Origin: Myxococcales bacterium | GTDB lineage: Bacteria; Myxococcota_A; Polyangia; Haliangiales; Haliangiaceae | DNA length: 64,000 nt | Reading direction: 5' to 3' | Assembly: GCA_016707895.1 (NCBI GenBank) | Contig: JADJGV010000034.1 | Span: forward strand, 821,625-885,624 | In this document: positions 1 through 64,000 of the stretch, piece after piece | Numbering within the stretch: position 1 is the stretch's first letter | Layout: each line of letters opens with the position of its first letter | Translations under genes and position numbers: made by a program | The notes under the pieces: model-generated | What the model was told of the DNA's origin: nothing | What the model saw: the letters and a program-made list of their open reading frames with translations, nothing else | Databases searched by the model: none

Positions 1-771
1 CTCACGCCGGGCACCCACCAGCCGGCGCCGGGCTCGCCGCGCTGCCCCCGGGTGTTCATCTCGCTCGACCTGGATCCGGCGTCGACGCCGGAGATCGAGC
101 CGTTCTATCGCGCGGTGGTGCTGCACCTGAAGCGCAAGCACGCGCAGCTGGTGATCGCGACCACCTGGTACCAGGCGCCGCCGCTGGTCGAGCGCTACCT
201 GCGCGAGACCATCGACGTCGCGATCGCGCCCGCGGGCACCGACGGGTACGCCGGCGCGCCCGACCGGGCCTACGAGAAGAACGTCGACTACGTCAACCTC
301 GGCTTCCGCGACGGCAAGGGCGCCATCATCCAGCAGTTCGGCACCGACCTGCGCAGCGCCTTCGACGGCCGCGCCGACGACGGCACGCCGCTCGACCGCA
401 TCCCGATGATGCAGGGCCTCAACAAGCTGAAGGACTTCGATCTGATCGTGCTGGTCAGCGCCGGCTCGCCGGGCGCCAAGGAGTACGTGCAGTTCGTCGG
501 CACCCGCGAGAAGCTGCCGATGATCGCCGCGTGCACCGCGGTGTCGACCACCGACCTGGCGCCGTACTTCCAGACCGGGCAGCTGGTCGGGCTGGTCGGC
601 GGCATGGCCGGCTCGGCCGGCTACGAGGACCTGGTCGGCAAGCCCGGGGCCGGCACCGCCGGCGCCGACGTGCTCAACATCGCCAACCTGGTGGTGATCG
701 CGGCGATCATCTTCGGCAACGTGGTGTTCTTCGCCGGGCGCGCCCACCGGCGCCGGGGAGGTCGCCCGTGA
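1..771 (+). CDS. Hypothetical protein, 5'-partial (the ORF runs off the window start; no in-frame stop upstream)
   Basis: The open frame continues from nt 1 and has GC3-rich codon usage. I did not recognise a family. Confidence 0.55.
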   Translation, partial: LTPGTHQPAPGSPRCPRVFISLDLDPASTPEIEPFYRAVVLHLKRKHAQLVIATTWYQAPPLVERYLRETIDVAIAPAGTDGYAGAPDRAYEKNVDYVNLGFRDGKGAIIQQFGTDLRSAFDGRADDGTPLDRIPMMQGLNKLKDFDLIVLVSAGSPGAKEYVQFVGTREKLPMIAACTAVSTTDLAPYFQTGQLVGLVGGMAGSAGYEDLVGKPGAGTAGADVLNIANLVVIAAIIFGNVVFFAGRAHRRRGGRP

Positions 772-1772
772 CCGCGCTGCCGTGGATCGACATCGTCGGC
801 TACTGGGTCGGCATCTTCATCACGTTCTGCTGCCTGTCGTTCCTGTACAAGGACAACCCGTTCTACAAGCTGATCGAGCACCTCTTCATCGGGGTGTCGG
901 TCGGCTACCTGATCGTCCTGCAGTACGGCGAGAACATCGAGCCCAAGGTGGTCGACGCGATCTTCGGCGGCGGCGTCCACGGCGCGTGGCTGCTGCTGCG
1001 CGTGGTCGCGCTGGTGCTGGTGGTGATGATGTTCGCCAAGGTGCTGCAGCCGCGCTGGGCGTGGCTGGGCCGCTACCCGCTGGCGTTCGTCGTCGCGTTC
1101 TACGCCGGCCTGCAGGTCAACGCGGTCGCGCAGTCCGAGCTGGGCGAGCAGATCAAGTTCTCGGCGGGCTCGATCGACGCGCCCAAGGTCGACCTCAACC
1201 ACGCCGAGCCCGAGGCGCTGACCGCGCTGCCGGGCAGCTCGCCGGCGGTCGCCAAGAAGTGGCTCGCCGAGCGCGCCCAGCGGCCGTTCGCCAGCCTCGA
1301 CGACGCCGCCACCCGGCCCAGCCTGACGCCGCTCGAGCGCGGCGACCTGGCGGCGGCCCGCGGCTCGCTGGTCGGCCTGGACGCCAAGGCCGCGGTCGAG
1401 GCCGGGCACCACGACGGCTTCGGCATCGTCTCGAACCTGTTGCTCCTGGCCGGCCTCTTGGCGTCGCTGGTGTACTTCTACTTCTCGGTCGCCCACCGCG
1501 GCCCGATCGGCGGCATCTCGCGGTTCGGCGTGTGGACGCTGATGATCGGCTTCGGCGCCAGCTTCGGCCTGACCGTCCAGGGGCGCATCTCGCTGGCCAT
1601 CGGCCGCGCCTACGACGTGCTGGGGCGCACGCTGGCGCCGCAGGACGCCGCCCGGGTCCACGGCCCGCTGGTGTCGCTGGTGTCGATCGGACTCATCACC
1701 GCCGGCATCGTGATCTGGGAGCGGCGGAACCGGGATCGTGGTGACGGACCTGGCGCCGACGGCCAGAGCTGA
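768..1772 (+). CDS. Polytopic membrane protein with an internal ComEA-like helix-hairpin-helix segment
   Basis: A GTG start overlaps the upstream stop (GTGA). There are multiple hydrophobic helices. The motif VDLNHAEPEALTALPGSSPAVAKKWLAERAQRPFASLDD resembles the ComEA HhH motif. Confidence 0.6.
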   Translation: MTALPWIDIVGYWVGIFITFCCLSFLYKDNPFYKLIEHLFIGVSVGYLIVLQYGENIEPKVVDAIFGGGVHGAWLLLRVVALVLVVMMFAKVLQPRWAWLGRYPLAFVVAFYAGLQVNAVAQSELGEQIKFSAGSIDAPKVDLNHAEPEALTALPGSSPAVAKKWLAERAQRPFASLDDAATRPSLTPLERGDLAAARGSLVGLDAKAAVEAGHHDGFGIVSNLLLLAGLLASLVYFYFSVAHRGPIGGISRFGVWTLMIGFGASFGLTVQGRISLAIGRAYDVLGRTLAPQDAARVHGPLVSLVSIGLITAGIVIWERRNRDRGDGPGADGQS

Positions 1773-1787
1773 TAGGTTCCACGGCGC

Positions 1788-3185
<1,398 letters not shown>

Positions 3186-3187
3186 CT

Positions 3188-3213
3188 GGGAAGGTTTGTC
3201 GACAAACCTTCCC
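3188..3213. terminator. Perfect 13-bp-arm palindrome GGGAAGGTTTGTC/GACAAACCTTCCC between convergent genes (likely bidirectional terminator)
   Basis: The site lies 3 bp after the lolE-like stop. It sits between the convergent 3' ends of 1788..3185 and 3318..7034, and is followed by a second GC hairpin (CCCGCGGGG). Confidence 0.55.
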
Positions 3214-3317
3214 CCGCGGGGTCATGCCCCCGCGGGGCCCCCATCCGATACGCGAGAGCGTTCAGCGTGGGTTGGGGGGGGCGCGTGGGCGCGCGGCCCC
3301 CACCCGAAACGCGTCGG

Positions 3318-6300
3318 TCAGGCGCCGAAGAGGCGGAGCAGGGCGACGGGGGCGATGGCGCCGCGGCGCTGGAGCTCGGCGACGACGGCGGCGTGCTCGG
3401 CGGCGCCGGCGGTGCCGCCGACCAGCGTGGCGACCCGGGCGCGCGCGGCCAGCGCGAACCCAGCCATGCCGGCGGCGGTGGCGGCGCGGCCGGCCTCGAC
3501 GTAGGCGGCGCGGGCGCGGGCCGGCTCGGCGCGCAGCTCGGCCAGGTGGCCGCGGGCCAGCGCGGTGAGCGGCGCGGCCCAGTCGGCGCCTTCGCGCTCG
3601 ACGCGCTGCACGCAGTCGTGCGCGACCCGCAGGCGCGCGGCGCGATCGTGCGGCTCGGCGGCGGCCGCCGCCAGCGCGGCGCGGGCGTGCAGCAGATCGG
3701 CCTCGACGCGCGTCAGCTGCAAGCCGATCAGCGGTGAGCGCCACAGCCGCGGCCAGGCGGCGTCGATCGTGGCCAGCGCCCGCGCCGCGTCGCCGCGGTA
3801 CAGGTCGACCTTGGCCGTGGCGACGGCGCGGAAGTAGTGGTGCAGGTGGAACTCGTCGTCGTCGGTGCGGTGGTCGAAGCCGGCCTCGGCCATCGCCAGC
3901 GCGTCGGCCGGGCGATCGACGATCAGCCAGTACAGGTTGCCGCGGCCGGTGCGCAGCCCGCCCAGCGCGTGGACGTCGCCCAGCTCCTCGGCCTCGGCCA
4001 GCTGCCGCGGGATCGAGGCGATCAGCCCGGCGAGGTCGCCGAGGTACCAGCGGGCGGCGGGCTGGAAGAACTGCACCAGGTTGAGCGCCCAGCGCACGCC
4101 GACGTAGTCGCGCTGCTGGGCCTCGGCCGCGCGCAGCCGGCGGTCGGCCTCGCGCCAGCGCCCGGTGAGCGCGGCGGCCACGCCGGCCCCGCCCTCGAGC
4201 AGCGCGGCCAGCTCGGGGCGGCCGAGCTCGTCGCACAGCGCCCGCGCCGCGGCCTCGACCGCCGCGGTGGCGGTCGCGGACTTGGTGCCGCCGTGGGCGG
4301 TGTGCGCGATCTCGATGCACAGCACCCGCGCCACCCGCTCGGGATCGCCGAGCGCGCGCGCCGCGTCGAGCAGGTGCAGCTGCGGCACGCGCGCCAGCGC
4401 CGGGTTGACGTAGGCCAGGCCGGCGGTCAGCGACCACAGCGTGTCGACCACCGCGCGCTCGCGATCGGTGACCTGCTCGGGCGTGCGGCGGGTGAAGCCG
4501 AAGCCGCGGACCCGGCGGGCCAGCCCCTCGGCCAGGAGCTTGGCCGCCCCGGCGGTGCGGCCGAGCGTGACGCCGGCGCCCAGCTCGTCGCACAGCGCCT
4601 GCGCGTCGGCCAGGCCGCGCCGCAGGTCGCCGCTGCGCAGCGCGTACTCGATCTGCATCCGGCGCAGCGCGATGGCCTCGGCCGGCGTGGCGTCGGGCAG
4701 CGCCGCCGCCAGCGTCGCCAGCGCGGCCTCGATGCGCCCGACGTTGGCGTGGCACTCGGCCTGCCGCCGGCGCAGCGCGACCCGGTGCGCGGGCGTCGCC
4801 GCGCCGGCCAGCGCGACCTCGTACATCGCCGCGGCGTGGCGGAACGCAAGGCTGGCCTCGGCGGCCAGCGCGGCGCGCTCGGCGTGCGGCGCGGCCCGGG
4901 CGGGCTCGCCGGCGGCGCGCCAGTGGGCGACCAGCTCGTCGAGCGGCGGCGCTGGCAGCCGCTCCAGCTCGGCGGCGAGCCGGGCGTGCAGCGCGGCGGC
5001 GGCGGCGGCCGGCAGCGCCGCCAGCGCCGCGGCGCGGATGCGATCGTGGTAGGGTTCGACGTACCACTCGCCGTGGGCCCTGCCGCCCACCAGCAGCCGC
5101 TCGCTGCACAGCCGGGTCAGCGCGGCCAGCCCGTCGCCCAGCCCAGCGGCGGCGATCGCGAACGGCAGCGGCCGGGCGGCCACCGCGGCGAGCGCCAGCA
5201 GCCCGCGGGCGTCGTCGTCGAGCGCGGCCAGCCGGCGGGCCAGCACCTGCTCGAGGCTGGCCGGCGCGGCGGCGGCGTCGGCGGCGCGGTGGCGGGCCAG
5301 CTCGACCAGCAGGAACGGCGTGCCGGCGGCCGCGTCGTCGAGCGCCGCGTCGTCGGCGCCGATCGCCGCGCGCAGCGCGTGGGCCGCGGCGCGATCGAGC
5401 GGGCCCACCGCGAGGTCGCGGACGACGATCGGCGAGCGGCCGCTGGGCTGGGCGACGTCGGTCAGGCGCACCGTCGGCGTGCCGGCGTCGTTCGGCAGCG
5501 CGGCGGCCGGCGTGTCGAGCGGCCGCGACGACAGCACGAACAACGCGCCGGTCCCGACGAAGTAGCGCACCAGCTCGCCGAGCAGGCCGGCGGTGTCGGC
5601 GTTGCTCCACTGCATGTCGTCGAGGAACACCACCGGCAGGCGATCGCCGGCCAGGCGCTGGATCAGCTCGGCGCACGCGGTCACGGCGCGGCGCCGCAGC
5701 TCGGCCGGATCGGCCGGCACCCGCCCCAGCGCTCGCGCGGTGGCGACCGCCTGGACCCGCGCCAGCGCCGGGAACAGCCGCGCCAGCGCCGCGACGTCGC
5801 GCGGCATCGACGCCGCCGCGCGCTCGGCCGGCATCGCCGCCAGCGCGTTGGCCAGGGCGTCGACCATGGTCTCGATGGCCGGGTAGGGCACGGTCTCGCG
5901 CTGGTGGCAGCGGCCGGTCAGCACCAGCGCCGCGCCCGGCTCGAGGCTGGCCAGGTAGTGGCGCACCAGCGCGGTCTTGCCGATGCCCGAGGCGCCGGTC
6001 AGCGCGACCACGACGCTGTCGCCGTCGCGCGCGGTCGCGAACGCCGCCGCCAGCGCGCCCAGCTCGGCGGCGCGACCGACGAACGGCGGCGCCGCGGTGC
6101 GCTCGGCCACCGCGCGGGTGGCCGAGGTCGGCTGGCGGCCCAGCGCGGCCAGCAGCACCGCGCCGTCGCCGCGGCGCGCCGGGCTGCGATCGAGCAGCCG
6201 CATGCAGGCGGCGTCGAGCTCGGGCGGCACGGTCGGCACCAGCGCCCGCGGCGGCGGCGGATCCTCGGCGACCCGGCGCGCCATCACCTGATCGCGGGTG

Positions 6301-7034
6301 CCGCGGAACGGGCGCACGCCGGTGAGCGCCTCGTACAGCATGACGCCGACGCTGTACCAGTCGGCGGCGGAGGTCAGCGGCTGATCGAGCACCTGCTCGG
6401 GCGACATGTAGCCGGGCGTGCCGACCGCCGAGGCCTCGTGGGTGCGCTCGGGATCGCCGCCGTGGCGGACGTCGCCGCTGATCAGCCCGAAGTCGAGCAC
6501 GACCACCCGGCCCGCGGCGGTGACCAGCACGTTCGACGGCTTGAGATCGCGGTGGACCTTGCCGGTGGCGTGGATCGCGGCCACCGCGTCGGCGAGCTGG
6601 AAGAAGCGATCGCGCACGCGCTCGAGCTCGGCCGGGCGGGGCTCGCTCGGCGGCGGCGCGGTGTCGCCGCGGCCGGCGGCGCTGCCCAGGCGCAGGCCGA
6701 GGTGCTCGTGGATCGGCACCCCGGCGACCAGCTCCATCGTGAACCACGGCGGATCGTCGGTGAGGAACAGCTCGTAGAGCCGCACCAGGTTGGGGTGGAC
6801 GACGTCGCGCAGCGTGCGGAACTCGCGCTTGAAGCGGAAGAGGGCGGTGGTGTCGTGGTCGGCGCTCAGCACCTTCAGCGCCACCTCGCGGCCCAGCACC
6901 ATGTCGAGCGCGCGGTAGACCGTGCCGTGGGCGCCCTGGCCGAGCCGGCCGAGCACGAAGAAGCGATCGGGCGCCTCCCACGCCGGGCTGGCCGGGGCGC
7001 GCTGCGGCTCGGAACCGTCCCCCCGGCTCGGCAT
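3318..7034 (-). CDS. Large STAND-type Ser/Thr protein kinase (N-terminal Hanks kinase, central AAA/NACHT-like ATPase, C-terminal TPR-like helical repeats)
   Basis: Kinase motifs are present: GxGxxG (LGQGAHGTVY), VALK, HRDLKPSNVLV, DFGL, GTPGYMSPE. There is a Walker A motif LTGASGIGKTAL. The C-terminus is long and helical. Length is 1238 aa. Confidence 0.85.
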   Translation of the reverse strand: MPSRGDGSEPQRAPASPAWEAPDRFFVLGRLGQGAHGTVYRALDMVLGREVALKVLSADHDTTALFRFKREFRTLRDVVHPNLVRLYELFLTDDPPWFTMELVAGVPIHEHLGLRLGSAAGRGDTAPPPSEPRPAELERVRDRFFQLADAVAAIHATGKVHRDLKPSNVLVTAAGRVVVLDFGLISGDVRHGGDPERTHEASAVGTPGYMSPEQVLDQPLTSAADWYSVGVMLYEALTGVRPFRGTRDQVMARRVAEDPPPPRALVPTVPPELDAACMRLLDRSPARRGDGAVLLAALGRQPTSATRAVAERTAAPPFVGRAAELGALAAAFATARDGDSVVVALTGASGIGKTALVRHYLASLEPGAALVLTGRCHQRETVPYPAIETMVDALANALAAMPAERAAASMPRDVAALARLFPALARVQAVATARALGRVPADPAELRRRAVTACAELIQRLAGDRLPVVFLDDMQWSNADTAGLLGELVRYFVGTGALFVLSSRPLDTPAAALPNDAGTPTVRLTDVAQPSGRSPIVVRDLAVGPLDRAAAHALRAAIGADDAALDDAAAGTPFLLVELARHRAADAAAAPASLEQVLARRLAALDDDARGLLALAAVAARPLPFAIAAAGLGDGLAALTRLCSERLLVGGRAHGEWYVEPYHDRIRAAALAALPAAAAAALHARLAAELERLPAPPLDELVAHWRAAGEPARAAPHAERAALAAEASLAFRHAAAMYEVALAGAATPAHRVALRRRQAECHANVGRIEAALATLAAALPDATPAEAIALRRMQIEYALRSGDLRRGLADAQALCDELGAGVTLGRTAGAAKLLAEGLARRVRGFGFTRRTPEQVTDRERAVVDTLWSLTAGLAYVNPALARVPQLHLLDAARALGDPERVARVLCIEIAHTAHGGTKSATATAAVEAAARALCDELGRPELAALLEGGAGVAAALTGRWREADRRLRAAEAQQRDYVGVRWALNLVQFFQPAARWYLGDLAGLIASIPRQLAEAEELGDVHALGGLRTGRGNLYWLIVDRPADALAMAEAGFDHRTDDDEFHLHHYFRAVATAKVDLYRGDAARALATIDAAWPRLWRSPLIGLQLTRVEADLLHARAALAAAAAEPHDRAARLRVAHDCVQRVEREGADWAAPLTALARGHLAELRAEPARARAAYVEAGRAATAAGMAGFALAARARVATLVGGTAGAAEHAAVVAELQRRGAIAPVALLRLFGA

Positions 7035-7087
7035 CGTCGCGCGATAGTACCGCGGGCGCGAGCGCGAGCGCCGGCTGCGGCCGCCGA

Positions 7088-7733
7088 TCAGTCGCCGGGC
7101 GCGGCGATCGCCTCGGCGCCGACCACCGCCAGCGACACGTCGCGCAGCGCCGCGGTGGCGGTGATGATCATCGCGGTGCCGTCGATGTGGGCGGCCAGAT
7201 CGGCGCGCAGCGCGCCGGCGGCGTCGGCGGTGACCGCGACCGCGAACCGGGTGCGCGGCGCCTTGCGCAGGCCGAGCGGCACGTGGTCACCGTCGGCGTC
7301 GACCAGCGACCAGTCGAGGATCAGGTCGGCCTGGCCGGTGCCGACCAGCGCGTCGGCCGGGAGCTCGTCGGGCAGCGCCACCGCGAGCTGGGTGCCGAGG
7401 CGCAGCACCAGGTCGGTGAAGCGCACCGGGCGCTCGGCGATCATGCCGGCTGGCAGCGTGACGTCGGCCAGCGGCAGCGTCAGGTCCTCGACCAGGAGGT
7501 AGCCGTCGGCGGTGGTGCGCACGACGATCTGGCCGCCGGTGATGGTCGGTGCGATCGCCAGCGCGTGGCCGCTGGCCACCGCGGTGGCGTCGAGGTCGCT
7601 GGCGGTGGTCACCGCCAGCTGGGCGCGATCGGCGAGGCGGTCCACCAGCGGGACCGGGGCGCCCGCGGGATCGAAGCCGCACGCGGCGGTGACGGCGATC
7701 GCGGCGGCGGTGGTGGCGAGGTGCAGGTTCATG
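7088..7733 (-). CDS. Hypothetical lipoprotein
   Basis: Signal peptide plus lipobox MNLHLATTAAAIAVTAACG. The gene is divergent from ycaO. Confidence 0.6.
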
Positions 7734-7794
7734 GCCCCAGTCGTAGTCACCGCGGCGCGCCCGGCAACCGCCCGGCTCGACGTGAATTCGCATC

Positions 7795-7835
7795 TTATTG
7801 ACTTCGGGTCAATAAAACATGAAAATAGTTTCATG
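7795..7835. promoter_or_regulatory. Two adjacent perfect palindromes (TTATTGAC-N5-GTCAATAA and CATGAAA-ATAG-TTTCATG) in an AT-rich island of the divergent lipoprotein/ycaO intergenic region
   Basis: This is the only markedly AT-rich segment in the window. Both dyads are perfect. Confidence 0.5.
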
Positions 7836-7902
7836 AATCGCGGTCGCCGCGGACTCACCCAAGGCCCCTTCGTAGCGGCGCGTACGAAGTACACCCCGGG
7901 CG

Positions 7903-9162
7903 TTGGCCGCCACCGGCGATCCGATCGCGCGCCGCCGCGATCGACACGCCGGCGCGCTGGCCCTACTGTGCGCCGCCGTGATCGCGTCCTGCTTCGGTGA
8001 GCCGCTGGCCGCGCCCGTGCGCGCGCGCACCGGCACGCTGCGCGCCGCGACCGTCGCCGCGACCTGGCGGCGGTTCGCGCCGGTGGCGCCGCGGATCGGC
8101 CTGACCCGGCTGGCCGAGCTGACCGGGCTCGACGCGCTCGGCGTGCCCGTGTGGGCGGCGATCCGGCCGATGGGGCGGTCGCTGTCGTCGGCGCAGGGCA
8201 AGGGCGTGACGTCGCTCGCGGCCAAGGTGTCGGCGCTGATGGAGAGCATCGAGACCTGGCACGCCGAGCAGCGCCGGCCCGATCGGCTGGCCAGCGCGCG
8301 CGCGCTGGGCGCCGCGACCATCGCGCGGGCCCAGGCGCTGCCGCGCCACCCGCGGCGGTTCGCCCTCGACGCGACGCGGCCGTGGGTGCGCGGCGTCGCG
8401 CTGCCCAGCGGCCGCCCGGCGTGGATCCCGTGGGAGGCGGTGACGCTCGACACCGTCGCCGCCGCCGCCGCGCCGCCGCTGTTCGACGTGTCGTCCAACG
8501 GCCTGGCCTCGGGCAACACGCTGGGCGAGGCGATCGTCCACGGCCTGAGCGAGGTGATCGAGCGCGACGCCGAGGCCACCTGGCGGCTCACCGGCCACGA
8601 TCGCCGGGTCGTGCTCGACACGATCGCCGATCGCAGCGTGCGCGGGCTGATCGAGCGCGTCACCGGCGCCGGCGCGCGGCTGTGGCTGTGGGACCTGACG
8701 TCCGACGTCGGCGTGCCGGTGTTCGGCTGCGGGCTGATGCACGATCCGGCCGAGCCGACCTGGCGCGCGGTTGGCTTCTACCAGGGCTTCGGCTGTCACC
8801 TCGATCCGATCATCGCGATGGCCCGGGCCATCACCGAGGCGGCGCAGACCCGGATGACCTACATCGCCGGCGCGCGCGACGACTTCTTCCCCCACGACTA
8901 CCGCCGCGCCACCGATCGCGCCGTGCTGCGCCGGATCTGGCGGCGCTACGCGGCGCCGCCCGACGAGTCGATCGACGCCCGCGACTACCCGCGCCCGCGG
9001 ATCGCCGACCTCGGCGACGCGCTGGCGACGCTGGTCGATGCGCTCGCCGCCGCCGGCAGCCCCGAGGTGCTGGTCGCCGATCTGCGGCAGCCGGGCCTCG
9101 GCGTGCCGGTGGTCAAGGTGCTGGTGCCGGGCCGCGCGACCGCCCTCGAGGGGCTGGGCTGA
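7903..9162 (+). CDS. ycaO: YcaO-domain protein (ATP-dependent amide backbone activating enzyme, TfuA-associated class)
   Basis: The hallmark motif is present: IRPMGRSLSSAQGKGVTS...MESIETWHAE...SNGLASGNTLGEAIVHGLSEVIERDA. It is translationally coupled to tfuA through an ATGA overlap. The start is uncertain (TTG at 7903 or GTG at 7978). Confidence 0.85.
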   Translation: MAATGDPIARRRDRHAGALALLCAAVIASCFGEPLAAPVRARTGTLRAATVAATWRRFAPVAPRIGLTRLAELTGLDALGVPVWAAIRPMGRSLSSAQGKGVTSLAAKVSALMESIETWHAEQRRPDRLASARALGAATIARAQALPRHPRRFALDATRPWVRGVALPSGRPAWIPWEAVTLDTVAAAAAPPLFDVSSNGLASGNTLGEAIVHGLSEVIERDAEATWRLTGHDRRVVLDTIADRSVRGLIERVTGAGARLWLWDLTSDVGVPVFGCGLMHDPAEPTWRAVGFYQGFGCHLDPIIAMARAITEAAQTRMTYIAGARDDFFPHDYRRATDRAVLRRIWRRYAAPPDESIDARDYPRPRIADLGDALATLVDALAAAGSPEVLVADLRQPGLGVPVVKVLVPGRATALEGLG

Positions 9163-9893
9163 TGGCGCGGCGCGACGGCGGCACGATCGTGTTCCTCGGC
9201 CCCAGCCTGCCGGCGGCCGAGGCGCGGGCGCGGCTGCCCGACGCCGAGCTTGCGCCGCCGGTGGCGGTGCTCGACGTGGCGCGCCTGCTGCGGCGCCGGC
9301 GGCCGGCGCGGCTGGCCATCATCGACGGCTACTTCGAGCGGATGGCCGCGGTGTGGCACAAGGAGCTGTTGCTCGCGCTCGAGCTCGGCGTCGAGGTGTG
9401 GGGCGCGGCGTCGATGGGCGCGCTGCGCGCCGCCGAGCTCGATGGCCACGGCATGCGCGGCGTCGGGGCGATCTACCAGGCCTACCGGCGCGGCCGGCTG
9501 ACCAGCGACGCCGAGGTGGCGGTGGCGCACCTGCCGGCCGAGGGCGGCTACCTGGCGGTGTCGGTGCCGCTGGTCAACGTCCGCGCGCAGGTCGCGCGGG
9601 CCCGGGCCGCGCGGATGCTCGACGCGGCGACCGCGCGGGCGACGATCGCGGCCGCCGCCGCGGTGCCCTACTGGGATCGCACCTGGGACGCCGTGGACGC
9701 CGCGCTGCCGGCCCCGACCCGGGCGCGGTTCGCGGCGTGGCGCGCCGCGCACCCGTTCGATCAGAAGGCCGCCGACGCGCGCGCGCTGCTCGACGCGCTG
9801 GCGGCGACGCCGCCGACCGCGCCGCGGGCGACGCCGGTGCCGCGGACCTGGGCGTTCACGCAGCTCCTGGCGCTCGCCGCGCGGCGGCGCTGA
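9162..9893 (+). CDS. tfuA: TfuA-like protein (YcaO partner required for thioamidation)
   Basis: TfuA N-terminus (GGTIVFLGPSL) and conserved core (LAIIDGYFERMAAVWHKELLLALELGVEVWGAASMGALRAAE). Start overlaps the ycaO stop. Confidence 0.8.
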   Translation: MARRDGGTIVFLGPSLPAAEARARLPDAELAPPVAVLDVARLLRRRRPARLAIIDGYFERMAAVWHKELLLALELGVEVWGAASMGALRAAELDGHGMRGVGAIYQAYRRGRLTSDAEVAVAHLPAEGGYLAVSVPLVNVRAQVARARAARMLDAATARATIAAAAAVPYWDRTWDAVDAALPAPTRARFAAWRAAHPFDQKAADARALLDALAATPPTAPRATPVPRTWAFTQLLALAARRR

Positions 9894-9902
9894 ACGCTCC
9901 CG

Positions 9903-11580
9903 CTACAGCTCGATGCCGGCGGCCAGGCACGCGCGCTTGACCTGCGCCTTGAGCCGCGGCTTCGAGACGCTGCGCAGCGCGGCCTTGGCGGCGCCGAGGT
10001 CCTGGTTCTGGCAGTAGGCCTCGGCGCGGATCGCGAACAGCACCTGCGCGCTCGGGAACTTGTTGAGCGCGGCCCGCGTGACCTGCAGCGCCGTGTCGGG
10101 GTCGCCGGCGCGCAGCGCGGCGCGGGCCTCGACCGCCGCGGCCCGGACGTCGGGCGGGTCGGCGTCGTCGTCGGCGGGCGCGCCCCCGCCAGCGTCGAGG
10201 CGCGGCGCGGGCGGGCGGGCGTCGGTGGGGCGGGCGGCGCGGGCGTCGGTGGGCGGCGCGGCGTCGGCCGGCGCGGCGCCGGCGTCGTCGAGCTCCGTCG
10301 GCGGCACCGCGAGCGCGGCGTCGCTGGTGGGCGTCGTCGGCGCGGCGTCGATCGGCGCGCTGGCCACCGCCCCGGCGTCGACCGCGGTGGCCGGCGCGGG
10401 CGTGGTCGGCTTGCCGCCACCGCCGCCGCCGAGCACCACCACCGCGGCCACCGCCGCGCCGGCCAGCACCACGACCGCGGCGACGATCACGCCGGTGCGC
10501 TTCTTCGGCGGCGCCGCCAGCGCCGGGGCCGAGGCCACGGTCTGGGCCGAGGCCACCGGCCCGGCCTTGAGCGCCTCGCGGGCCTGGCTGGCCAGCGCGC
10601 TGCCGTGATCCTCCCGAGCCGACGGTCTGCGCGAACGCGTCCTGGGTGCTCTGCTTGGTCGGCGTGGCCGGCGTCACCGCCGGCCGCACGTTGGTCGGGA
10701 TCGGCGCGCGGCCGGTGGCCAGCGGCGATCCGGTCAGCGCCTCGACGAACGCCGCGACGTCGGGCCAGCGCTCGGCGGCCTTCTTGGCCAGCGCGCGGTC
10801 GACCGCGGCCGCGGCCGCGGCCGGCACCGCCGGCGCCAGGCTCGCCACCGTCGGCGCCGGGTCGAACACCACCTTGAACACCACCTCGGGGATGGTCGCG
10901 CCGCCGAACGCCGCCTGGCCGGTCAGCATCTCGAACACCACCGCGCCCAGCGCGAACACGTCGGTGCGGCCGTCGACCTGATCGTGGCGGCCGGTCGCTT
11001 GCTCGGGCGCCATGTACTGCGGCGTGCCCAGCATCTGGGTGTCCTGGGTCTTCACCGTGTTCGAGCCGTGGATCTTCGAGATGCCGAAGTCGAGCACCTT
11101 GGCCCGCGGCGGGCCCTCGTCCTGGGGGATCAGGAAGATGTTGGCCGGCTTGAGATCGCGGTGGACGATGCCCTCGCGGTGAGCCGCGGCCAGCGCCGCG
11201 CCGACCTGGCGGATGATCGGCGCGACCTCGTCGAGCGTCATCGGCCCGCGCCGCAGCCGGTCGGCCAGCGACTCGCCGACCAGGAGCTCGAGCACCAGGT
11301 AGGGCGTGCCGTCGGGCAGCTGGTTCCAGTCGTGGACCTCGACGATGTTGGGGTGGCCGAGCCGCGACGCGATCTCCGCCTCGCGCCGGAACCGCGCCAG
11401 CGACTCGGCGTCGGCCACGTCGGGGTGCAGGACCTTGATCGCCACCTTCTTGCCCGGCAGCCGGGCGTGGCTGGCCACGAACACCGCGCCCATCCCGCCG
11501 CGCCCCAGCAGCCCCTCGACCGTGTAGGTCTCCGCGATCACGGAGCCCACATCGAGGGCGTGCGTCGGTGAATGCGCCAT
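9903..11580 (-). CDS. Membrane-anchored Ser/Thr protein kinase (kinase, Pro-rich linker, TM helix, TPR-like C-terminus); an apparent frameshift near 10605-10620 splits it across two frames
   Basis: The kinase domain is MAHSP...HRDLKPANIFL...DFGIS...GTPQYMAPE. The C-terminal part is in another frame (TGVIVAAVVVLAGAAVAAVVVL plus a TPR-like tail ending at 9903). The kinase frame itself has no stop until 9856 and reads Arg-rich nonsense. Confidence 0.65.
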
Positions 11581-11607
11581 CGCCCGGCATCGTATAATGC
11601 CCGGACC

Positions 11608-12384
11608 ATGCGCGCAGCCCCTGTCGCCCTCGTCGTGATCGCTACCCTGGCGCCGTGGGGCGCCGCCGACGCCCGGCCCAAGAAGAAGAAGGCCTCGGAG
11701 CTGGTCGACATCAGCGCCGCCCGGGCCCAGCTCAAGGTGCTGACCGACAGCGACGGCGCCATCTACGTGATGGACAGCGGCTACCGCGACGACACGATGG
11801 TGTTCTACGGCGACAAGAAGGTGCTGCACCGCCAGCGCATCATCGGCGGCGGCGCCAACGGCCCGGCGTTCAGCTTCCGGTTCTGGGCGCCGCGCGTCGA
11901 TCACCGCACCGACATCGGCCGCAAGGACAACGGCGACTTCTTCGTGTCGTGCGGCGACCAGGAGGAGATCTTGAAGCCGGTGGCCGACGGCGACGCCCGG
12001 GCGGTGCTGGACAAGGCGGCGTTCAAGACCGCGATGTGGAAGCACCAGGGCCACGTGCTGGCCCGCGACGACAGCGGCACCTACTACTACGTCGATCGGC
12101 TGCGCGACGAGGAGGGCGGCAAGGGCTACCGGATCTTCGTCGGCCCGGCCGGCGCGATGAAGCAGCAGGTCATGAAGAACGTGGTGTCGGACTCGGTCGG
12201 CGAGATCTTCTCGACCAAGAACGGCCAGCTCCGGCTGGTGACCTCGAACTCCGAGACCACCTGGATCAAGGGCAACGTCAAGAGCTCGCTCACGCCGGTG
12301 CCGGTCGAGGACAACATCCGCCTGGTCTACGGCGACCTCGGCGTCTACCCGGCGGGCCTCGGCACGCCGTGCGACGATCTCTAG
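11608..12384 (+). CDS. Secreted hypothetical protein
   Basis: Signal peptide MRAAPVALVVIATLAPWGAADA. The body is lysine-containing with good codon usage. It is divergent from the kinase. Confidence 0.65.
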   Translation: MRAAPVALVVIATLAPWGAADARPKKKKASELVDISAARAQLKVLTDSDGAIYVMDSGYRDDTMVFYGDKKVLHRQRIIGGGANGPAFSFRFWAPRVDHRTDIGRKDNGDFFVSCGDQEEILKPVADGDARAVLDKAAFKTAMWKHQGHVLARDDSGTYYYVDRLRDEEGGKGYRIFVGPAGAMKQQVMKNVVSDSVGEIFSTKNGQLRLVTSNSETTWIKGNVKSSLTPVPVEDNIRLVYGDLGVYPAGLGTPCDDL

Positions 12385-12431
12385 CGCGCGTCCCCTTGGA
12401 ATCGGCGGCGGCGGCGCCGCGTTGGATCGCC

Positions 12432-13166
12432 ATGCGACCACGCGGCCTCGCGGTGCTCCTGGTGACGGTGGCGTGCCACGGCGGCGGCCCGGCGCGGCCC
12501 CTCGCCAACACCCCGCCGGCGCCGCCGCCGACCGGCGCGTTCATGGCCGGGTTGTTCGGGGGCGACCGCACGTTGATCTACGACGTCACCCAGGAGGCGT
12601 CGTTCTTCGACGATCAGGATCCGGCCGCCGACGCCAGCGGCGTCGTCAAGACCGCGTCGACCGACCCGGTGACCTGCCACCTCGCGGTCGCGACCCTCGG
12701 CCGCTACCGCACCGCGACGATCGCCTGCGACGACGGCGCGGCCGCCACCAGCGGCGCCCGGGTGCTCGACGAGCTCGAGCGCACCTACGCCACCGATGGC
12801 GCGCAGCTGTGGCGGCTGGAGGGTGGCGAGCTGCCGACGACGGTCGCCGACCTCGAGGCCGCGCTGCCCGATGCGCCCGACCTGGTGGCCGGCCAGCCGT
12901 CGGTCGAGCAGGGCGGCTACGACGACACCAGCGACGACGACGACGGCGACGGGAACCCCGACGATGGCGAGGACGACGCGCGGTTCGGCACCGTGCACCG
13001 GGTCACCGCCACCACCGACGGCTGGTGCGTCGAGGACGAGGGCTGGGGCGGCGACGAGGGCGGCGCCAGCTGGTGCGTGTCGGCCGCCCGCGGCGTCACC
13101 GCGGTCACCTGGTACTTCGCCGGCGGCTCGTCCCAGGATCAGCGCGCCGAGCTGCGCGCGCCGTGA
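12432..13166 (+). CDS. Secreted/lipoprotein hypothetical protein with an acidic Asp-rich C-terminal region
   Basis: Signal MRPRGLAVLLVTVACHGGG. Asp/Gly-rich stretch DDTSDDDDGDGNPDDGEDD. Confidence 0.6.
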   Translation: MRPRGLAVLLVTVACHGGGPARPLANTPPAPPPTGAFMAGLFGGDRTLIYDVTQEASFFDDQDPAADASGVVKTASTDPVTCHLAVATLGRYRTATIACDDGAAATSGARVLDELERTYATDGAQLWRLEGGELPTTVADLEAALPDAPDLVAGQPSVEQGGYDDTSDDDDGDGNPDDGEDDARFGTVHRVTATTDGWCVEDEGWGGDEGGASWCVSAARGVTAVTWYFAGGSSQDQRAELRAP

Positions 13167-15028
<1,862 letters not shown>

Positions 15029-15037
15029 GCGCCGACG

Positions 15038-15265
15038 ATGGCACGCCGCGCGGCCGCGTGGCAGGGTGGTCGCGTGGACCCCGCCCCGTGCCCGCACCGC
15101 GACCGCGTCGACGGCGTCTGCGCCGCCTGCGGGCACTGCGAGCACGACGTGATCCTCAACGGCGCGTGCCTGGCCTGCGGCTCCACCGCGCTCGATCCGG
15201 TGGCGCGCTCGCCGCGGCCCGAGCTGGTGCCGGCCGACGCGCTGGTGCGGCGGCGGCCGGGGTGA
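15038..15265 (+). CDS. Possible small zinc-ribbon protein (75 aa, six Cys including CxxCxxC...CxxC)
   Basis: ORF MARRAAAWQGGRVDPAPCPHRDRVDGVCAACGHCEHDVILNGACLACGS... is divergent from the GNAT gene. Support is weak in a high-GC background. Confidence 0.3.
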   Translation: MARRAAAWQGGRVDPAPCPHRDRVDGVCAACGHCEHDVILNGACLACGSTALDPVARSPRPELVPADALVRRRPG

Positions 15266-15362
15266 GCTGCGCCGGCCGCGGTGGTGCGCTGGCCGACCGT
15301 CGTGACGCCGGGCGTGCGTCGGCGCTTGTGAGGTCGCGGGCGCGGGTGTATGCAGCCGACCG

Positions 15363-16433
15363 ATGAGAGCCTTGGCCTACCTCGCCATGATCGCGGTGGC
15401 TGCGTGCGGCGGCGCGCCGGCGGGCAGCGGGGACGACATCCTGCTGATCGATTCGCGCGGCGCCGGGAGCGACGGCGCCGGTGGCGGCGACGGCGGCGTG
15501 CCGATCGACGGGCCGAGCAACGGCGCGCCGGCGTTGCGCCACTGCACCGGGCGCGCGTTCACGCCGACGCCGGCCGCCGGGTTCGCGACGGTCGGCGGCA
15601 CGCTGGTCGCGCTGGGCGGCGCCGCCAACCACGGCGGCGAGGACATCGTGACGCCGCCGGGCACGCCGGTGTCGGCGCGGGCCCGCTTCACCTACGGCAC
15701 CACCGCGACCGCGCTCGATCAGGAGCCGGTGGCGGTGTGGCTCGACGACTGCAACGGCTGGCACGCGCTGGGCACGCACACCACCGCGGCCGGTCAGCTC
15801 GACGTGCCGGTCGACGTCACGCTGGCGCCGGGCATCTACGAGGCGCGGTTCGAGGTGCTGGGCGACGCCACCGTCACCGTCAGCTACCTGTGGATCCTGC
15901 CGACCGGCAGCCACATCGCGGTCACCGACATCGACGGCACGCTCACCACCAGCGACACCGAGCTGTTCGTGCAGATCCTGCTCAACAGCTACGTCCCGAC
16001 CGCGTACCCGAGCGCCGCCGAGCTGACCACCGCCCACGCCGCCAAGCGCCACGTCGTCGCGTACATCACGGGCCGGCCGACGTTCCTCGCGATCGCCAGC
16101 CGGCAGTGGCTGGCCGACCTCGGCTTCGCGCCCGGGCCGCTGCACCTGACCACCACCACCGCCGAGAGCCTGCCCACCAACACCGGCGTCGGCGACTACA
16201 AGAAGGCGTGGCTCGCGTCGCTCACGGCCAAGGGCTACGTGCTCGATCTGGCCTACGGCAACGCCACCACCGACATCTACGCCTACGAGGGCGCGGGCAT
16301 CGCCGACGGCAAGCAGTGGATCATCGGCACCAACGCCGGCATGAACGGCACCAACGCGGTGATGGACAGCTGGGCGGCGCGGGTGGCGGAGGTGCAGGCG
16401 ATGCCGGTGGTCGTGCAGCCGTTCATGCCGTGA
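15363..16433 (+). CDS. Lipoprotein with an App1/LNS2 (lipin-like, HAD DxDxT) phosphatidate-phosphatase-type domain
   Basis: Lipobox MIAVAACGG. Catalytic motif VTDIDGTLTTSD. Downstream there is a conserved K...GNATTD. Confidence 0.7.
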   Translation: MRALAYLAMIAVAACGGAPAGSGDDILLIDSRGAGSDGAGGGDGGVPIDGPSNGAPALRHCTGRAFTPTPAAGFATVGGTLVALGGAANHGGEDIVTPPGTPVSARARFTYGTTATALDQEPVAVWLDDCNGWHALGTHTTAAGQLDVPVDVTLAPGIYEARFEVLGDATVTVSYLWILPTGSHIAVTDIDGTLTTSDTELFVQILLNSYVPTAYPSAAELTTAHAAKRHVVAYITGRPTFLAIASRQWLADLGFAPGPLHLTTTTAESLPTNTGVGDYKKAWLASLTAKGYVLDLAYGNATTDIYAYEGAGIADGKQWIIGTNAGMNGTNAVMDSWAARVAEVQAMPVVVQPFMP

Positions 16434-16478
16434 GCGCCTGCGCCAGCTGACCGCCGCGGCGCGCGCGGTCGGTCCGGC

Positions 16479-17255
16479 TCACAGATCGATCGCGTCGAGG
16501 TCGGCGTCGGCGAAGGCGCGCGGGGGTGACGGCGACGCGGTCAACGCGGTCGACGCGGTCGGCGGGCTCGACGGCGCTGGCGTGCGGGCCGCGGCCTGGC
16601 ACAGCGAACAGCTCGCGGGCAGGTGCGGCGCGTCCTTGCGGTGCAGGTCGAGCACCGCGCGCGACAGCTGGGCCAGCTCGCGGCGCACCTCGCGGCGGCG
16701 GCCGGCCACTCGCTCGATGCGCATGTCGTCGTAGCCGGTGGTCTGGTGCCGCATCCACGCGATCACCGCGGCGGCGGCGCGCTCGTCGATGCTGATCCGC
16801 TGGGTGCGCGCGACGGTGCCACTGCCGACCGGCGTGGCGTGGGCCGCGACCCGTGCCGCCACCGCGTCGCCCAGCGCCGCCCAGCGGGGCGCGAACCGCA
16901 GGAACGCCCGCACCTCCTGCTCGAACGACACCGCGTACGCGGCCTGCGCGCGATCGCGGCGATCGCGATCGCTGGCGCGCCGGCGCGCGTAGCCCTCGGT
17001 CGCTCGCTCGGCCTCGATCGCCACCCGGGCCGCGTCGATGTGCGCGCGCGGCGCCCACAGCCCGCGGGAGAACTGCTTGCGCCCGCGCTGCTCGAGCACC
17101 GCCCACGACGGGCCGGCGGCCTTGACCCGGCGGGTCAGCCCGGCGTCGCCCGGCGGCAAGCAGGCCCAGTCGGCCGGCGGGCTCAGGCGGCGGCCGTCGG
17201 AGTGGACGAACACCCGCGGGTCGGCGGTCGGTGCGAGGACGAGCGATTCCGGCAT
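16479..17255 (-). CDS. DUF2293-family protein
   Basis: Conserved C-terminal block AVIAWMRHQTTGYDDM. It is convergent with the upstream gene. Confidence 0.6.
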   Translation of the reverse strand: MPESLVLAPTADPRVFVHSDGRRLSPPADWACLPPGDAGLTRRVKAAGPSWAVLEQRGRKQFSRGLWAPRAHIDAARVAIEAERATEGYARRRASDRDRRDRAQAAYAVSFEQEVRAFLRFAPRWAALGDAVAARVAAHATPVGSGTVARTQRISIDERAAAAVIAWMRHQTTGYDDMRIERVAGRRREVRRELAQLSRAVLDLHRKDAPHLPASCSLCQAAARTPAPSSPPTASTALTASPSPPRAFADADLDAIDL

Positions 17256-17348
17256 CGGCGGGCGCGACCATGCCGCAGGGGGGCCGGTGCCGGCGAGCGC
17301 GCGCCTGGCGAAATCGTCGACGGCGGCGCGCGGGGATCGTCAGCGCCG

Positions 17349-17648
17349 CTATTCGGCGGGGGGCGGCTGGCCCGGGGCCAGCTCGGGGCACTCGCCGCGG
17401 TAGAGCGCCCACTCCTCGCAGGTCTGCTCGCCCTTGGTGCAGTAGCCGGCCTGGCCGCCGGCCTCGTCGCGGATCTCGAGCGTGCCGCCGATCTCGACGC
17501 AGTAGGTGGACGCGGGGTTGGCCAGCTGCGTGGTGGTCGGCGCCGGCGTCGCGGGGCCGGGCGCCGGCGCGGCGGGCTTGCCGGGACCTCCGCAGGCGGT
17601 GGTGAGGATCCCGAGGGCCAGGGCGACGCGGATGGCGGTGCGCTGCAT
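17349..17648 (-). CDS. DUF333-family small lipoprotein (putative hemolysin-like)
   Basis: Lipobox LTTACGG. NPASTYC...G...YC..GEQC motif. Confidence 0.65.
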   Translation of the reverse strand: MQRTAIRVALALGILTTACGGPGKPAAPAPGPATPAPTTTQLANPASTYCVEIGGTLEIRDEAGGQAGYCTKGEQTCEEWALYRGECPELAPGQPPPAE

Positions 17649-17708
17649 CGCCGGCAGTCTACCGGAGCACCGGTCGACGCGCCGGGACTCTCGCGTCCTG
17701 GTGGGAGG

Positions 17709-17756
17709 CTCGGCGGGGACCCGGCCCCGCCGAGGGAGGTTCGGTGACGAACCTCC
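17709..17756. terminator. Two tandem GC-rich hairpins (CTCGGCGGGG-ACCCGG-CCCCGCCGAG and GGAGGTTCG-GTGA-CGAACCTCC) immediately downstream of the minus-strand gene 17763..18014
   Basis: Perfect inverted repeats sit just past the stop codon. Confidence 0.5.
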
Positions 17757-17762
17757 TGCAAC

Positions 17763-18014
17763 TCAGTGCTGGTTGTCGAACTTGATGCCCAGCTCGACCT
17801 CGTCGATCGCCTGCTTGAGCAGCACGATCGCCTTGGCGCGGTGGCCGCCCTTGTCGGGCGTCGCCTGATCGAGCTGGGCGCGGGCCTTCTTCATGTCGAC
17901 CAGCGCGCCGCGCATGTGCGGCTGGCGGTCGGCGATCGCGGGAGCGATCACCGTGGTCGTGGCGAAGGCGGCGAGGAGGGCGAGGGTCGAGAGCTTCCAG
18001 GGGTTGGTGCGCAT
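17763..18014 (-). CDS. Small secreted protein (83 aa)
   Basis: Signal peptide MRTNPWKLSTLALLAAFATTTVIAPAIA. The C-terminus is lysine-rich. Confidence 0.55.
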   Translation of the reverse strand: MRTNPWKLSTLALLAAFATTTVIAPAIADRQPHMRGALVDMKKARAQLDQATPDKGGHRAKAIVLLKQAIDEVELGIKFDNQH

Positions 18015-18055
18015 GAGGCTCTGACCACGGCTGCGCCCGAAGGTTAGGTCGCCCG

Positions 18056-18793
18056 CTACGGTTCGCCCTTGCGCGAGCACGTGACCTTGCCGTGGTCCGG
18101 CGATCCCTTGACCACCTGGCAGAAGTAGCCGGCGCTGCGGCCGGGGCCAGCGGCGGGAGTGTCGGGGCGCGGGCCCCAGTGCTCGCCGTCGCCTTGCAGA
18201 TCGCACCACACGCCGGTCGGTGAGGGCGGCATGCCGGCGGGGGTGTCGGCGCGACGCAGCAGGTTGCGCTGCTCCCAGCCGGTCGGCGTCGCGGTGCAGC
18301 GCACGTCGGCGGGCGCGACCCGGTTGGGCACCGGCGGCGGTGGCGGGCGACGATCGCAGACGAACACCGCCGGATCGGTGGTGCGATGGCACACCGCGGT
18401 CGGTCGGCCGCAGCCGGCGGTGTCGGCCACGACCAGCAGCGCCTCGCCGGTCGCGCAGCTCGGGCCGCCGACGCAACCACACGGACAGCTCGTCGAGTCG
18501 GCGACGCACGGCGCGCAGCCCCACGTCTGCCCGGCGCGGCACTGGCCGAGCATCGGCACCGGGCGCGGCGCCTCGGTGGGATCGGGCGTACCCGCAGCGT
18601 CGGTCGCGGTCGCGGTCGCGGTCGTCGTCGCGCCGGTCGTCGTCGCGCCGGTCGTCGTCGTGCCGGTCGTCGTCGCGCCGGTCGTCGTCGTGCCGGTCCC
18701 GCCGGCGCGCGCCAGCGGGCCGCTGGGCGGTGGCGTGCACGCGGCGAGCACGGCGGCGGAGCACAGCATCGGCCAGGCGGTGCGGAGGCGCAT
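18056..18793 (-). CDS. Cys-rich lipoprotein with an N-terminal Thr/Gly low-complexity linker
   Basis: Lipobox VLAACT. (TTTTGA)n linker encoded by 15-bp tandem DNA repeats. There are more than 20 Cys in the body. Confidence 0.6.
   Translation of the reverse strand: MRLRTAWPMLCSAAVLAACTPPPSGPLARAGGTGTTTTGATTTGTTTTGATTTGATTTATATATDAAGTPDPTEAPRPVPMLGQCRAGQTWGCAPCVADSTSCPCGCVGGPSCATGEALLVVADTAGCGRPTAVCHRTTDPAVFVCDRRPPPPPVPNRVAPADVRCTATPTGWEQRNLLRRADTPAGMPPSPTGVWCDLQGDGEHWGPRPDTPAAGPGRSAGYFCQVVKGSPDHGKVTCSRKGEP
18600..18700. repeat. Tandem ~15-bp repeat array (GCCGGTCGTCGTCGC/G) encoding the Thr-Gly linker of the lipoprotein
   Basis: About six to seven consecutive near-identical units are visible on the plus strand. 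Confidence 0.7.
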
Positions 18794-18814
18794 GGCGCGA
18801 TGATACCGCCGCGG

Positions 18815-19162
18815 TCAGGCCTTGCGCAGGAACTCGGCCTTGAGCATCACGCTCAGGTTGTCGACCTTGCAGTCGACCGCGTGGTCGCCGTCGGCCAGGC
18901 GGATGTTGGTGATCTTGGTGCCTTGCTTGAGCGTCACCGACGAGCCCTTCACCTTCAGGCTCTTGATCAGCACCACCGCGTCGCCGTTGGCCAGCGGCAC
19001 GCCGTTCACGTCGCGCACGACGCCGTCGTCCTCGGGCGCGGCGGCGGCGGCCGGGGCGGTCGCCAGCGACCACTCGTGGGCGCAGTCGGCGCACACCCAG
19101 CGCTCGCCGTCCGGGTACACGTTGGGCTGCGCGCAGCGCGGACAGGTCGTGGGCTCGTCCAT
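18815..19162 (-). CDS. phnA: PhnA/YjdC-family zinc-ribbon protein
   Basis: N-terminal CPRC...CADCAHEW zinc ribbon. The C-terminal domain is conserved ([25 protein letters not shown]-like). Length is 115 aa. Confidence 0.75.
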   Translation of the reverse strand: MDEPTTCPRCAQPNVYPDGERWVCADCAHEWSLATAPAAAAAPEDDGVVRDVNGVPLANGDAVVLIKSLKVKGSSVTLKQGTKITNIRLADGDHAVDCKVDNLSVMLKAEFLRKA

Positions 19163-19241
19163 CGCGGCCTTGTCGCAGAACCGCGGGCCGCGCGCAACGT
19201 CGCGGCGGCGACACCTCGTCGCGCCGACCGGGCCCGTGGGA

Positions 19242-20078
19242 TCACAGCGCGGCCCAGGCGCGCATGGCCCGGGCGCCGGCGGCGCGCCCGCGCTGGTAGT
19301 CGGCGAGCAGCACGTCGACGTCGCGGGTGATCCGGCTGGTGCGCAGGCCGTCGGGGGCGACGTGGACCACCTGGCAGTCGGCCGGCGGTCGCGCGATGAA
19401 CCCGCGCGCGCGCTCGTAGATCGCGCGGTAGCGACGGAACGCGCCCACCAGCGCCGGGTGTTCGCGCAACAGCCGCGCCGCCAGCGCGCACTCCAGGCGT
19501 GACGGACCCGGGAAGTCCGACGGGCGCGAGCGGATCACCAGGATGCGGCGGGCGCCGCGCTGGTAGGCCTCCTCGACCGGGATCGGCGCACCGAGGCCGC
19601 CGTCGGTGAACGCGCGACCGTCGACCTCGACGAAGCGGCGGAACAGCACCGGCACCGCCGACGACGCCTGCAGCACCTGCGACATCGACGCCGCGTCGGG
19701 CTCGAACCACACCGCGGCGCCGGTGTCGACCGCCGTCGCCGCCACCACCAGCCGCGTCGGGCCCGCCACGATCGCCGCCGCGTCGAGCGGATCCTCGCGC
19801 TCGAAGGCGTCCCACAAGTAGTCGATGTCGAGCCAGTGGCCGCCGCGCAAGAACCGGCCGGCATCGACGAACTCGCGGCGCCGCATCTGGTTGAAGAAGC
19901 AGCGGCGGTTGCGGCCGTGCTGGCGGGCCAGGTGCGACGACAGGTTGCACGCACCGGCCGAGCTGCCGATCGCCAGGTCGAACGGCGCGAAGTCGTGCTC
20001 GAGGAACACGTCGAGCACGCCGGCGGCGAAGACGCCGCGCATGGCGCCTCCTTCGACGACGATCGCGGCGTGCGCCAT
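19242..20078 (-). CDS. Patatin-like phospholipase
   Basis: GGAMRG oxyanion motif and GSSAG nucleophile elbow. A DGG motif (FTDGGL) is present. Confidence 0.8.
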   Translation of the reverse strand: MAHAAIVVEGGAMRGVFAAGVLDVFLEHDFAPFDLAIGSSAGACNLSSHLARQHGRNRRCFFNQMRRREFVDAGRFLRGGHWLDIDYLWDAFEREDPLDAAAIVAGPTRLVVAATAVDTGAAVWFEPDAASMSQVLQASSAVPVLFRRFVEVDGRAFTDGGLGAPIPVEEAYQRGARRILVIRSRPSDFPGPSRLECALAARLLREHPALVGAFRRYRAIYERARGFIARPPADCQVVHVAPDGLRTSRITRDVDVLLADYQRGRAAGARAMRAWAAL

Positions 20079-20352
20079 GGGCGGCGCAGTCTCGCAGGTT
20101 CGGCCGGCGGTGGCGATGGCCCGGGCGGCGCAGACGTCTGCGGCGACGCCGGTCAGGTAGCGCGCTGCTTCGACGGGAGCGTCTGGGCGGCCCGGGCTGG
20201 CCGGTGTCCGGGCCGGACCCCCGCGGCTGTCCGGGGATGGCCGGAGAGCCGGACAATCCGGACGAGATCCGGCCGTCTTGTCCGAGATTCGGACACGCGG
20301 CACGCGGTGTCGCGGAGTTGCGGCTGGCGCGCGGCTTGCTGAGGGGTTGGGC

Positions 20353-21663
20353 ATGGTGGACAGGGCAGCGGGCGGACAGCAGGTGAGCGAGGTGGCGGCG
20401 GCGGGCGCGGCGGCGGCTGCGGACGACTGGCGCGTGGTCGACCGGACGCTGCGCGGGCTGGCGCGGCGGCGGGCGGCGCTCGACGTCGAGGAGGCCGCGT
20501 GGCTGCGGCGCGCACGGGCGCTGGGCGTCCATCGCGAGCTCGGCTTCGCGTCGTTCTTCGAGTACGTCGAGCGCATCCTGGGCTACGCGCCGGGGCCAGC
20601 GCGGGAGCGGCTGCGGGTCGCCGACGCGCTGGCGGCCCTGCCGAAGCTGCGGGCGGCGATGAGCGCCGGCGACGTCGCGTACAGCGCGGCGAGGGAGCTG
20701 ACCCGGGTCGCGACGGTCGACACCGAGGCGGCGTGGCTGACGGCGGCGGCCAAGCACACCGTGCGGGAGATCGAGGAGATGGTCAGCGGGCGGCGGCGGG
20801 GCGACTCGCCGGACGATCCGCCCGACCCCGCCGCGCGGCTGCACGAGCTCCGGCTGCTGCTGCCCGCGGCGGTGCTGGGCAAGTTCACCGCGGCGCGGCG
20901 CGCGCTGGAGGCGGCGTGCGGGCATCCGCTGACCGATGGCGACCTGCTCGCGACCTTGTGCGATGGCCAGCTGGCCGGCGCGGGCTCCCACGTGGGAGAT
21001 GCCGTGGCGGGCTCCCACGTGGGAGATGCCGCGGCGGCATCCAAGCCCATGTATCAGATCGCGATCACGCGGTGCCCCGACTGCACGCGCGCGTGGCAGG
21101 ACGTCGCCGGGCACACGATCGAGATCAGCGAGACCGAGCTGGCGCAGGCGTCGTGCGACGCCGAGCTGCTGGGGCGGGTCGACGGCGACAAGCCGGCGCG
21201 GGTGACCAAGACGATCCCGCCGCGGACCCGGCTCGCCGTGCTGCGGCGGGATCGCGGGCGGTGCGTGGTGCCGGGGTGCCGCAACGCGCGGTACGTCGAC
21301 GTCCACCACGTCGTCCCGCGGTCGGCGGGCGGCAAGCACACGCCGAGCAAGCTGTCGGTGCTGTGCTCGGCTCACCACAAGGCCGCGCACGATGGCCGGC
21401 TGCGGGTCGAGGGTACCGCGCCTGGGAAGCTGCGGTTCACGCACGCCGACGGGCGGCCGTACGGGGCGCCGCCGTCCCACGTGGAAGATGGGGACGCGGT
21501 GGCGCCGCCTCCGCCAGGAGGCGAGGTCGCGGTGGCGCCGTCCCAGGCGGGCGTCGAGGTCGAGGCGCCGCCGGTCCCACGCGGGCGCCGCCGAGCCAAG
21601 GCGGCACCGGCGAGGGGAACGCGGGGCCCTCGAAGGCGGGTGGTCGCCAGCGGGGGACGCTAA
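20353..21663 (+). CDS. DUF222 / HNH endonuclease domain protein (13E12-repeat-like family) with an internal 9-aa tandem duplication
   Basis: The DUF222 N-terminal region is present (LRRARALGVHRELGFASFFEYVERILGY...). The C-terminal HNH motif is C..PGC.....DVHHVVPRSAGG.......LCSAHHKAAHDG. The repeat is AGSHVGDAV|AGSHVGDAA. Confidence 0.8.
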   Translation: MVDRAAGGQQVSEVAAAGAAAAADDWRVVDRTLRGLARRRAALDVEEAAWLRRARALGVHRELGFASFFEYVERILGYAPGPARERLRVADALAALPKLRAAMSAGDVAYSAARELTRVATVDTEAAWLTAAAKHTVREIEEMVSGRRRGDSPDDPPDPAARLHELRLLLPAAVLGKFTAARRALEAACGHPLTDGDLLATLCDGQLAGAGSHVGDAVAGSHVGDAAAASKPMYQIAITRCPDCTRAWQDVAGHTIEISETELAQASCDAELLGRVDGDKPARVTKTIPPRTRLAVLRRDRGRCVVPGCRNARYVDVHHVVPRSAGGKHTPSKLSVLCSAHHKAAHDGRLRVEGTAPGKLRFTHADGRPYGAPPSHVEDGDAVAPPPPGGEVAVAPSQAGVEVEAPPVPRGRRRAKAAPARGTRGPRRRVVASGGR

Positions 21664-21689
21664 CCATGCCCCGACCGGGTGATGTTGAA

Positions 21690-22076
21690 CTAGCGGCGGA
21701 AGAACGACGCCTGCTGGAAGCGCAGGCCGGCGACGATCTGATCGACGCAGGCTGCCGACAGCGCGCCGATGCGCGCGCCCAGCCGGGCCTTGGGGATCGA
21801 CGACACCTGCGACACCACGACGACGCTCTGCGTCGGCAAGTCGCCCTCGCCCGGCGCCAGCAGCACGTTGCCGGGCTCGCCGGCGCGGTGCAGGTTCGAC
21901 GTCAGGGCGCAGACGATCACGGTGGTCACGCGGGCGTGGTTGAAGACGTCGTCCTGGACCACCACGTGGGGGTGGGCGTAGGGCGGGGCCGGGCCGCGGC
22001 TCTCGTCGCCGGCGACCCAGTACAGCTCGCCGCGGTAGATCGGCGCGTTGCCGGGGCGGTCGGGTGGGGCGTCCAT
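21690..22076 (-). CDS. PemK/MazF-like type II toxin (CcdB/MazF fold), apparently solitary
   Basis: Family-like blocks are YWV......PHVVVQDDVFN...TVIVCALTSNL...PGNVLL...GEGDLP..SVVVVSQVSSIPKARL. No adjacent small antitoxin ORF was found. Confidence 0.6.
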   Translation of the reverse strand: MDAPPDRPGNAPIYRGELYWVAGDESRGPAPPYAHPHVVVQDDVFNHARVTTVIVCALTSNLHRAGEPGNVLLAPGEGDLPTQSVVVVSQVSSIPKARLGARIGALSAACVDQIVAGLRFQQASFFRR

Positions 22077-22151
22077 GGCCGAGGATACGGCGCCGGCGGA
22101 TGATCGGCGATCGGCCCGATACGAAGTCGCGGCAGCGCGCTCTACCCGGGC

Positions 22152-23291
22152 ATGTCGCACCTCGCTCGCTCATCGCTCCTGCTCGTCGCGCTCGTCGCGG
22201 TCGCCGGGTCCTCAGGCGCCGCCGCCGCCGCGCCCACCTTCGGCGACGGCGCCGTGCTGGCGCCGATCCCCGCCGCTGCCCGCTATTGCGCCGGTCAAGC
22301 CGGCTGCAACGGCGGCTACCCCGAGGGCGTCGCCGTGGTCGGCGACCGCGTCTACGTGGCGGGCCCCGCCACCTTTGGCACCGCGGGCAAGGGGCCCAGC
22401 GTGGTCACCGTGCTCAACCGCGCCAGCGGCGACCTGATCACCGAGATCCCGATCGCCGGCGAGCAGCTGGCCTTCGAGCACGCCCTCAGCGGCATCGCGG
22501 TCGACGCCGCCGGCGACGTGTTCGTGGTGTCGACGCAGCTCGGCGTGATCCGCCTGCACCGCCACGGCCGCCGCTATCAGCAGTCGTCGTACGCGCCGCC
22601 GCTGCCCGACCTGCCCGCGTGCACCCCGGGCGGGCCGGCCCCGTGTACCCCGACCTTCGTCGACCTGCCGCCGCTGTCCAACGAGATGACGTTCGACGCC
22701 GCCGGCAACCTGTACGTCACCGACTCGCTGCAGGCGACGATCTTCCGCGTCCCGGCCGGCGGCGGCTCGATCGCGCCCTGGTTCGCCAGCCCGCTCCTGG
22801 CCGGCAACCTCGCGGCGCCGCTGCCGTTCGGCGCCAACGGCATCAAGCTCAGCCCGGATCGCGCGTACCTCTACCTGGTCGAGACCTTCGATCCGGTCGA
22901 CCCCAGCCTGGGCCACGTCTACCGCGTGCCGCTGGTCGACGCGCCGGCGCCCGACAGCATCGAACACGTCGCGACGTTCGGCGGCGGCGTGGTCCCCGAC
23001 AGCCTGACCTTCGGGGCGTCGGGTACGATCTACGTAACGCTGGCCGGCGCCAGCCAGATCGCCGTGCTCGAGCCCGACGGCACCGAGCGGACCCGGATCA
23101 CCGGCCCGGCGGGTAGCCCGATCCCGTTCGACAACCCGGCGACGATGGCGTTCGACGACGGGCGGCGGTCGCTGCTGGTGACCAACCACGCCATCTTCGG
23201 CGACCCGGCCCACTTCGCCGTGCTGCGGGTCTTCGTCGGCGAGCGCGGCGATCCGCGCCCGGGCGATGACGACGACGGTGACGACGACTGA
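22152..23291 (+). CDS. Secreted six-bladed beta-propeller protein (SMP-30/gluconolactonase/NHL-like) with an acidic C-terminus
   Basis: Signal peptide. Repeated GxxYVTD/IYVT motifs. The tail is DDDDGDDD. Confidence 0.65.
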   Translation: MSHLARSSLLLVALVAVAGSSGAAAAAPTFGDGAVLAPIPAAARYCAGQAGCNGGYPEGVAVVGDRVYVAGPATFGTAGKGPSVVTVLNRASGDLITEIPIAGEQLAFEHALSGIAVDAAGDVFVVSTQLGVIRLHRHGRRYQQSSYAPPLPDLPACTPGGPAPCTPTFVDLPPLSNEMTFDAAGNLYVTDSLQATIFRVPAGGGSIAPWFASPLLAGNLAAPLPFGANGIKLSPDRAYLYLVETFDPVDPSLGHVYRVPLVDAPAPDSIEHVATFGGGVVPDSLTFGASGTIYVTLAGASQIAVLEPDGTERTRITGPAGSPIPFDNPATMAFDDGRRSLLVTNHAIFGDPAHFAVLRVFVGERGDPRPGDDDDGDDD

Positions 23292-23296
23292 GTCGA

Positions 23297-23939
23297 TCAG
23301 GCCATGGCCAGCAGCGCACGGCGTATCCGCTCGTCGGCCTGGGCCTTCGCGTCGGCGTGTGTCCAGCGTGGGTTCGCCGTCCGCGCGAGCTCGGTCGCGC
23401 GGCGCTCACGGGCGTTGGCGGCCACCGCCAGCGCGACGATAGCCGGCTCGACTGCGCCGGTGATCTTGAGCTGGCCGAACGCGGTGACGATGACCGCCTG
23501 GTTGGCCTCCGCGGACGTGACGTCGTCGAACCATGCGTCGACGACCTCGGGGCGGGGCTCGGCGAGGTCGGGCAGCGTCAGCCCCCCAGTTCGCCAGCAA
23601 CGCATCGAGGAACGCCGCGCCGCCGCCGCGCCGCGGCCGCGCGGTCCAGGCCTGGAGCGCGTCGGAGCCGGCGTCGCTGCCGAACGGGGCGAACTCGTCG
23701 TCGGTCGTGTAGAAGAATGGGCCCTCGCACCGCGCGACGAACGGTGGGTGGCTGGTCGCGGGCGCGGGGCCGACCTCGGGCTCGTCGACGTCGCGCCGGG
23801 GCGGAACCGACTTCGCGGCGGCCCACCGCAGCATCGGCTTGGCGCGCTTCGCGGGCCGAGCCGCCGAGGCCTTGGCGCTGGTGCGGGCTGGCGGACGCTT
23901 GGCCGGTGAGCGGGACGTGGAGGGCTTCGCGCGGGCCAT
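23297..23939 (-). CDS. Hypothetical protein with a Lys/Ala/Arg-rich N-terminus; an apparent frameshift at a C6 run (about 23585-23590) splits it over two frames
   Basis: The N-terminal part is in frame 1 (MARAKPSTSRSPAKRPPA...FLDALLANWG). The C-terminal part is in frame 2 (GLTLPDLAEPRPEVVDAWFDD...LAMA*). The junction falls exactly at a CCCCCC run, and the joined protein reads naturally. Confidence 0.5.
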
Positions 23940-24023
23940 GGCCCGACTGTGTCGCGCCGCCTGCGTCGGGGCGGCGCGGCGCAGGTCCACACCGTTGGCC
24001 CACGGTTCGCTAGGGGCGAGGCC

Positions 24024-25571
24024 ATGGCCATCTCCGTTCGTGCAAGTCTGGTGATCGCGGTAGTGGGCGCGGCGTGTGCGGCGCCGCGTGCGACCGCGGT
24101 CGCGACACCCCCTGCGACGGTCGCGGGCGCGCCGCCACGCGCGGCGACGACGCCGCCGCTTGCGGCGCCTGCCGCGGCGACGTCATCCCCGGTCGAGGTG
24201 CGGTTCCTCGCGCGCGCCGATCGCGCGAGCCCATGGCGGCCGATCGACGATCCGGCGCGGCTGGCCGCGCTGCGCGCCGCGATCGACAACGAGCCGGCGC
24301 GGTTCGCGCTGGCCCTGTACGCGGTGGCGTGGGAGCTGGCGCCGCCGCCGGCGCCAGCTCCGGGCGCGCCGATCTTGTTCATCGGCGTCGAGGAGGGCGG
24401 CAACCACGCCGAGGTCGGGCTGACGATGATCGAGGGCGACGCGCCGCTGGCGTTGCCGCAGCTGCCGTACCTGCGGCTGGCCGACGATCGCGACACGCTG
24501 CGCGGCACGCTGTTGCACGAGACCGGCCACGCCGTCCACGCGCTGCTGGCGCGGGCGCGGGCCGACGCCGAACCGCTGGCCGACGGCGCCATCGCGCCCA
24601 TCCCGCACTCGACCGCGGCGGTGACCGACCGGCGCACCGCGCTGGCCGAGGGCCTCGCGATCAGCCTCGAGGCGATCGCCGCCCACTGCGGCCGCGACCC
24701 CGACGTGCGGCGGTTCTACGATCACGCGTCGCCGCGCCACGGCCCGACCGGCGACAAGGCCGGCGAGTACTTCTTCGCGGCGCGCGATCTGATGACCTAC
24801 GCCCAGACCTTCGCGCGCTACCAGGCGGTGCGCGACGGCGCGTTCGGGTTCGAGCCGGCGCTGCGCGGCGACTACCTGCGGGTGCAGCTCGACCCCGCGC
24901 GCGACCTGCGCACGCTGCGCGACCCCGGCTCGCTGGTGGCCTCCGAGGGCTTCGTCGCCAGCGTGCTGTTCCAGCTGATCGCCGCCGACGGCTGCGGCGA
25001 CGACCTCGCCGCGCTGGCGCCGCGCTACCGCGCGCTGTGGCAGGCGCTGGCGACCGCCGAGACCTCCGCCGGCCCGCTCGACGCTACGCCGTTGCTCGAC
25101 GTGGTCGCCGCTCGAGGCGCGCCGGCCATCGCGGCGTTCCTCGACCTGTCCCACGGCGCCACCGTCGACGCCGACGCCGCGGCGCAGTGGGCCGCGCTGT
25201 ACGACGCGGCGCTCACCGTCGACGTCGCGACCCGCAAGCGGCTGATGGCCGAGTCCGAGCCGCGCCGGGCGCGGTGGCTGGCCGAGGCCATCGCCGATCC
25301 CGCGGTGCTCGCCCGCCGGCTCGGCCCGGTGGTGCGGGTCGAGGTGGCCGCGGTCCGCGTGCGGCTGGTCGCGTTCGGCGACGCCCAGCCGCTGCGCTTC
25401 GACGTCAACGCCGGCGGCGCCGCGATGCTCGAGTTGGTCCCGGGCTGGGACCGCGCGGCGGTGGCGACGATCCTCGCCGAGCGGCGCCGGGCGTCGTTCG
25501 CCAGCTACGCTGACCTGATCTCCCGGCTGCGCGCCCACCGCGTGAAGGTCACCGCGCTGGCGCCGGGTTGA
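24024..25571 (+). CDS. Secreted HExxH-motif protein (putative zinc metallopeptidase-like) with a C-terminal ComEA-like HhH domain
   Basis: Signal MAISVRASLVIAVVGAACAAP. LLHETGHAVHAL. The C-terminus is ...AMLELVPGWDRAAVATILAERRRASFASYADLISRL. Confidence 0.6.
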   Translation: MAISVRASLVIAVVGAACAAPRATAVATPPATVAGAPPRAATTPPLAAPAAATSSPVEVRFLARADRASPWRPIDDPARLAALRAAIDNEPARFALALYAVAWELAPPPAPAPGAPILFIGVEEGGNHAEVGLTMIEGDAPLALPQLPYLRLADDRDTLRGTLLHETGHAVHALLARARADAEPLADGAIAPIPHSTAAVTDRRTALAEGLAISLEAIAAHCGRDPDVRRFYDHASPRHGPTGDKAGEYFFAARDLMTYAQTFARYQAVRDGAFGFEPALRGDYLRVQLDPARDLRTLRDPGSLVASEGFVASVLFQLIAADGCGDDLAALAPRYRALWQALATAETSAGPLDATPLLDVVAARGAPAIAAFLDLSHGATVDADAAAQWAALYDAALTVDVATRKRLMAESEPRRARWLAEAIADPAVLARRLGPVVRVEVAAVRVRLVAFGDAQPLRFDVNAGGAAMLELVPGWDRAAVATILAERRRASFASYADLISRLRAHRVKVTALAPG

Positions 25572-25645
25572 GCCGCCGGCAGCGATCGCCGCCGACCCGG
25601 TCGATTTCGTCTGACGTCGCGCCGGCGGGCGCTGTTTCCGTCCGC

Positions 25646-26539
25646 ATGTCCCTGATCCCGCCCGCCGCCGCCGCGGTCCGCTGGTCGCTCGTCATCGCCA
25701 TCTCGCTCGCCGCGCTGGCCGCCGGGTGCGGCATCGGCTACGGGCAGAAGGTCCAGTCGAGCACGATCGGCCGCTACGACGGCGACTTCAACATCGACGG
25801 CGACCCCGCCTACGAGGGCACGACCGCCTACACCACGACCGGCCACAGCGTGACGCTGTACGACACCACCGGCATCCTGCTGTCGGTCGCCGGCAGCGCC
25901 GGCGCGGCCTACACCGCGCGCCAGAAGGCCGAGGCCGCCGCGATCGAGCGCGGCGGCAAGGCCGGCGACCGGTTCTCGTATTCGTACCAGGTGTACATGC
26001 CGGTGCCCGACAGGCTCACCACGCTCAGCTACTCGTGGGGCGACACCACCGGCGTCGACAACTCGCGCGCCGACGGCGCCGCCGCGACCGGCTCGTACTT
26101 CGAGTTCGACATGACCGCGCGGCCCAAGACCTGGTTCATCGGCGGCGATCAGCTCACGCTGGTGATGAGCGCCAACTGGCAGAACTGGACGGTGACGGGC
26201 ATCCCCGGCGCGCTGTTCCCGGTCGACGTCGACCGCATCGGCATGCCGGTCGGCTTGTCGTACGGCCACCTGCTGGTGCCGCACGTGCAGGTCGAGGGCC
26301 GGGTGGCGTGGGATCCGCTGTCGCTGGCCACCTTCATCGACGGCGCGCACCACGCCGACTACACCGCCGGGATCCACGCCTCGGCGGTCATCGCCTCGTG
26401 GCTGCGGGTCGAGGCTGACGCGTCGTACCAGCGGATGCCGCTCGACTTCGGCAAGCGCGACCTGCGCGAGCTGACCGCCAACGTCAACCTGGTGCTGTGG
26501 TGGAAGGGCCCCGCGTTCTGGCAGGTCATGCACAAGTAG
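25646..26539 (+). CDS. Hypothetical lipoprotein (possibly beta-rich/outer-membrane associated)
   Basis: Lipobox LAALAAGCG. The body is rich in Tyr/Thr/Gly with alternating hydrophobic positions. Confidence 0.6.
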   Translation: MSLIPPAAAAVRWSLVIAISLAALAAGCGIGYGQKVQSSTIGRYDGDFNIDGDPAYEGTTAYTTTGHSVTLYDTTGILLSVAGSAGAAYTARQKAEAAAIERGGKAGDRFSYSYQVYMPVPDRLTTLSYSWGDTTGVDNSRADGAAATGSYFEFDMTARPKTWFIGGDQLTLVMSANWQNWTVTGIPGALFPVDVDRIGMPVGLSYGHLLVPHVQVEGRVAWDPLSLATFIDGAHHADYTAGIHASAVIASWLRVEADASYQRMPLDFGKRDLRELTANVNLVLWWKGPAFWQVMHK

Positions 26540-26723
26540 CGGCGCGGCTCAGCGGTGGGCCAGCGCGCGCAGTTCGTCGCGGCGGGCCTGGGCCTGCGCG
26601 AGTCTGCGCTGGCGCTCGACGGGCTCGGCCTGGTCGCGCGGGTCGTCGGTGCCGTGTTCGAGCGCGACGGCTCCACGCGCGGCCGGGGAGCCGGGAGGCG
26701 GCGACGCGGTCACGGCGCCGAGT

Positions 26724-27401
26724 CTAGCCGCGGCGGCGGCGCGCGGTCGAGGGCGGCGCGGCGGTCGGCGGCGCGGCCAGGCACATGCCGCGGACCTGGG
26801 CCAGCACGGCGGCCTTGCGGGCGGCGACGGTTGCGGCGGCGCGCACGTCCTTGCCGACGAAGTCGGAGGCGAGGCTGGCGGTGGCGAAGTAGAAGACGTG
26901 GAGGCCGACGATCGACATCACCAGCTGGCGCGGGTCCTGGCGGCGGAACGCGCCGGCGTCCATGCCGGCCTGCAGGAACGCGGCGGTCGCGTGCAGGTTG
27001 ACCATCACCTGGGCGCCGCCGGCGCCGCGCAGGTAGTCGCCGTCGCCGGCCAGTTCGCGGGTCAAGAGCTTGGCGGCGTGCGGGTGCTCGACGAAGTAGT
27101 CGATCATCAGCGCGCCGAGCCGGTCGAGGCGCCCCGCGAAGTCGCCGGCGTCCAGCCCGGCGGCCAGCAGCAGCGCGCGCAGCTCGCCGACGGTGGTGTC
27201 GAGGACCGCGTTGTAGAGCGCCTCCTTGGCCGGGAAGTGGTGGTACAGCGACGCCTTGCGTAGCCCGGCGGCGGCGGCGATCTCGCCGAGGCTGGCGGCG
27301 GCGTAGCCGCGCTCAGCGAACGCCTGCGCGGCGATCGCCACCAGCGCGGGCCGTTCGATGGGGTGGGCGGGACGGCCGGCGCGGCGGCGGGGCGAGGTCA
27401 C
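26724..27401 (-). CDS. TetR-family transcriptional regulator
   Basis: N-terminal HTH (ASLGEIAAAAGLRKASLYHHFPAKEAL). It is divergent from the hydrolase gene. Confidence 0.85.
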   Translation of the reverse strand: MTSPRRRAGRPAHPIERPALVAIAAQAFAERGYAAASLGEIAAAAGLRKASLYHHFPAKEALYNAVLDTTVGELRALLLAAGLDAGDFAGRLDRLGALMIDYFVEHPHAAKLLTRELAGDGDYLRGAGGAQVMVNLHATAAFLQAGMDAGAFRRQDPRQLVMSIVGLHVFYFATASLASDFVGKDVRAAATVAARKAAVLAQVRGMCLAAPPTAAPPSTARRRRG

Positions 27402-27475
27402 GCGCCGATGCTCCCACAGTTCGGGCTTGACGAATAAACCTGCCGGCCGTTAGGTTTCGCGCCAGGAGGACCTCC

Positions 27476-28561
27476 ATGGACGGATCGAGCCGGGTCGGAC
27501 GTGATCACCCCAACCGCGCGTGCGGCGTGCTGGCCGCCGTGCTGCTCGCGCTCGCCGCGTGCGGCGCCGACGGCGGCAGCGGCGCCGACGCCACCCCGTC
27601 GCCGGGCGACGCCGCCGCGGCGCCGGACGCCAGCGCCGCGGTCGACGCGTGCGCGTGCACGACCCGCGATCCCGGCGAGCCGGGGCCGCAGGCGACGACC
27701 ACTGCCAGCTTCGACCTCGCGCTGCCGGGGGCCACGATCCCGCTGACGATCTACGCGCCCGACGGCCCCGGCCGCTTCCCGGTCGTCGTGTTCCACCACG
27801 GCTTCCAGCTCGCGCCCACGCAGTACGGGTCGTACGGCACCCACCTGGCGAGCTGGGGCTACGTGGTGGTGATGCCGCAGATGCCGGGCGGGCTGATCGG
27901 CGGGCCGACCCACCGCGACCTCGCCGGCTACGTGGTCGGCATCCTCGACTGGCTCGACGCCCAGGCGACCGCGACGAGCGGCCCGCTGGCGGGGCGGGTC
28001 GACGCCGTCCACGTCGCGCTGGCCGGCCACTCGATGGGCGGCAAGATCTCGATGCTGGCCGCCGCGTCGGACCCCCGGCCGCGCGCGGTCGTCGGCATCG
28101 ATCCGGTCGACGCGGTCGGCAGCCCGCTGCCGGTGTCGGCGACGGACTACCCGTCGGTGACGCCCGAGCTGATGGGGGCGATCACCGCGCCGATCGCGAT
28201 GCTCGGCGAGCTGACCAACGCCACCTGCAGCGGCGCGCTGTGCCAGGCGTGCGCGCCGGCCGCCGACAACTTCCACCAGTACTACGAGCACGCGACCCAC
28301 GCCGCGATCGAGATCGAGGTCATGGGCGCGAGCCACATGTCGTTCCTCGACGATCCGGCGTGCGGCTTCACCTGCTCGAGCTGCCCGGCCGGCACCGACG
28401 ACCCGGCCACCTCGCGGCGCCTGACGCGCCGCTACCTCACGGCGTTCCTCAACGTCACGCTGCGCGGCCTGCCGGCCTACCGCTCGTACCTGATCGGCGC
28501 CGACATGGCCGGCGACGTCGCGGCGGGGCGGGTGCGCGCGGCCGCCAAGAACGGGCTGTGA
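27476..28561 (+). CDS. Secreted alpha/beta hydrolase (dienelactone hydrolase / PAF-acetylhydrolase / cutinase-like)
   Basis: Lipobox LLALAACGA. The nucleophile elbow GHSMGG sits within VHVALAGHSMGGKISM. Several Cys pairs are present. Confidence 0.75.
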   Translation: MDGSSRVGRDHPNRACGVLAAVLLALAACGADGGSGADATPSPGDAAAAPDASAAVDACACTTRDPGEPGPQATTTASFDLALPGATIPLTIYAPDGPGRFPVVVFHHGFQLAPTQYGSYGTHLASWGYVVVMPQMPGGLIGGPTHRDLAGYVVGILDWLDAQATATSGPLAGRVDAVHVALAGHSMGGKISMLAAASDPRPRAVVGIDPVDAVGSPLPVSATDYPSVTPELMGAITAPIAMLGELTNATCSGALCQACAPAADNFHQYYEHATHAAIEIEVMGASHMSFLDDPACGFTCSSCPAGTDDPATSRRLTRRYLTAFLNVTLRGLPAYRSYLIGADMAGDVAAGRVRAAAKNGL

Positions 28562-28573
28562 CGCCGCGCCGGC

Positions 28574-29392
28574 CTACTTGGCCGACAGCGTCGCGTCTTC
28601 GACGATCACCGGGTAGCTGTAGCCGGCGCCGAAGTCCTTGTTGAGCGACAGGGTGCCGCGGGCCACGACGATGTCGCCGACGGCGACCGGCGCCGCGGTG
28701 TCGGCGGTGGTGATCGTGAGGTCGCCGGTGCCGTCCTGCAGGTGCAGCCAGTTGTGGCCGAGGATCTGGGCGTTGTACTTGACCACCTTGCCGCGGATGG
28801 CGATCGGCTTGCCGGCGAGCGGGGCCGGCGCGGCCAGCACCGCGGCGATGGTCTGGCCACCGGCGATCGGCTCGATCTTCTCGGTCGGCGTGGCCGGCGC
28901 CGCCGGTGGCATGGCCCCGCCGTGGGCCGCGGCGACCGCGCCCGCGCCCGCGGCGCCCCCGGTGCCGGCGGGCGGCAGCGCGTTGACGAAGTAGATGCGG
29001 TCGAACGTGCGGTTGAGCGTGTTGCTGGTGAAGTTGGTCATCAGCGTGCCGCCGACCATGTCGACCTTGTCGCCGACCGCGAGCTTGGTCTCGGGCCCGG
29101 CGACCCACACCTGCTCGGCGCCGAGGTCGAGCTTGGCGTAGGTGTAGCCGCCCGAGTTCATCGTCTCGAGCACCGCGCCGGTGGTCGCCGCCGCCACCGC
29201 GGGCGGCGCCGGCATCGGCGGCCGCGCGGCGAGGTTCGGCATGGCGCCGGGGGCGGGGGGCGCGGCCGGCTGCGCCGCGGTCGTCGGCGGGGTGCCGGAG
29301 GCGGCCGGCTCCTTCTTGCAGCCGGTGAGCAGGCCGGCCGACAGGCCGGCGCCGAGGAGGACGCGCATCGCGATCGAAGGCCGGGGGTGCAT
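28574..29392 (-). CDS. Hypothetical lipoprotein
   Basis: Signal peptide plus lipobox LLTGCKKE. A Pro/Ala-rich linker is followed by a globular domain. Confidence 0.6.
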   Translation of the reverse strand: MHPRPSIAMRVLLGAGLSAGLLTGCKKEPAASGTPPTTAAQPAAPPAPGAMPNLAARPPMPAPPAVAAATTGAVLETMNSGGYTYAKLDLGAEQVWVAGPETKLAVGDKVDMVGGTLMTNFTSNTLNRTFDRIYFVNALPPAGTGGAAGAGAVAAAHGGAMPPAAPATPTEKIEPIAGGQTIAAVLAAPAPLAGKPIAIRGKVVKYNAQILGHNWLHLQDGTGDLTITTADTAAPVAVGDIVVARGTLSLNKDFGAGYSYPVIVEDATLSAK

Positions 29393-29472
29393 GCCGGTGG
29401 TCTACCACGCCCGGCCGGTCCGTCGCGTCCGGCGACGGCGCGGCGGCCGGTCGCGGTGAGGCGGGGGCGCGA

Positions 29473-30786
29473 TCACCCGGTCGCCGGGGCTCCAACCTCG
29501 GGATCGCCCTCCGGCGCGCGCCCCGCCACAGCCACCGCGATCGCCAGATCGCCGGCGACGTTGACCGTCGTGCGGCACATGTCGAGCACGCGATCGACGC
29601 CGAGGATCAGCGCGAGGCCCTGGGCCGGCACGTCGACCATCTCGAGCATCATCGCGATCACCGGCAGCGTCGCGCCGGGGATGCCGGCGGTGCCGATGCC
29701 GCCCAGCACGCAGATCAGCATGATCACCAGCTGCTGCCCGAGGCTCAGGTCGACGCCGTAGACCTGGGCCAGGAACAGCACGGTCACGCCCTCGAACAGC
29801 GCCGAGCCGTTCTGGTTCATCGACGCGCCGGCGGTGAGCACGAAGCGCGCGACCGACCGCGGCAGGCGCAGCTCGGTCTCGGCGACCCGCAGCGTGGTCG
29901 GCAGGGTCGCGGCTGACGACGCGGTCGCGAACGCGGTGGTGAGCGCCAGCCGCGATCCGGCGAAGAACCGGCGCGGCCCCATGCCGCCCAGCACCCGCAC
30001 GAACACCGGGTACACGACGAACGTGTGCAGCAGCAGCGCCGCCAGCACGGTCGCGACGTAGCCGCCGATCGTCGTGAACAGATCGAGGCCCAGCGTCGCG
30101 AAGCTGCCGAACAACAGCGCCGCGACCCCCAGCGGCGCCAGGCGCATGACCTGCTGGATGAGCCACATCGACACCTCGGCCAGCCCGGCGATCGTGGTGC
30201 GCAGCGCGCGCGGCGCCTCGCCCTTGGCCACCGCGAGGCCGACGCCCAGCACCAGCGCGAAGACGATCAGCCCGAGCATGTCGCCGGTGGCGGCCGCCGC
30301 CACCGGGTTGGTCGGGATCATCTGCACCACGCCGCCGAGCCCGGGCCGCTCGGCGACCTGGATGTCGGGCCCCTTCAGGTGGCTGGCCTGCGCCATCAGC
30401 TCGGCGCGGTTCCAGGTGCCGGGCGCGATCGCGTTGACCAGCAGGAGGCCGAGGCCGACCGCGATCGCCGACAGGATCGCGGTGTACGCCAGCGTCCGCA
30501 CGCCGATCCGGCCCAGCGCCTTGGGGTCGAGCTCGGCGACGCCGGTGACCAGCGCGGCGAAGATCAGCGGCACCGCGAGCATGAACATCAGCCGCAGGAA
30601 CACCTGCCCGAGCGGCAGCGTGATCCACCGGATGATCCACTGCACGTCGGCGGCGCCCAGCACGCCGGCGCTGACCAGGCCGCTGGCGGTGAGGCCGAGC
30701 GCGCTGCCGGCGAGCACGCCGATCAGGATCGCGTGGTGAGGCTTGGGTGCGGCGGCGGCCGGGCGGGGGGCGTCGTCGACGGTCAT
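29473..30786 (-). CDS. Dicarboxylate/amino acid:cation symporter (DAACS; GltP/DctA-like)
   Basis: Family-typical motifs AGASMNQNGSALFEG and the DRVLDMCRT-VNVAGD tail are present. There are about 8-10 transmembrane segments. Confidence 0.85.
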   Translation of the reverse strand: MTVDDAPRPAAAAPKPHHAILIGVLAGSALGLTASGLVSAGVLGAADVQWIIRWITLPLGQVFLRLMFMLAVPLIFAALVTGVAELDPKALGRIGVRTLAYTAILSAIAVGLGLLLVNAIAPGTWNRAELMAQASHLKGPDIQVAERPGLGGVVQMIPTNPVAAAATGDMLGLIVFALVLGVGLAVAKGEAPRALRTTIAGLAEVSMWLIQQVMRLAPLGVAALLFGSFATLGLDLFTTIGGYVATVLAALLLHTFVVYPVFVRVLGGMGPRRFFAGSRLALTTAFATASSAATLPTTLRVAETELRLPRSVARFVLTAGASMNQNGSALFEGVTVLFLAQVYGVDLSLGQQLVIMLICVLGGIGTAGIPGATLPVIAMMLEMVDVPAQGLALILGVDRVLDMCRTTVNVAGDLAIAVAVAGRAPEGDPEVGAPATG

Positions 30787-30824
30787 GCGCCATCGTGAGG
30801 GCGCGCCCCGCGCGGCGCAAGCCG

Positions 30825-32141
30825 CTACGGCGTCGGCGCGGGCAGCGCGGCGGGCGGCCGGCCGAGGTCGTGCAAGTAGCCGGCGCAGTGGCCGAGCGCC
30901 GACCAGAACCCGCGGTAGTCGCGGTACGTCAGCCCGAACTCGGCGCAGGTCGCGCGCACGACCGGCGCGATCGTCGGGTAGAGGTAGATCGACATGCTGG
31001 GGAACAGGTGGTGCTCGATCTGGTGGTTGAGCCCGCCCGAGATCCAGTTGTAGACGCGCGAGCCGGCCCGCCAGTTGGCGCTGCCCTGCACCTGCTGCGC
31101 GGCCCAGTGCGCGTCCGGGCGCGGCACCAGCCCCGCTTGCAGGTGGTTCACGATGAAGATCGACTCCATGTAGTACGCGCCGACCGCCATCATCACCAGC
31201 GTCGTCAGCACGCCGTGCACCGGGCCGAGCACGACGATCGGCGCGACGACGTGCATCGCGACCCACAGGCTCTTGAACGCCAGCACCTGGAGCCACGCGC
31301 CGCGCGACACGTGGAACGCGGCGTGGGTGACCCGCCCGCGGCGCAGGTGCGCGAGGTCGGAGACCAGCCACTTCACCAGGCCGATGCTCATGCCGACGCC
31401 GAGGATCACGGTCTGGACGCGGTGGATCGGGCGCCGGCGCAGCGCCGGGTGGAAGCGCAGGAACGGCGCGCCGATCTCGGCGTCGTTGTCGTGACCGCTG
31501 ACGTTGGGGCGGCCGTGGTGCGAGACCTGGTGCGACGCCTGCCACACCAGGCTCGAGCCGCCGACGAAGTCCATGATCGTGCCGAGCAGGCGGTTGGCGA
31601 CGCTGCGCCGCGCGACCGCCGCGTGGTTGCCGCTGTGCATCGCGAAGCCGAGGCGCGCGACCACCAGCCCGCCGAGCACCGCGGCCAGGTACGAGCCGGT
31701 CGCCAGCCGCCACGCCCACGCGCCGACGAACAGCGCCAGCAGCACCACGGCCTCGAGCACCAGCGCCCAGCCGAAGCTGCGGTAGTCGCGGCCGCGCCGG
31801 CGCAGCTCCTCGTCGACCCGGGTCCGCACCGCGTCGAAGAACGCCGGGTCGCCGTACGGCTCGCGCTCGCCGGGCGCCAGCGTGCCCACCAGGCGCCCCT
31901 GCTTGCCGAGCGCGCGGCGCGCCCGATCGAGCGACGGCCCGGGGTGGTACGACTCGAACAGCGTGGTGGCGTGGCGGCCGGCGCCCAAGGTCGCCAGCCC
32001 GCCGCCGGGGTGGCGCGGCACGAAGTCGGTCACGTCGTAGACCGCGCCCTGGACCTCGATCCAGTAGCTGCCGTCGCGCCCGTCGTGGCGCGCGACCTCG
32101 TCCATGGTCAGCTCGGCGGTCAGCTCGGCGGGCGTCGACAC
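30825..32141 (-). CDS. Cytochrome b5-domain fused to a membrane fatty-acid ('front-end'/sphingolipid-type) desaturase
   Basis: N-terminal heme-binding HPGG (DFVPRHPGGG). His boxes are HSGNH, HQVSHH and QIEHHLFP. Confidence 0.85.
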   Translation of the reverse strand: MSTPAELTAELTMDEVARHDGRDGSYWIEVQGAVYDVTDFVPRHPGGGLATLGAGRHATTLFESYHPGPSLDRARRALGKQGRLVGTLAPGEREPYGDPAFFDAVRTRVDEELRRRGRDYRSFGWALVLEAVVLLALFVGAWAWRLATGSYLAAVLGGLVVARLGFAMHSGNHAAVARRSVANRLLGTIMDFVGGSSLVWQASHQVSHHGRPNVSGHDNDAEIGAPFLRFHPALRRRPIHRVQTVILGVGMSIGLVKWLVSDLAHLRRGRVTHAAFHVSRGAWLQVLAFKSLWVAMHVVAPIVVLGPVHGVLTTLVMMAVGAYYMESIFIVNHLQAGLVPRPDAHWAAQQVQGSANWRAGSRVYNWISGGLNHQIEHHLFPSMSIYLYPTIAPVVRATCAEFGLTYRDYRGFWSALGHCAGYLHDLGRPPAALPAPTP

Positions 32142-32603
32142 GTGGCCCGCAGTGTAGGGATCCGCGCCGCGGCGATTGCCACGGCTTGGTCACGGCTGGC
32201 GCACCGCCGCGCAGCGGCGTCGCGCTGGGGCGGGGCGGCCGGTACGCTCGGGGCGATGCGCGCGTCGGCCGCCGTGCTGCTCGGGCTGCTCGTCGGCGGG
32301 ACGGCACGCGATCGGCGGGCACGTTGCCGATCGCGTGGACGATCACCCGCGACGACACCGGGTGCACCGCGCAGCCGGCGTCGCGCAGCCGGCTGACCCC
32401 GGCGCCGCCGCCATTCCCGGTCGCGTGCATCGCCGCCTACCCTCGAGGCGTGACCGAGATCGAGCGCGATCGTGACACCGGGGCCTGCGCGATCCCCGAC
32501 GAGCCGTGCCCCGAGGGGTGCGCGCTGCGAGCCGGCCGAGGACACGCCGGTGCCGTGCCCCGAGCCTGCGGGTCGCTGACGCCGGCTGCGCTACGCTGTC
32601 GCG

Positions 32604-33263
32604 GTGACCAGGGCCCACTACCCGGCGCGCTACCAGGACGCCCACGGCAGCGAGCACACGACGATCTCCAACGACGGCTCGTGCCTGCGGATGGTCGTGC
32701 GCGGCGTGGGGTGGCGTGGGCGTGACTTCGACCGGTTCGCGCCCGAGGCAGGGACGCCCGACGAGCTGCTCGCGACGTTCACGCTCGCCGGTGGCGAGCT
32801 GTGCCAGTGCGAGGTGGCGTGCGAGATCCCGGCCGTGGTCGTCGGCCCCGGTGGCGCGTCGACCGCGACGCTCACCGTCGCGCTCACGCTCGGTCGGCCG
32901 TCGCCGCGCGGCGGCATCGACGAGGTGACCCTGCGCATCGTGCTCACCTGGGCCGAGGGGCGGGCCGAGGGGACCGGCGCCAGCGGTTGGTTCGAGGACG
33001 AGCTCCTCGAGATCCAGCGTCAGCTACCGCCGGACGTCTACCTGCGGAGCTGCATCAACTGCCAGTACTCCGACTACAGCCCGGGCGGCCACGGGCTGTT
33101 CGGCGACCTGCTGTGCTTCCGCAACGCGAAGGACGCGTACGCTCAGGTCCGCTCGAAGGAGACGTTCTGGCCGGTGCTGCGGCTCGCCGAACGATCGGTG
33201 CAAGAGACCGATCACTGCGACCAGTTCGCGCGGCGCGTGCCCGGCACGGGCTACCGCGGCTGA
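32604..33263 (+). CDS. Hypothetical Cys-containing protein (GTG start; may extend upstream, see findings)
   Basis: The frame is clean with good codon usage. No family was recognised. Confidence 0.5.
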   Translation: MTRAHYPARYQDAHGSEHTTISNDGSCLRMVVRGVGWRGRDFDRFAPEAGTPDELLATFTLAGGELCQCEVACEIPAVVVGPGGASTATLTVALTLGRPSPRGGIDEVTLRIVLTWAEGRAEGTGASGWFEDELLEIQRQLPPDVYLRSCINCQYSDYSPGGHGLFGDLLCFRNAKDAYAQVRSKETFWPVLRLAERSVQETDHCDQFARRVPGTGYRG

Positions 33264-33269
33264 CCGCGG

Positions 33270-33980
33270 CTACGCGACCTGCGCGGCCAGCGCCAGCGCC
33301 AGCTCGACCATCCGCGCGAAGCCGCGCTGGCGCTCGTCGGCGGTGGTGTGGGCGCCGGTGAGCACGTGGTCGCTGACGGTGAGGATCGACAGCGCGCGGG
33401 CGCCGGCGTGGGCGGCCAGCGTGTACAGCGCCGCCGTCTCCATCTCGGCGGCGAGGACGCCGTGCGCGGCCCAGCGGGTCCACCAGTCCTCGCGGCGGGC
33501 GTAGAACGTGTCGCTGGTCAGCACCGGCCCGACCCGCGGCGGGCGTGGCAGGCCGGCGCCGAGGTCGGCGGCGCGGCGCAGCAGGTCGAAGCTCGCGGTC
33601 GGCGCGTAGTCCATGCCGTCGAAGCGGTGGCGGATCATCGCCGAGTCGGTCGAGGCGCTCATCGCCAGCACGACGTCGCCCAGCTGGAGGTCGGGCTGGA
33701 TCGCGCCGCAGGTGCCGATCCGGATCAGCACCCGCGCGCCGTAGCCGGCCAGCAGCTCGTGGACGTAGATCGCGCACGACGGCATGCCCATGCCGGTGCT
33801 CTGCACCGACACCGGGTGCGCGCCGACACGGCCGGTGTAGCCCAGCGCGCCGCGCACGCGGTTGTGGCAGGTGGCGTCGGTCAGGAACTGCTCGGCGACG
33901 AACTGCGCGCGCAGCGGATCGCCGGGCAAGAGCACCACCGGCGCGATGGCGCCGGGCGCGGCCTCGAGGTGGACGGTCAT
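33270..33980 (-). CDS. deoD: Purine nucleoside phosphorylase, DeoD-type
   Basis: PNP/UDP-family core (GDPLRAQF...VQSTGMGMPS...RIGTCGA...AAEMETAALY). Length is 236 aa. Confidence 0.9.
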   Translation of the reverse strand: MTVHLEAAPGAIAPVVLLPGDPLRAQFVAEQFLTDATCHNRVRGALGYTGRVGAHPVSVQSTGMGMPSCAIYVHELLAGYGARVLIRIGTCGAIQPDLQLGDVVLAMSASTDSAMIRHRFDGMDYAPTASFDLLRRAADLGAGLPRPPRVGPVLTSDTFYARREDWWTRWAAHGVLAAEMETAALYTLAAHAGARALSILTVSDHVLTGAHTTADERQRGFARMVELALALAAQVA

Positions 33981-34023
33981 CCCCGCACAGTACCGGAGCT
34001 AGCGACCGCCGCGTCGCGGGGGC

Positions 34024-34887
34024 TCACCCCAGGCGCACCTCGCGCGCGCCCTGCTTGGCGAGGTGGCGGATCACGACGCGCGCGTTCTGCGCCAGCGGCG
34101 TCGCCCGCAGCACCGGCGCCACCGTGGCGAACAGCTGCTCGGCGTCGAGCCCGTAGAAGTACAGCGCGGTCTCGCGCGGCCCTTGCCACGACCCGCGGAA
34201 GTCGAGGTCGTCGCCGAGCGCGACCGCCAGCTGCTCGAGCAGCTCCTCGAGGCAGGTCGGCGTGTAGACCTCCTTGGGCAGGGTCACGCCGTCGAGGTAG
34301 ATCGCCAGCCCCTCGGTGATGCCGACCGGCACCTCGACCTCCTGCCCGTCGTGCTCGTAGCGCAGCGACGAGCCCTTGGCCGCGCCGGTCTCGGCGAGGA
34401 AGCGGCGGATCACCGACAGCGCCGCGAGCGACGTGATCTCGACGTCGAAGTCGGCCTCCTGGATCTCGCCGTCCTTGCTGCACAGCGTGCCGCCGCCGTC
34501 GCCCGGCCCGCCGAGCCCGCCCGCCGCGAGCAGCTCGAACAGCGGCTCCTCGTAGCGCTCGCCGCGATCGATCGGCTGTACCGGCTCGGTGAGCGTGACG
34601 TTGACCGCGATCGGCGCCGGGGCGGGCTTGGCCTTGGCCTTGGCGGCGGGCTTGGCCTTGGTCTTGGCCTTGGCCTTGGCGGCGGGCTTGGCCTTGGTCG
34701 CGGCCTTGGCGGCGGCCTTGGTCTTGGCGGCGGGCTTGGCCTTGGTCGCGGCCTTGGCGGCGGGCTTGGCCTTGGCCTTGGCGGCGGGCTTGGCCTTGGC
34801 TTTGGCCTTGGCCTTGGCGGCGGGCTTGGCCTTGGCAGCGGGCTTGGCCTTGGCCTTGGGCTTCGCCTTCGTCGGCTTGGTCGGCAT
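34024..34887 (-). CDS. Histone H1-like protein: N-terminal (K/A)KPAA repeat tail plus a C-terminal globular domain
   Basis: The first ~110 aa are AKAKPAAKAK repeats. The C-terminal half is a non-repetitive domain. Confidence 0.7.
   Translation of the reverse strand: MPTKPTKAKPKAKAKPAAKAKPAAKAKAKAKAKPAAKAKAKPAAKAATKAKPAAKTKAAAKAATKAKPAAKAKAKTKAKPAAKAKAKPAPAPIAVNVTLTEPVQPIDRGERYEEPLFELLAAGGLGGPGDGGGTLCSKDGEIQEADFDVEITSLAALSVIRRFLAETGAAKGSSLRYEHDGQEVEVPVGITEGLAIYLDGVTLPKEVYTPTCLEELLEQLAVALGDDLDFRGSWQGPRETALYFYGLDAEQLFATVAPVLRATPLAQNARVVIRHLAKQGAREVRLG
34610..34870. repeat. Degenerate tandem repeats (GGCCTTGGC/GGCGGGCTTGGCCTTG units) encoding the KAKPAA tail
   Basis: The periodic repeats are visible directly on the plus strand. 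Confidence 0.7.
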
Positions 34888-34984
34888 GCCGCGATCTCAG
34901 CCGTGCGCGGCGCGCAGGTCAACCCCGCGCGAAATGCGTGTGCGCGATCGCCGCGCGTCGCGGCGCCATGTGACGCTCCGCCGC

Positions 34985-35776
34985 ATGTCGCTCACGTTCG
35001 TCGATCTGGACACCGCCAAGACCGCGACCGATCCCGTGCTGGTCACGTCGAGCCTGGTGCCGAGCCCGTGGTCGGAGGCCGCGAAGGGCCTGTTCCGGCT
35101 GGCCCGGGTGCCGGTGCTGGTGGTGCGGCGCGGCCTCGACAAGACCGCCATCGACGCGTGGACCGGCGTCGACAACGTGCCGGCGCTGCGCCACGGCATC
35201 GAGCCGGTGCGCACCAGCTGGGCCGCGATCACCGCGCTGGTGGCCCGGCTCGGCGTCGGGCGGGGCGGGCCGCCGCTGGTGCCCGACGCGCCGGCGGCGC
35301 GCGCCGCGGCGTACGGGACGCTGCACGAGATCGCCGGCGAGGGCGGCGTCGGGTGGAACGCGCGGCTGGCGATGATCGACGCCGGGCGCGCCAGCGACGG
35401 CGCCCGCGGCTTCCCGGCGCCGGTGTCGAAGTTCCTCGGCCGCCGCTACGGCTACGCCGCCGGCGAGGTCGAGGCCAGCCGCGCCCGGATGGCCGCACAG
35501 CTGGCGTTCCTCGACGAGCAGCTCGCCGCGCAGCGCCGCGCCGGGCACGCGTATTTCGGCGGCGCCGCGCCGTCGGCGATCGACGTCTACGTCGCGACGT
35601 TCCTGACGCCGGTCGCCGCGCCGATCAGCGAGGCCGACTGCCCGGGGCTGACGCCGCTCCTGCGCCAGGCCTTCGCCACCGCCCACGAGGCCCTCGGCGG
35701 GCTGGTGCCGCCGGCGCTGCTCGCGCACCGCGCCCACATGTTCGCCACGCACCTGGCCTGGCCGATCGAGCTGTAG
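34985..35776 (+). CDS. Glutathione S-transferase-like (thioredoxin-fold/GST C-terminal-like) protein
   Basis: The start is at MSLTFVDLD. Fold-level resemblance only. The long upstream extension in the ORF track is Ala/Leu nonsense. Confidence 0.5.
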   Translation: MSLTFVDLDTAKTATDPVLVTSSLVPSPWSEAAKGLFRLARVPVLVVRRGLDKTAIDAWTGVDNVPALRHGIEPVRTSWAAITALVARLGVGRGGPPLVPDAPAARAAAYGTLHEIAGEGGVGWNARLAMIDAGRASDGARGFPAPVSKFLGRRYGYAAGEVEASRARMAAQLAFLDEQLAAQRRAGHAYFGGAAPSAIDVYVATFLTPVAAPISEADCPGLTPLLRQAFATAHEALGGLVPPALLAHRAHMFATHLAWPIEL

Positions 35777-35802
35777 CCGTGCCTCCGGTCGATCGTGCGG
35801 CG

Positions 35803-36397
35803 ATGGCTCGAGATCCGATGGCGCCGTTGGTGATCCTCCTCGCGCTCGGCGCGTGCGGCCAGCGCGACGACGCGGTCCCGCCCCAGGCCGGTGCGGCCGC
35901 GCCGGTGCCCAAGGCGACGCTCGCCGCCGACCCGTTCACGCCTCGCGACGTCAGCAGGGCGGCGCTGGTGCGCGTCGAGGACGCGGTGCCGGGCGCGCCG
36001 TTCGCGATCGAGCTGCCGACCGGGCTGGTCCGCGAGGCCAAGGGCGCCTACGTCACCTGGCGCTGGCCCGACGGCACGTTCAACGCGCCGTCGATCACCG
36101 TGATGACCGTGGACCGGCCGCCGGCGACCCTCCGAGGCGGCGGTGGCGGCGGCCAAGCTCACCAGCGACCCCGCGCTGGTGGTCGCGACGCAGCAACAGG
36201 TGCACGACGGCTTCCTGGTCAGCGTGCACCGGCCCGACGATCACTACATGGCGACCGAGCTGACCCGCACGTTCGGCGGCCAGGCGCTGCGGTGCTTGGT
36301 CGTGTATCGCACCACCGCCAAGCAAGGCCCGATCCCGGCGCGCGCCCTGACCACCACGCTGGCCGAGACGATCTGCGTGTCGCTCGCGCCGCGGTGA
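35803..36397 (+). CDS. Hypothetical lipoprotein with an apparent frameshift near 36130-36136
   Basis: Frame 1 reads MARDPMAPLVILLALGACGQ...ITVMTVDRPPATL. Frame 2 reads EAAVAAAKLTSDPALVVATQQ...SLAPR*. The junction is at CCC/GGCGG. Confidence 0.5.
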
Positions 36398-36486
36398 CGA
36401 TCGGCGCGACGACATGTCGCGCCGCGCGCCGGCGGCCGCGGCGGTAGCGTGGACAGGCCGTGGCGGGTTGCCCGGCGTCCCCCCTG

Positions 36487-37512
36487 ATGTCCAGCTCGGA
36501 ACCGCCCGTCGCCATCGACGATGTCGCGATCGTCGACGCCCTGCCGGCCGCCGTCGTCGTGATCGACGACCACGGCACGATCATCCGCGCCAACCCGCGC
36601 GCCTGCGAGGTGCTCGATCGGCCGACGTTGCTGGGCCTGTCGATCCACGTCGTGCTGGGGCCGTGGCCGCTGCCGCCGCTGTCCGAGCCGATGCGCGCCG
36701 AGCGCAACGTGGTGCGGCCCGACGGCAGCCCGCGCACCGTGGGGCTGGCCGCGTCGCCGATCCCGGGCGGCGGCATGGTGATCGTGTTCCAGGATCTGGC
36801 GCGCTGGCAGCGGCTGCGCGACGAGCGCGATCGGCTGATGCGCCTGGCGATGGTGGGCGAGGCGCTGCCGACGATCCTCCACGAGCTCAAGAACCCGCTC
36901 GCGGCGCTGATCGCGGCCAGCGAGATCCTGATCGAGGACACCCCGGCGGGCGCGGTGCAGGATCAGCTCCACGCGATCGTCGGCGAGGCCCGCCGGCTGC
37001 GGCTGGGCCTCGACGGCATCGGCTCGGTCGGGCGGGCGCTGGCGTCGCCGCGCTACCAGGTGATCGATCAGGCCTGCCGCGAGGCGTTCAAGGTGCTCGA
37101 GCTCCGCGCCAACCGCGCCGGGATCGCCACCCGCTGCGACGTGCGCGACCTGCCGTTGCTGCCGCTCGAGGCCGCGGTGGTGCGGGCGATGGTGTTCAAC
37201 CTGGTCAACAACGCCATCCACGCGTGCGCCGCCGGCGCGGCGATCAACCTCCACGCGCGCCTGATCGACGATGGCCGGTGGTTCGAGTTGACCGTCGTCG
37301 ACACCGGCTCGGGCATGCCCCACGACGTCCTGGTCCGGTGCACCGACCTGTTCTACTCGACCAAGCGCAACGGCTCGGGCATCGGCCTGGCCGTGGTGCG
37401 GCAGGCCGTCGTCGACGCCGGCGGCCGCCTCGACGTCGAGTCGGTGCCGGGGTTCGGCACCGGCATCACCGCGCGCATCCCGGTCACGCCCGAGGCGCGC
37501 CCGGCGGCCTGA
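36487..37512 (+). CDS. PAS-domain sensor histidine kinase (cytoplasmic)
   Basis: PAS-like N-terminus. H-box ILHELKNPLAAL. N/G boxes are NLVNNAIHA and VVDTGSGMP...GSGIGLAV. Confidence 0.85.
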   Translation: MSSSEPPVAIDDVAIVDALPAAVVVIDDHGTIIRANPRACEVLDRPTLLGLSIHVVLGPWPLPPLSEPMRAERNVVRPDGSPRTVGLAASPIPGGGMVIVFQDLARWQRLRDERDRLMRLAMVGEALPTILHELKNPLAALIAASEILIEDTPAGAVQDQLHAIVGEARRLRLGLDGIGSVGRALASPRYQVIDQACREAFKVLELRANRAGIATRCDVRDLPLLPLEAAVVRAMVFNLVNNAIHACAAGAAINLHARLIDDGRWFELTVVDTGSGMPHDVLVRCTDLFYSTKRNGSGIGLAVVRQAVVDAGGRLDVESVPGFGTGITARIPVTPEARPAA

Positions 37513-37531
37513 GCGGCGGCGCGGCGGTCGA

Positions 37532-38149
37532 TCACGCGGCGGCGCGGGCCGCGATCCGGGCGCGCCGGGGCCCTCGGCGGGCGTCGCGCGCGGCGAGGGC
37601 GCCGACCTGCGCGAGCCAGCGGTCGCGCGCCGCGGCGTCGAGCGCGCGGGTGCGGTGGATCGTCGTGAACGCGACCGGCGCCAGCCCGCAGAACGCCAGC
37701 GTGCCGCGGCCGAAGCTCGCGTGCAGCGTCCGCCGCAGCGCCAGGCGATACCACCAGCCGGGGCTGTCCATGGTCGTGACCACCCGGCTGGCGCGGCCCG
37801 CGAGCAGGCCGGTGGGCAGCGCGTGGCCCTCGAAGCGGAACGCCCAGCCCGGGAGGAACACCCGGTCGACGAAGCCGCGCACCACCGCCGGCGGCGCCGC
37901 CCAGTAGGTCGGGAACACCCAGATCAGGTGATCGGCGCGCTCGATCGCCGCGCGGGCGGCGAGCAGGTCGGGCTCGAGCGGCTGGTCGGTGCGGTAGCCG
38001 TGGCGGAGCACCGGGTCGAACCGCAGCGCGGTCAGGTCGAGGCGCTCGACCGCGCCGCCCGCCGCGAAGCCGTCGGCGTAGGCGGCGGCGAGGCGGTGGT
38101 TGAACGAGCCGGGGTCGGCGTGGCCGAGCAGCACGAGGGCGTTGGGCAT
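37532..38149 (-). CDS. Flavodoxin-like fold NAD(P)H-dependent (quinone) oxidoreductase
   Basis: MPNALVLLGHADPGSFNHRLAAAYADGF...IWVFPTYWAAPPA is typical of the NQO1/MdaB-like family. Confidence 0.75.
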   Translation of the reverse strand: MPNALVLLGHADPGSFNHRLAAAYADGFAAGGAVERLDLTALRFDPVLRHGYRTDQPLEPDLLAARAAIERADHLIWVFPTYWAAPPAVVRGFVDRVFLPGWAFRFEGHALPTGLLAGRASRVVTTMDSPGWWYRLALRRTLHASFGRGTLAFCGLAPVAFTTIHRTRALDAAARDRWLAQVGALAARDARRGPRRARIAARAAA

Positions 38150-38168
38150 GGCCTCATCCTGGCGACGC

Positions 38169-38204
38169 CTGCGATGCAGCAATAGCGGTATGATCGCATC
38201 GCAG
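38169..38204. promoter_or_regulatory. Inverted repeat CTGCGATGC-N18-GCATCGCAG in the divergent oxidoreductase/LysR promoter region (candidate LysR site)
   Basis: Perfect 9-bp arms lie between the two start codons. Confidence 0.45.
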
Positions 38205-38218
38205 ATATGCGAAGACGC

Positions 38219-39127
38219 ATGGCAGCCCGGCCGCCGCCGGTGCCCGGCCCGACCCTCGGCCGGGCCGCCTGGGACGACGTCCGGGTGCTGCTCGCGGTGC
38301 TGCGCCACGGCAGCTTCACCGCCGCCGCCCGGGCGCTGGCCACCGAGCAGTCGACGGTCAGCCGGCGGATCGCCGCGCTCGAGGCGGCGCTGGGCGTGGC
38401 GCTGTTCGAGCGCGGGCGGCGCGCGCCGACGCCCACCGAGGCCGCGCGGCGCCTGCGCCCGGCGGCCGAGCGCGTCGAGGCCGAGGTCGGGCAGCTGATC
38501 GACGCCGCCGCCGAGCCGCGCCCGGACGCGGTGCGGGGCCGGGTCCGCGTCGCCACCACCGACGAGCTGGCCGCCCACGTGCTGGTGCCGCAGGCGCTGC
38601 CCGGCCTCCGCGCCGCCCACCCGGCGCTCACCGTCGAGCTGATCACCAGCTACGCCGCGGCCGACCTGATCGGGCACCAGGCCGACGTCGGCGTGCGGTT
38701 CTTCCCCACCACCCGCGGCGAGCTGGTCGGACGCCGGATCGCGCGGCTGCCGACGGCGATCCTGTGCGCGCGCGGCAAGGCCGCGGCGTGGCGCCGCCGC
38801 GCGCTGTCCGAGCTCGACTGGATCGAGGTCGAGCTGGCCGGGCTGGCGACGCCCGAGTCGGCGTGGCTCGCCGCGCACGTCGCGCGGCCGCCCAGCCTGG
38901 TGTGCACCAGCTACCAGGTGCAGCTGGCCGCGATCCGCAGCGGGCTCGGCGTCGGCGTCGGCCCGCGCGCCTACGCGCGGTTCGATCGCGGGCTCGACAT
39001 CCTCGATGGGGCCGACCTGCCGGCGCTCGACGTCTACCTGGTCACCCGCCGCGCGATCCGGCATCAGCCGCGGATCGCGGTGGTGCTCGACGCGGTGGCG
39101 GCCGCGATCGGCGCGCTGGCCGAGTGA
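38219..39127 (+). CDS. LysR-family transcriptional regulator
   Basis: N-terminal HTH (LLAVLRHGSFTAAARALATEQSTVSRRIAALE). It is divergent from its probable target. Confidence 0.85.
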   Translation: MAARPPPVPGPTLGRAAWDDVRVLLAVLRHGSFTAAARALATEQSTVSRRIAALEAALGVALFERGRRAPTPTEAARRLRPAAERVEAEVGQLIDAAAEPRPDAVRGRVRVATTDELAAHVLVPQALPGLRAAHPALTVELITSYAAADLIGHQADVGVRFFPTTRGELVGRRIARLPTAILCARGKAAAWRRRALSELDWIEVELAGLATPESAWLAAHVARPPSLVCTSYQVQLAAIRSGLGVGVGPRAYARFDRGLDILDGADLPALDVYLVTRRAIRHQPRIAVVLDAVAAAIGALAE

Positions 39128-39164
39128 GCGCGCCACCCGCGGCGCGCCGTGGTACCAGCGCCGC

Positions 39165-39596
39165 ATGGGTGAACCGCTGCCGGCGCACGCCGGGTTCCTG
39201 GGGACCTGGGTGCTGCTGCCCGAGACCTGCGTCTACGAGCAGGGCCTGCCGCCGCGCGCCGGCACCTACCGCATCGAGGAGGACGGCGACGCGCTGCGGT
39301 TCACGATCGACTGGATCGCGGCCGACGGCGCCGCCCACGCGGTGACGTTCGCCGGGCGCCCCGACGGGGTCGCGGTCCCGTTCGCCGGCGGCGACGCGGT
39401 CGACGCGATGGCGATCACGCTGGCGTCGCCCCGCGACCTGCGCTCGACGGCGTTCTGGCGCGGGCAGGAGCGAATGGTCGCGCAGCGGCAGCTCGACGCC
39501 CGCGGCGACGCGATGCGCGTGACCCAGCTGGTGCGGTTCGCCGACGGCACCCACGCCGCCAACGTCGCCGTGTACCGGCGCCACGCGCCGTCGTGA
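39165..39596 (+). CDS. Hypothetical protein (lipocalin-like/beta-rich)
   Basis: Clean frame MGEPLPAHAGFLGTWVLLPE... Confidence 0.5.
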   Translation: MGEPLPAHAGFLGTWVLLPETCVYEQGLPPRAGTYRIEEDGDALRFTIDWIAADGAAHAVTFAGRPDGVAVPFAGGDAVDAMAITLASPRDLRSTAFWRGQERMVAQRQLDARGDAMRVTQLVRFADGTHAANVAVYRRHAPS

Positions 39597-39653
39597 CCTG
39601 CGCGGCGTGCGCCCACTCGAGGTCGAGCAGCGTCGGGCAGCTGGTGTCGCCGG

Positions 39654-40562
39654 TCACGGCGCGCGCACGGTCTCGACGTGGACGAACTGGTCGGCGTAGC
39701 TCTCGAGCACGGCGCAGCCGCGCGGCGTCTCGAGCCGGGCCTGGTGGTGGACCTCGATCCACGCGTTCTCGATGTACGTGCCGATGCCGGTCTCGCCGGC
39801 GAGGATCAGCCGATCGAGGAGCGCCGCGGGGATCGTGAGCTCGCCGGCGGCGGCGGGCGCGACGCACTCGACGTAGGCGCGGACGCCGTGGTGATCGCTG
39901 TCGAAGTGCACGAGCACCTCGGCCTCGGCCGGCGTGGCGATCGGGGTCCACGCGACGTCCATCGGCGCGTGCTCGCGCGCGACCAGCTGGGTGGTCGGCA
40001 AGGCCAGCGGCGGCACGCCGCGCACGGTCGCCGAAAGCGCCGCGACCGGGCCGGCGCCGGCCAGCGCCAGCGTGATCGGATCGCCGGGGCGGTACAGGCC
40101 AGGGTAGCCCTGGTCGGCGTAGTAGCCGTTGCCGGCGCGCGGCGTCAGCGTCACCGGCGGCGTCGTGCCGGTAACGGTGAACGCGCCCGCGGCCAGCGCC
40201 TCGGGGTAGTCGGCGCAGCGCCCGTCGACGTCGCACACCTGGGCGCCGCCGCAGGCCGGCTCGCACAGCGCCGGGCGCGCGCCGACGAACCGGCAGCTGC
40301 CCTCGGTGAGCAGCGTCGCCTCGAGGCGCGGGTGCGGGAACGCCAGCAGCTGGCCGCCGACCTGGCTGCCGAGGCGCGCGCTGGCGCCGGGCTCGGCGAC
40401 GACCGAGAACCGCGCGCTGGGTTCGCGGTCGCTGGCGCAGCTGGGGTCGACGGGCGGGCCGTCGGGGCCGGCGTCGCCGCCGCTTGCGCCGTCGCCGCCG
40501 CAGCCGGCGTGGGCGACGAGCAGCGCGAGCGACCAGGTGGCGCGGAGCAGCGGCGGGCGCAT
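39654..40562 (-). CDS. Secreted Cys-containing lipoprotein
   Basis: Signal peptide plus lipobox LLVAHAGCGG. Confidence 0.6.
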   Translation of the reverse strand: MRPPLLRATWSLALLVAHAGCGGDGASGGDAGPDGPPVDPSCASDREPSARFSVVAEPGASARLGSQVGGQLLAFPHPRLEATLLTEGSCRFVGARPALCEPACGGAQVCDVDGRCADYPEALAAGAFTVTGTTPPVTLTPRAGNGYYADQGYPGLYRPGDPITLALAGAGPVAALSATVRGVPPLALPTTQLVAREHAPMDVAWTPIATPAEAEVLVHFDSDHHGVRAYVECVAPAAAGELTIPAALLDRLILAGETGIGTYIENAWIEVHHQARLETPRGCAVLESYADQFVHVETVRAP

Positions 40563-40640
40563 CGCGGCGAGTCTACCAGCCGCACCCGCGGTGGCGGCGC
40601 GCCGATGGCGAGCGCGGCGGTCGGGGCGTAGAGTCGGGCG

Positions 40641-42506
40641 ATGTCCGCCGCACCCCGCGTCTGCTGCGCGCTGGTCGTGGTGGTCGCGCTCGTCGGCCAC
40701 GCCGGCCGGGCGACGGCCACCGAGTACACCGCGGGGCCGGCGGACTACCGCGACGTCGTCGCCCGGCTGCAGCCCGGCGACGTGTTGACGCTGGCGCCGG
40801 GGACCTACACCCGCACGCTGCCGATCACCGGCGTCAACGGTCGGGCCGACGCGTGGATCACCATCCGCGGCCCGGCGAGCGGCGCGCCCGCGGTGTTCAC
40901 CGCCGATCCGGGCCCGTGCTGCAACACCGTCGAGCTGGTCGACGCGAGCTACCTCGCGCTCGAGCACCTGGTGATCGACGGCGGCGGCGTCGCCGGCGCG
41001 TTCGGCATCAGCGCCAAGGCGGGCGCGGTCCACCACATCCGCGTCGAGGCCTGCGAGCTGCGCGGGCACGGCGCGACGCAGCAGACCGTGGCGATCTCGA
41101 CCAAGGTCGCGACGTGGGGCTGGGTGATCCGCGGCAACCGCATCCGCGACGCCGGCACCGGCCTGTACCTCGGCAACTCCGACGGCTCGGCGCCGTTCGT
41201 CGAGGGCGTGATCGAGCACAACCTGGTGACCGGGACGGTCGGCTACGGCATGCAGATCAAGTTCCAGACCGCACGACCGGCGGGGCTGCCGCCCGGGCCG
41301 ACGCGCACGCTCATCCGCCACAACGTGTTCGTCAAGGACGACCGGCCCAGCCCCGACGGCGATCGGCCGAACCTGCTGGTCGGTGGCTTCCCGGCGAGCG
41401 GCGCCGGCGCCGACGATCGCTACGAGATCTACGGCAACCTGCTCGTGCACAACCCGCGCGAGGCGCTGCTGCAGGCGTCGGGGCGGGTCAGCATCCACGA
41501 CAACGTCCTGGTCGACGTCGCCGGCGCCGCGATCGTGCTGGCCGATCACGATCGGCCGCTGGTCAGCGCGCGCGTCTACCACAACACCATCTTCGGGGCC
41601 GGCACCGGCGTCGACGTCGCCAGCGCGGGCGACGCGGCGGCCGGCGGCGTGGCGGTGGCGGGCAACCTGATCTTCGCGGCGACGCCGATCGCGGGCGCGA
41701 CGCGGGCGCGGGTCGCCGACAACCAGACCGGCGCCGAGGCCGACGCCGCCGCGGTGGTGGCAGCGCCGTCGCGCATCCTCGGGGCGATGGACTTCTACCC
41801 GCGGCCGGGGCAGGCCCAGGGCCCCGCGATCGACGCGGCGATCCTGGCCGACGACGTCGACGCGCGGCGTGACTTCAACGGCGCCGACAAGGGTGGCCTC
41901 GGGTTCCGCGGCGCCTACGCCGGCGCGGGCGCCAACCCGGGCTGGCCGCTGGCCGAGGACGTCAAGGTGCTCGGGGCCGGCGCCGGTGATCCCGACGGCG
42001 GGGCCGGCGGCGGCGAAGCCTCGGCGGGTGGCTGCGGGTGCGCCAGCGGTGGCGACGCTGGCGCGGTGCTGGTGCTGCCGGTGGTGGCGGCCCTCGCGCG
42101 GCGGCGTCGGCGGGCCGCGGCGCGGTGCGCCGTCCTGGTGGTCGCCGTCGCGGCCGGCGGGTGCGGTGGGCCGGCGCCGCGCGCGGCCCCGCCCGCGAAC
42201 ACGACCGCCACGCCGACGCCGCTGGCGCCGCCGCCGCCCGAGCCGTGGTTCCACGACAAGCCCGACGCCTACGCCGAGTGCGCCGCGCCGCCGTCGGCCG
42301 CACCGGCGGTGGCGTTGCCGGCGCCGTACGAGCGCTGCGACGGCGCCGAGGAGGGATGGGCCAGCCCACCCGGCGGCAACGAGCTGCACTTCCACTACCG
42401 CGCGTTCTCGGCCGCGGTCACCGCCGCGCGTCGGGTCGGCGACCCGGGCGTGTGCTGCTACCTGGTCTGGGAGTTCCCGAGCTTCCGGCCCGACGACGGA
42501 TCGTAG
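40641..42506 (+). CDS. Secreted right-handed parallel beta-helix (pectate-lyase-fold) protein containing an internal MYXO-CTERM-like segment followed by a second signal-like segment
   Basis: Signal peptide. Repeated beta-helix turns (NxxxGxxxG). GGCGCASGG...LVLPVVAALARRRRR occurs at aa ~468-495, yet the frame continues for a further ~125 aa. Confidence 0.6.
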   Translation: MSAAPRVCCALVVVVALVGHAGRATATEYTAGPADYRDVVARLQPGDVLTLAPGTYTRTLPITGVNGRADAWITIRGPASGAPAVFTADPGPCCNTVELVDASYLALEHLVIDGGGVAGAFGISAKAGAVHHIRVEACELRGHGATQQTVAISTKVATWGWVIRGNRIRDAGTGLYLGNSDGSAPFVEGVIEHNLVTGTVGYGMQIKFQTARPAGLPPGPTRTLIRHNVFVKDDRPSPDGDRPNLLVGGFPASGAGADDRYEIYGNLLVHNPREALLQASGRVSIHDNVLVDVAGAAIVLADHDRPLVSARVYHNTIFGAGTGVDVASAGDAAAGGVAVAGNLIFAATPIAGATRARVADNQTGAEADAAAVVAAPSRILGAMDFYPRPGQAQGPAIDAAILADDVDARRDFNGADKGGLGFRGAYAGAGANPGWPLAEDVKVLGAGAGDPDGGAGGGEASAGGCGCASGGDAGAVLVLPVVAALARRRRRAAARCAVLVVAVAAGGCGGPAPRAAPPANTTATPTPLAPPPPEPWFHDKPDAYAECAAPPSAAPAVALPAPYERCDGAEEGWASPPGGNELHFHYRAFSAAVTAARRVGDPGVCCYLVWEFPSFRPDDGS

Positions 42507-42515
42507 GCCCGGGCG

Positions 42516-43070
42516 ATGCGGCGCCCGGGGATGCGCGTCGTCCGCGCGCTCGGCGTCGTGGCGGCGACGATCGCGTTCGCCGCGATGTTGCTGATCGCGT
42601 GGCGGGCGCTCGGCGGCGCCAGCGTCGGGTTCGCCGTCGCGGTGGTGTGGCTGCCGATGACCTGGCTCGGCACGGTCAGCCACGTCGTGCCGTTCCGCTT
42701 GCCGGCCACGGTCCACGCGCTGCGCGGCTGGGAGCGCGACGGGCGGGTGTACGAGCGGCTGGGCGTCGGGCTGATCAAGCGGCTGCTGCGGCGCAGGCCG
42801 ATCGCGTGGTTCAACCCCGGCCTGCGGCTGCCCGCCGAGCGCAGCGCGGCCGGGCTCGCGACGCTCGCGCGACGGATGTCCACCGCCGAGGCCAGCCACG
42901 GGATCGCGCTGGTGCTCTCGCTGGGCGCGGTGGCCCACGCGGCGGCGCGCGGCTGGTGGTTGGCCGCCGCGGTGACGCTGGGCCTCGACGTGCTGATCAA
43001 CGGCTACCCGGTGATGCTGCAGCGCTACAACCGGGCCCGCCTGCGCGCCCGGTTCGGGGCCGGCGCCTGA
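42516..43070 (+). CDS. Small polytopic membrane protein (CrtO-like acyltransferase-family resemblance, NGYPVMLQRYNR motif)
   Basis: Four TM helices and a C-terminal N.YP.MLQRYNR motif. Confidence 0.5.
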   Translation: MRRPGMRVVRALGVVAATIAFAAMLLIAWRALGGASVGFAVAVVWLPMTWLGTVSHVVPFRLPATVHALRGWERDGRVYERLGVGLIKRLLRRRPIAWFNPGLRLPAERSAAGLATLARRMSTAEASHGIALVLSLGAVAHAAARGWWLAAAVTLGLDVLINGYPVMLQRYNRARLRARFGAGA

Positions 43071-43159
43071 GACCTCGCGAGACCTTCCTCACGCGACGTG
43101 GGGCCGGCCGTCGGGTGCGCGGGACTACCCCGTCGCCGTGGCGCGTTGATCCCGCGGTC

Positions 43160-44779
43160 ATGCGCGTCGTGCTGCTCGTCGCCGCGTGGCTGGCCGCCGC
43201 CGCGGCGCCGGTCGACGCCGATCGCTTCTCCGCGCCGGCGACCGCGATCGGCGACAACCCCGCCTGGGTGCGGACCCGGGCCGGCGCCGGCGCCGCGCGC
43301 GCCGCCGAGATGGACGAGGTGACGTTCCGCTACCACCTGCGGACCGCGCCCGCGTGGTCGGGCGTCGAGGACGTCGAGCGCACCGTCCGGCTCCACCAGG
43401 TCGATGGCTGGTTGCGGTCGCTGCTGGCGACGATGGCGGTCGGCGAGCGGCGGCGCGCGTGGGTCCGCGAGGTCGACCCTGACGGCTGCGACCACTTCGG
43501 CTGCGGGGCGATCCTCCGCCAGGTGGTCGACCTCGAGCTGGTCGGGCTGCGCGCGTTCCACGACGCGCTGCCGGGCGGGCGGGTGATCGCGAGCGACGGC
43601 GGGCGCCGGGTGGCGATCCGCCGCGGCGCGACCGTCGCGTGGCTGCCGGTGCCGTTCGCGATCGAGTCCCTCGACGAGGTGCGGCTGTCGCCGGGCGGCG
43701 TCGAGGTGACGGTCGTGCCGGCGTGCGGCGCGGGCGCCGTCCGCCTGACGTTCACCTTCGACCAGCTCGACGCGCGGCTCGAGCTCGCGGCGGCGCGCCG
43801 GCGGGAGCGGCGCGATCGCGCCGCGGCGATCGCCGGCTACCGGCGGGCGATCGCGCTCGACGCCAGCCTCGACGAGGCGCACGTCGGGCTGGCCCGCGCG
43901 CTGCTGCGGGCGGGGCGGCCGCGCGACGCGGTCGCGGCGGTGGCGCCCGTCCTGGCCCGCAACCCGGTGTGGCTCCACTGGCGCACGCTGGTCGAGCCCG
44001 GGCTGGCGGCCTTGCGGCGCGAGCCCGAGCTGCGGGCGCTGCGCGCGGCCGCGCCGGGCAGCTTCGACGTCACCGGCTTCCGCGTCGGCTACGGCGGCGG
44101 GGTGGTGACCTACGGGGTCGAGCCCCGCGGCCGCTACCTGGCCGCCCACACCGGCTACGACTGGAGCGCCGATCGCTTCGCCCAGGACGCGGTGTCGATC
44201 ATCGATCGCCGCACCGGCGCGGTGGTCGCGGTGCTGCCGCTGCGGCTGGTCGGCGGCGCCCGCGACGAGGTCGCCAGCGTCCAGCGCGCGCTGGCCGAGC
44301 TGGGCTTCGCGCCGGCCACCGGCGAGGTCGCGATGATCACGTCGCTCGATCCCGGGCGGGTCTGGCCGATCGACAACCGCGTGACGTTCGCGATCGCCGG
44401 CGTCGAGGCGATCCAGTCGCCGCGCGGCGTCGCGATCACCGGCGCCGCGATCGTCCCCGTGACGGCGCCGCCGGTCCCCGGCCCGATCACCGAAGCGCGC
44501 CTCTTGCCCGACGCGCTCGTCGTGCACGTCGACGATCGCCTGGCGTGCTGGGCCAACCCCCACGTGACCGCCGTGCTGGTGCCGCTGACCGCGCGCCCGC
44601 CGCCGCCGCCCACGCTGCCGCTGTCGCTCGCGCCGCCGCCGCGGCCGGCGGCGCCGCCGGGCGTGCGCGGGCCTCCGTCGGGGGCGACCGCGGGCTGCGC
44701 CGCGGCTGAACCGGGCGCGGCGCTGATCCTCGGCGTGCTCGGCGTCGGGGCGGCTCACCGCCGGCGCAGGAGGAAGTAG
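43160..44779 (+). CDS. Secreted TPR-containing protein with a C-terminal MYXO-CTERM sorting signal
   Basis: Signal MRVVLLVAAWLAAAAAPVDA. The protein ends ...SGATAGCAAAEPGAALILGVLGVGAAHRRRRRK*. Confidence 0.7.
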   Translation: MRVVLLVAAWLAAAAAPVDADRFSAPATAIGDNPAWVRTRAGAGAARAAEMDEVTFRYHLRTAPAWSGVEDVERTVRLHQVDGWLRSLLATMAVGERRRAWVREVDPDGCDHFGCGAILRQVVDLELVGLRAFHDALPGGRVIASDGGRRVAIRRGATVAWLPVPFAIESLDEVRLSPGGVEVTVVPACGAGAVRLTFTFDQLDARLELAAARRRERRDRAAAIAGYRRAIALDASLDEAHVGLARALLRAGRPRDAVAAVAPVLARNPVWLHWRTLVEPGLAALRREPELRALRAAAPGSFDVTGFRVGYGGGVVTYGVEPRGRYLAAHTGYDWSADRFAQDAVSIIDRRTGAVVAVLPLRLVGGARDEVASVQRALAELGFAPATGEVAMITSLDPGRVWPIDNRVTFAIAGVEAIQSPRGVAITGAAIVPVTAPPVPGPITEARLLPDALVVHVDDRLACWANPHVTAVLVPLTARPPPPPTLPLSLAPPPRPAAPPGVRGPPSGATAGCAAAEPGAALILGVLGVGAAHRRRRRK

Positions 44780-45025
44780 CGCGCCACGACGATCGCGCCG
44801 ATCGGCACCGCGGCCTGGCCGACGAGCCGGCCCGCCTCGTACGCCGCGCTGCGCCGCTGACCGTCGCTCGGCCGCGGACGCCACCTCCATCGCGGTCGCG
44901 GTCTCGGCGTAGGCGACGTCGCCCGCGGTGGCCTGCTTGCCCGCGCCGCTGACGACGCCGTGGTGGAATTCGTCGAGCTGCGCGCGGACCGTGCCGGCGG
45001 CGGGCGCGGTGAACACGAACTGCAT
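44776..45025 (-). CDS. Possible small tail-anchored protein, split by an apparent frameshift near 44855-44870
   Basis: The N-terminal part is MQFVFTAPAAGTVRAQLDEFHHGVV... The C-terminal part is ...AAYEAGRLVGQAAVPIGAIVVARYFLLRRR*. The two parts lie in different frames. Confidence 0.3.
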
Positions 45026-45153
45026 GACGCCGAGCCGCTCGCCGTCGCCGCTGTCCTATCCACAGGTGTCGCGGATCGCGCGCGTCGTCAGCGGGGCGCG
45101 ATCGGGCTCGCCATCGGCCGACGATGGCGCAGCGCGGCGCGTATGATCACGGC

Positions 45154-45831
45154 ATGCGCGTCGTCGCGGTCGCCGATACGCACCTGTTCCACGACGCGCG
45201 CTACGCGGTGCCCGACGGCGACGTCTTCGTCCACGCCGGCGACCTGTGCCGGCGCGGCGACCTCGACGAGCTGGCGGAGGCGGCGCGCTGGATCGCCGGC
45301 CTGCCGCACCGGCACAAGCTGATCGTGGCCGGCAACCACGACTGGGCCTTCGCCCGGCCGGCCGAGGCCGCGCGGGCGCGCGCGCTGCTCGGCGGCGCGG
45401 TCTACCTCGAGGACAGCGGCGTCGAGCTCGACGGGCTGCGCTGCTGGGGCAGCCCGTGGCAGCCGGCGTTCCACGGCTGGGCGTTCAACCTGCCGCGCGG
45501 CGACGCGCTGCGCGCCGTGTGGGCGCGCATCCCCGCGGGCCTCGACCTGCTGATCACCCACAGCCCGCCGGCCGGCATCGGCGATCACGCCGGCTGGAAC
45601 GACGCCGCGCGCGCCGGCTGCGCCGAGTTGCGGGCGCGCCTCGCCGTGGTCGCGCCGCGCTTGCACCTGTTCGGCCACATCCACCAGGACGGCGGGCTGT
45701 GGCGCGTCGGCGCGACGGTGCACGCCAACGTGACATCGTGGGAGTGCACGCGGGCGCCGACGGTGATCGATCTCGAGCCCGGCAGCGTCACGCCGATCGT
45801 GGTGCCGCCGGCCCGACCCGACGTCCCGTGA
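45154..45831 (+). CDS. Calcineurin-like metallophosphoesterase
   Basis: Motifs DTHL..., GD.......GNHD, GH.H. Confidence 0.8.
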   Translation: MRVVAVADTHLFHDARYAVPDGDVFVHAGDLCRRGDLDELAEAARWIAGLPHRHKLIVAGNHDWAFARPAEAARARALLGGAVYLEDSGVELDGLRCWGSPWQPAFHGWAFNLPRGDALRAVWARIPAGLDLLITHSPPAGIGDHAGWNDAARAGCAELRARLAVVAPRLHLFGHIHQDGGLWRVGATVHANVTSWECTRAPTVIDLEPGSVTPIVVPPARPDVP

Positions 45832-45920
45832 CCAGCCCGCGGCGACGTCGACGTCCCCGCCCGCGGGCTTGTCACCCGGCCGGGACGCGACGGTCGCGGG
45901 CGGCGGCTATCACCGACGCC

Positions 45921-46235
45921 ATGGACGCATGCATCCGCTTCGCCGGGCGCTACCGCTTCGCGCGTCGCGCTGAGCTCGATCGCGCGCTCGGGCGCGCGCG
46001 CGAGCAGCTCGACCTCGAGGACGAGCTGCCCGCGCCGGGCGCCTGGCTGCGGGGCCTCGTCGTCGACGGCGCGACGCTGACGGTCGCGCTCGCGGTCCCG
46101 GCGAGCGCCGAGCTGCGGTTCGCGGCGGCCGAGCTGTTCGAGACGCTGGCGCGGGCGGCGATCGACGGGGTGGTCGAGGGCACGCTCGACGGGCGCCCGG
46201 TCGACTACTACCCGTCCGGCGCCGACGACGACTGA
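45921..46235 (+). CDS. Hypothetical protein (104 aa)
   Basis: Clean frame starting at MDACIRFAGRY. Confidence 0.45.
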   Translation: MDACIRFAGRYRFARRAELDRALGRAREQLDLEDELPAPGAWLRGLVVDGATLTVALAVPASAELRFAAAELFETLARAAIDGVVEGTLDGRPVDYYPSGADDD

Positions 46236-46550
46236 CGCGCCGTACCAGAAGGCATGCCCCGGCCGCCGCCTCCGGCGATCCGCGCTTCGAGTTCGCGTGC
46301 GCGCGGACCCGGGACTCGCTGGATCCGACCCGCGACCCCGACGTTCGGCACTGCGACAGGTGCTGGCGTCTCGTGCATCGCGTCCTCAGCGATGCCGCGC
46401 TCCAGGAGCACGGCCGACGTGGCCACTGCGTCGCGCTGCTGCCCGATCCGTACGTCTGGCCCGCGCGCGCGATGCGGACCGGCTCCGCGGCGCCGACGTC
46501 ACGCGGGGGCGCGCCGACGTGGCGCCGCGGGTGCTGGCCGACGGCGCGGA

Positions 46551-47027
46551 TCACCCGCGGGGGCGCAGCTCGACCTGCACGACGTCGCCGTCACCCTTGT
46601 CGCCGCGGACCTTCTTGGGCACCGCGAGCAGCGTGCCGTGCTTCTTGTCGCGCCACACGCTGGTCGCCCAGCTGACGCCGTCGACGGTCGCCAGCACCGG
46701 CGTCCGCCCCCAGGCGTGGGTCGCTGGCGGCGCGTGGCGCGCCGGCACCTTGGCGAACGTCCAGCCGCCCGCGCCGGGGTAGCGGAACAGCTTCGCGCGG
46801 AACGTCACGCGGCCATCATCGCGCCGCCGGCCGGTCGACGCCAGGTCGCGCTCGATCAAGGCCGCCGCGATCTGCAACGCCTTGATCCGCCGCACCAGCA
46901 GCGTGTGCTGCGCCGTGCCCGGCCGCAGCTTGGGCTGGACCTGCTCGCACTTGCTGACCGTCGAGACGATCGCCCGCAGCGCCTCCGCCAGCTCCGCCTT
47001 CGCGAACGGTGGGGTGGCGGCGGTCAC
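46551..47027 (-). CDS. DUF1905 (YdeI-like) domain protein
   Basis: Motif ...TFRAKLFRYPGAGGWTFAKVP.... Confidence 0.6.
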   Translation of the reverse strand: MTAATPPFAKAELAEALRAIVSTVSKCEQVQPKLRPGTAQHTLLVRRIKALQIAAALIERDLASTGRRRDDGRVTFRAKLFRYPGAGGWTFAKVPARHAPPATHAWGRTPVLATVDGVSWATSVWRDKKHGTLLAVPKKVRGDKGDGDVVQVELRPRG

Positions 47028-47169
47028 CCGGCGATCCTACCGCGCGCCGGGGCGCGGGCGTGGGGGGGGGGCCGAGCTGAGCGCGCGCAACCGCGGCCGC
47101 CGAGCGGTGTCCGATCGGCATGCAGCGTCGTAGGTCCTCCGCACCTGGGTTCGGCCGCGAGGCGGCGGC

Positions 47170-47463
47170 GTGGTCGTGAGCGCGACGGTGGGGCCCGCGC
47201 GCCTGCGTCGGTGGCGCTGGCCGGCGCTGGTCGCGCTCGCCGCGGCGGCCGCCGTGGGCGGGCTCGGGGCGTGGGCGGGCGGCGTCGACCGGACCGACCG
47301 CGCCGCGCCCGTGCGCCGGTGGCGCTGCGGGAACGAGACGCCCGCCGAAAGCGCCGCCCTCGACCGCATCGCCCGCGATCGCGCCGCCTTCGACCGCGCC
47401 GCCCTCGACCGCGCCCGCCTCGACAGGGCGCGCGGTGCCGCGCCGCCCGTGGCGCCGCCCTGA
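47170..47463 (+). CDS. Possible small membrane-anchored protein with an A(L/F)DRA pentapeptide repeat tail
   Basis: A GTG start is followed by a hydrophobic anchor WPALVALAAAAAVGGLGAWAGG, then five 15-bp tandem repeats. Support is weak. Confidence 0.3.
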   Translation: MVVSATVGPARLRRWRWPALVALAAAAAVGGLGAWAGGVDRTDRAAPVRRWRCGNETPAESAALDRIARDRAAFDRAALDRARLDRARGAAPPVAPP

Positions 47464-47545
47464 CCACCCGCGCTGCTGACCGGCGTCGCAGGTTCTGGGT
47501 CCCCGCGACGGCACGCGGGCTCCGAACGGGCTAGGGTGTGCCCAG

Positions 47546-48340
47546 ATGAGTTCCATCCGAGACGTCCTCCGCGCCGCGAAGCAGCGAGATCAGAAGGCCT
47601 TCGAGGCCTCGCCCTTCGCGCCGGTCGTCGTCGCCGACTACAAGGCCGCGCTCGCGGCGCGCCTGGTGCTTGGCGACCCCGGCGCCATGGGCCTCAAGCC
47701 GTTGGTCGTCGACCGCTCGGGCGGCTACTTCTTGGTCTGGGAGCGCGGCCCGATCGCGGGGTGCATCGTCTACCTCGGCGCCGAGGGCCAGCAGTACGTC
47801 GCCGCCGGCAGCGAGGACGAGATGATCTCGATGCTGCCGTACGGCGGCGCGGTGCTCGACGCGATGGCGTACTGGGCGCAGCGGCTCACCGCGCCGGCGT
47901 CGACGGCGGCCGCCCCCGGGGGCCTCACCCCGGCGGACTTCGAGGCCCGGCGCGCCGCGGCCGACCCCGCCGACGCCTGGCTCGTCAAGCTCGTGCCCGC
48001 GATGACCGCCGCCGGGGTCGCGATCGCGCCCGATCCGCTCGCGACGATCGAGGCGGCGAACCGCGCGGTGCTCGTCGAGTGGCGCGCGGTGTGCGAGCGC
48101 CGGTTCGAGACCCAGGCCGTCAAGGCCGATCTCGCGGTGGCGCCGCGCCCCTACCAGGCCACCGCGCTGTTCCAGATCGGCGAGCGGATCCAGCACCCGA
48201 CCTTCGGCGAGGGCGTCGTCGAGGCGCGGCCGGACCCCGGCAAGATGACCGTGTTCTTCAAGTCCGGCCGCAAGGTGCTGGTGCAGGCCAAGGAGCCGCC
48301 GCCGCCGCCGGTCGTCAAGGCCCGCGGCCGCCGGCGCTGA
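47546..48340 (+). CDS. Hypothetical protein
   Basis: Clean 264-aa frame with Lys/Glu content atypical for noise. It has a PPPPVVKARGRRR tail. Confidence 0.55.
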   Translation: MSSIRDVLRAAKQRDQKAFEASPFAPVVVADYKAALAARLVLGDPGAMGLKPLVVDRSGGYFLVWERGPIAGCIVYLGAEGQQYVAAGSEDEMISMLPYGGAVLDAMAYWAQRLTAPASTAAAPGGLTPADFEARRAAADPADAWLVKLVPAMTAAGVAIAPDPLATIEAANRAVLVEWRAVCERRFETQAVKADLAVAPRPYQATALFQIGERIQHPTFGEGVVEARPDPGKMTVFFKSGRKVLVQAKEPPPPPVVKARGRRR

Positions 48341-48380
48341 TCATCGCCACCGCGGCGCGTGGGTTGGGTACCCTGGTCGC

Positions 48381-49703
48381 GTGCCTGTGCCCAGCTCGAT
48401 GCGTCGGAGGTGGTTCGTCGTCGTCGCCGCCGTCGCGGTGGCCGCGTGCGGCGCGGGGAGCGCGCAGCCCGACGCCACCCCGGCCGACGCCGCCCCGGAC
48501 GCCCGGGCCGCCCCCGACTACGGGCGGCTGTTCCCCACCGATCGCGTGATCGACGTCGCGCTCGACACCAGCGCCGCCGACTGGGCGGCGCTGATGGCCG
48601 ACCCGCTCAACGACGCGCTGCAGATCCCGGCCACGGTCACCTACGACGGCGCGGTCGTCACCCAGGTCAGCCTCAGCACCAAGGGCAACTCGTCGCGCAA
48701 CTCGGTCCGCGCGATGGGCTCGCAGCGCTACAGCTTCAAGCTCGACCTCGACGAGCGGGTGCCGGGGCAGCGGCTGTTCGGCGTCGACAAGCTCAACCTG
48801 CACAACTCGTTCAAGGACCCGACGCTGCTGCGCGAGACGATCGGCTACGCGATGATGCAGGGCGCCGGGGTCCCGGCCAGCCGCACGGCGTTCGCGCGCC
48901 TCACGATCAACGGCCAGCCGTGGGGCCTCTACGTCGTGGTCGAGCAGGTCGAGGCCGACTTCCTGCGCGACCGGTTCGGCGCCGCCGACGGTGAGCTGCT
49001 CAAGCCCGACCAGCCGTCGGGGCCGCTGACCCTCCGCGGCGCGACCTTCGCCGACTACCCGGGCGTCGAGGTGAAGCTCGACGGCGGCGACCCGACGCAC
49101 CAGCGGTTCCTCGATCTGATCGCGGCGCTCGATCACGGCACCGAGGCCGAGGTGGCGGCGGTGCTCGACGTCGATCGCCTGCTGCCGTGGCTGGCGATCA
49201 ACACGTACCTGGCCAACCTCGACAGCTACGCCGGCAGCGCCCACAACTACTACCTGTACCTGGACCCGGCCAGCGCGCGCTGGATCCTCGTGCCCTGGGA
49301 TCTCAACGAGACCTTCGGCAACTTCCGCTGCGGCTGGACCGCGGCGAACATCGTCGCGCTCGATCACCTGCGGCCGCAGTGCAACCAGCCGGCGCCGCGG
49401 CCGCTGATCAGCAAGGTGCTGGCGTCGCCCACCTGGCGCGCGCGCTACCAGGCGCTGCTGCGCGACCTGATCGCCGGCCCCGGGGCGCCGACCGCGGTGC
49501 GGATCGACGTCGACGCCCGCGCCGCGCTGATCCGCGACGCGGTCGCGGCCGATCCGACCAAGTTCTTCACGCTGGCGCAGTTCGACACGGCGATCCACGA
49601 CGACCTGCCGGTCACCAACCAGCCCGGCCTCGACTCCGCGATCCTCGGGCTGACCGCGTTCGCCGAACGGCGCGCCGCCGCGCTCGCGACGCAGCTGCCG
49701 TAG
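48381..49703 (+). CDS. CotH-family (spore-coat-protein-H-like kinase fold) lipoprotein
   Basis: Lipobox VAVAACGA. The family-like core is FKLDLDE...KLNLHNSFKDPTLLRE...YLANLDSY...HNYYLY. Confidence 0.75.
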   Translation: MPVPSSMRRRWFVVVAAVAVAACGAGSAQPDATPADAAPDARAAPDYGRLFPTDRVIDVALDTSAADWAALMADPLNDALQIPATVTYDGAVVTQVSLSTKGNSSRNSVRAMGSQRYSFKLDLDERVPGQRLFGVDKLNLHNSFKDPTLLRETIGYAMMQGAGVPASRTAFARLTINGQPWGLYVVVEQVEADFLRDRFGAADGELLKPDQPSGPLTLRGATFADYPGVEVKLDGGDPTHQRFLDLIAALDHGTEAEVAAVLDVDRLLPWLAINTYLANLDSYAGSAHNYYLYLDPASARWILVPWDLNETFGNFRCGWTAANIVALDHLRPQCNQPAPRPLISKVLASPTWRARYQALLRDLIAGPGAPTAVRIDVDARAALIRDAVAADPTKFFTLAQFDTAIHDDLPVTNQPGLDSAILGLTAFAERRAAALATQLP

Positions 49704-49730
49704 CCCACCGCTGGCCTCGCAGGCCGCGCG

Positions 49731-50552
49731 TCAGGGCAGGAAGGCCGCGGGCCCCTGCGCGATCAGCAGGTCGAACTCGGCGCCGCGCAGCGCGCGGTCG
49801 AACACCGCGGCCTCGTCGATCAGGCCGAGCAGCGTCCCGAGATCGGAGAGGCCGCCCGTGAAGTTGGCCGCGCCGATCGAGAGCCCGGACTCGGCCTTGC
49901 CATCGTTGTGGACGTGGGTGTGCTCGTCGAACCTGTTGACGTCGTGGCTGCCCGAGTACTGGCCGGCGGTCGCGCCCGGCGCCGGGTCGACGAACACGTC
50001 CAGCGTGTCGCTGGCCGCCACGTAGGTCGCGATCACCTGGTGCCAGTTGCCGTCGTCGATCGCGACGTCGGTGTGCGGGTTGCTGACCCAGCCGCTGTCC
50101 CACTGCACCGTCTGGCTGCGCACGAACATCGCCTTCGAACCCTGGTTCCACGCGGTCCCGGCGGGGTTGCGCGAGAACAGCGCGCCCGACGACGACGACG
50201 TGCGCACGTAGACGTGCCAGGTGAAGTCGGCGTTGAAGTCGAACCCGGCCGGCGCGCCGACGTCGAAGCGGTCCCCCGCGGTGCCGAGCCGCAGGGCCTC
50301 GCCGCGGCGTCCGGACCCGCCGGTGCTGATCCGGGCGGCGCCGACCAGCGTCCCGGCGTGGGGGCCGACCAGATCGCGGCCATCGACGTCGAAGCTCCAG
50401 TAGCCGGCGGGTGGATCGAACGCCGGGCCGGCGTCGACGTCGCGCGCGGCGCCGTCGATGGCGCCGCTGTCGACCGCGCCGACCTCGGAGCCGCCGGCTG
50501 GTGTGAAGCTGCAGCCGGTGACCAGCCCGAGGAGCACGCACGAGCGCCACAT
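49731..50552 (-). CDS. LamG/concanavalin-A-like lectin-fold lipoprotein
   Basis: Lipobox LGLVTGCS. Motifs are typical of LamG jelly-roll proteins (FTWHVYVRT...GNWHQVIATY). Confidence 0.65.
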   Translation of the reverse strand: MWRSCVLLGLVTGCSFTPAGGSEVGAVDSGAIDGAARDVDAGPAFDPPAGYWSFDVDGRDLVGPHAGTLVGAARISTGGSGRRGEALRLGTAGDRFDVGAPAGFDFNADFTWHVYVRTSSSSGALFSRNPAGTAWNQGSKAMFVRSQTVQWDSGWVSNPHTDVAIDDGNWHQVIATYVAASDTLDVFVDPAPGATAGQYSGSHDVNRFDEHTHVHNDGKAESGLSIGAANFTGGLSDLGTLLGLIDEAAVFDRALRGAEFDLLIAQGPAAFLP

Positions 50553-50633
50553 GGTCGACCAGTGTAGCGCGGGCGCGGGCGCGGAGATCAATGGCGTCGC
50601 CGCTCCGGCGGTGGCGACGCGGGCGAGGGCGGT

Positions 50634-50963
50634 TCAGTCGAAGATGTCCCACCACGACCGCTTGCGACCCGGGTAGCGGCCGCGGTCGTCGTCGTCGTCG
50701 TCGTCGCGGCGGCGCCGGCGGTCGTCGTCGTCGCGCCGGCGGTCGTCGTCGTCGTCGTCGCGGTGGGCCGGGCCGGCCGCGGCGCGCGGCGGGGCGTCGC
50801 GGAGGTCGCGGGGGCCGGCCTCGGCGTCCCGGGCGCGCGCGAGCAGCTTCTCGAGCTCGCCGCGATCGAGCCAGATGCCGCGGCAGCGGTCGCAGCGGTC
50901 GATCGTGACGCCGTCGCGGTCGAGCTCGAGCAGCGGTGCGTCGTGGCAGCGGGGACAGTTCAT
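50634..50963 (-). CDS. zf-TFIIB-type zinc-ribbon protein with a highly charged D/R-rich tail
   Basis: MNCPRCHDAPL...VTIDRCDRCRGIWLDRGELEKL. The tail is poly-D/R. Confidence 0.7.
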   Translation of the reverse strand: MNCPRCHDAPLLELDRDGVTIDRCDRCRGIWLDRGELEKLLARARDAEAGPRDLRDAPPRAAAGPAHRDDDDDDRRRDDDDRRRRRDDDDDDDRGRYPGRKRSWWDIFD

Positions 50964-51199
50964 CGACTTCTCCTGGTGGGCGGGCGCGGCCGCCGGGGCG
51001 GCGCGTCGGGCGTGGGCCGTGGTGGACATGCCCTCAACCTGGGGCGCCCGCGGCCCTTCGTCGAATCGAAAGTTCGCATCGGAGAGTGTGAGAAAAACGA
51101 CACGACGTTCCATCCGCGGACGGCCGCCGCCCGGGCCCGTGATCTCGGAGACTTGCGCGTCGGCTGTCACACCTGGCCGGCGCGCGACTCCACCTGTGC

Positions 51200-52405
51200 A
51201 TGGAGACCTCGGCCCGGCAGTCACGCGATCAGGAGACCGGCGGCGCGGAGCAAGAGGCGGCGTTCGCCAACGGGAACGCCGAGCGGCCAGCGGCGCCGGC
51301 GGCGCTCGAGGCCCGCGCCATCCTGGCCGGCGGCGGCGGCGCCAAGGCGCTGGCCGCGCTGCTCCACCAGCACCCCGATCAGCGCGAGCCGATCGTCGCC
51401 GAGATCCAGCAGCACCCGGCCGGCGGCAACGCGGTCTGCGGCGAGGTGCTCGAGGAGATGGCGGTGCCCAAGGGCCCCGAGCCGCTGCTGCGCGTCGGGT
51501 CCCGCGGCGAGCCGGTGGTGCGCCTGCAGCAGGGCCTCATCAAGCACGGCGCGACGATCAGCGCCGACGGCGCGTTCGGCCCGCAGACCGCCGGCGCGGT
51601 GATGGCGTTCCAGCTCCAGAACGACCTGGTCGCCGACGGGATCGTCGGGCCCAAGACCTGGGGCGCCCTCGACGGCGCGCCGGCCGCCGAGCAGCAGGCC
51701 GAGCCCAAGGCGCCGGCGGCCGAGCCGGTGCAGGACGAGCACCCCGCGCCCACCACGCCGACGCCGACGACGACCCCGGGCACCGGCGCGGGCGGCGCCA
51801 CGACCGCGGGCGACAAGTACCGCGAGCAGTACGTCTCGCAGCTGCTCTACTTCGAGGGCGCGCAGGAGGGCGACGCGAAGTTCGAGTCGATCATGTCGCA
51901 CGAGGGCCTCGAGGCGCAGCGCAAGGCGGCCGACGGCAAGACCTTCAGCACCTGCAACTCGTTCTCGGGGATCATGCAGACGATGGCCGAGCAGAAGTCG
52001 GGCGTGAAGATGAAGGCCAAGATCAACCTGTACGTGATGGACCCCAAGTGGCGCGAGAAGAACCTGCCCGAGGGCGCGTTCCACCCGGGCGGCGGCGGCG
52101 ACCGGCCCAAGCCGGGCGACATCCTGATCTTCTCGCAGCTCGACGGGCGGACCTTCGCGCACATGGGCAACTTCATCGAGGGCCCGATCGCCACCGACGA
52201 CGGGCTCGAGGAGTGGCAGTGCATCGACGGCGGCCAGGGCCAGGCCGGCAAGTACGTCGACGGCGTCTGCGTGCAGCAGGGGCACGAGATGATCGGCCGC
52301 ACCCACATCAAGTACAACCCGGCCAACAACCAGACCGTCCCCAAGTGGGGCAACCCGCGGATGGTCTACGGCTGGGTCGACATCGCGATGCTCGCCGCCG
52401 AGTGA
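51200..52405 (+). CDS. Peptidoglycan-binding (PG_binding_1) domain protein with a C-terminal Cys/His-containing domain (candidate cell-wall hydrolase/effector); no signal peptide
   Basis: PG-binding motif LRVGSRGEPVVRLQQGLIKHGATISADGAFGPQTAGAVMAFQ. It is followed by a PT-rich linker and a domain with TCNSFSG...FAHMGNF...CIDGG. Confidence 0.65.
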   Translation: METSARQSRDQETGGAEQEAAFANGNAERPAAPAALEARAILAGGGGAKALAALLHQHPDQREPIVAEIQQHPAGGNAVCGEVLEEMAVPKGPEPLLRVGSRGEPVVRLQQGLIKHGATISADGAFGPQTAGAVMAFQLQNDLVADGIVGPKTWGALDGAPAAEQQAEPKAPAAEPVQDEHPAPTTPTPTTTPGTGAGGATTAGDKYREQYVSQLLYFEGAQEGDAKFESIMSHEGLEAQRKAADGKTFSTCNSFSGIMQTMAEQKSGVKMKAKINLYVMDPKWREKNLPEGAFHPGGGGDRPKPGDILIFSQLDGRTFAHMGNFIEGPIATDDGLEEWQCIDGGQGQAGKYVDGVCVQQGHEMIGRTHIKYNPANNQTVPKWGNPRMVYGWVDIAMLAAE

Positions 52406-52427
52406 CGGCCGCGACCGGGTTGCCGCC

Positions 52428-52697
52428 TCAGGGCTCGACGGGCTCGAGGTCGCACTGCGCCCGACAGCGCGCGTCGACCTCGTCGTACTCGCCGTCCTCG
52501 GTCATCAGGCAATCCTCGAGGCAGCGCAGCGCCTCCTGGTACACGGGGTCGGGAGGCTCCTCGGGCTTGGGCGTGGCCGAGGCGGCCGGGGCCGAGGCGG
52601 GCGGCGCCGCCGCCGCCGGCGCGGGCGTCGCGGTCGGCGCCGGCGCACCACCGCACGCGATCACCAGCACGAGCGCGAGCGTCGAGGTTCGGATCAT
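52428..52697 (-). CDS. Small lipoprotein with a Cys-rich acidic C-terminus
   Basis: Lipobox LVIACGG. Four Cys lie in the last 35 aa. Confidence 0.55.
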   Translation of the reverse strand: MIRTSTLALVLVIACGGAPAPTATPAPAAAAPPASAPAASATPKPEEPPDPVYQEALRCLEDCLMTEDGEYDEVDARCRAQCDLEPVEP

Positions 52698-52761
52698 CGC
52701 CCCATCGTAGGGGATCTCGGACCGGCGTGGCGGAGATCGCGGTGACGGCGGCGGCCCACCA

Positions 52762-53142
52762 TCAGCCCCGGCTGGCGATCCAGATCAGGTAGTCGCGCAG
52801 TCGCGCCCAGTACAGGCGGCGCACCCGGGGCAGGCGGCGCAAGAGCGGTGGCTGGCAGCGCGGGTTGAGCCACATCGCGGTGGCGCGCCCGGGCACCTCG
52901 GCGAACCGCGCGCGGGCGTCGGCGACCAGGCGATCGATCAGCAGGTCGACGTCGATCACGTCGGCGGCGCGGCGCAGCAGCGCGCCCTCGAGCCGATGGT
53001 CGGCGAGCCCGATGGCGGCGCAGTACGAGCGCACGCCGTCGTCCGAGATCGCCGCCGGGCGCGCGGCGTCGCGCAGCCGTCGCCCGAGCGTCCACAGCGT
53101 CCGATCGACGTCGGCAGGGAGAGACGCAGATTGAGCCAGCAT
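52762..53142 (-). CDS. Hypothetical protein
   Basis: The start is at MLAQSAS. It is divergent from arr. Confidence 0.45.
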   Translation of the reverse strand: MLAQSASLPADVDRTLWTLGRRLRDAARPAAISDDGVRSYCAAIGLADHRLEGALLRRAADVIDVDLLIDRLVADARARFAEVPGRATAMWLNPRCQPPLLRRLPRVRRLYWARLRDYLIWIASRG

Positions 53143-53254
53143 GCCTGAGGTCGTTTCAACCGGCGTGCCAGTCTGCAAGTCGCCGTCGCGACACGCGCGC
53201 GCCGCGCGCCGCCGTTGCCAAACGCAACCGTCGACGTCGACCGCGGACCGTAGG

Positions 53255-53716
53255 ATGCTCGACGCGATGAGCACCACCGCCCCGGCGCCGGTCCCGTTCG
53301 AGGTGTGGACCGACACCGACGGCGCGCCGCGCTACCTCCACGGGACCAAGGCCGCGCTCGCGCCTGGCGAGCTGATCGAGCCCGGTCGCGCCTCGAACTT
53401 CGGCAAGCGATCGGCCGCCGCGTTCGTCTACCTGACCGCGACGCTCGACGCCGCGACCTGGGGCGCCGAGCTGGCGATCGGCGACGGCCCCGGCCGCATC
53501 TACATCGTCGAGCCGACCGGGCCGATCGAGGACGATCCCAACCTCACCGACCAGAAGTTCCCCGGCAACCCCACGCGCTCGTACCGGTCGCGGGCGCCGC
53601 TGCGGGTCGTCGCCGAGCTCCGCGACTGGCGCGGCCACGCCCCCGCACAGCTCGAGGCCATGCGGGCGGGGCTGGCGCGCCTGGCGGCGCAGGGGATCGA
53701 GGCGATCGAGGACTGA
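53255..53716 (+). CDS. arr: NAD(+)--rifampin ADP-ribosyltransferase (Arr)
   Basis: Arr-family signature YLHGTKA.L.PGELIEPG..SNF...........VYLTATLDAATWGAELA.GDG.GRIYIVEPTGPIEDDPNLTDQKFPGNPTRSYRS..PLRVV over ~140 aa. The alternative start is 53267. Confidence 0.85.
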   Translation: MLDAMSTTAPAPVPFEVWTDTDGAPRYLHGTKAALAPGELIEPGRASNFGKRSAAAFVYLTATLDAATWGAELAIGDGPGRIYIVEPTGPIEDDPNLTDQKFPGNPTRSYRSRAPLRVVAELRDWRGHAPAQLEAMRAGLARLAAQGIEAIED

Positions 53717-53875
53717 CGCGCGGGCCGACCGCCGCCCGCCGGGCGACCACGTCGGGCGGCCACCTGGGTAGCCGGGGTGGTGGCGAGTGGCCTGTTCGCC
53801 GACATCGCGGCGCGGGCTAACCCCGCGACGTCACACCTCCGGGGTGATGGCACCGCACGTGCAAAGGGCCGGCCC

Positions 53876-55846
53876 ATGATGAGAATCACTGGGTGGCTCG
53901 CCCTGAGCCTTGGGATGACGTTGGTCGCGGCTTGTGACACGGCGGATGACGATCCGCTGGATGGGATCGACGACACCTTCGTGAGCGACGGCAAGACCGA
54001 CGTCGCTGGCGTCGAGGACAAGTCGCCGGCGGCGTGCGCGCTGCTCCGGGTCGCGCGCGAGGCCAGCTTCGACGAGCTCGACGACGACGTCCGCTTGAAC
54101 GCCAAGGCGGCGCGGGCGATCGTCGCGGCGCGCGAGGACGACTTCCTGCCGACCCTGGCCGCGCTCGACGCGGTTCGGTACATCGGCCCGGCGGCGGTCC
54201 GCCGGCTCGACACGTACGCCAAGGCCCACTCGGCCTACGCGTGTGGCAGCCAGCAGGTCCAGGTCCTCGCCACCAACGACTTCCACGGCAACCTCAAGCC
54301 GCCGTCCGGCTCGAGCGGCCGCATCACGACCGCGGTCGGGACGCCGCCGACCACCGTCGACGCGGGCGGCGCCGAGTACCTGGCCACGCACCTGGCCGCG
54401 CTGCGCGCCACCAACCCGCAGACCGTGACGGTCGCGGCCGGCGACGTCATCGGCGCGACGCCGCTGATCTCGGCGCTGTTCCATGACGAGCCCACGATCG
54501 AGTCGATGAACGCGGCCGGCCTCGACGTGGCTGGCGTCGGCAACCACGAGTTCGACGAGGGGCCCGACGAGCTGCTGCGCATGGCCTACGGGGGCTGCCA
54601 CCCGACCGACGGTTGCCAGGACGGCGACGCCTTCGCCGGCGCGTCGTTTGGCTACCTCGCGGCCAACGTGGTCGTCGATGACAGCGGCGAGACGCTGTTC
54701 CCGCCGTACGAGATCCGCGCCTTCCGCGCCGCGCGGGTCGCCTTCATCGGCCTCACCCTCGAGGGCACGCCGAACATCGTCACCCCTGCCGGCGTGGCCG
54801 GCCTCAGCTTCACGGACGAGATCCAGACCGTCAACGCGCTGGTGCCCGAGCTCAAGCGGCAGGGCGTCGAGACCATCGTCGTGCTCTTGCACGAGGGTGG
54901 CTTCGCGACCGGGCTCTACAACGAGTGCGCCGGCATCTCCGGGCCGGTGTTCGACATCGCCCGCGGGTTCGATCCCGAGGTCGACGTGGTCGTGGCCGGC
55001 CACACCAACGCCGCCCACCTGTGCGACATCGACGGCAAGCTCGTGACCAGCGCGGCGTCGTTCGGCCGACTCATCACCGACATCGACCTGACCATCGACG
55101 AGGTGACCGGCGAGGTGAGCGCCAAGACCGCGCAGAACGTCATCGTCACCCGCACGGTGGCCAAGGACGCCGCCCAGACCGCCCTCATCACCAAGTACGA
55201 CACGCTGGTGGCGCCGCTCGCCAACCGGGTGGTCGGCACGATCACCGGCGACCTCACGCGCCTCGCCAACGCCGCCGGCGAGTCGCTGATGGGCGACGTC
55301 ATCGCCGACGCCCAGCTCGCGGCGACCCGCGCGCCGGCCCAGGGCGCCTCGGTCCTGGCGCTGATGAACCCCGGCGGCGTGCGCGCCGACCTCACGGTCG
55401 CGCAGATCACCGGCGGCGAGCAGCCCGGGCAGATCACCTACGGTGAGGCCTTCACGGTGCAGCCGTTCGGCAACGCGGTCGTCAGCATGTCGATCACCGG
55501 CGCCGAGCTCGACGCGGTCCTCGAGCAGCAGTGGACGCTGGTCGGCGGCGTGCGTCGCGTGGCGATGCTCGCGCCGTCGGCGGGCCTGACCTACACCTGG
55601 ACCGCGGCCAGCGCGGACGGCGACAAGGTCAGCGACATCCGGCTCGCCGGCGTCCCGATCGACCCCGCGGCCCGCTACCGGATCACCGTCAACAGCTTCC
55701 TCGCCGACGGTGGCGACGGGTTCACCGTCCTCAAGCAGGGCATCGACCGGATCGGCGGCGAGGTCGATCTCGACGCCCTCACCGCCTACCTCACCGCCAC
55801 CTCGCCGCTGGCCCCGCCTACGCTCGGCCGCATCACGATGCGCTGA
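53876..55846 (+). CDS. Lipoprotein 5'-nucleotidase/metallophosphoesterase (UshA-like) with an N-terminal ComEA-like HhH domain
   Basis: Lipobox MTLVAACD. The HhH is AREASFDELDDDVRLNAKAARAIVAAR. Metallophosphatase motifs are NDFHG, GNHEFD and GH.H. The C-terminal domain is the 5'-NT type. Confidence 0.85.
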   Translation: MMRITGWLALSLGMTLVAACDTADDDPLDGIDDTFVSDGKTDVAGVEDKSPAACALLRVAREASFDELDDDVRLNAKAARAIVAAREDDFLPTLAALDAVRYIGPAAVRRLDTYAKAHSAYACGSQQVQVLATNDFHGNLKPPSGSSGRITTAVGTPPTTVDAGGAEYLATHLAALRATNPQTVTVAAGDVIGATPLISALFHDEPTIESMNAAGLDVAGVGNHEFDEGPDELLRMAYGGCHPTDGCQDGDAFAGASFGYLAANVVVDDSGETLFPPYEIRAFRAARVAFIGLTLEGTPNIVTPAGVAGLSFTDEIQTVNALVPELKRQGVETIVVLLHEGGFATGLYNECAGISGPVFDIARGFDPEVDVVVAGHTNAAHLCDIDGKLVTSAASFGRLITDIDLTIDEVTGEVSAKTAQNVIVTRTVAKDAAQTALITKYDTLVAPLANRVVGTITGDLTRLANAAGESLMGDVIADAQLAATRAPAQGASVLALMNPGGVRADLTVAQITGGEQPGQITYGEAFTVQPFGNAVVSMSITGAELDAVLEQQWTLVGGVRRVAMLAPSAGLTYTWTAASADGDKVSDIRLAGVPIDPAARYRITVNSFLADGGDGFTVLKQGIDRIGGEVDLDALTAYLTATSPLAPPTLGRITMR

Positions 55847-55855
55847 GTCGCGCGA

Positions 55856-56251
55856 TCAGCGGCCGCGGCCGTCGAACGACCAGCGCCCAGCGCCGCGGGC
55901 GGCGATGAACAGCAGCACGAAGCAGTACAGCGCCGCGAGCTCGCCGTGGTTGACCGCCGGCAGCCACTTCCAGTCGGCGAACTGGCCCTTGTGGTGGAAC
56001 TGGAAGTAGGCCACCGCCATCGTGCCCGAGCCGAGCAGCGCGGCGAGGCGGGTGCCCAGGCCGATCGCGATCAGCGCGCCCGCGACCAGCTCGATCACGC
56101 CGCCGATCCACAGCTGGCTGCCGAACGCCGGCGTGGGCCTGGTGGTCAGCCAGCCGAACACCTTCTGCAGGCCGTGGCAGGTGAACATCGCGCCGGCGAC
56201 GATCCGCAGCGCGGCGTAGGCCGGGTCCTCGAGCTTGGCGAGCATGCGCAT
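55856..56251 (-). CDS. DoxX-family membrane protein
   Basis: Four TM helices. The N-terminus LRIVAGAMFTCHGLQK is typical of DoxX. Confidence 0.75.
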   Translation of the reverse strand: MRMLAKLEDPAYAALRIVAGAMFTCHGLQKVFGWLTTRPTPAFGSQLWIGGVIELVAGALIAIGLGTRLAALLGSGTMAVAYFQFHHKGQFADWKWLPAVNHGELAALYCFVLLFIAARGAGRWSFDGRGR

Positions 56252-56270
56252 CGCGGCAGTGGAGCACGTC

Positions 56271-56524
56271 TCGGCGCGCGCGCATCCGGCGCCGCGCGCT
56301 GTGTAGACTGCGCGTCACGGCCGAGCCCATCGATCGCGTGACGCTGTTCGTGCCTGGCGTCCCACCGGACGCGTCGCTCCAGCTCGGCGATCAGATCGCG
56401 CACGAGTGGGTCGCCAACGACGGCCGCTGCGCCGACGCGTTCCGGTGCGCAGCCGCGGCTACGTCGATCTCGAGCCCGAGCTGGCGTGGGAACAGTGGCA
56501 GCTGGTGCGCGACCGGCCCGGGTG
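56271..56524 (+). pseudogene. Internally deleted, diverged remnant of the hypothetical gene at 58621..59529 (5' ~185 bp including upstream leader joined to last ~70 bp; ATG mutated to ACG)
   Basis: Direct nucleotide similarity: 56271-56455 matches 58572-58757 and 56456-56524 matches 59455-59529. The start codon is lost. Confidence 0.7.
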
Positions 56525-56670
56525 ACCGCGCGCCTCAGGCGCCGCCGTCGCGCGGCGCCACCGACAGCCGACGGGGGGAGGGCTCATTGGAACGGGACCG
56601 AGCGGGGGAGGGCGATCATGGCGTCTCCCGTCACGTGACGCGCGCCCCGCGGCGGTTCACGGAGATCGGC

Positions 56671-58437
56671 TCAGCGCGCGAGCATGCCGTCGATCGCGAT
56701 GCCCACGCCGGCCAGGCTCTCGCCGGCGATCAGCCCGGCCGCGGCCACCACCAGGAACCGCGTGCTCCAGCGCGGGGTCACCCGCTCGCAGGTCGCCGCG
56801 ACCACCGCGCCGAAGCACATCGAGATCGCGTTGTACGCGGGCAGCACGAAGGCGAGGCCCAGCGCCGACGGGCTCGGCACCCACCGGCGGGCGCGCGCCG
56901 GCAGCGTCCGCTCGGCGATCGCCAGCGCGCTCCCGGCGGCGCCCGCGATCAGGATCGCCCAGCCCGCGCCGCCAGGCATCGCGTGGAAGCCCTGCTTGAA
57001 GACCTCGGCCACCGCCTTCCACGTCGCGACGGCCGGCGCCGGCCACTCCTCGGTGAGCAGCATGGTCTGCGGATCGGGGATCAAGATCAGGTAGGCGGCG
57101 CTGCCGATGCACGCGCCGGCCAGCGCGCCCATCACCTGAGCCAGCGCCTGGTAACGCGGCATCGCCCCCAGCAGGTAGCCGGTCTTCAGGTCGTGGAGCA
57201 GATCGGCGCACTGGCTGGCGGCGCCGCCGGTGACGTTGGCGGCCATCAGGTTGGGCGCGACCTGGCCGGGCGCGAGCGCCCCGAACAGGAGCTGGGTCAC
57301 TTTGCCCATCGCGCCGATCGGCGTGACGTTGGTCTCGCCGGCCACGCGGCCCGCGACGATCGCGAGCACGAACGACACCAGCACGCCCAGCACCGCGATC
57401 GGCCAGAAGATGTCGAACAGCGCGACCTGCAGCAGCACCGAGAGCACCAGCGCGACCGCGGCGCCGCGCAGCCACCAGGTCCGGCTGACCTCGCCCGTGT
57501 CCTCCGTCGACCCGCCGCCCTGGGTCCGCCGGAACGCCCCCGCGATCGAGCGCCACGAGAACGCGAACGAGGTCAGCGCCGAGGTCACCATCATCGCGAC
57601 GCCGGGCCACAAGAGCCACTTGTTGAGCGGGATGAACCAGGCCGCGTCTGGCGCGCCCGCGACCGCCCAGCCCTCACCCAGCGCGATCGGCGCGAGCACG
57701 ACGTACGCGACGATCGCGCCGAGCAGCAGCGACAGCCCGGCGCGCAGGCCGATCAGCCCGCCGATGCCCACCATCAGCAGGTTCGGCTCGACCGCGAGCG
57801 TCAGGTTGCCCGCCGAGACGCTGCCGGCCGCGCCGGCGTAGCGGCCCGGCAACGCGACCTTCCCCACCAGCTTCAGGTGCTCGGCGACCTTCACCGCGGC
57901 GGCCAGCGCGCCGGCGCCGACCAGCATCCACACCCGCGCCACCGCCTCCTTGCCCGACGCGTACATCTCCTTCAGCGTCTCGGCCGAGGCGATGCCGCTG
58001 GGGAACGGCAGCCGATCGACCAGCAACATCTGGCGCCGCAGCCCGATCGCGACGACGATCCCGACGCAGCACACCGAGAACGTCCACAGCGCCAGCAGCG
58101 GCCACGACAGCGACGTGCCGTCGAGCAAGGTCAGCGCGGGGATCGGCGCGACCAGGCCGGCCGACGAGATCGCCGCGCCGGCCGACGCCGCGGTCTGGTT
58201 GAGGTTGTTCTCCAGCATCGTGAACGGGGCCATCGGCCGCACCGCGCTCATCGCCCGCCAGAACGCGAACCCGAGCAGGGCCGCGGTGACCGACATGTTG
58301 TTGCTCCAGCCGATCTTCAGGCCGCTGTACAGGTTGCACAGCGACAGCAGCCCGCCGAGGACCATGCCGGTCGCGACCGCGCGCACGGTGAGTTGCCGCA
58401 TCGTCCGGTCGAGCGGCGCGGGCTGGAGGGATGCCAT
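56671..58437 (-). CDS. OPT-family oligopeptide transporter
   Basis: Length is 589 aa with about 15-16 TM helices. OPT-typical blocks (NLYSGLKIGWSNNMSV, GETNVTPIGAMGKVTQL). Confidence 0.8.
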   Translation of the reverse strand: MASLQPAPLDRTMRQLTVRAVATGMVLGGLLSLCNLYSGLKIGWSNNMSVTAALLGFAFWRAMSAVRPMAPFTMLENNLNQTAASAGAAISSAGLVAPIPALTLLDGTSLSWPLLALWTFSVCCVGIVVAIGLRRQMLLVDRLPFPSGIASAETLKEMYASGKEAVARVWMLVGAGALAAAVKVAEHLKLVGKVALPGRYAGAAGSVSAGNLTLAVEPNLLMVGIGGLIGLRAGLSLLLGAIVAYVVLAPIALGEGWAVAGAPDAAWFIPLNKWLLWPGVAMMVTSALTSFAFSWRSIAGAFRRTQGGGSTEDTGEVSRTWWLRGAAVALVLSVLLQVALFDIFWPIAVLGVLVSFVLAIVAGRVAGETNVTPIGAMGKVTQLLFGALAPGQVAPNLMAANVTGGAASQCADLLHDLKTGYLLGAMPRYQALAQVMGALAGACIGSAAYLILIPDPQTMLLTEEWPAPAVATWKAVAEVFKQGFHAMPGGAGWAILIAGAAGSALAIAERTLPARARRWVPSPSALGLAFVLPAYNAISMCFGAVVAATCERVTPRWSTRFLVVAAAGLIAGESLAGVGIAIDGMLAR

Positions 58438-58620
58438 GCTGTCAGGTATCACGTCGCGCGCCGTGGTCGCAGTGGCCAGGCGCGCTCCCCTGGTCTCGTT
58501 GTTGATCGCGACCGCGTGTGCCTCGACGGCGCCCCGGGCGGTAAGCCGGCGGCGTCGGTCGCGGCACGTCGCGGCGCGCGCGCACGCTTCCGCTGCCGCG
58601 CGCTGTGTAGACTGCGCGCC

Positions 58621-59529
58621 ATGGCCGAGCCCATCGACCGCGTGACCCTGTTCGTGCCTGGCGTCCCACCGGACGCGTCGCTCCAGCTCGGCGATCAGGT
58701 CGCGCACGAGTGGGTCGCCAACGATGGCCGCTTCGCCGACGCGTTCCGGTTCGGGACGGTCGAGCCCGACGTGCTGGCGCGGCTCGCCGTGACGCCCGGC
58801 GCGGTCGTCGTCTCCGCCCGCGTCGACCTGCGCGAGGGCCGGGAGGCGTTGATCGCCGCGGTCGAGCGCTTGCGCGACGCCGGCGCGATCGCGGTGCGGC
58901 TCGAGGAGTCGATGCTCGGCTGGGACGTCGCGCGCTGGCTCGAGCTGGTGTCGTCTCCGTCGCCGTGGGACTGGCACCGCGCCGCGGTCGTCGTGCTGTC
59001 TGGCGACGGCGCGCTGCAGTCGTGCGGCATGCACGCGTTCTCGCTGCCCGACGTGCGCATCGAGCTCGATGGCGATCGGGCCGCGCTGCAGGAGCTCGCC
59101 GAGACGCTCAACGTGTACCAGCTGGCCGAGGACCCGGTGCTCCGGTCAGGGCAGACGTTCCGCCCCGACGACGAGGCGCCGCGGCGCGTCGTCGAGCGGT
59201 GGCCCGACGTCGTGTACCCGCCGGGCCACGCTTGCCACAACCCGTACGGCGTCTGGCGGCTCGGCCCACCTGGTGGCGCCGGGCGGGGCGTCGGCGAGCT
59301 GGTGCCGGTCTTCGTCCCGGCGCTCGCCGCCGTCCTCGGCGCGCTCGAGGCGCAGCACGGCCAGCCGCTGACCGAGGCGCAGGTGCTCGAGGCCCGCGAC
59401 CGCGGCGCGTGCATCATGATGGAGCCGCGCGACGCGCAGCGGCTGGAGCGATCGCGTGGCTACGTCGACCTCGAGCCCGAGCTCGCGTGGGAGCAGTGGC
59501 AGCTGCTGCGCGGCGCCGGCGAAGGCTAG
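58621..59529 (+). CDS. Hypothetical protein (302 aa), intact copy of the duplicated gene
   Basis: Clean frame MAEPIDRVTLFVPGVPPDASLQLGDQVAHEW... Its 5' and 3' ends are duplicated at 56271..56524. Confidence 0.6.
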   Translation: MAEPIDRVTLFVPGVPPDASLQLGDQVAHEWVANDGRFADAFRFGTVEPDVLARLAVTPGAVVVSARVDLREGREALIAAVERLRDAGAIAVRLEESMLGWDVARWLELVSSPSPWDWHRAAVVVLSGDGALQSCGMHAFSLPDVRIELDGDRAALQELAETLNVYQLAEDPVLRSGQTFRPDDEAPRRVVERWPDVVYPPGHACHNPYGVWRLGPPGGAGRGVGELVPVFVPALAAVLGALEAQHGQPLTEAQVLEARDRGACIMMEPRDAQRLERSRGYVDLEPELAWEQWQLLRGAGEG

Positions 59530-59769
59530 GGCCACGCCCGGGGGCTACGGGCTCTCCGCCCTGGGCGCGCGCAGGTATGCGGCCTGGAGCGCCGCCGCCA
59601 GCTCGACGTGCTCCGGGTTGGCGGGGGCGGTCGGATCGAAGGGGCCCTGGGTCCTGCCGGCGCCGACGTCCGTGGTGGTGCCGTGGACGAACACCTGGAC
59701 GAAGTCGAGGTTGTCCCGCCGTCGGGCCTCACGCCAGCGTATCGTGCGGGGCCGCGCCGGGCCCGGCGT

Positions 59770-59905
59770 GCGCGCCGCGATCGAACACGCCGCGCGGCGG
59801 ATCAGTTCGGCATGCAACGCGACGCCGAAGCCGGTGGCGCGGTCCTTGGGGACCGCCGGGCCGGCCAGGTCGACGTGGCGCCAGCGGCGGCCGGCGGTCG
59901 CGCCG
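59770..59905 (-). repeat. Diverged (~90% identical) copy of the last ~38 codons plus ~25 bp downstream flank of pepA (62516..62655); the stop codon is mutated
   Basis: Nucleotide alignment to the pepA 3' end. The translation is DEFGATAGRRWRHVDLAGPAVPKDRATGFGVALHAELIRRAA. A third short copy lies at 60527..60560. Confidence 0.75.
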
Positions 59906-59911
59906 AACTCG

Positions 59912-60502
59912 TCACGACGACGTGACCTCGCCCTCGGCGTCGAGGAAGTACGCGTTGCCGGCCTGGACGATGAAGCTGCCCTCGTCGATCCAGTCGCGCA
60001 CGGCCTCGAGATCCTCGGGCGAGGCATCCGGATTCGCGCCCACGGCGTCGTCGTGCAAGTGGAACGGGAACGGCACCACGGCGTAGTGCCACAGGTCGGG
60101 GTGGATGAACGCGAGCATCGGCGCGCTCCCGACGTGGAGAAAGCCGATCTCGTCGGACAGCAGGTCGAGCAGCGCCTCGCCGTCGTCGAGCAGCTCGGCG
60201 TCGGCGTGGATCGCGCGCGCCGTCACCGTACCGTCGCGGTGGGACACGACGACGTTGAGCGGGGCCTGGTCGATGCCGGACAGCCGCGGCACGCCGACGA
60301 AGACGAGCGTCGGCAGGCCGTCGCCGCTCGCGCCGGCGAGCCATCCGTAGGCCTCGCTCGTCTGCACCAGGTAGCGCCGCGCCGGATCGACGAACTGCGC
60401 CACGGTGGCGACGTCCATGCCGAGCCGCTGCGCGATCGCCGGTGCGTCGTACGCGCGCAGGTCGAGCTTCTCGAGGAACGCCTTGTCGAGAAACCAGGTC
60501 AC
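59912..60502 (-). CDS. Hypothetical protein (196 aa)
   Basis: Clean frame MTWFLDKAFLEKLDLRAYDAPAIAQRLGMD... It is flanked by pepA-3' fragments. Confidence 0.55.
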   Translation of the reverse strand: MTWFLDKAFLEKLDLRAYDAPAIAQRLGMDVATVAQFVDPARRYLVQTSEAYGWLAGASGDGLPTLVFVGVPRLSGIDQAPLNVVVSHRDGTVTARAIHADAELLDDGEALLDLLSDEIGFLHVGSAPMLAFIHPDLWHYAVVPFPFHLHDDAVGANPDASPEDLEAVRDWIDEGSFIVQAGNAYFLDAEGEVTSS

Positions 60503-60764
60503 GAACGGAGTCTAGAACGCGGGTCGCGCGATCGCGCCGCGCGGCGGACCAATTCGGCGAGCCGCCGCAGCCGATGCGCGTGTCGGTCCCGCAGCCGGGC
60601 CGCGAGCTTCTCGGTGTGCGGTCGAGCTCGTCGTCGGTGTGGATCGTCGCGATCGCGCACCGGCGCCGTGGTCGCGACCGAGGTCATGGCGGCGGCGGCG
60701 AGCTGCCCGAGCTTCGCGATGGTCCGCGGCGGCGAGTCCAGCACGTCGGTGTCGACCGACGACG

Positions 60765-61397
60765 TCAACCGGCGGGTGGCGCGGCGGCTCGCCCGAGGTA
60801 GCGCACGACGAGCTCGATGAGCTCGGCGCGGAAGCCGGGCTCGTCGAGCAACGCCGGCTCGTCGACCACCGCCGCCTCGATGACCCGCTCGACCGCGTGG
60901 ACCGCGATCCACGCCATCAGCCCGTGGGGGCCGGGCCGGACGTCGTCGCGGCGGGTCATCGCGGCCGCGACCTCGCGGCGCACGGTGCGGTCGACCTCGT
61001 CGCTGACCGGCGCGGTCCAGCTCGGCGGCACCTGGCGGCGGATCGCCTGGCGCAGGCCGATGCCCCCCAGCTCGCCGAGCAGCGCGTCGATGATGCGGCC
61101 GGCCACCTCGGCCAGCGGCGCGTCGCCGGCGGTGACCAGGATCTGGACCGCCAGCGCCTCGGTGCGGCGCTCCAGCCGGCGGGCCAGCTCGGCGAGCAGC
61201 GCGTCCTTGTTGGGGAAGTACTGGTACAGCGAGCCGATGCTGACGCCGGCGCGCTCGGCGACCTGGTTGGTCGTGAAGCCGTCGAGGCCGCGCTCGTCGA
61301 GGACCTGGCTGGCGGCGGCGAGGACCGACTCGATGATGTCGGCGCCGGCGCGGGTGGACGGCGGCTTGCGGGGCGCGATCCGGCGGTCGCGAGGCAC
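60765..61397 (-). CDS. TetR-family transcriptional regulator
   Basis: HTH FTTNQVAERAGVSIGSLYQYFPNKDALL. It is divergent from a lipoprotein gene. Confidence 0.8.
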   Translation of the reverse strand: MPRDRRIAPRKPPSTRAGADIIESVLAAASQVLDERGLDGFTTNQVAERAGVSIGSLYQYFPNKDALLAELARRLERRTEALAVQILVTAGDAPLAEVAGRIIDALLGELGGIGLRQAIRRQVPPSWTAPVSDEVDRTVRREVAAAMTRRDDVRPGPHGLMAWIAVHAVERVIEAAVVDEPALLDEPGFRAELIELVVRYLGRAAAPPAG

Positions 61398-61413
61398 GGG
61401 GCGATGGTGCCAC

Positions 61414-61447
61414 GACCGGCGGCGCGCCGCGACCGGCGGCGCGCCGC
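61414..61447. promoter_or_regulatory. Tandem 17-bp direct repeat GACCGGCGGCGCGCCGC x2, each with the 12-bp perfect palindrome GCGGCGCGCCGC, in the divergent TetR/lipoprotein intergenic region (candidate operator); a third copy lies at 62519..62539
   Basis: The repeats are visible directly. The same unit recurs between the convergent ends of 61481..62497 and pepA. Confidence 0.45.
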
Positions 61448-61480
61448 GCCTGCTGCCCGTGGGGCGTGGTACCAGTCGTC

Positions 61481-62497
61481 ATGCGCGTTGCTCTGATCTG
61501 TTTGATGGTCGCGAGCGCGTGCGCCTCGACCGCGTCCCGCGGGACGACGGCGCCGCCGCCGACCCCTCGTCTCGATGTCACGACTGCGCCTCACGAGCCG
61601 GTCGCGCCGCCGTCGCCGTCGCCGCCGCCACCGCCACCGCCGATCGCCGAGGCGCCGGCCTGGGATGCGCCGCCGCCACGGCCGCACGTGGTCGCCGTCC
61701 TCGCCCAGGTCCCCGCGGCTGCGCGGTTCGTCGCCGGGCTCGACGCGGCGCGGCTCGTGCGCGGCCCACTCGCCAGCCGGTTCCAGGGCATGCTGGCCAT
61801 GGTCGGCGTGATGATGCCCGCCGCCTGCGGTGCGGTGACGCTGAGCCAGTTCGACCAGGTGGTCATGGCCGGCGTCGGCACCAAGGGCGATCACGTGGTG
61901 TTCCTGGGGCCGAAATTCGCGGAGCGGAGCACTGCGGATTGCCTGACGGCCGCGACGATGGGGCGCAACGGCGTGACCGTGAAGCGCCGGAAGGCGTTCG
62001 GGACCACCGTGTACTTCGAGGCGGGACCGCAAGCCACCGGCGGCGCGCTCGCCTGGAGCAAGGGCTCGGGGCCGATCGTGGCGGACCACGAGCCGTGGCT
62101 GGCGGCCGCGCTCGATCCCAAGGCGGCCAAGGCCGAGCCCGAGTTGGTCGCCCTGGCCAGCAGCGTCGATCACGGGCGGACGTTGTGGCTCGCCGCGCTG
62201 CTGTCCGAGCAAGACGTGGCCGGCCTCGGCGCGCCGCCGGGGACGTTCAGCGGGCCGTTCGCGTTGCGCCTCGGCGTCGACATCGACGGCGAGGCTGACA
62301 TCGACGTCGATCTAGTGTTCGCGTCCGAGGCCACCGCGGCGCAGGCCGCGGACTACCTGCGCAGCCAGTTCGCCCCGATGCAAGCCGACGGCGGCACGCG
62401 CGTGAGTCTGGGGGTGCACGGCGCCGAGGTGCGGCTGATCCTGCGCTTCGATGCCGCCAGCGTGCAGCGGTTCCTGGCGATGCTGCCCGCGAGCTGA
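61481..62497 (+). CDS. Hypothetical lipoprotein
   Basis: Lipobox LMVASACAS. A Pro-rich linker is followed by a globular domain. Confidence 0.6.
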   Translation: MRVALICLMVASACASTASRGTTAPPPTPRLDVTTAPHEPVAPPSPSPPPPPPPIAEAPAWDAPPPRPHVVAVLAQVPAAARFVAGLDAARLVRGPLASRFQGMLAMVGVMMPAACGAVTLSQFDQVVMAGVGTKGDHVVFLGPKFAERSTADCLTAATMGRNGVTVKRRKAFGTTVYFEAGPQATGGALAWSKGSGPIVADHEPWLAAALDPKAAKAEPELVALASSVDHGRTLWLAALLSEQDVAGLGAPPGTFSGPFALRLGVDIDGEADIDVDLVFASEATAAQAADYLRSQFAPMQADGGTRVSLGVHGAEVRLILRFDAASVQRFLAMLPAS

Positions 62498-62541
62498 GCG
62501 GCGCCGGCGCGCTCGCGCGACCGGCGGCGCGCCGCGACCGA

Positions 62542-63996
<1,455 letters not shown>

Positions 63997-64000
63997 GGCG

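Follow-up and report, generated by a model that had tools for sequence, protein, structure and literature searches.

The ycaO-tfuA pair and its immediate surroundings

Within the window analysed here, a 64-kb stretch of DNA, two adjacent forward-strand genes, ycaO (7978..9162; 394 aa), encoding a TfuA-associated, thioamide-type YcaO, and tfuA (9162..9893; 243 aa), lie between a divergently transcribed lipoprotein gene, lipoA, and a convergent gene for a Ser/Thr kinase. The start of ycaO was set by alignment with the related loci L001, L005, L009 and L010: GTG 7978 is common to the relatives (ATG in L005), whereas the TTG at 7903, from which a sequence-only reading had begun the gene (7903..9162), is not kept as a start codon. 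Most of the best-scoring YcaO homologues are 387-399 aa long, a range that includes the 394-aa product from GTG 7978. The two genes are translationally coupled, and their junction (...GGC TGA TGG...; stop codon TGA at 9160-9162, start codon ATG at 9162-9164) is a 1-nt TGATG overlap, not the 4-nt ATGA overlap described previously. A TfuA match lies directly 3' of YcaO in nearly all of 88 related loci. Both reading frames are intact, and both genes are under purifying selection, with dN/dS values against close relatives of 0.23 for ycaO and 0.15-0.24 for tfuA. Dozens of species-level genomes have kept the pair, and environmental data contain more than 120 protein clusters at 53% identity or above.

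The divergent lipoprotein gene lipoA (7088..7732, reverse strand) was correctly recognised in the earlier reading; its 214-aa product (pI 4.4) begins with MNLHLATTAAAIAVTAAC, which includes a lipobox. The region between lipoA and ycaO holds a palindrome, TTATTGAC-N5-GTCAATAA (7795..7815), that has no second copy in the 64-kb window (0 chance matches expected at up to three mismatches). This conserved palindrome, a probable operator, is exact in L005 and L010 and carries one mismatch in L009 and L001. Overlapping it is a candidate sigma-70-like promoter for ycaO-tfuA (TTGACT-17-GAAAAT, 7798..7826, forward strand), a consensus match only, for which the scan returned one site against 0.0 expected in shuffled sequences, and which is located in the sole AT-rich, conserved stretch of this intergenic region.

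On the other side, the tfuA stop codon lies just 9 bp from that of the next gene, the convergent Ser/Thr kinase gene (9903 to approximately 11580, reverse strand). Its product has a Pkinase domain (E 2.5e-43), a C-terminal transmembrane segment and a TPR region with weak matches. The flanking kinase reported earlier is present, but in the window's sequence it is frameshifted: compared with L009 and L001, one extra nucleotide near 10612 splits it into two frames. In L001, L005, L009, L010, L092 and L093 the kinase occupies a single ORF of 521-564 aa. As a neighbour it is kept only in the clade of at least 79% identity, and we found no evidence for a functional link between this gene and YcaO-TfuA.

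Family assignment and closest characterised systems

Pfam searches bear out the assignment of both families: PF02624 (YcaO) matches the product of 7903..9162 over profile positions 1-323 of 325 (E 4.7e-77; 259.9 bits, cutoff 25.7), and PF07812 (TfuA) matches that of 9162..9893 (E 4.5e-42; 143 bits, cutoff 30). The top NCBIfam match of YcaO is TIGR03266, the YcaO of McrA-glycine thioamidation, at 220.3 bits, compared with 123 bits for the TOMM SagD-type model, and that of TfuA is NF033432, the TfuA model of the same modification; the best matches in the PDB are the thioamide-forming MJ1094 for YcaO (6PE3/6PEU; E 2e-30) and an archaeal TfuA for TfuA (6XP8; E 2e-26). In a 16-sequence alignment of the clade the ATP/Mg motifs are invariant (S85-E89-E92, SSNGLASGN...E184, EVIERDAE and TEAAQTR; that is, residues S85, E89, E92, the N174-N180 block, E184, E192-E199 and T286-E287-Q290) and align with the corresponding segments of MJ1094, so that the loss of ATP-binding residues considered in the earlier reading is not observed. 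The C-terminus of YcaO (...PGRATALEGLG) lacks a PxPxP motif, and the Pfam annotation of the neighbouring genes contains no E1-like/ThiF or RRE partner. By sequence, YcaO is nearer to characterised thioamide-forming than to azoline-forming YcaOs, in agreement with the thioamidation-type function first proposed for the pair.

The archaeal pair that forms the McrA thioglycine in Methanosarcina and Methanocaldococcus is the closest known system both by curated model and by structure. It likewise consists of two proteins encoded by adjacent genes, has the same ATP/Mg motifs and has no adjoining precursor gene. However, YcaO remains below the 365-bit equivalog cutoff of TIGR03266, and TfuA, with 171.8 bits, is below the 235.2-bit equivalog cutoff of NF033432, which places neither protein among the McrA-glycine thioamidation equivalogs. 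Since both scores fall short, the two proteins are judged not to be orthologues of any characterised pair. Moreover, the host is a bacterium, in which methyl-coenzyme M reductase is not expected. The YcaO of Escherichia coli thioamidates the ribosomal protein uL16, which demonstrates that a folded cellular protein can be the target of an orphan YcaO, and there, too, the substrate gene is not adjacent (PMC13063428). In contrast to the basic (pI 9.8), TfuA-coupled YcaO of the window, the E. coli enzyme has 586 aa, a pI of 4.4 and no TfuA. The uL16-type model NF040716 gives only 31.7 bits with the window protein (cutoff 700), placing it outside that type.

The same TfuA-YcaO core is found in bacterial 'TfuA-related' RiPP clusters, an antiSMASH class that includes those for thioamitides such as thioviridamide, for thiovarsolins and for thioamidated thiopeptides (PMC8120280, PMC6511847). 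These clusters are widespread in Proteobacteria-type lineages and mostly uncharacterised. In them the pair is accompanied by a precursor gene and, in most cases, by tailoring genes, whereas no precursor gene adjoins the window pair. Outside the Kofleriaceae/Haliangiales clade, within which YcaO identity is 52-62%, the closest relatives among the loci retrieved are leader-bearing clusters of Polyangiaceae, Acidobacteriota and Alphaproteobacteria, whose YcaO is 38-43% identical. They share the coupled gene pair with the window and have one to three precursors directly upstream, with a common 'G-x-D/S-G-x-L/V-Y-x-V' leader, preceded by a kinase- or cyclase-AAA_16-TPR gene. In the window, by contrast, there is no ORF of the leader type, and the STAND gene has no orthologue.

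Absence of a cis-encoded precursor and the candidate partners

The only small ORF upstream of the pair (ATG 7833, end 8000), already suspected of being an artefact, is not conserved: L001 lacks 11 nt of the region and L005 about 100 nt, and in L010 a repeat is expanded. These frame-breaking changes rule it out as a precursor, and it is therefore not a gene. Applied to the clades below 50% identity, a leader profile derived from related loci detects precursors at 12 of 25 loci, but it detects none at the 59 loci of the Kofleriaceae/Haliangiales clades at 50% or more; in the window, neither this profile nor the precursor HMMs or a core-motif regular expression gave a match. The earlier statement that no recognisable precursor accompanies the pair is thereby upheld, and the locus, like the 64-kb window as a whole, lacks the precursor gene of a RiPP biosynthetic gene cluster. 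The placement of a precursor elsewhere rests on none having been found within these 64 kb, in ORF-based and profile-based searches that very short or unusual precursors may escape. No gene for an RRE, lyase, decarboxylase or transporter adjoins YcaO-TfuA, and no ThiS-like small protein ending in GG is found among the called genes. An Rfam scan of 6900-10100 returned no significant match, and a repeat scan only GC-rich noise; PADLOC assigned neither YcaO and TfuA nor the lipoprotein to a defence system.

Two further proteins were rejected. The secreted 258-aa protein encoded at 11608..12384, with 'DSDGAIYVMD' motifs, scores at most 1.4 bits with the leader HMM. In the sister clade, a VgrG/DUF3540-like protein of 112-134 aa ends in '...IYLN', like the '...YVLN' cores, and was considered as a substrate; it shows no profile similarity (probability below 3%) and is limited to 12 loci, and the window contains no homologue of it.

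The contrast with the sister clades, which have cis precursors where the window's clade has none, together with the frameshift in the adjacent kinase gene, could also be read as decay, the pair being a decaying or silent remnant of a RiPP cluster that has lost its precursor. We regard this as very improbable in view of two intact ORFs, catalytic motifs that are all invariant, dN/dS values of 0.15-0.24, retention across dozens of species-level genomes and a conserved promoter/operator region.

It is conceivable, though rather unlikely, that the pair thioamidates a folded cellular protein and not a RiPP precursor, as occurs with McrA in methanogens and uL16 in E. coli, and that the clade without a cis precursor (59 of 59 loci) modifies a conserved cellular or envelope protein; a third class of protein backbone thioamidation would then be at hand. 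The precursor is missing throughout this family-level clade although the flanking genes vary, the pair is kept under purifying selection, the environmental data contain the protein clusters mentioned above, and the uL16 case sets a precedent for a distant substrate gene (PMC13063428). Yet the nearest sister clades are clearly RiPP-like, with their leader-bearing precursors directly upstream; a YcaO identity of only 52-62% within the clade is looser than expected for a housekeeping modifier; the uL16-type model is far from being matched; and no candidate protein was identified.

The divergent lipoprotein is the only partner conserved in this lineage. lipoA divergently adjoins ycaO in every close relative with known context, but the link is confined to a narrow lineage in which the lipoproteins are at least 51% identical, and the adjacency could reflect inherited synteny only. 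The notion that lipoA itself is the substrate, modified in the cytoplasm before export like signal-peptide-bearing RiPP precursors elsewhere, draws on this strict adjacency, on a different lipoprotein in the equivalent position in 34 of 45 sister-clade loci, and on the pairing of an acidic lipoprotein with a basic YcaO. We consider it very unlikely. Between the two lipoprotein families there is no homology (hhalign probability 0.6%), nor does either look like the leader or core of a sister-clade precursor (probability below 1%), the apparent leader motifs 'VVRTTADGYLLVEDL' and 'GETNGRMFDFV' having been picked by eye. Moreover, lipoA is modelled as a compact, confident 8-stranded beta-barrel, possibly akin to ligand binders of the YceI-like or bacterial lipocalin type, and evolves fast (dN/dS about 0.8 at 80% YcaO identity). 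The wider lipoA family also occurs without YcaO, as in a distant member that adjoins a TetR gene, and a high pI is common among proteins of genomes with 75% GC.

Beyond lipoA lies a gene for a 1238-aa STAND-type protein with Pkinase and AAA_16 domains (3318..7034, reverse strand), which raises the question of whether YcaO-TfuA and this kinase form a functional module. By tblastn, full-length homologues of the kinase adjoin YcaO-TfuA in about 35 loci, and one lies downstream of the pair in 29 of 37 sister-clade loci; the kinase- and cyclase-AAA_16-TPR genes of Polyangiaceae, Acidobacteriota and Alphaproteobacteria stand just upstream of the precursors, and NCBIfam includes a 'TOMM system kinase/cyclase fusion protein' (TIGR03903). 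The gene in the window is nevertheless not orthologous to the kinases linked to YcaO: its product has closer homologues in 74 protein clusters, while the YcaO-linked kinases of the sister clade appear only from about rank 77, and of the relatives with examined context the closest three have no YcaO nearby. In L005 and L010 no homologue lies within 10 kb of YcaO, and the shorter stretches of L011 and L012 contain none either. The family is very large (4,725 matches at E<=1e-20), and chance adjacency is therefore plausible. TIGR03903 matches no more than the kinase domain (profile positions 3-200 of 1267) and, at 130.3 bits against a cutoff of 705.75, does not include the protein. A module with this kinase is thus improbable and we reject it; the gene is probably an unrelated paralogue.

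Proposed function and implications

We propose, with a probability of roughly 0.7, that the locus, from a Kofleriaceae/Haliangiales-type myxobacterium, encodes a functional, translationally coupled, TfuA-dependent thioamide-forming YcaO pair whose substrate is not encoded in the locus but most likely in trans. Based on the characterised archaeal and actinobacterial pairs, from which we infer the chemistry and the sulfur source, the hypothetical reaction would proceed as follows: (i) ycaO-tfuA is transcribed, probably from a promoter that overlaps the palindromic, probable operator and is shared with the divergent lipoA; (ii) YcaO would use ATP to phosphorylate a backbone amide oxygen in a ribosomally made peptide or protein, most likely a precursor peptide or small protein whose gene lies elsewhere in the genome; (iii) TfuA would supply a sulfide equivalent, which in characterised systems comes from hydrolysis of a ThiS-type thiocarboxylate; (iv) loss of phosphate would leave a thioamide, in which C=S replaces C=O. 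Because lipoA is predicted to be a beta-barrel of the ligand-binding type, it would more likely be an accessory, binding, carrying or protecting against the product, than a substrate.

The sequence-only reading had singled out the pair as a candidate for an undescribed modification system. This description goes too far: TfuA-associated YcaOs of unknown substrate were a named category by 2015 at the latest (PMC4603692), and a survey published in 2021 arrived at 2,326 unique clusters classed as 'TfuA-related', of which 70% belonged to the Proteobacteria in the sense of that time and most were unlike known products (PMC8120280). The window pair is a further example of this documented orphan class, recorded in thousands of genomes, and not a new system, and the locus alone reveals neither new chemistry nor a new kind of system. 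What it offers is a clean, minimal YcaO-TfuA example from an uncultured myxobacterial lineage. A family-level clade without a linked precursor, whose nearest relatives have one, makes a reasonable test case for substrate prediction, for instance by proteome-wide complex modelling of the kind applied to EcYcaO and uL16 (PMC13063428).

Backbone thioamides are rare and occur in a handful of peptide natural products. To our knowledge, McrA and uL16 are the only protein targets of backbone thioamidation. It is among orphan TfuA-YcaO pairs that further targets will come to light. Were the substrate of this clade to prove a cellular or envelope protein, it would represent the first TfuA-dependent backbone thioamidation of a protein in bacteria and the third target after McrA and uL16.

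Assignment and predicted chemistry of the gene pair

Profile-HMM searches place both genes in the expected families: ycaO (ORF 7903..9162, +) encodes a complete YcaO domain (E 4.7e-77), and a TfuA domain (E 4.5e-42) is encoded by tfuA (9162..9893, +). The stand-alone pair described in the sequence-only reading is real, with both domains present and both genes intact. That reading had started ycaO at 7903; the TTG there is not the start, because in an upstream alignment of the window with four relatives conservation picks up again from GTG 7978 (ATG in the related locus L005). The conserved start gives a YcaO of 394 aa, and most of the best-scoring homologues have 387-399 aa. Instead of the ATGA overlap that had been claimed, the junction reads GGC TGA TGG, a TGATG in which the last base of the TGA stop (9160-9162) is also the first of the ATG (9162-9164).

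The top NCBIfam models are TIGR03266 (McrA-glycine thioamidation YcaO, 220 bits) for YcaO and NF033432 (172 bits) for TfuA, both under the equivalog cutoff; the azoline-type SagD model and the E. coli S12/uL16-type model give YcaO 123 and 32 bits, respectively. The nearest solved structures are the thioamide-forming YcaO of M. jannaschii (6PE3/6PEU, E 2e-30) and the archaeal TfuA 6XP8 (E 2e-26). The ATP-binding residues, whose loss would have spoken against the assignment, are in place, as the ATP/Mg-binding blocks of YcaO are unchanged throughout a 16-member clade alignment. The PxPxP motif is absent from the YcaO C-terminus, and no E1-like or RRE gene lies near the pair. Measured against the closest relatives, dN/dS comes to 0.23 in YcaO and 0.15-0.24 in TfuA. 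By these scores, structures, invariant blocks, C-terminus, neighbours and dN/dS values, the pair comprises an intact, selected, TfuA-associated YcaO; it is orthologous to no characterised system. The earlier proposal of thioamidation-type enzymology was sound, given that the nearest models and structures are thioamide-forming.

Genomic context of relatives and the search for a precursor

The comparison covered 80 loci on contigs sampled at one genome per species, together with metagenome contigs; neighbour genes were called with a GC-frame model and clustered. The relatives fall into three context tiers set apart by YcaO identity to the window (G+C ~75%), whose proteins have their matches in MAGs with Kofleriaceae, Myxococcales or Haliangiales labels. 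The window lineage (YcaO at least 79% identical; L001-L005, L009, L010, L092, L093), including the nearest locus, L009 of 'Myxococcales bacterium new MAG-81' (YcaO identity 95%), shares the order divergent lipoprotein gene lipoA, YcaO-TfuA, convergent Ser/Thr kinase (521-564 aa) and secreted protein (~257 aa). In a sister clade at 52-62% identity, represented by 53 non-redundant loci, a distinct divergent lipoprotein, lipoB, lies upstream in 34 of 45 loci, and a Pkinase-AAA_16 protein (~1,200 aa) comes after YcaO-TfuA in 29 of 37, usually followed by a 281-aa protein. The latter, conserved and ferritin/rubrerythrin-like (diiron-type) in ~29 loci (for example L008 14111-14953 and L019 16157-17002), could be a tailoring oxidase; the window contains no homologue. 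The third tier (38-43% identical) comprises Polyangiaceae, Acidobacteriota and Alphaproteobacteria, with a kinase- or cyclase-AAA_16-TPR gene followed by 1-3 precursor-like genes immediately upstream of YcaO-TfuA.

These genes (L072 9289-9939; L074 9275-9751; L075 2-196; L077 9423-9692 and 9693-9974; L078 9121-9965; L079 9295-9927; L080 9271-9972; L082 9017-9814; L083 9611-9808; L084 284-481; L087 6886-7809) share the N-terminal leader 'G-x-(D/S)-G-x-(L/V)-Y-x-V' across phyla and match no Pfam or NCBIfam family; we regard them as putative thioamidation precursors. Their cores end in IIMGTFVNLPLLG in Acidobacteriota and INCYVLNLS in Polyangiaceae, and are long tandem repeats in Alphaproteobacteria (for example AGRMAIEA.., ADAGRWAITP.., ASSRLAIDPGD..).

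A leader HMM recovered precursors in 12 of the 25 loci below 50% identity, in none of the 59 loci with at least 50%, and nowhere in a six-frame translation of the 64-kb window; a precursor HMM and a core-motif regex were negative too. The tfuA stop and that of the convergent gene lie only 9 bp apart. The earlier claim of no recognisable precursor therefore stands under a much stricter test. The upstream small ORF (ATG 7833 to 8000), already suspected as an artefact, is not coding, because relatives carry an 11-nt deletion (L001), a ~100-nt deletion (L005) and a hexanucleotide expansion (L010) there. The secreted 258-aa protein (11608-12384), conserved beside the kinase in the window lineage and matching no Pfam family, contains the motif 'D-S-(D/S)-G-x-(I/Y)-Y-V-x-D' twice; the resemblance to the precursor leader lacks statistical support, and we rejected the protein as a leader bearer.

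Neighbouring genes and the divergent promoter region

In the third-tier precursor loci, a large STAND-type gene always precedes the precursors (L072 5677-9162; L074 5538-8756; L077 6194-9289; L078 5721-9002; L079 5756-9181; L080 5924-9247; L082 5537-8713; L083 5907-8942; L087 3390-6533), recalling the NCBIfam model 'TOMM system kinase/cyclase fusion protein'. The window's own Pkinase-AAA_16 gene (3318..7034, 1238 aa) aligns over its full length with the sister-clade YcaO-linked kinases at 37-42% identity. Its family is very large (4,725 database matches at E<=1e-20), and 74 protein clusters are closer to it than the YcaO-linked kinases, which first appear at ~rank 77. No YcaO was found near its three closest relatives with long contigs, and the gene is missing at distances of up to 10 kb from YcaO in L005 and L010, as well as from the shorter stretches covered for L011 and L012. 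We dropped a link to the pair on these closer paralogues, YcaO-less relatives and absences; the gene is best read as a paralogue located there by chance. Elsewhere, in other clades, the STAND association with YcaO-TfuA may well be genuine, yet it is no evidence on the window locus.

Close homologues of lipoA (7088..7732, -) form only 18 clusters at >=51% identity and are divergent from YcaO-TfuA wherever context is readable. The wider family from profile searches comprises lipoproteins of ~200-230 aa (239 clusters at 50% identity), one distant member of which sits after a TetR gene, in surroundings that lack YcaO. lipoA and lipoB show no homology to each other and neither resembles the precursor family; we interpret lipoA as an accessory particular to the lineage, or simply a syntenic neighbour, rather than the substrate. 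The convergent kinase (9903..~11580, -) has a single-base insertion at ~10612 relative to L009 and L001 that leaves the kinase domain in one frame and the TM+TPR C-terminus in another; the gene is either misassembled here or a pseudogene.

The sole AT-rich, conserved stretch between lipoA and ycaO carries a perfect palindrome, TTATTGAC-N5-GTCAATAA (7795-7815), which occurs once in the window (0 expected by chance), overlaps a TTGACT-17-GAAAAT promoter-like site and has exact copies in L005 (9912-9932) and L010 (9403-9423). At the equivalent position, sister-clade loci carry another conserved inverted repeat, GAGCATA-N4-TATGCTC (for example L026 ~9930-9965; L038 ~4230-4262; also L021, L056), within the final ~40 bp ahead of the ycaO start; the lipoB/ycaO gap is very short (20-100 bp). 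A dedicated repressor or activator likely acts on the lipoA/ycaO region. The L010 expansion (~500 bp of GAGACC/GAGGCC, 9440-9990, between lipoprotein gene and ycaO) extends the YcaO ORF in frame by an (ETEA)n stretch.

Place among TfuA-associated YcaOs

Known protein targets are McrA (PMC5589413) and uL16, the latter identified through proteome-wide complex prediction (PMC13063428); for the precursor-less clade, we consider a cellular-protein substrate unlikely. The sequence-only reading had put the pair forward as an undescribed modification system. However, TfuA-associated YcaOs without a known substrate had been named as a category by 2015 at the latest (PMC4603692), and a 2021 survey counted 2,326 unique 'TfuA-related' clusters, of which 70% belonged to the Proteobacteria in the definition of the time and just nine were like known thioamidated RiPP clusters (PMC8120280). 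The system itself is thus not undescribed, and the window pair adds to the known TfuA-associated orphan YcaOs.

Follow-up and report, generated by a model that had tools for sequence, protein, structure and literature searches.

Genes of the DUF222-HNH (13E12) type are abundant, repeated and recombinogenic, and mark inversion breakpoints in Mycobacterium tuberculosis. To our knowledge, no function has been assigned to these REP13E12-type genes since 1999, nor any binding or cleavage target or route of spread. In M. tuberculosis, 13E12 genes occur as repeats that come with inducible control sites of their own and drive recombination among the copies (PMC3381160; PMC13157036), and both LexA/SOS-box control and a phage attB have been described within REP13E12 (PMC3381160). 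Two further systems bear on the locus analyzed here. The ParB, Spo0J, Noc and KorB proteins go with parS, NBS or OB palindromes, the Myxococcus xanthus parS consensus being TGTTCCACGTGGAACG (PMC3899335). MazF-mx of M. xanthus is an orphan toxin for which MrpC is the reported trans partner, and the role of MazF-mx itself is disputed (PMC4803016).

The window, by which we mean the whole stretch of 64,000 nucleotides (64 kb) that was analyzed, comes from a Kofleriaceae-like MAG of the Myxococcota. In it an HNH nuclease gene and a mazF gene lie convergently, with 26 bp between them. A sequence-only reading of this DNA had drawn attention to the pair, and every feature that it described is confirmed to exist, including the two ORFs themselves. 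The features on which our analysis turned are as follows.

20137..20352, + strand: leader, the 5' non-coding part of the repeat unit (blastn, 22-copy alignments)
20205..20218, unstranded: palindrome P1, TGTCCGG-G-CCGGAC (family consensus GGTGTCCGGsGCCGGACACC)
20239..20274, unstranded: nested CCGGA/TCCGG palindromes, GGCCGGA-GAG-CCGGAC-AATCCGGAC-GAGA-TCCGGCC (TRF period 9, inverted repeats)
20279..20295, unstranded: palindrome P2, TGTCCGA-GAT-TCGGACA, 17 bp, conserved in the protein-retrieved copies
20325..20340, + strand: sigma-54-type -24/-12 consensus, TGGCGC-GCGGC-TTGCT (TGGCGCGCGGCTTGCT), with the GC of -12 located 13 nt before the ATG
20353..21663, + strand: HNH nuclease gene, 436 aa
20425..20982, + strand: N-terminal helical domain, aa 25-210, with a predicted ParB/Spo0J/KorB/Noc DNA-binding-domain fold, DUF222-like in sequence
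20983..21036, + strand: two in-frame 27-nt units, GSHVGDA(V/A)A, in a disordered linker (TRF, pLDDT <50)
21055..21462, + strand: zinc-ribbon and HNH (beta-beta-alpha-metal) nuclease domain, aa 235-370, with eight invariant C/H residues
21475..21486, + strand: third palindrome copy, one base decayed (TCCCACGTGGAA), the homologous copy being intact elsewhere
21495..21587, + strand: low-complexity tail of 33-nt period with further decayed palindrome units (TRF), in the disordered C-terminus
21690..22076, - strand: mazF, 128 aa, solitary, outside the repeat unit, MazF-mx orthologue

The account of the whole that we favor, and hold to be probable if not strongly so, is that of a dispersed HNH repeat with intragenic parS-like palindromes and an unrelated orphan mazF nearby. 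The repeat, found in Kofleriaceae-like Myxococcota, appears to be the myxobacterial counterpart, as a distant relative, of the actinobacterial REP13E12 (DUF222-HNH). Both are single-gene multi-copy units of ~1.4-1.5 kb that encode an N-terminal helical domain and an HNH domain, both have regulatory sites on each copy, the copies of both recombine among themselves, and PF02720 is present in remote homologues of the window protein. They differ in that the window unit is in Myxococcota, its protein scores below the DUF222 threshold, and its control region looks dependent on sigma-54 and an activator, whereas that of REP13E12 is a LexA/SOS box.

The HNH gene is one copy of a dispersed repeat

The HNH gene and the DNA upstream of it constitute one copy of a dispersed single-gene repeat of ~1.5 kb (~20137-21665). 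Counting the paralogues and their flanks gave 16 distinct left flanks in all and at least 16 insertion sites, with at least three copies in the window genome, in agreement with the earlier statement that the family is typically multi-copy. Paralogues L011 and L013 are in the same MAG as the window and three others (L007-L009) in a related MAG; GCA_964269055.1 holds three copies. Several near-identical copies per genome of the gene together with its upstream DNA are present in unrelated contexts, as in a dispersed repeat of the REP13E12 type. In blastn the similarity among paralogues spans 20193-21647, with 87-90% nucleotide identity, and the matches to the paralogous loci start at 20185-20222. 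The left edge is ragged: likeness among copies fades from ~20137 to 20200, and the alignments of 22 copies show common sequence back to GTCAC/GTAGCGGGCTGC. Among paralogues, dN/dS in the ordered domains is 0.09-0.25. Contig breaks occur within the HNH gene.

The family had also been suspected of mobility, and with its many copies and 16 distinct left flanks the repeat unit is probably mobile or recombinogenic; we infer mobility from this distribution alone, as the unit showed no terminal repeats and no duplicated target, and no empty site was found. A plasmid search returned no relatives, and a phage search a single weak match, generic and limited to the HNH domain. The contig search with the HNH protein, which was saturated by low-complexity peptide patterns, gave four loci. 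Locus L010, an actinobacterial DUF222-HNH gene, was rejected as independent peptide evidence, because it had been picked via the HVEDGDAV pattern and its similar peptide is a selection artefact.

Domains and predicted fold of the HNH protein

Three parts are predicted for the protein: a helix-turn-helix DNA-binding domain of the ParB/KorB type, followed by a zinc ribbon and then an HNH nuclease, with a disordered linker and C-terminal tail (pLDDT <50 in both). Its assignment to the HNH family stands: PF01844 matched at 22.4 bits, above the gathering cut-off of 21.4, and is matched by 57 of 71 homologues. The zinc ligands and the catalytic His are present, with C304, C309, H318, H319, C338, H341, H342 and H346 invariant in the family; the canonical HNH Asn position is not conserved. 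The assignment to DUF222 survives in a weaker form. PF02720 does not match the window protein even at E<=10, and the relationship is a sub-threshold and transitive one, via distant homologues. Just 2 of the 71 homologues have PF02720 at E<0.01; the domain is carried by P0240 and, together with PF01844, by P0202 (49% identical to the query), and the N-terminus of L037 scores 23.0 bits against a cut-off of 24.4.

The N-terminal domain has a predicted ParB-type helix-turn-helix fold (Foldseek E ~0.02), and its description as ParB-like is by fold only. No match to ParB was found at the sequence level in Pfam, NCBIfam or PDB sequences, and a PDB sequence search with the family profile returned HNH domains alone. 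As it has neither such a match nor an N-terminal CTPase (ParB/Srx) domain, the window protein has a ParB-like domain yet is not ParB. It further differs from ParB, Spo0J, Noc and KorB in having no ParA partner and in that the domain is fused to an HNH nuclease with its zinc ribbon.

In sequence, the HNH domain is closest to those of IscB and McrA. The NCBIfam IscB match reaches 32 bits against a cut-off of 175 and is limited to aa 291-351, and the element differs from IscB and IS200/IS605 in having no split RuvC, omega-RNA, TnpA or IS ends. As with IscB and the free-standing homing HNH endonucleases, the behavior of the gene is that of a selfish nuclease gene that spreads. It differs from the homing enzymes in that there is no intron or intein context and the candidate recognition site is inside the element, not in an empty target.

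A parS-like palindrome within the coding sequence

The sequence-only reading had reported a perfect 27-bp tandem duplication in the HNH gene with a palindrome in each unit. TRF confirms the duplication (27-nt period, 2.1 copies, 20980-21037, 96% match), but the units at 20983-21009 and 21010-21036 are identical at 26 of 27 positions, the sole difference being T/C, and the embedded CCCACGTGGG belongs to a longer palindrome of 14 nt, CTCCCACGTGGGAG, at 20985-20998 and 21012-21025. The homologue of the third copy is intact in L007, L008, L009, L011, L013 and L032, and the tail units at 21495..21587 align with intact CCCACGTGGG units of L008. That the 27-mer is one case of a family-wide, nucleotide-level parS-like palindrome had no place in that reading.

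Perfect palindromes of at least 12 nt number 96 in the 64 kb, so palindromy alone is no evidence, and the case rests on recurrence, codon usage and covariation. The core, of 12-14 bp, is (C)TCCCACGTGGGA(G), and TCCCACGTGGGA is confined to HNH genes across 320 kb of sequence. All 11 genes examined keep at least one intact core, and the extra copies decay; the number of 27-nt units varies from 0 to 5 among homologues, and 12 of 71 homologues have no [SATP]HVG peptide. In 11 loci every one of the [SATP]HV[GE] peptides (25/25) is encoded by NCC-CAC-GTG, the background use of GTG being 48%, of TCC 19% and of GCC 25%. Of 20 intact cores, 18 have complementary bases at the +/-6 pair, as T-A, G-C or A-T, and the T-A type uses the rare GGA codon (12% background); many of the instances share ancestry, and such counts overstate the independent events. 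Together these observations indicate that throughout the family the palindrome is conserved as DNA, with 1-5 copies in each gene and always in disordered-peptide segments. It would clearly exemplify a nucleic-acid signal concealed within a coding sequence, tolerated because it is located where the encoded peptide is disordered.

When up to three mismatches to the M. xanthus parS consensus are allowed, the window contains a single match, the 16-mer at 21473-21488. Compared with the 16-bp consensus TGTTNCACGTGNAACA, the best copy agrees at 13 of 16 positions and every lineage departs from it at +/-5 of the conserved core, so that the palindrome is, on its bases, parS-like and not parS. Unlike parS, too, it goes with a protein that is multi-copy and dispersed rather than origin-proximal. 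In the literature searched we found no description of an intragenic parS-like palindrome or of a ParB-type fold for the DUF222-HNH family.

Possible readers of the palindrome

With the ParB-type fold and the covarying intragenic palindrome, the family gains a specific candidate for its recognition site and a mechanism that can be tested directly. The ParB-like domain of the nuclease may itself read the intragenic sites, to which it would bind as a dimer. Binding would thereby recruit the nuclease to the copies of its gene or retain it there. The gene might in this way regulate itself, or the DNA might be nicked or cleaved, which would set off recombination, gene conversion and changes in unit number between copies. 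Extended to the whole family, this would make the DUF222-HNH/REP13E12-type genes self-recognising selfish nucleases, whose ParB-type domain reads parS-like palindromes in those parts of their own genes that encode disordered peptide and whose HNH domain nicks or cuts at these sites, driving gene conversion, copy spread and rearrangements between copies, with expression gated by a dedicated sigma-54 activator in myxobacteria as it is by LexA in mycobacteria. We advance this wider proposal tentatively, as possible but short of probable.

The palindromes could instead be read by another factor, such as host ParB (which would treat them as pseudo-parS), a different dimeric regulator or a serine integrase using them as attB, as in REP13E12/phiRv1, or they could act as an mRNA hairpin. 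The 12-13 matches to the 16 positions of parS, the phage attachment sites within REP13E12 elements (PMC3381160) and the ability of CUCCC-ACGU-GGGAG to fold as a 5-bp hairpin are all in keeping with this, but the base at +/-5 differs from parS in every lineage and +/-6 and +/-7 drift, an RNA hairpin would not need the invariant CACGTG centre, and the motif is restricted to a gene family whose protein has a predicted ParB-type DNA-binding fold. We consider it somewhat unlikely that such a factor, and not the nuclease, is the reader. It is also conceivable that selection acts on the peptide, with the SHVG repeat as a short linear motif of the disordered segments, such as one that docks a partner protein, and the DNA palindrome as a by-product. 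All palindrome copies are in one codon phase, the motif is found in the disordered linker or tail or, in distant homologues, in a loop of a RuvA_C-like module, and in L037 (QHVG) the HVG is at another, structural position with the non-palindromic codons CAT-GTC, conserved for protein reasons. The single phase and the L037 case leave room for an added peptide-level constraint. However, a peptide motif leaves unexplained why no codons but TCC/GCC/ACC, CAC and GTG are used in any of the 25 cases, and why the Gly codon covaries, at its synonymous third base, with the base that opens the Ser/Ala/Thr codon, and as the full explanation we judge it unlikely.

The leader of the repeat unit

The observation that the leader is rich in inverted repeats of the CCGGACA/TGTCCGG type is borne out by the counts: 5 of the window's 12 TGTCCGR heptamers are within 20205-20295 (91 bp), where ~0.02 would be expected. 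P1 in the window is degenerate, with a 1-nt deletion, an A>C change and a spacer of N7; its family consensus equals GTGTC-N8-GACAC. In the 20239..20274 cluster one CCGGAC unit of ~12 nt varies in presence among the aligned copies (indel polymorphism). P2 is kept in all the copies retrieved with the protein (L007-L009, L011, L013), and similar sequence is found in L035 and L037; its conservation in L019-L034 is uninformative, because P2 was in the search pattern that retrieved those loci.

The pattern TGGCRC-N5-TTGCW has a single match in the 64 kb on both strands (0.05 expected), and this match, which precedes a gene and has a GG-to-GC spacing of exactly 10 nt, shows the features of a sigma-54 site (TGGCAC-N5-TTGCW). 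The motif is invariant or near-invariant in the protein-retrieved copies. L035, a homologue of 55% identity, keeps it ~70 nt from its start codon, so it is not simply a ribosome-binding site; it is absent from L036 and L037. The predicted sigma-54 start, at 20350-20353, coincides with the ATG and implies a leaderless mRNA, at odds with the Shine-Dalgarno-like GAGGGG at 20341-20346. A scan for sigma-70 promoters found none, and terminator-like matches fall inside the coding sequence. We infer from these motifs that the leader uses sigma-54 and binds an activator. Every copy of the repeat would then carry its own control region, a sigma-54-type promoter with palindromes upstream, and the TGTCCGR/CCGGA palindromes, at about -55 to -150, would most likely bind the activator. 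Neither the membership of the leader in the repeat unit nor its sigma-54-type consensus was part of the sequence-only reading.

With so many nested inverted repeats, the leader might encode a structured RNA (a riboswitch, an attenuator or a guide like the omega-RNA of IscB) in place of DNA control sites. RNAalifold gave a consensus fold of -44.9 kcal/mol for 19 leader copies and the HNH domain resembles that of IscB, but the covariation term was just -0.33 kcal/mol, with a compensatory change in 1 of 38 pairs, and the candidate was rejected as showing no covariation. Moreover, an Rfam scan of 19900-22300 at E<=10 gave noise only, the protein is without RuvC or other IscB parts, the variable CCGGAC unit suits iterated protein-binding sites and, should transcription start from the sigma-54 element, the transcript would begin downstream of the repeats. 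We regard an RNA element as very unlikely. A DNA site of another kind, for MrpC or a different CRP-family protein, was considered for P1, which would tie the HNH family to the reported regulator of MazF-mx. Its family consensus GTGTC-N8-GACAC fits the MrpC motif TGTYN8RAC, a motif found just three times in the 64 kb and deemed poorly predictive by its authors (PMC4320627). Against this, the N7 spacer takes the window P1 out of the motif, a scan of 19900-22400 for TGTYN8RAC found no site, mazF itself has none upstream, P1 departs from CRP-type sites in that its spacer is conserved and also a palindrome, and P2 is spaced differently. MrpC is characteristic of the Cystobacterineae rather than of the clade of the window. 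We think an MrpC or related site decidedly improbable.

The neighboring mazF gene

The toxin-like ORF was correctly placed in the MazF/PemK family (PF02452 PemK_toxin, E 4.7e-21, 75.5 bits, profile positions 2-106 of 109). Its product is 72-77% identical to eight myxobacterial MazF proteins, including those of Myxococcus, Haliangium and Sorangium, with 76 invariant columns, and 76% identical to M. xanthus MazF (P0103, P0006). The claim that it has no cognate antitoxin also held: the flanking gaps of 26 and 75 bp contain no confined ORF of at least 20 aa. The adjacent, co-oriented small antitoxin gene of a canonical type II mazEF pair is missing here and in six other genomic contexts of mazF orthologues, which have no HNH neighbor either. 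From its high identity to M. xanthus MazF and its solitary gene, the window MazF is an orthologue of the known myxobacterial orphan MazF-mx, with which it shares the lack of mazE and strong conservation across Myxococcota; it differs in its Kofleriaceae-like host and in having no MrpC-type site upstream. The gene would be a vertically inherited orphan controlled, if at all, in trans. Regulation in trans had been offered as one option, and by analogy it agrees with the published MazF-mx/MrpC paradigm (PMC4803016).

The other option, in which the HNH nuclease and the lone toxin make up an addiction or defence module, be it a remnant or an unconventional one, fared differently. The convergent arrangement with a gap of just 26 bp, and weak matches of the HNH domain to defence-system models (DpdF, E 1.9e-5; type IV restriction enzyme, 0.002), speak for such a module. 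However, PADLOC matches were confined to the generic HNH motif, with none for MazF, and neither gene is linked to the other elsewhere: next to the MazF orthologues in three metagenomic lineages, in Sorangium and in M. xanthus lie unrelated genes and no HNH gene. MazF is solitary in six other contexts, none HNH-flanked, and the HNH unit is found in at least 16 unrelated ones, so the adjacency is incidental. The absence of a conserved linkage largely refutes the module, which we consider most improbable. What adjoins here would be two unrelated things, the HNH repeat unit and the orphan mazF, the former having landed behind the 3' end of the latter. In the search for an empty site, L038, the closest flanked mazF orthologue contig (79% identity), had wholly different neighbors, and no empty site was found. 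The MazF result is an ordinary one: it adds one more myxobacterial lineage to those with the orphan MazF-mx, and shows that throughout the phylum the gene has stayed solitary.

The HNH gene and its mazF neighbor

The window has a G+C content of 74.9% and is 100% identical to locus L001 of the Myxococcales MAG GCA_964269055.1. It carries the two ORFs described in the sequence-only reading:

20353-21663 (+), HNH nuclease gene, 436 aa
21690-22076 (-), mazF, 128 aa

The HNH assignment was recovered with a Pfam score of 22.4 bits, barely over the cut-off of 21.4, and the MazF/PemK assignment with Pfam PemK_toxin (E 4.7e-21), while DUF222, also proposed for the nuclease, gave no Pfam match to the protein itself. 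The 27-nt tandem repeat was detected by TRF at 20980-21037 (2.1 copies, 96% match, units differing at one base). The repeat-rich leader was borne out by an enrichment in TGTCCGR/CCGGACA half-sites, 5 of the 12 in the whole window falling in 20205-20295. As had been claimed, no antitoxin lies beside mazF: no ORF of at least 20 aa is confined to either of its flanking gaps (26 bp and 75 bp).

From this arrangement the sequence-only reading had suggested that nuclease and toxin form a remnant or unconventional addiction/defense module, or else that the toxin is regulated in trans. In the six other mazF contexts inspected (Myxococcus xanthus L014 and L015, L016/L017, Sorangium L018, and L038), the neighbors were different each time, none of them was an HNH gene, and a small upstream partner was absent from each. 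The earlier observations are confirmed; the module hypothesis is not supported.

The window MazF is 72-77% identical to the MazF proteins of M. xanthus, M. hansupus, Haliangium, Sorangium, and Paraliomyxa, with 76 invariant columns in the myxobacterial alignment. This conservation is far above that usual for the toxins of mobile toxin-antitoxin systems. In M. xanthus, mazF-mx is solitary, without mazE, and the transcription factor MrpC has been reported as both regulator and antitoxin of MazF-mx; later work has disputed both the phenotype and which way MrpC acts (PMC4803016). The MrpC-type site TGTYN8RAC (PMC4320627) does not occur anywhere in 19900-22400. Given the high identity, the solitary state, the varying non-HNH neighbors, and the matching literature, 21690-22076 is very probably a MazF-mx orthologue, and so a member of this known orphan group, whose adjacency to the HNH gene is incidental.

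Distribution of the HNH gene

Many HNH paralogues, 85-93% identical, were retrieved by protein search from the same MAG or sister ones. DNA similarity to paralogous loci of the same genome (L011, L013) and of the related MAG-81 (L007-L009) spans ~20193-21647 at 87-90% identity, the shared DNA comprising ~160-215 bp of upstream non-coding sequence and the entire ORF. A DNA-pattern scan of metagenomes added 16 further loci, the majority ending within the HNH gene, and contigs L002-L006 likewise break there, as expected of a multi-copy sequence. The unit has 16 distinct left flanks. Its left edge is ragged, with many copies sharing back to GTCAC|GTAGCGGGCTGC (~20137-20158) and others from ~20200 only, and its right edge is the stop codon. 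We consider it almost certain that this unit, HNH gene included, is a dispersed repeat. Since neither terminal inverted repeats, target duplication, a recombinase, nor an empty site was found for the unit, we infer its spread from its distribution only. Searches for plasmid relatives gave no match, and those for phage relatives a single weak one, to the HNH domain. Purifying selection acts on the paralogues, whose ordered domains have a dN/dS of 0.09-0.25; their dS is 0.13-0.28, reaching 0.5-0.6 against L009.

In 5 of 6 annotated loci the downstream gene is convergent, its 3' end abutting or overlapping that of the HNH gene, and the repeat may have a preference for landing just behind gene ends.

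HNH 3' end and convergent neighbor, by locus
window: 21663/21690
L011 (paralogue, same MAG): 5334-5380
L013 (paralogue, same MAG): 5371/5413
L035 (distant homologue): 3510/3526
L037 (distant homologue): 4269/4381

At 20129-20142, on the ragged left edge or just beyond it, is a 14-nt perfect palindrome, CGCAGACGTCTGCG; the left flanks of the other copies showed nothing equivalent. Two sets of retrieved loci (L022/L024/L033 and L025/L028) have a common upstream flank and differing leader variants; the copies have either undergone gene conversion or been joined as chimeras during metagenome assembly. L028 and the window do not differ in the proximal leader.

Architecture of the HNH protein

In the AlphaFold2 model, built with 71 homologues, aa 25-210 form a helical N-domain, predicted with confidence, and aa 235-370 a zinc-ribbon/HNH domain; residues 1-15, 218-229, and 377-436 are modeled as disordered, so that the 27-bp repeat encodes part of a disordered linker. 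In structure searches the N-domain consistently matched the DNA-binding domains of ParB, Spo0J, KorB, and Noc. The best Foldseek matches of the full model were M. xanthus ParB and the Noc DNA-binding domain (TMt 0.71), and the N-domain predicted separately (pLDDT 94) gave the same ones. Neither sequence-level similarity to ParB nor a CTPase domain was found in the HNH protein. Judging from these models, the N-domain is likely to have a ParB-like fold.

In the HNH domain the zinc ligands and catalytic histidines are all invariant, and the only HNH domains it resembles in sequence are those of IscB and McrA. DUF222 is reached by distant homologues (P0202 and P0240; L037, 23.0 vs 24.4 bits). In 27 of the 71 homologues the C-terminus has a RuvA_C-like module (PF07499, best E 4.8e-11) whose loop carries the [AT]HVG palindrome, as in the C-termini of three distant loci:

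L035, 3400-3510
L036, 4200-4338
L037, 4130-4269

The clade of the window has lost this module and has a disordered tail of decayed palindrome units in its place. A RuvB-contacting module would hint at a recombination role.

A palindrome inside the 27-bp duplication

Among family members as distant as 45% identity, each protein has between 0 and 5 copies of the peptide [S/A/T/P]-H-V-G, located in the linker, the C-terminal tail, and sometimes the N-terminus. In the 11 loci with DNA, 25 of 25 occurrences are encoded NCC-CAC-GTG, palindrome counts being inflated here by the shared ancestry of the copies. Background usage in the same genes is 48% for GTG, 19% for TCC, and 25% for GCC; the catalytic HHV, by contrast, is encoded CAC-GTC. 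S, A, T, and P are exactly the four amino acids with NCC codons. This invariant coding argues strongly that the conserved element is the DNA palindrome CCCACGTGGG, kept at the nucleotide level. The next pair outward covaries: the form is TCC...GGA in 14 cases from the window's clade (GGA has a codon usage of 12%), GCC...GGC in both L035 and L036, and ACC...GGT in L037. Of 20 intact cores, 18 have complementary bases at this pair, and the palindrome often stretches to 14-18 nt (CTCCCACGTGGGAG in the window, GCGTCCCACGTGGGACGC in L009). Selection on the protein cannot explain why the third, synonymous base of the Gly codon changes together with the first base of the Ser/Ala/Thr codon before it. 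Chance retention appears unlikely from the sequence comparison, because three pair types are found in at least four lineages, at dS up to 0.6.

In 320 kb of fetched sequence, TCCCACGTGGGA is confined to HNH genes; the window has it at 20986, 21013, and, with one mismatch, 21475 (0.21 expected). Paralogues have 0 to 5 linker units, and single units decay, for example from CACGTG to CACGCG. The 33-nt-period tail at 21495-21587 consists of decayed units, aligned with intact ones of L008. At least one intact core is kept in 11 of 11 genes; the window copy has both linker sites intact and a decayed version (GTGGAA) of the tail-proximal site that is usually conserved.

An actinobacterial DUF222-HNH-like open frame in a Streptosporangiaceae MAG (L010, 3770-5386) contains CHVEDGDAV, compared with SHVEDGDAV in the window. 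This likeness is a selection artefact, the locus having been retrieved through that very peptide pattern, and the perfect palindromes of L010 are different (CAGGTGATCACCTG and others).

What could read the palindrome

The parS consensus of M. xanthus is TGTTCCACGTGGAACG (PMC3899335). The family core, GTCCCACGTGGGAC, departs from it mainly at +/-5, and the 16-mer at 21473-21488 is the sole match to parS in the window at up to 3 mismatches (0.09 expected). With a ParB-type domain and conserved parS-like palindromes in the same gene, the simplest explanation would be that the HNH protein uses this domain to bind, as a dimer, the palindromes of its own gene. We infer such self-recognition tentatively, at little short of an even chance. 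More speculatively, binding could serve autoregulation of the KorB or ParB kind, or it could lead to a nick or cut that promotes recombination, gene conversion, and changes in unit number between copies. We lean towards recombination because unit numbers do differ between copies, because the flank-sharing loci L022/L024/L033 and L025/L028 differ in leader (which assembly chimeras could mimic), and because the 13E12 genes of M. tuberculosis are damage-inducible and lie at recombination and inversion breakpoints (PMC3381160, PMC13157036).

The leader and a candidate promoter

Alignment of the copies revealed the following leader elements:

P1, palindrome, consensus GGTGTCCGGsGCCGGACACC; 1 nt is deleted in the window copy
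nested cluster, GGCCGGA...CCGGAC...TCCGGCC; some copies have and others lack one ~12-nt CCGGAC unit
P2, conserved palindrome, TGTCCGAGATTCGGACA
20325-20340, invariant block, TGGCGCGCGGCTTGCT

CGCGGCTTGCT and P2 belonged to the metagenome search pattern, and their independent conservation comes from the protein-retrieved L007-L009, L011, and L013 and from L035 only. The block at 20325-20340 reads as a textbook sigma-54 -24/-12 element (TGGCRC-N5-TTGCW), 13 nt upstream of the HNH ATG, and is the single match on both strands of the 64 kb (0.05 expected). L035, a 55%-identity homologue, has the same element and CCGGAC repeats ~70 nt from the start codon, which argues that the element is not merely a ribosome-binding region; L036 and L037 (47-49% identity) lack it. 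The predicted start site at ~20350-20353 would imply a leaderless mRNA; GAGGGG at 20341-20346 could instead be a Shine-Dalgarno sequence, in conflict with that prediction. We somewhat favor a sigma-54 promoter upstream of the HNH gene. Palindromes at about -55 to -150 from such a promoter occupy the usual place for enhancer-binding activators, and the leader palindromes may be activator sites of this type. A structured RNA leader was unsupported, because there was no Rfam match and essentially nil covariation (-0.33 kcal/mol; 1 of 38 pairs compensated).

Relation to known systems and other observations

The closest known system to the HNH unit is REP13E12, the actinobacterial DUF222-HNH repeat family. 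Like REP13E12, the unit is multi-copy and single-gene, with its own control region; unlike it, the window protein falls below the Pfam DUF222 threshold and the control logic is different. Neither a ParB-like fold nor an intragenic palindrome is described for the DUF222-HNH family in the literature searched, and they offer a concrete, testable handle on an old family without known function.

Elsewhere, the public gene call at L001 12035-13261 is a single 408-aa product combining Patatin, DUF6363, and a YjdM/PhnA zinc ribbon, and the same region of the window, 18815-20078 (-), is split between two ORFs, at 19242-20078 and 18815-19162; the gene call may be wrong, or there may be a frameshift or a difference in assembly. 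The longest perfect palindrome of the 75% G+C window, 26 nt with an AT-rich center (GGGAAGGTTTGTCGACAAACCTTCCC), lies at 3188-3213.

Follow-up and report, generated by a model that had tools for sequence, protein, structure and literature searches.

The window analyzed is a stretch of 64,000 nucleotides of DNA from a Myxococcales bacterium. An open reading frame with an ATG start occupies positions 40641..42506 of its forward strand, with the stop codon at 42504-42506. This frame encodes 621 amino acids, as proposed in a preliminary description of the DNA, and its GC3 is 0.96 in frame throughout. A divergently oriented gene for a 302-amino-acid lipoprotein (39654..40562, reverse strand) is located to the left. 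To the right, starting 10 nt past the stop codon, is a gene for a CrtO-like membrane protein (42516..43070, forward strand; PF18927, E = 9.5e-19), and beyond it is a gene for a TPR protein (43160..44779, forward strand).

The hexamer TAGAGT (40629..40634, forward strand) resembles a -10 element and lies 6 nt upstream of the ATG, a position at which it probably serves as the promoter of a leaderless transcript. Promoter function is suggested by the sequence and spacing of the element. Across the whole window, 14 of 56 TAnnnT hexamers are found 5-8 nt ahead of the start of a long, high-GC3 open reading frame, compared with 2.7% for random positions, and the genes in the window seem to rely on leaderless starts. 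A scan of 40300-43300 for sigma-70 and terminator consensus sequences found none, as expected at 77% GC.

A beta-helix protein with an internal sorting signal

The protein begins with a Sec-type signal peptide, MSAAPRVCCALVVVVALVGHAGRATA|TEY (40641..40718, forward strand), whose hydropathy reaches a maximum of 3.15 over amino acids 2-23 and whose predicted cleavage site precedes TEY. This N-terminus is colinear with those of the beta-helix orthologues P0002 and P0003. The passenger domain that follows (amino acids ~27-445; 40719..41975, forward strand) is assigned as a right-handed parallel beta-helix by Pfam, AlphaFold, and Foldseek. Its PF13229 score of 32.3 bits exceeds the Pfam gathering cutoff of 25.9, and AlphaFold models amino acids 31-440 as stacked strands with 10-residue block means of 88-98, mostly >90. 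The top Foldseek matches are GH136 lacto-N-biosidases and PL6/PL9 polysaccharide lyases (10-16% identity, E values down to 6.5e-10), and the predicted beta-helix surface protein is probably carbohydrate-active. A search of PDB sequences with the 621-amino-acid protein as the query gave no matches. The dN/dS ratio of the beta-helix part is 0.21-0.40.

An internal MYXO-CTERM tripartite sorting signal occupies 42027..42113 on the forward strand. Its GCGC motif (amino acids 464-467; 42030-42041) is contained within GGCGCASGG (amino acids 462-470). A hydrophobic stretch, AGAVLVLPVVAALA (amino acids 473-486; 42057-42098; Kyte-Doolittle maximum 2.57), makes up the transmembrane helix and is followed directly by RRRRR (amino acids 487-491; 42099-42113). 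The GCGC aligns with that of the orthologues, among which C465, G466, and C467 show almost no variation. Moreover, P0002-P0005, P0007, P0014, and P0095 have terminal tags with which the entire internal tag is colinear. The alignment is column-for-column with the true C-terminal tails of orthologues, and therefore the MYXO-CTERM match is not due to chance.

Profile scores for this segment depend on the sequence context. On the whole protein, TIGR03901 matches amino acids 463-491 with 19.4 bits (E = 0.001), which is 0.6 bit below the curated cutoff of 20. When the segment is excised, the fragments score 22.4-23.8 bits with TIGR03901 and 16.6-18.4 bits with TIGR03382 (cutoff 15.85), and in this excised form the internal segment passes the MYXO-CTERM models that had been named as a check. 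The TPR protein at 43160..44779 provides a comparison case, as it bears the same kind of element at its true C-terminus (...GCAAAEPGAALILGVLGVGAAHRRRRRK), in agreement with the preliminary description. Its profile matches are 16.2 bits for TIGR03382, above the cutoff, and 17.3 bits for TIGR03901, below the cutoff.

MYXO-CTERM signals usually lie at the extreme C-terminus of a protein, whereas in this open reading frame 130 residues separate the Arg cluster from the stop codon (~125 had been estimated for the extension). The beta-helix orthologues P0002-P0005, which are 75-89% identical, end 0-18 residues past the Arg-rich cluster. About 1300 more distant beta-helix homologues are roughly 480-660 amino acids long, and the best 120 listed among them are ≤656 amino acids with ≤80% query coverage. 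Nine aligned homologues and the two longest were inspected, and in all of them the sorting signal is followed by no more than ~20 residues, with P0006 terminating inside the motif.

A second signal peptide and a small lipoprotein domain

A lipoprotein-type signal peptide (42099..42164, forward strand) abuts the MYXO-CTERM helix and shares its Arg residues as an n-region. The h-region, AAARCAVLVVAVAA, is the second hydrophobic stretch of this part of the protein (amino acids 492-505), and the lipobox Cys508 is encoded at 42162-42164 in the context AAGG|CGGPAP. The signal thus reads RRRRR-AAAR, CAVLVVAVAA, and A-G-G-C, which is the expected order of charged n-region, h-region, and lipobox Cys. 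We take A-G-G-C to fit a relaxed lipobox pattern. Only RRRRR lies between the two hydrophobic segments, whose Kyte-Doolittle values are 2.57 and 2.46.

The mature lipoprotein domain comprises 114 amino acids (42162..42503, forward strand) and includes the conserved motifs EPWFHDK, SPPGGNELHFHYR, and CCYLxWEFP as well as four invariant Cys residues. Every invariant column of its family is retained in the fused open reading frame. This domain matched no family in a Pfam and NCBIfam search. AlphaFold gives the tail alone a pLDDT of 52, and in the full-length model amino acids 453-621 have pLDDT values <50 over most of their length, so that the predictions are uninformative for both hairpin and tail. 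Among 1.84 billion proteins, 21 representative clusters match the tail, 17 of them at E ≤ 1e-10 with lengths of 90-214 amino acids. All of these homologues are stand-alone proteins, and each one whose N-terminus is complete has a Met or Val start, a signal peptide, and a lipobox of its own. The lipobox Cys column is common to P0122-P0124 and the other homologues with complete N-termini (VAGGC, LVGGC, AATGC). The dN/dS ratio of the tail against its relatives is 0.31-0.40. Like that of the beta-helix part, it is similar to the 0.37-0.50 of neighboring genes, and neither part shows signs of decay.

The stand-alone proteins P0122-P0124 and the product of a gene at 3953-4366 of a related contig (L019) are orthologous to the fused open reading frame in promoter and start position, lipobox, mature domain, and stop. 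The n-region, h-region, and lipobox of the internal signal are colinear with the N-terminal signal peptides of P0122, P0123, and P0124. Identity is 74-76% by BLASTP and ~80% over the mature part. The stand-alone lipoproteins differ in that they are 130-138 amino acids long, carry the signal peptide at the N-terminus, and lack a beta-helix. In the fused protein the same signal begins at about amino acid 487 of 621, whereas in homologues with complete N-termini it is N-terminal.

Because the beta-helix orthologues end at the tag and the tail homologues stand alone, two gene families have been fused here. By comparison with these relatives, the partners are the gene of a MYXO-CTERM beta-helix surface protein and that of a small Cys-rich lipoprotein. 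The alignments place the seam at or next to the Arg cluster, which from its context doubles as the putative cytoplasmic tail of the MYXO-CTERM signal and the n-region of the lipoprotein signal.

The junction in independent assemblies and related loci

The preliminary description had explained the fusion of a MYXO-CTERM protein to a lipoprotein by a lost stop codon or a frameshift, and had asked for scrutiny of 42095-42130. The fusion itself is upheld. It is not a frameshift, and simple loss of a stop codon could not be demonstrated. GC3 remains 0.85-1.0 in a single frame across the junction, which indicates that hidden compensating frameshifts are absent. Near the junction, TGC 42126 is the sole in-frame codon that a single step would turn into a stop, and a stop there would deprive the lipoprotein of a usable signal peptide. 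Two normal genes are not restored by any single substitution or indel.

Five other assemblies from different runs or projects carry the junction in an open frame. Positions 41900-42515 of the window are identical in L021 (SRR5580754), L022 (GCA_964269055.1), L023 (SRR11674054), and L024 (SRR11674051), and a single SNP (A492P) that leaves the frame open is present in L028 (GCA_020050275.1). The 621-amino-acid gene is also called in L021, L022, and L023. The fused copies are ≥99.9% identical to each other, and uninterrupted 621-amino-acid copies are restricted to conspecific contigs at 99.9-100% nucleotide identity. Neither of the two refuting conditions set in the preliminary description, an uninterrupted architecture in orthologues or failure of the MYXO-CTERM models, overturns the fusion. 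Given this near identity, the fusion may be young, and the dN/dS values would mostly reflect history that preceded it.

An alternative is that the real genome contains two genes separated by a stop codon and a short spacer, and that the very GC-rich junction region (84% GC) was collapsed or miscalled. Two contigs of the same species, both built from short reads, are broken precisely at the junction: L005 is chimeric past window position 42002, and L013 is a foldback that lacks 42108-42204. These contigs had raised the idea of an assembly gap in which the junction was never independently assembled, which was rejected once the five spanning contigs were reached via the CrtO-like neighbor. A junction 37-mer is also absent from the JGI metagenome contigs, which carries no information, since close beta-helix orthologues are missing from JGI altogether. 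The artefact is contradicted by the five assemblies and by the lack of any single change that yields two normal genes, the other two frames around the junction being open to 42594 and 44779. Moreover, the shared Arg-codon repeat of ~15 nt is too short for collapse at normal k-mer sizes. We therefore consider an artefact extremely improbable. Very likely, two genes for secreted proteins have truly been fused in frame, and the fusion is fixed in the population sampled. The example of L005 and L013 shows that a longer assembly need not be at fault just because other contigs break at a very GC-rich junction.

The closest syntenic genomes lack a beta-helix gene at this locus. In contigs L019, L012, and L009, the match to the window breaks off at 40676-40707 and picks up again at 42083-42155. 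All three retain the left neighbor, whose product is 84-87% identical, beside a stand-alone lipoprotein gene. The CrtO-like gene lies downstream of the stand-alone lipoprotein gene in L019, L012, and L013, so that in L019 and L012 both flanks are as in the window. TAGAGT is found with the same spacing upstream of the stand-alone lipoprotein genes in L019, L012, L009, and L006. Since the fused open reading frame has the start and the leaderless-type promoter of the stand-alone lipoprotein gene, the two states differ by an in-frame indel of ~1.45 kb (484-491 codons) inside one orthologous open reading frame, rather than by a point change.

A peptide alignment of the fused protein's two signal peptides with those of relatives was too ambiguous to tell an insertion from a deletion. 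If the fused form were ancestral to the group, the sister genomes would owe their stand-alone lipoprotein genes to in-frame deletion. An ancient operon or tandem of the beta-helix and tail genes is not supported, since tail genes occur without a beta-helix within 4 kb (L014-L018, L020) and beta-helix loci occur without the tail (L001, L002, L004). A lipoprotein gene downstream of the beta-helix in L004 was considered as a member of the tail family, but it belongs to a different family (E = 3.9). It overlaps the beta-helix stop codon in an ATGA arrangement. Among close relatives, genes are readily gained and lost at this locus, and a 97-amino-acid gene, an LCM gene, and the beta-helix gene itself are present in some and absent from others. 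In contig L003, which has an adapter-truncated end, a beta-helix gene with 89% identity adjoins the same 97-amino-acid gene. The relatives are named as Myxococcales, Polyangiales, and Kofleriaceae MAGs, which supports the earlier placement of this DNA in Myxococcota.

Possible fates of the fused protein

The arrangement of the two signals suggests how a single product could be processed. The beta-helix would be exported by Sec until the MYXO-CTERM helix stops transfer in an outside-to-inside orientation, leaving RRRRR in the cytoplasm. The next h-region would then re-insert from inside to outside and export the tail domain, such that the two segments form a tight helical hairpin. Once the GCGC Cys is lipidated, the CPBP-family myxosortase MrtX would cut the beta-helix free for type II secretion and delivery to the cell surface, while Lgt and LspA would lipidate and cut at Cys508. 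The outcome would be the same two mature lipid-anchored proteins that two genes would yield, plus a discarded hairpin of ~40 amino acids. With one product giving both mature proteins, the fusion would be nearly neutral, which would explain its persistence. The short first helix (14 residues) and a loop of only five Arg residues argue against this scheme. In addition, a literature search on internal and C-terminal lipoboxes found no paper on Lgt or LspA acting past a transmembrane hairpin. The full processing scheme, as predicted from the encoded signals, is plausible with somewhat less than an even chance of being correct. Rather less likely is the broader reading as a self-resolving secretory polyprotein, in which mirror-image signals have been spliced at a shared Arg cluster into an excisable transmembrane hairpin. 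If this reading is true, then a single leaderless open reading frame yields two lipid-anchored proteins, one through MrtX and type II secretion and the other through Lgt and LspA.

Another explanation accepts the fusion but regards it as harmful or dead, with one or both parts mis-sorted and the locus turning into a pseudogene after a recent event. The myxosortase might need a free, short cytoplasmic tail, in which case the beta-helix would remain stuck in the inner membrane, or the tail domain might never be exported. The near identity of the copies points to a young event, and the locus is prone to gene gain and loss, the closest relatives doing without the beta-helix gene here. However, at least five datasets show the fused allele and no other, the two sorting signals and every conserved residue are preserved, and the topologies of the two signals are mutually compatible. 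Internal sorting tags are also processed in other systems, according to PMC11980579 and to its refs 45 and 46 as cited there. For these reasons we judge a dead fusion to be unlikely.

The lipoprotein could also be made separately from one of two in-frame GTG codons (42081..42086, forward strand), so that the tail read through from the beta-helix is incidental. The BLAST alignment to the L019 lipoprotein gene opens at window position 42083 (L019 position 3952), one base before the L019 GTG, and GTG 42084 is aligned with that start codon. A start at GTG 42084 would give a 26-residue signal peptide, MAALARRRRRAAARCAVLVVAVAAGG|C, which is one residue longer than that of P0122. Such an alignment may nevertheless be fortuitous, as GTG (Val) is frequent in sequences that encode transmembrane segments. 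Neither a -10-like TAnnnT hexamer nor a Shine-Dalgarno-like element is evident upstream of GTG 42081 or 42084; the former is absent because 41950-42084 contains no TA dinucleotide. The apparent dependence of genes in the window on leaderless starts likewise weighs against internal initiation, and the long open reading frame would be translated through even if the GTG were used. This makes separate synthesis quite improbable.

It is even harder to view the region after the beta-helix not as a second protein but as a module dedicated to C-terminal anchoring, of the type of the NCBIfam 'lipo-invert' domain (NF058595). This model gives only sub-threshold matches (17.9-18.9 bits, model positions 37-87 of 113) that span the transmembrane helix, Arg cluster, h-region, and lipobox, and it also matches the signal peptide of P0122. 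These scores are half of the curated cutoff of 37. Furthermore, other genomes encode the tail as an independent protein of a conserved globular family, and the beta-helix orthologues terminate at the MYXO-CTERM signal. A literature search on 'lipo-invert' found no papers, and we regard this assignment as most unlikely. The sub-threshold match suggests a similar logic of hairpin plus lipobox, as far as the meaning of the model can be taken from its name alone.

Comparison with known sorting systems

MYXO-CTERM signals are tripartite and are cleaved by MrtX, and an Lgt-like enzyme probably lipidates them (Guo, Haft and Wall, mBio 2025, PMC11980579). Canonical examples, including TraA and P0002-P0005, have the same GCGC signature with its invariant Cys, short transmembrane helix, and Arg cluster as the fused protein, and with P0002-P0005 it also shares the passenger family and a colinear tag. 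The canonical signals differ in being terminal, with 0-18 residues after the Arg-rich cluster compared with 130 here. With regard to annotation, the fused protein cautions that profile HMMs for C-terminal sorting tags can legitimately match in the middle of a protein.

Sorting tags have been described as functioning internally (refs 45 and 46 of PMC11980579, as cited there). In the Haloferax volcanii ArtA substrate, a non-C-terminal tripartite structure is reported to be processed (Abdul Halim et al. 2017, ref 46, as cited in PMC11980579), and this substrate is like the fused protein in its internal sortase-type tripartite tag. The systems differ in that ArtA is an archaeosortase acting in an archaeon on a Tat substrate with a PGF-CTERM-type tag.

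The closest parallel is MXAN_5598 of Myxococcus xanthus, whose internal MYXO-CTERM signal was attributed by the authors to gene fusion, and whose N-terminal part was proposed to be still processed and surface-anchored (PMC11980579). Like MXAN_5598, the fused protein has an N-terminal passenger, a complete non-terminal MYXO-CTERM signal, and a downstream region that must cross the inner membrane. The parts of the fused protein occur separately in relatives, and its frame is continuous in five independent assemblies. The partner in MXAN_5598 is described as an outer-membrane beta-barrel with an OmpA domain, following a TraA/TraB-like logic, whereas the fused protein ends with a 114-amino-acid lipoprotein that has a lipobox signal of its own directly next to the Arg cluster. 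The present locus is thus a second natural case of an internal MYXO-CTERM signal, of a kind that is already known. It provides a ready substrate for asking whether a myxosortase can cut a non-terminal tag and whether Lgt and LspA can act past a transmembrane hairpin. Unlike MXAN_5598, the unfused states of both the beta-helix and the lipoprotein are found in close relatives, the latter directly at syntenic loci, and the seam can be placed within a few codons.

Composition of the fused reading frame

The open reading frame at 40641..42506 on the plus strand encodes 621 amino acids. Reading of the sequence together with a hydropathy scan delineates, all on this strand, an N-terminal signal peptide (aa 1–26; 40641–40718), a beta-helix region (aa ∼27–445; 40719–41975), a Gly/Ala linker (aa ∼446–463), a GCGC motif (aa 464–467; 42030–42041), a hydrophobic stretch AGAVLVLPVVAALA (aa 473–486; 42057–42098), RRRRR (aa 487–491; 42099–42113), a second hydrophobic stretch AAARCAVLVVAVAA (aa 492–505; 42114–42155), and the lipobox Cys508 within AAGG/CGGPAP (42162–42164), from which residues 509–621 extend to 42503. 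The G+C content, ∼77% over the window, climbs to 84% near the junction, and GC3 across the junction is 0.85–1.0 in the same single frame throughout.

The protein matches Pfam Beta_helix PF13229 with 32.3 bits (cutoff 25.9). NCBIfam TIGR03901 (MYXO-CTERM) aligns to aa 463–491 of the whole protein with 19.4 bits (cutoff 20); excised fragments score 22.4–23.8 bits with this model and 16.6–18.4 bits with TIGR03382 (cutoff 15.85). Reading of the ORF, hydropathy, and these scores thus confirm the preliminary description of an internal MYXO-CTERM followed by a lipoprotein-like signal in one ORF, and the neighbor at 43160..44779 does carry its tag at a true C terminus. Judged by sequence, the internal tag is a MYXO-CTERM, and the signal behind it a lipoprotein signal peptide, in all but position within the protein. 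A 1094-aa frame is open antisense to the beta-helix gene (39654–42938, minus strand). It was rejected as a gene, since its openness stems from the scarcity of stop codons at 77% G+C. The N-terminal part is noise in that frame, and only the final 302 codons correspond to a real gene, the minus-strand lipoprotein gene.

A search with the whole protein returned about 1300 homologs, the best 120 of which are roughly 480–660 aa, each with query coverage of at most 80%, and many with MYXO-CTERM annotation. Among the matches listed, the closest aligned beta-helix orthologs have 0–18 residues between the Arg-rich cluster and the stop: P0002 (89% identity) ends ...LTRRRRRRA-stop, P0003 (84%) 7 residues and P0004 (78%) 18 residues past the cluster, and P0005 (75%) at it (...RRGRGRR-stop). 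P0032 and P0066, the longest homologs listed, both end in a MYXO-CTERM tag. The final 127 residues alone retrieved 14 proteins of 87–214 aa, including P0122, P0123, and P0124 (74–76% identity, 90–96% query coverage); those with complete N termini begin at a start of their own, carry a signal peptide there, and have a Cys aligned to the Cys508 column. A profile search run exhaustively against 1.84 billion representatives gave just 21 matches to this tail; the 17 at E ≤ 1e-10 are all 90–214 aa, and none joins a beta-helix to the tail. Because the orthologs stop near the Arg cluster and the tail homologs all stand alone, the 621-aa architecture, on these alignments, fuses two families found elsewhere only as separate proteins, which bears out the earlier proposal that a MYXO-CTERM protein was fused to a lipoprotein.

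The beta-helix domain is modeled with confidence (10-residue block means of 88–98 over aa 31–440). Its best structural matches (10–16% identity) are GH136 lacto-N-biosidases and PL6/PL9 polysaccharide lyases, which suggest that it may be a carbohydrate-active surface protein. The tail (42162–42503) and its homologs P0122–P0149 form a very small lipoprotein family, with 21 representative clusters, for which the available record titles name Myxococcota MAGs. Conserved or invariant features are EPWFHDK, SPPGGNELHFHYR, CCYLxWEFP, and four invariant Cys residues. Pfam, NCBIfam, and solved structures contain no match to the tail, and structure prediction gave no usable model for it.

The junction in independent assemblies

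Two conspecific short-read contigs break at the junction, which raised the possibility of mis-assembly. L005, assembled with SPAdes and matching the window at 99.9% identity, is chimeric past window 42002, where its positions 3490–3775 run into an unrelated GGDEF-like fragment. L013 (ERR712391, wastewater; 1491 nt) is a foldback without 42108–42204. Against window 41600–43078 it reads forward 41600–41753, reverse complement of 41670–42107, and forward 42205–43078, with switch points at inverted microhomologies of 7–9 nt (GGCGTCGGC and CCGCCAC). Either chimeric reads have produced an artifact here, or L013 represents a structural variant that destroys both signals. L005 and L003, another public contig, are both broken at the 84% G+C stretch, and L003 terminates with the Illumina adapter AGATCGGAAGAGC (3222–3246) a few bases past its beta-helix stop.

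Twenty-one contigs encode a product identical to that of the next gene (42516–43070), and five of them extend upstream across the junction. Four are identical to the window over 41900–42515: L021 (SRR5580754), L022 (GCA_964269055.1, a contig of 373 kb), L023 (SRR11674054), and L024 (SRR11674051), the first three with gene calls of 621 aa. The fifth, L028 (GCA_020050275.1), shows a single-nucleotide difference, 42114 G>C (A492P), that leaves the frame open. These five assemblies largely rule out an assembly artifact, and the junction is real. A492P, the sole junction polymorphism among independent assemblies, lies directly past RRRRR at the predicted hairpin turn.

Of the two events suggested in the preliminary description, a frameshift is rejected and a simple lost stop lacks support. 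Neither of the other frames closes before 42594 and 44779, respectively. Close to the junction, TGC at 42126 is the sole in-frame codon that a single change would turn into a stop, and termination there would cut the lipoprotein signal peptide down to LVVAVAAGGC. A one-base error masking two normal genes is rejected on the same grounds.

The locus in related genomes

The closest syntenic genomes are L019, a Myxococcales MAG with 85–94% nucleotide identity to the window, and the similar L012 and L009–L011. They share with the window the order flavodoxin-like gene, LysR, 143-aa gene, and 302-aa gene (minus strand); to the right, L019 and L012 have the CrtO-like gene, and L019 the TPR MYXO-CTERM gene and metallophosphatase. 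None of these genomes has a beta-helix gene at the syntenic locus. Their stand-alone lipoprotein ORF starts 6–7 nt past TAGAGT, the hexamer that also precedes the window's ATG. BLAST alignments cover the left flank and 33–67 nt of the ORF, up to window 40676–40707, and pick up again at 42083–42155. Given these matches and the common hexamer, the fused and unfused states are, by alignment, orthologous at promoter and start, and again from lipobox to stop. What sets them apart is an in-frame block, 483–491 codons long, which codes for the mature beta-helix, the MYXO-CTERM, and a portion of a signal peptide.

Evidence on the direction of change is mixed. A beta-helix cassette may have been inserted downstream of the leaderless start and ahead of the lipoprotein signal peptide, with the right crossover in the CGG/CGC run of Arg codons. 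Alternatively, an ancestral tandem pair may have lost its stop and spacer here while sister lineages lost the whole beta-helix. An old operon of beta-helix and tail is argued against by beta-helix orthologs in other gene contexts (L001, L002, L004) and by distant genomes that have the tail gene with no beta-helix nearby. The closest beta-helix, that of L003, adjoins a 97-aa gene that flanks the locus in L009 (87% identity). The relative L004 has, directly behind its beta-helix MYXO-CTERM gene, an unrelated gene for a Cys-rich lipoprotein of 100 aa (3509–3811); start and preceding stop overlap there as ATGA. Tight placement of a small lipoprotein gene behind this beta-helix gene thus occurs more than once.

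Two minus-strand genes of close relatives are absent from the window. One encodes a Cys-rich lipoprotein of 97 aa and lies between the 143-aa and 302-aa genes (39596–39654 versus L019 2690–2967); the other encodes an LCM-family methyltransferase and lies between the CrtO-like and TPR genes (43070–43160 versus L019 4974–5825). Together with the beta-helix indel, these differences mark the locus as a hotspot for the gain and loss of genes. The lipoprotein signal-peptide n-region of relatives contains a 9-nt tandem unit, CGC CGC GTC (RRV), in three copies in L019 (MPPVRRVRRVRRVI; 3953–3994) and two in L012 (MPPVRRVRRVI; 1690–1722). Such variation in Arg-codon repeat length is of a kind that could mediate the window junction.

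Expression and proposed processing of the fused protein

TAnnnT hexamers are rare in the window (56 on both strands), and 14 of them (25%, compared with 2.7% of random positions) are followed, 5–8 nt later, by the ATG or GTG start of a high-GC3 ORF 100 aa or longer. This enrichment makes leaderless expression seem common in the organism; examples are 40629–40634 (plus), 40570–40575 (minus), and those before starts at 45154 and 58621 (plus) and 47027 and 18793 (minus). The fused ORF has a candidate signal of this kind at 40629–40634. The 78-nt divergent intergenic region (40563–40640) holds two back-to-back −10-like hexamers, each 6–7 nt from a start codon, TAGACT predicted to serve the minus-strand 302-aa lipoprotein gene and TAGAGT the fused ORF.

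A signal peptide keeps its Arg-containing n-region inside and then runs outward. The MYXO-CTERM helix and the lipoprotein signal are topologically compatible: the chain would pass from periplasm to cytoplasm with the Arg cluster inside, and then outward. The MYXO-CTERM tag is tripartite and is cleaved by MrtX, a CPBP-family protease; its Cys is probably lipidated by an Lgt-like enzyme, and the tagged product is delivered to the cell surface via the type II secretion system (PMC11980579). Internal sorting tags can work, according to the same source (PMC11980579). The two parts would be released from opposite sides of the membrane hairpin, the beta-helix by MrtX and the lipoprotein by Lgt/LspA at Cys508, yielding the same end products as two separate genes. 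This scheme is tentative, its probability somewhat short of even.

The tail lipoprotein could alternatively be initiated independently at an in-frame GTG (42081 or 42084). Yet nothing resembling TAnnnT precedes these codons, there being no TA dinucleotide in 41950–42084, and no Shine–Dalgarno-like sequence is evident before them, so translation of the long protein is probably the sole source of the tail. The fusion could also be a recent mis-sorting allele, as the identity of at least 99.9% among all fused copies would allow. The dN/dS values of the tail (0.31–0.40) and beta-helix (0.21–0.40) resemble those of neighbors (0.37–0.50) but mostly reflect the time before fusion.

Compared with known systems, the hairpin of the fused ORF is covered by the NCBIfam "lipo-invert" tail model NF058595 at half the cutoff score, which places the protein outside that family. 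The nearest precedent is MXAN_5598, whose internal MYXO-CTERM was put down to gene fusion by Guo, Haft and Wall (PMC11980579). We classify the fused ORF with this already known but rare kind; the present case is well documented and suggestive as to mechanism.

Follow-up and report, generated by a model that had tools for sequence, protein, structure and literature searches.

A canonical chromosomal Arr gene, predicted to provide intrinsic rifamycin resistance, at a mosaic locus of an uncultured myxobacterium

The window, i.e., the whole 64,000-nt stretch of DNA that we analyzed, comes from an uncultured myxobacterium whose DNA is ~75% GC. Near 53 kb it carries a predicted rifampin ADP-ribosyltransferase gene (arr), flanked by a divergent gene for a small orphan protein and by a gene for a lipoprotein-type 5'-nucleotidase. 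The features of this locus are as follows:

52762..53142, minus strand: divergent gene for an all-helical orphan protein of 126 aa, GC3 0.91, with no family match
53143..53266, no strand: divergent intergenic region of 124 bp between the 126-aa gene and arr, with a -10-like hexamer and no Shine-Dalgarno sequence
53255..53266, plus strand: upstream in-frame ATG, taken as the start in an earlier reading, probably not the start codon
53267..53716, plus strand: arr coding sequence, single-domain NAD(+)--rifampin ADP-ribosyltransferase, 149 aa plus stop (PF12120, NF033144, 2hw2)
53717..55845, plus strand: variable cassette (arr-nucleotidase spacer and 5'-nucleotidase gene), delimited by blastn breakpoints
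53876..55846, plus strand: lipoprotein-type bifunctional metallophosphatase/5'-nucleotidase, 656 aa (PF02872, PF00149)
55856..56251, minus strand: DoxX-family membrane protein (PF07681, E=9.9e-12), the conserved right flank of the cassette, homologous in L089 and L001

A previous reading of this DNA, made from the sequence only, had described an Arr homologue with the full family signature, and the 153-aa product read from 53255-53716 contains all of the motifs it quoted: HGTKA (residue 29), PGELIEPG (37), VYLTATLDAATWGAELA (58), IYIVEPTGPIEDDPNLTD (82), and FPGNPTRSYRS (102). The product matched Pfam PF12120 (Arr-ms) over model positions 1-99 of 99 (E=5.4e-48; 161.7 bits, cutoff 25) and the NCBIfam equivalog NF033144 over model positions 4-131 of 131 (200.7 bits, cutoff 130). 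Sequence matches in the PDB were to Arr-ms (2hw2/9iaf; E=2e-48) and Arr-2 (9iba; E=4e-35). For this predicted product, the family match is far beyond chance, and its length of 149 aa fits that of the small, single-domain Arr proteins (about 140-150 aa). The 149-aa protein (P0126) is, residue for residue, NCBI MBK7198310.1 (100% over 149, an equivalence taken from the cluster listing), which is titled [quoted passage not shown]. Since the two are the same protein, the gene is already annotated publicly as Arr; close variants are labelled Kofleriaceae. The ORF at 53267-53716 is a canonical chromosomal Arr gene that is already known, with nothing unusual about it. Another family, that of the RiPP ADP-ribosyltransferase MicD, was weighed and rejected: PMC12912966 sets MicD against Arr, and there are no RiPP genes nearby.

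The length of the product had previously been given as 150 aa; the ORF opened by the ATG at 53255 encodes 153 aa, and the likelier product is the 149-aa protein that begins at 53267. In L006, a sister genome, the loss of 1 nt shifts the upstream ATG into a frame that stops after three codons (ATG CTC GGC TGA), whereas the second ATG, equivalent to 53267, remains in frame. MBK7198310.1 and several related public records are also 149 aa in length. Since the deletion in L006 breaks the upstream ATG and the public record is 149 aa long, the true start of arr is probably the ATG at 53267 rather than that at 53255.

The sequence-only reading had proposed a comparison with characterized Arr enzymes; a global alignment of the window Arr with Arr-ms (2hw2) gave 59.2% identity over 142 aligned residues. 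Mutagenesis has shown that NAD+ binding and catalysis depend critically on residues H19, Y49, and D84 of Arr-ms (PMC6092378, PMC8492726); these correspond to H25, Y55, and D90 in the 149-aa numbering. The protein also retains the HGT (25-27), SNF (43-45), and DPNL (90-93) motifs, together with the whole PGNPTRSY loop. In a 2026 structural study (bioRxiv 10.64898/2026.05.04.722716), N86, K91, L130, and L133 were identified as rifamycin contacts and F39 as a gating residue; the Arr-ms contacts N86, K91, S99, L130, and L133 are all kept in the window Arr (including K97, S105, L136, and L139), as is the gating phenylalanine (F45). No catalytic residue was lost on alignment, and the sequence, with all of its catalytic and ligand-contact residues, backs the earlier prediction of rifamycin inactivation. 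An AF2 model of the protein, built from a shallow alignment, was of low confidence (pLDDT 58), and in a fold search this model gave significant PDB matches only to 9iaf, 2hw2, and 9iba (E=2e-12 to 1e-8; TM ~0.5). Since the model reaches a pLDDT of only 58, the structural comparison is in keeping with the Arr fold but adds little to what the sequence provides.

A single substitution separates the 124-bp intergenic region upstream of arr from that of the same-species contigs L001 and L002, and the region is largely kept in L006. A -10-like hexamer, TAGGAT, occupies 53251-53256, 10 nt ahead of the ATG at 53267, and no Shine-Dalgarno sequence was found ahead of this ATG. TAnnnT hexamers 8-10 nt 5' of the arr ATG also occur, with no Shine-Dalgarno sequence, in L007 and L008, making three Myxococcota loci together with the window. 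Speculatively, the arr mRNA may be leaderless and transcribed from the -10-like TAGGAT. A strict scan of 52.6-54.0 kb for sigma-70 promoters and intrinsic terminators found no sites, and the short inverted repeats in this interval are GC-rich, low-information palindromes. Among Myxococcota arr loci, no upstream 9-mer was shared above GC-rich noise.

The rifamycin-associated element (RAE) has been described as restricted to Actinobacteria. Its 19-bp palindromic consensus, which we take to be GGGGCTTGCGGCAAGCCCC, is matched exactly 5' of arr in a Thermoleophilia locus (L036), and this match served as validation. A search of the whole window with this consensus, allowing up to 4 mismatches, found the element absent. 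The predicted resistance gene of the window is outside the actinobacterial, RAE-controlled rifamycin resistome.

The earlier reading had also placed a divergent gene of no assigned function beside arr, and it is indeed found at 53142..52762 on the minus strand. With a GC3 of 0.91, the 126-aa ORF looks like a real gene. Searches of Pfam and NCBIfam with the protein gave no match, nor did its longer relatives. It is rare: only six clusters turned up in 5.8 billion proteins, and 1.84 billion representatives included 21 relatives. The predicted structure, a five-helix bundle with a pLDDT of 79.9, had no match in a fold search of the PDB. The gene adjoins arr only in the closest lineages, and its distant homologues (L086-L088) are not beside arr; on this ground a role as a conserved Arr partner was rejected. 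Since the distant homologues sit apart from arr, there is no sign of a functional link between the two genes. Neither the 126-aa gene nor the 5'-nucleotidase appears to be functionally related to arr. One could conceive of the divergent pair of the orphan and arr, together with the highly conserved region between them and an arr mRNA that may lack a leader, as a lineage-specific regulatory module; the orphan would then be a new regulator that responds to rifamycin or stress and stands in for the RAE. We consider this idea very unlikely.

Of all the results, the comparison with related contigs told us the most. In L001 and L002, the order is as in the window: 126-aa gene (minus), arr (plus), and nucleotidase (plus). 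The sister lineages L006 and L089-L094 have the genes for the Zn-ribbon protein, the PG-binding protein, the 126-aa protein, and Arr in an arrangement collinear with that of the window. In blastn, the homology that L006 and L089 share with the window breaks off at 53716, where the arr stop codon ends. For L089 it picks up again at 55846, where the stop codon of the nucleotidase gene ends and shortly ahead of DoxX, and the intervening space is filled by three unrelated genes (262 aa, DFP-like, and 234 aa). In L006, different DNA with a 262-aa ORF follows arr, and the contig ends short of the DoxX flank. As judged from these alignments, the nucleotidase is a swappable cassette and arr is on the conserved side. 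Since the codon usage of the nucleotidase is native and its closest full-length homologues are from Myxococcota, the exchange points to a rearrangement within the lineage rather than to import of foreign DNA.

The 53876-55846 product contains both the 5_nucleotid_C (PF02872; E=1.3e-36) and Metallophos (PF00149; E=1.4e-5) domains above their cutoffs, which places it among the 5'-nucleotidase/UshA-like metallophosphatases, and its N-terminus carries a signal peptide with the lipobox LVAAC. Of the previous description of an HhH-containing 5'-nucleotidase, the lipoprotein and nucleotidase domains stood, whereas the HhH itself is weak: a ComEA-like match at about 54059-54211 (HHH_3, E=0.0032) fell short of the gathering score (27) at 18 bits. 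The homologues P0168, P0199, P0206, and P0215 carry precomputed, above-threshold PF12836 matches. Among full-length homologues, the closest carry the labels Kofleriaceae, Polyangiaceae, Sandaracinaceae, Myxococcaceae, and Myxococcota. The lower GC content reported for the first ~100 codons of the gene was borne out: these codons, which encode the signal peptide of the lipoprotein and a linker rich in Asp, have a GC of 0.69 (~5th percentile of 300-nt windows) and a codon usage z of -2.0. This dip is real but mild, and it is not significant evidence for import.

Other differences among relatives, and other features of the window, were also observed. The 89-aa ORF at 52428-52697 is swapped in L089 for a 428-aa eCIS_core/DUF922 gene, the LamG-like gene at 49731-50591 is missing from L089, and in L001 the nucleotidase and DoxX genes are separated by an additional 475 bp containing a 122-aa ORF. 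By alignment with L089, L006, and L001, the interval 49702-56300 is mosaic among close relatives. The Zn-ribbon (TFIIB-type) protein encoded at 50634-51224 (minus) has an unusual C-terminal tail of Asp/Arg runs, DDDDDDRRRDDDDRRRRRDDDDDDDRGR, and the DNA beneath it is a 27-nt periodic repeat family (50683-50790). Further downstream, the region at 56-63 kb had been called repeat-rich; repeats do exist there, but they amount to a few two-copy direct repeats. Part of this region is a DUF4261-like pair that looks like a duplication tied to rearrangement. A frame-broken, internally deleted remnant at 56274-56511 matches the DUF4261-like gene at 58578-59529 in two stretches, of 176 nt (93% identity) and 58 nt (91%), and lacks ~700 bp; the two copies flank a gene for an OPT oligopeptide transporter (56671-58344, minus). 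A further two-copy repeat pairs 59770-59905 with 62527-62662.

The sequence-only reading had suggested that this block was perhaps acquired horizontally. We weighed the view that arr and the nucleotidase form a recently acquired island. The presence or absence of the nucleotidase cassette in sister lineages, with sharp breakpoints, would fit such a history, as would the composition of the first 100 nucleotidase codons, the mosaic nature of the locus, an IS110 transposase ~9 kb away in L089, and the known mobility of Arr in other phyla (PMC8492726). However, arr lies on the conserved side of each breakpoint, and in both L006 and L089 it forms a collinear block with the genes upstream of it. The codon-usage profiling that had been proposed as a check spoke against acquisition, with both arr (z=+0.24; GC3 0.96) and the whole nucleotidase gene (z=+0.19) native in synonymous codon usage relative to 39 reference genes elsewhere in the window. 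In a scan with one genome per species, Arr was matched in more than 560 species genomes from many phyla. The nine closest relatives of the window Arr (74-91% identity) were all from Myxococcota-labelled MAGs or unclassified "Proteobacteria", and only these relatives made up its clade in a neighbor-joining tree of 83 Arr sequences, a tree drawn from the 80 most similar loci and without bootstrap or other support values. The nearest homologues of the nucleotidase are likewise from Myxococcota. Scans of the whole window for tRNAs and with Rfam gave no matches, the genes scanned at 45.1-64.0 kb contained no integrase or transposase domains, and no flanking direct repeats were evident on reading the cassette junctions. 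By composition, by tRNA, integrase, or transposase genes, by repeats, and by phylogenetic incongruence, the locus does not resemble a genomic island; only the presence of the cassette varies. Because its codon usage is native, its clade is entirely from Myxococcota, its synteny is conserved, the window has no tRNA, and the genes scanned at 45.1-64.0 kb include no integrase or transposase, horizontal acquisition of arr is not supported by these sequence comparisons, and we regard a recently acquired island as extremely improbable. What stands of the earlier suggestion is that the nucleotidase cassette is variable, likely through change within the lineage.

The reading that we hold to be very probable is that the gene encodes a canonical Arr, predicted to give intrinsic rifamycin resistance, which has long resided in the myxobacterial lineage outside of any mobile island. 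By homology with Arr of M. smegmatis, the enzyme would bind rifamycin first and NAD+ second and would transfer ADP-ribose to the C23 hydroxyl of the rifamycin ansa bridge. The ADP-ribosylated rifamycin would be unable to block RNA polymerase, and the expected outcome would be an intrinsic, drug-specific resistance of the cell. Family membership, retention of every catalytic and contact residue, native composition, and conserved synteny are seen directly in the sequences, whereas the activity of the enzyme, its expression, and the resistance phenotype are inferred from them. It is also conceivable that the protein is a genuine Arr-family ADP-ribosyltransferase whose main role is other than rifamycin defense, rifamycin modification being a side activity; the role might then concern an endogenous target, a stress or DNA-damage response, or another ansa-type inhibitor of RNA polymerase. 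M. smegmatis Arr is reported to have both catalytic and non-catalytic roles in the DNA damage response (PMC3138739), and the apparent vertical maintenance of arr within a Myxococcota clade, without the rifamycin-responsive RAE of Actinobacteria, would accord with such a role. However, every rifamycin-contact residue is conserved, none of the neighboring genes points to another pathway, and rifamycins are, according to a recent preprint, the sole known small-molecule substrates of Arr (bioRxiv 10.1101/2025.02.20.639278). Considering both sides, a main role outside of rifamycin defense seems unlikely. Akin to the idea of a regulatory module, and likewise very unlikely, is that Arr of the Myxococcota clade acts on a substrate other than a rifamycin.

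With canonical resistance as the preferred reading, the window arr adds to the intrinsic rifamycin resistome a further myxobacterial entry of environmental origin, probably wastewater or soil. Since the gene is chromosomal and shows no signs of mobility, it has little relevance to how resistance spreads. What proves useful is a negative finding: the idea of horizontal transfer fails for arr, and its neighbors do not appear to be functionally linked to it.

Arr has been found in about 5% of RefSeq genomes, in 11 phyla (PMC8492726). Many of the top-scoring Arr homologues in our own searches were ~230-265 aa in length and contained two complete, tandem Arr-ms domains (e.g., P0001, P0007, and P0009); these tandem proteins came from cyanobacteria (Nodosilinea, Desertifilum), Longimicrobiales, and many metagenomes, and tandem or fused forms are unmentioned in the text of the 2021 Arr survey (PMC8492726). 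Among the characterized systems, Arr-2 (9IBA), integron- or plasmid-borne in Gram-negative pathogens, belongs to one family with the window Arr and has the same catalytic motifs, the two being ~42% identical when the model is aligned to 9iba with Foldseek. In contrast to the mobile gene cassette of Arr-2, the window arr is chromosomal, of native composition, and free of any mobile-element context. Arr-ms of M. smegmatis (2HW2/9IAF) and the window Arr are alike in being single-domain, chromosomally encoded proteins of ~145 aa with 59% identity, and they share the H-Y-D triad, HGT, SNF, DPN[VL], the PGNPTRSY loop, and the C-terminal helix with L130/L133. Unlike Arr-ms, the window Arr belongs to a host from Myxococcota rather than Actinomycetota, has no RAE upstream of its gene, and carries six extra N-terminal residues.
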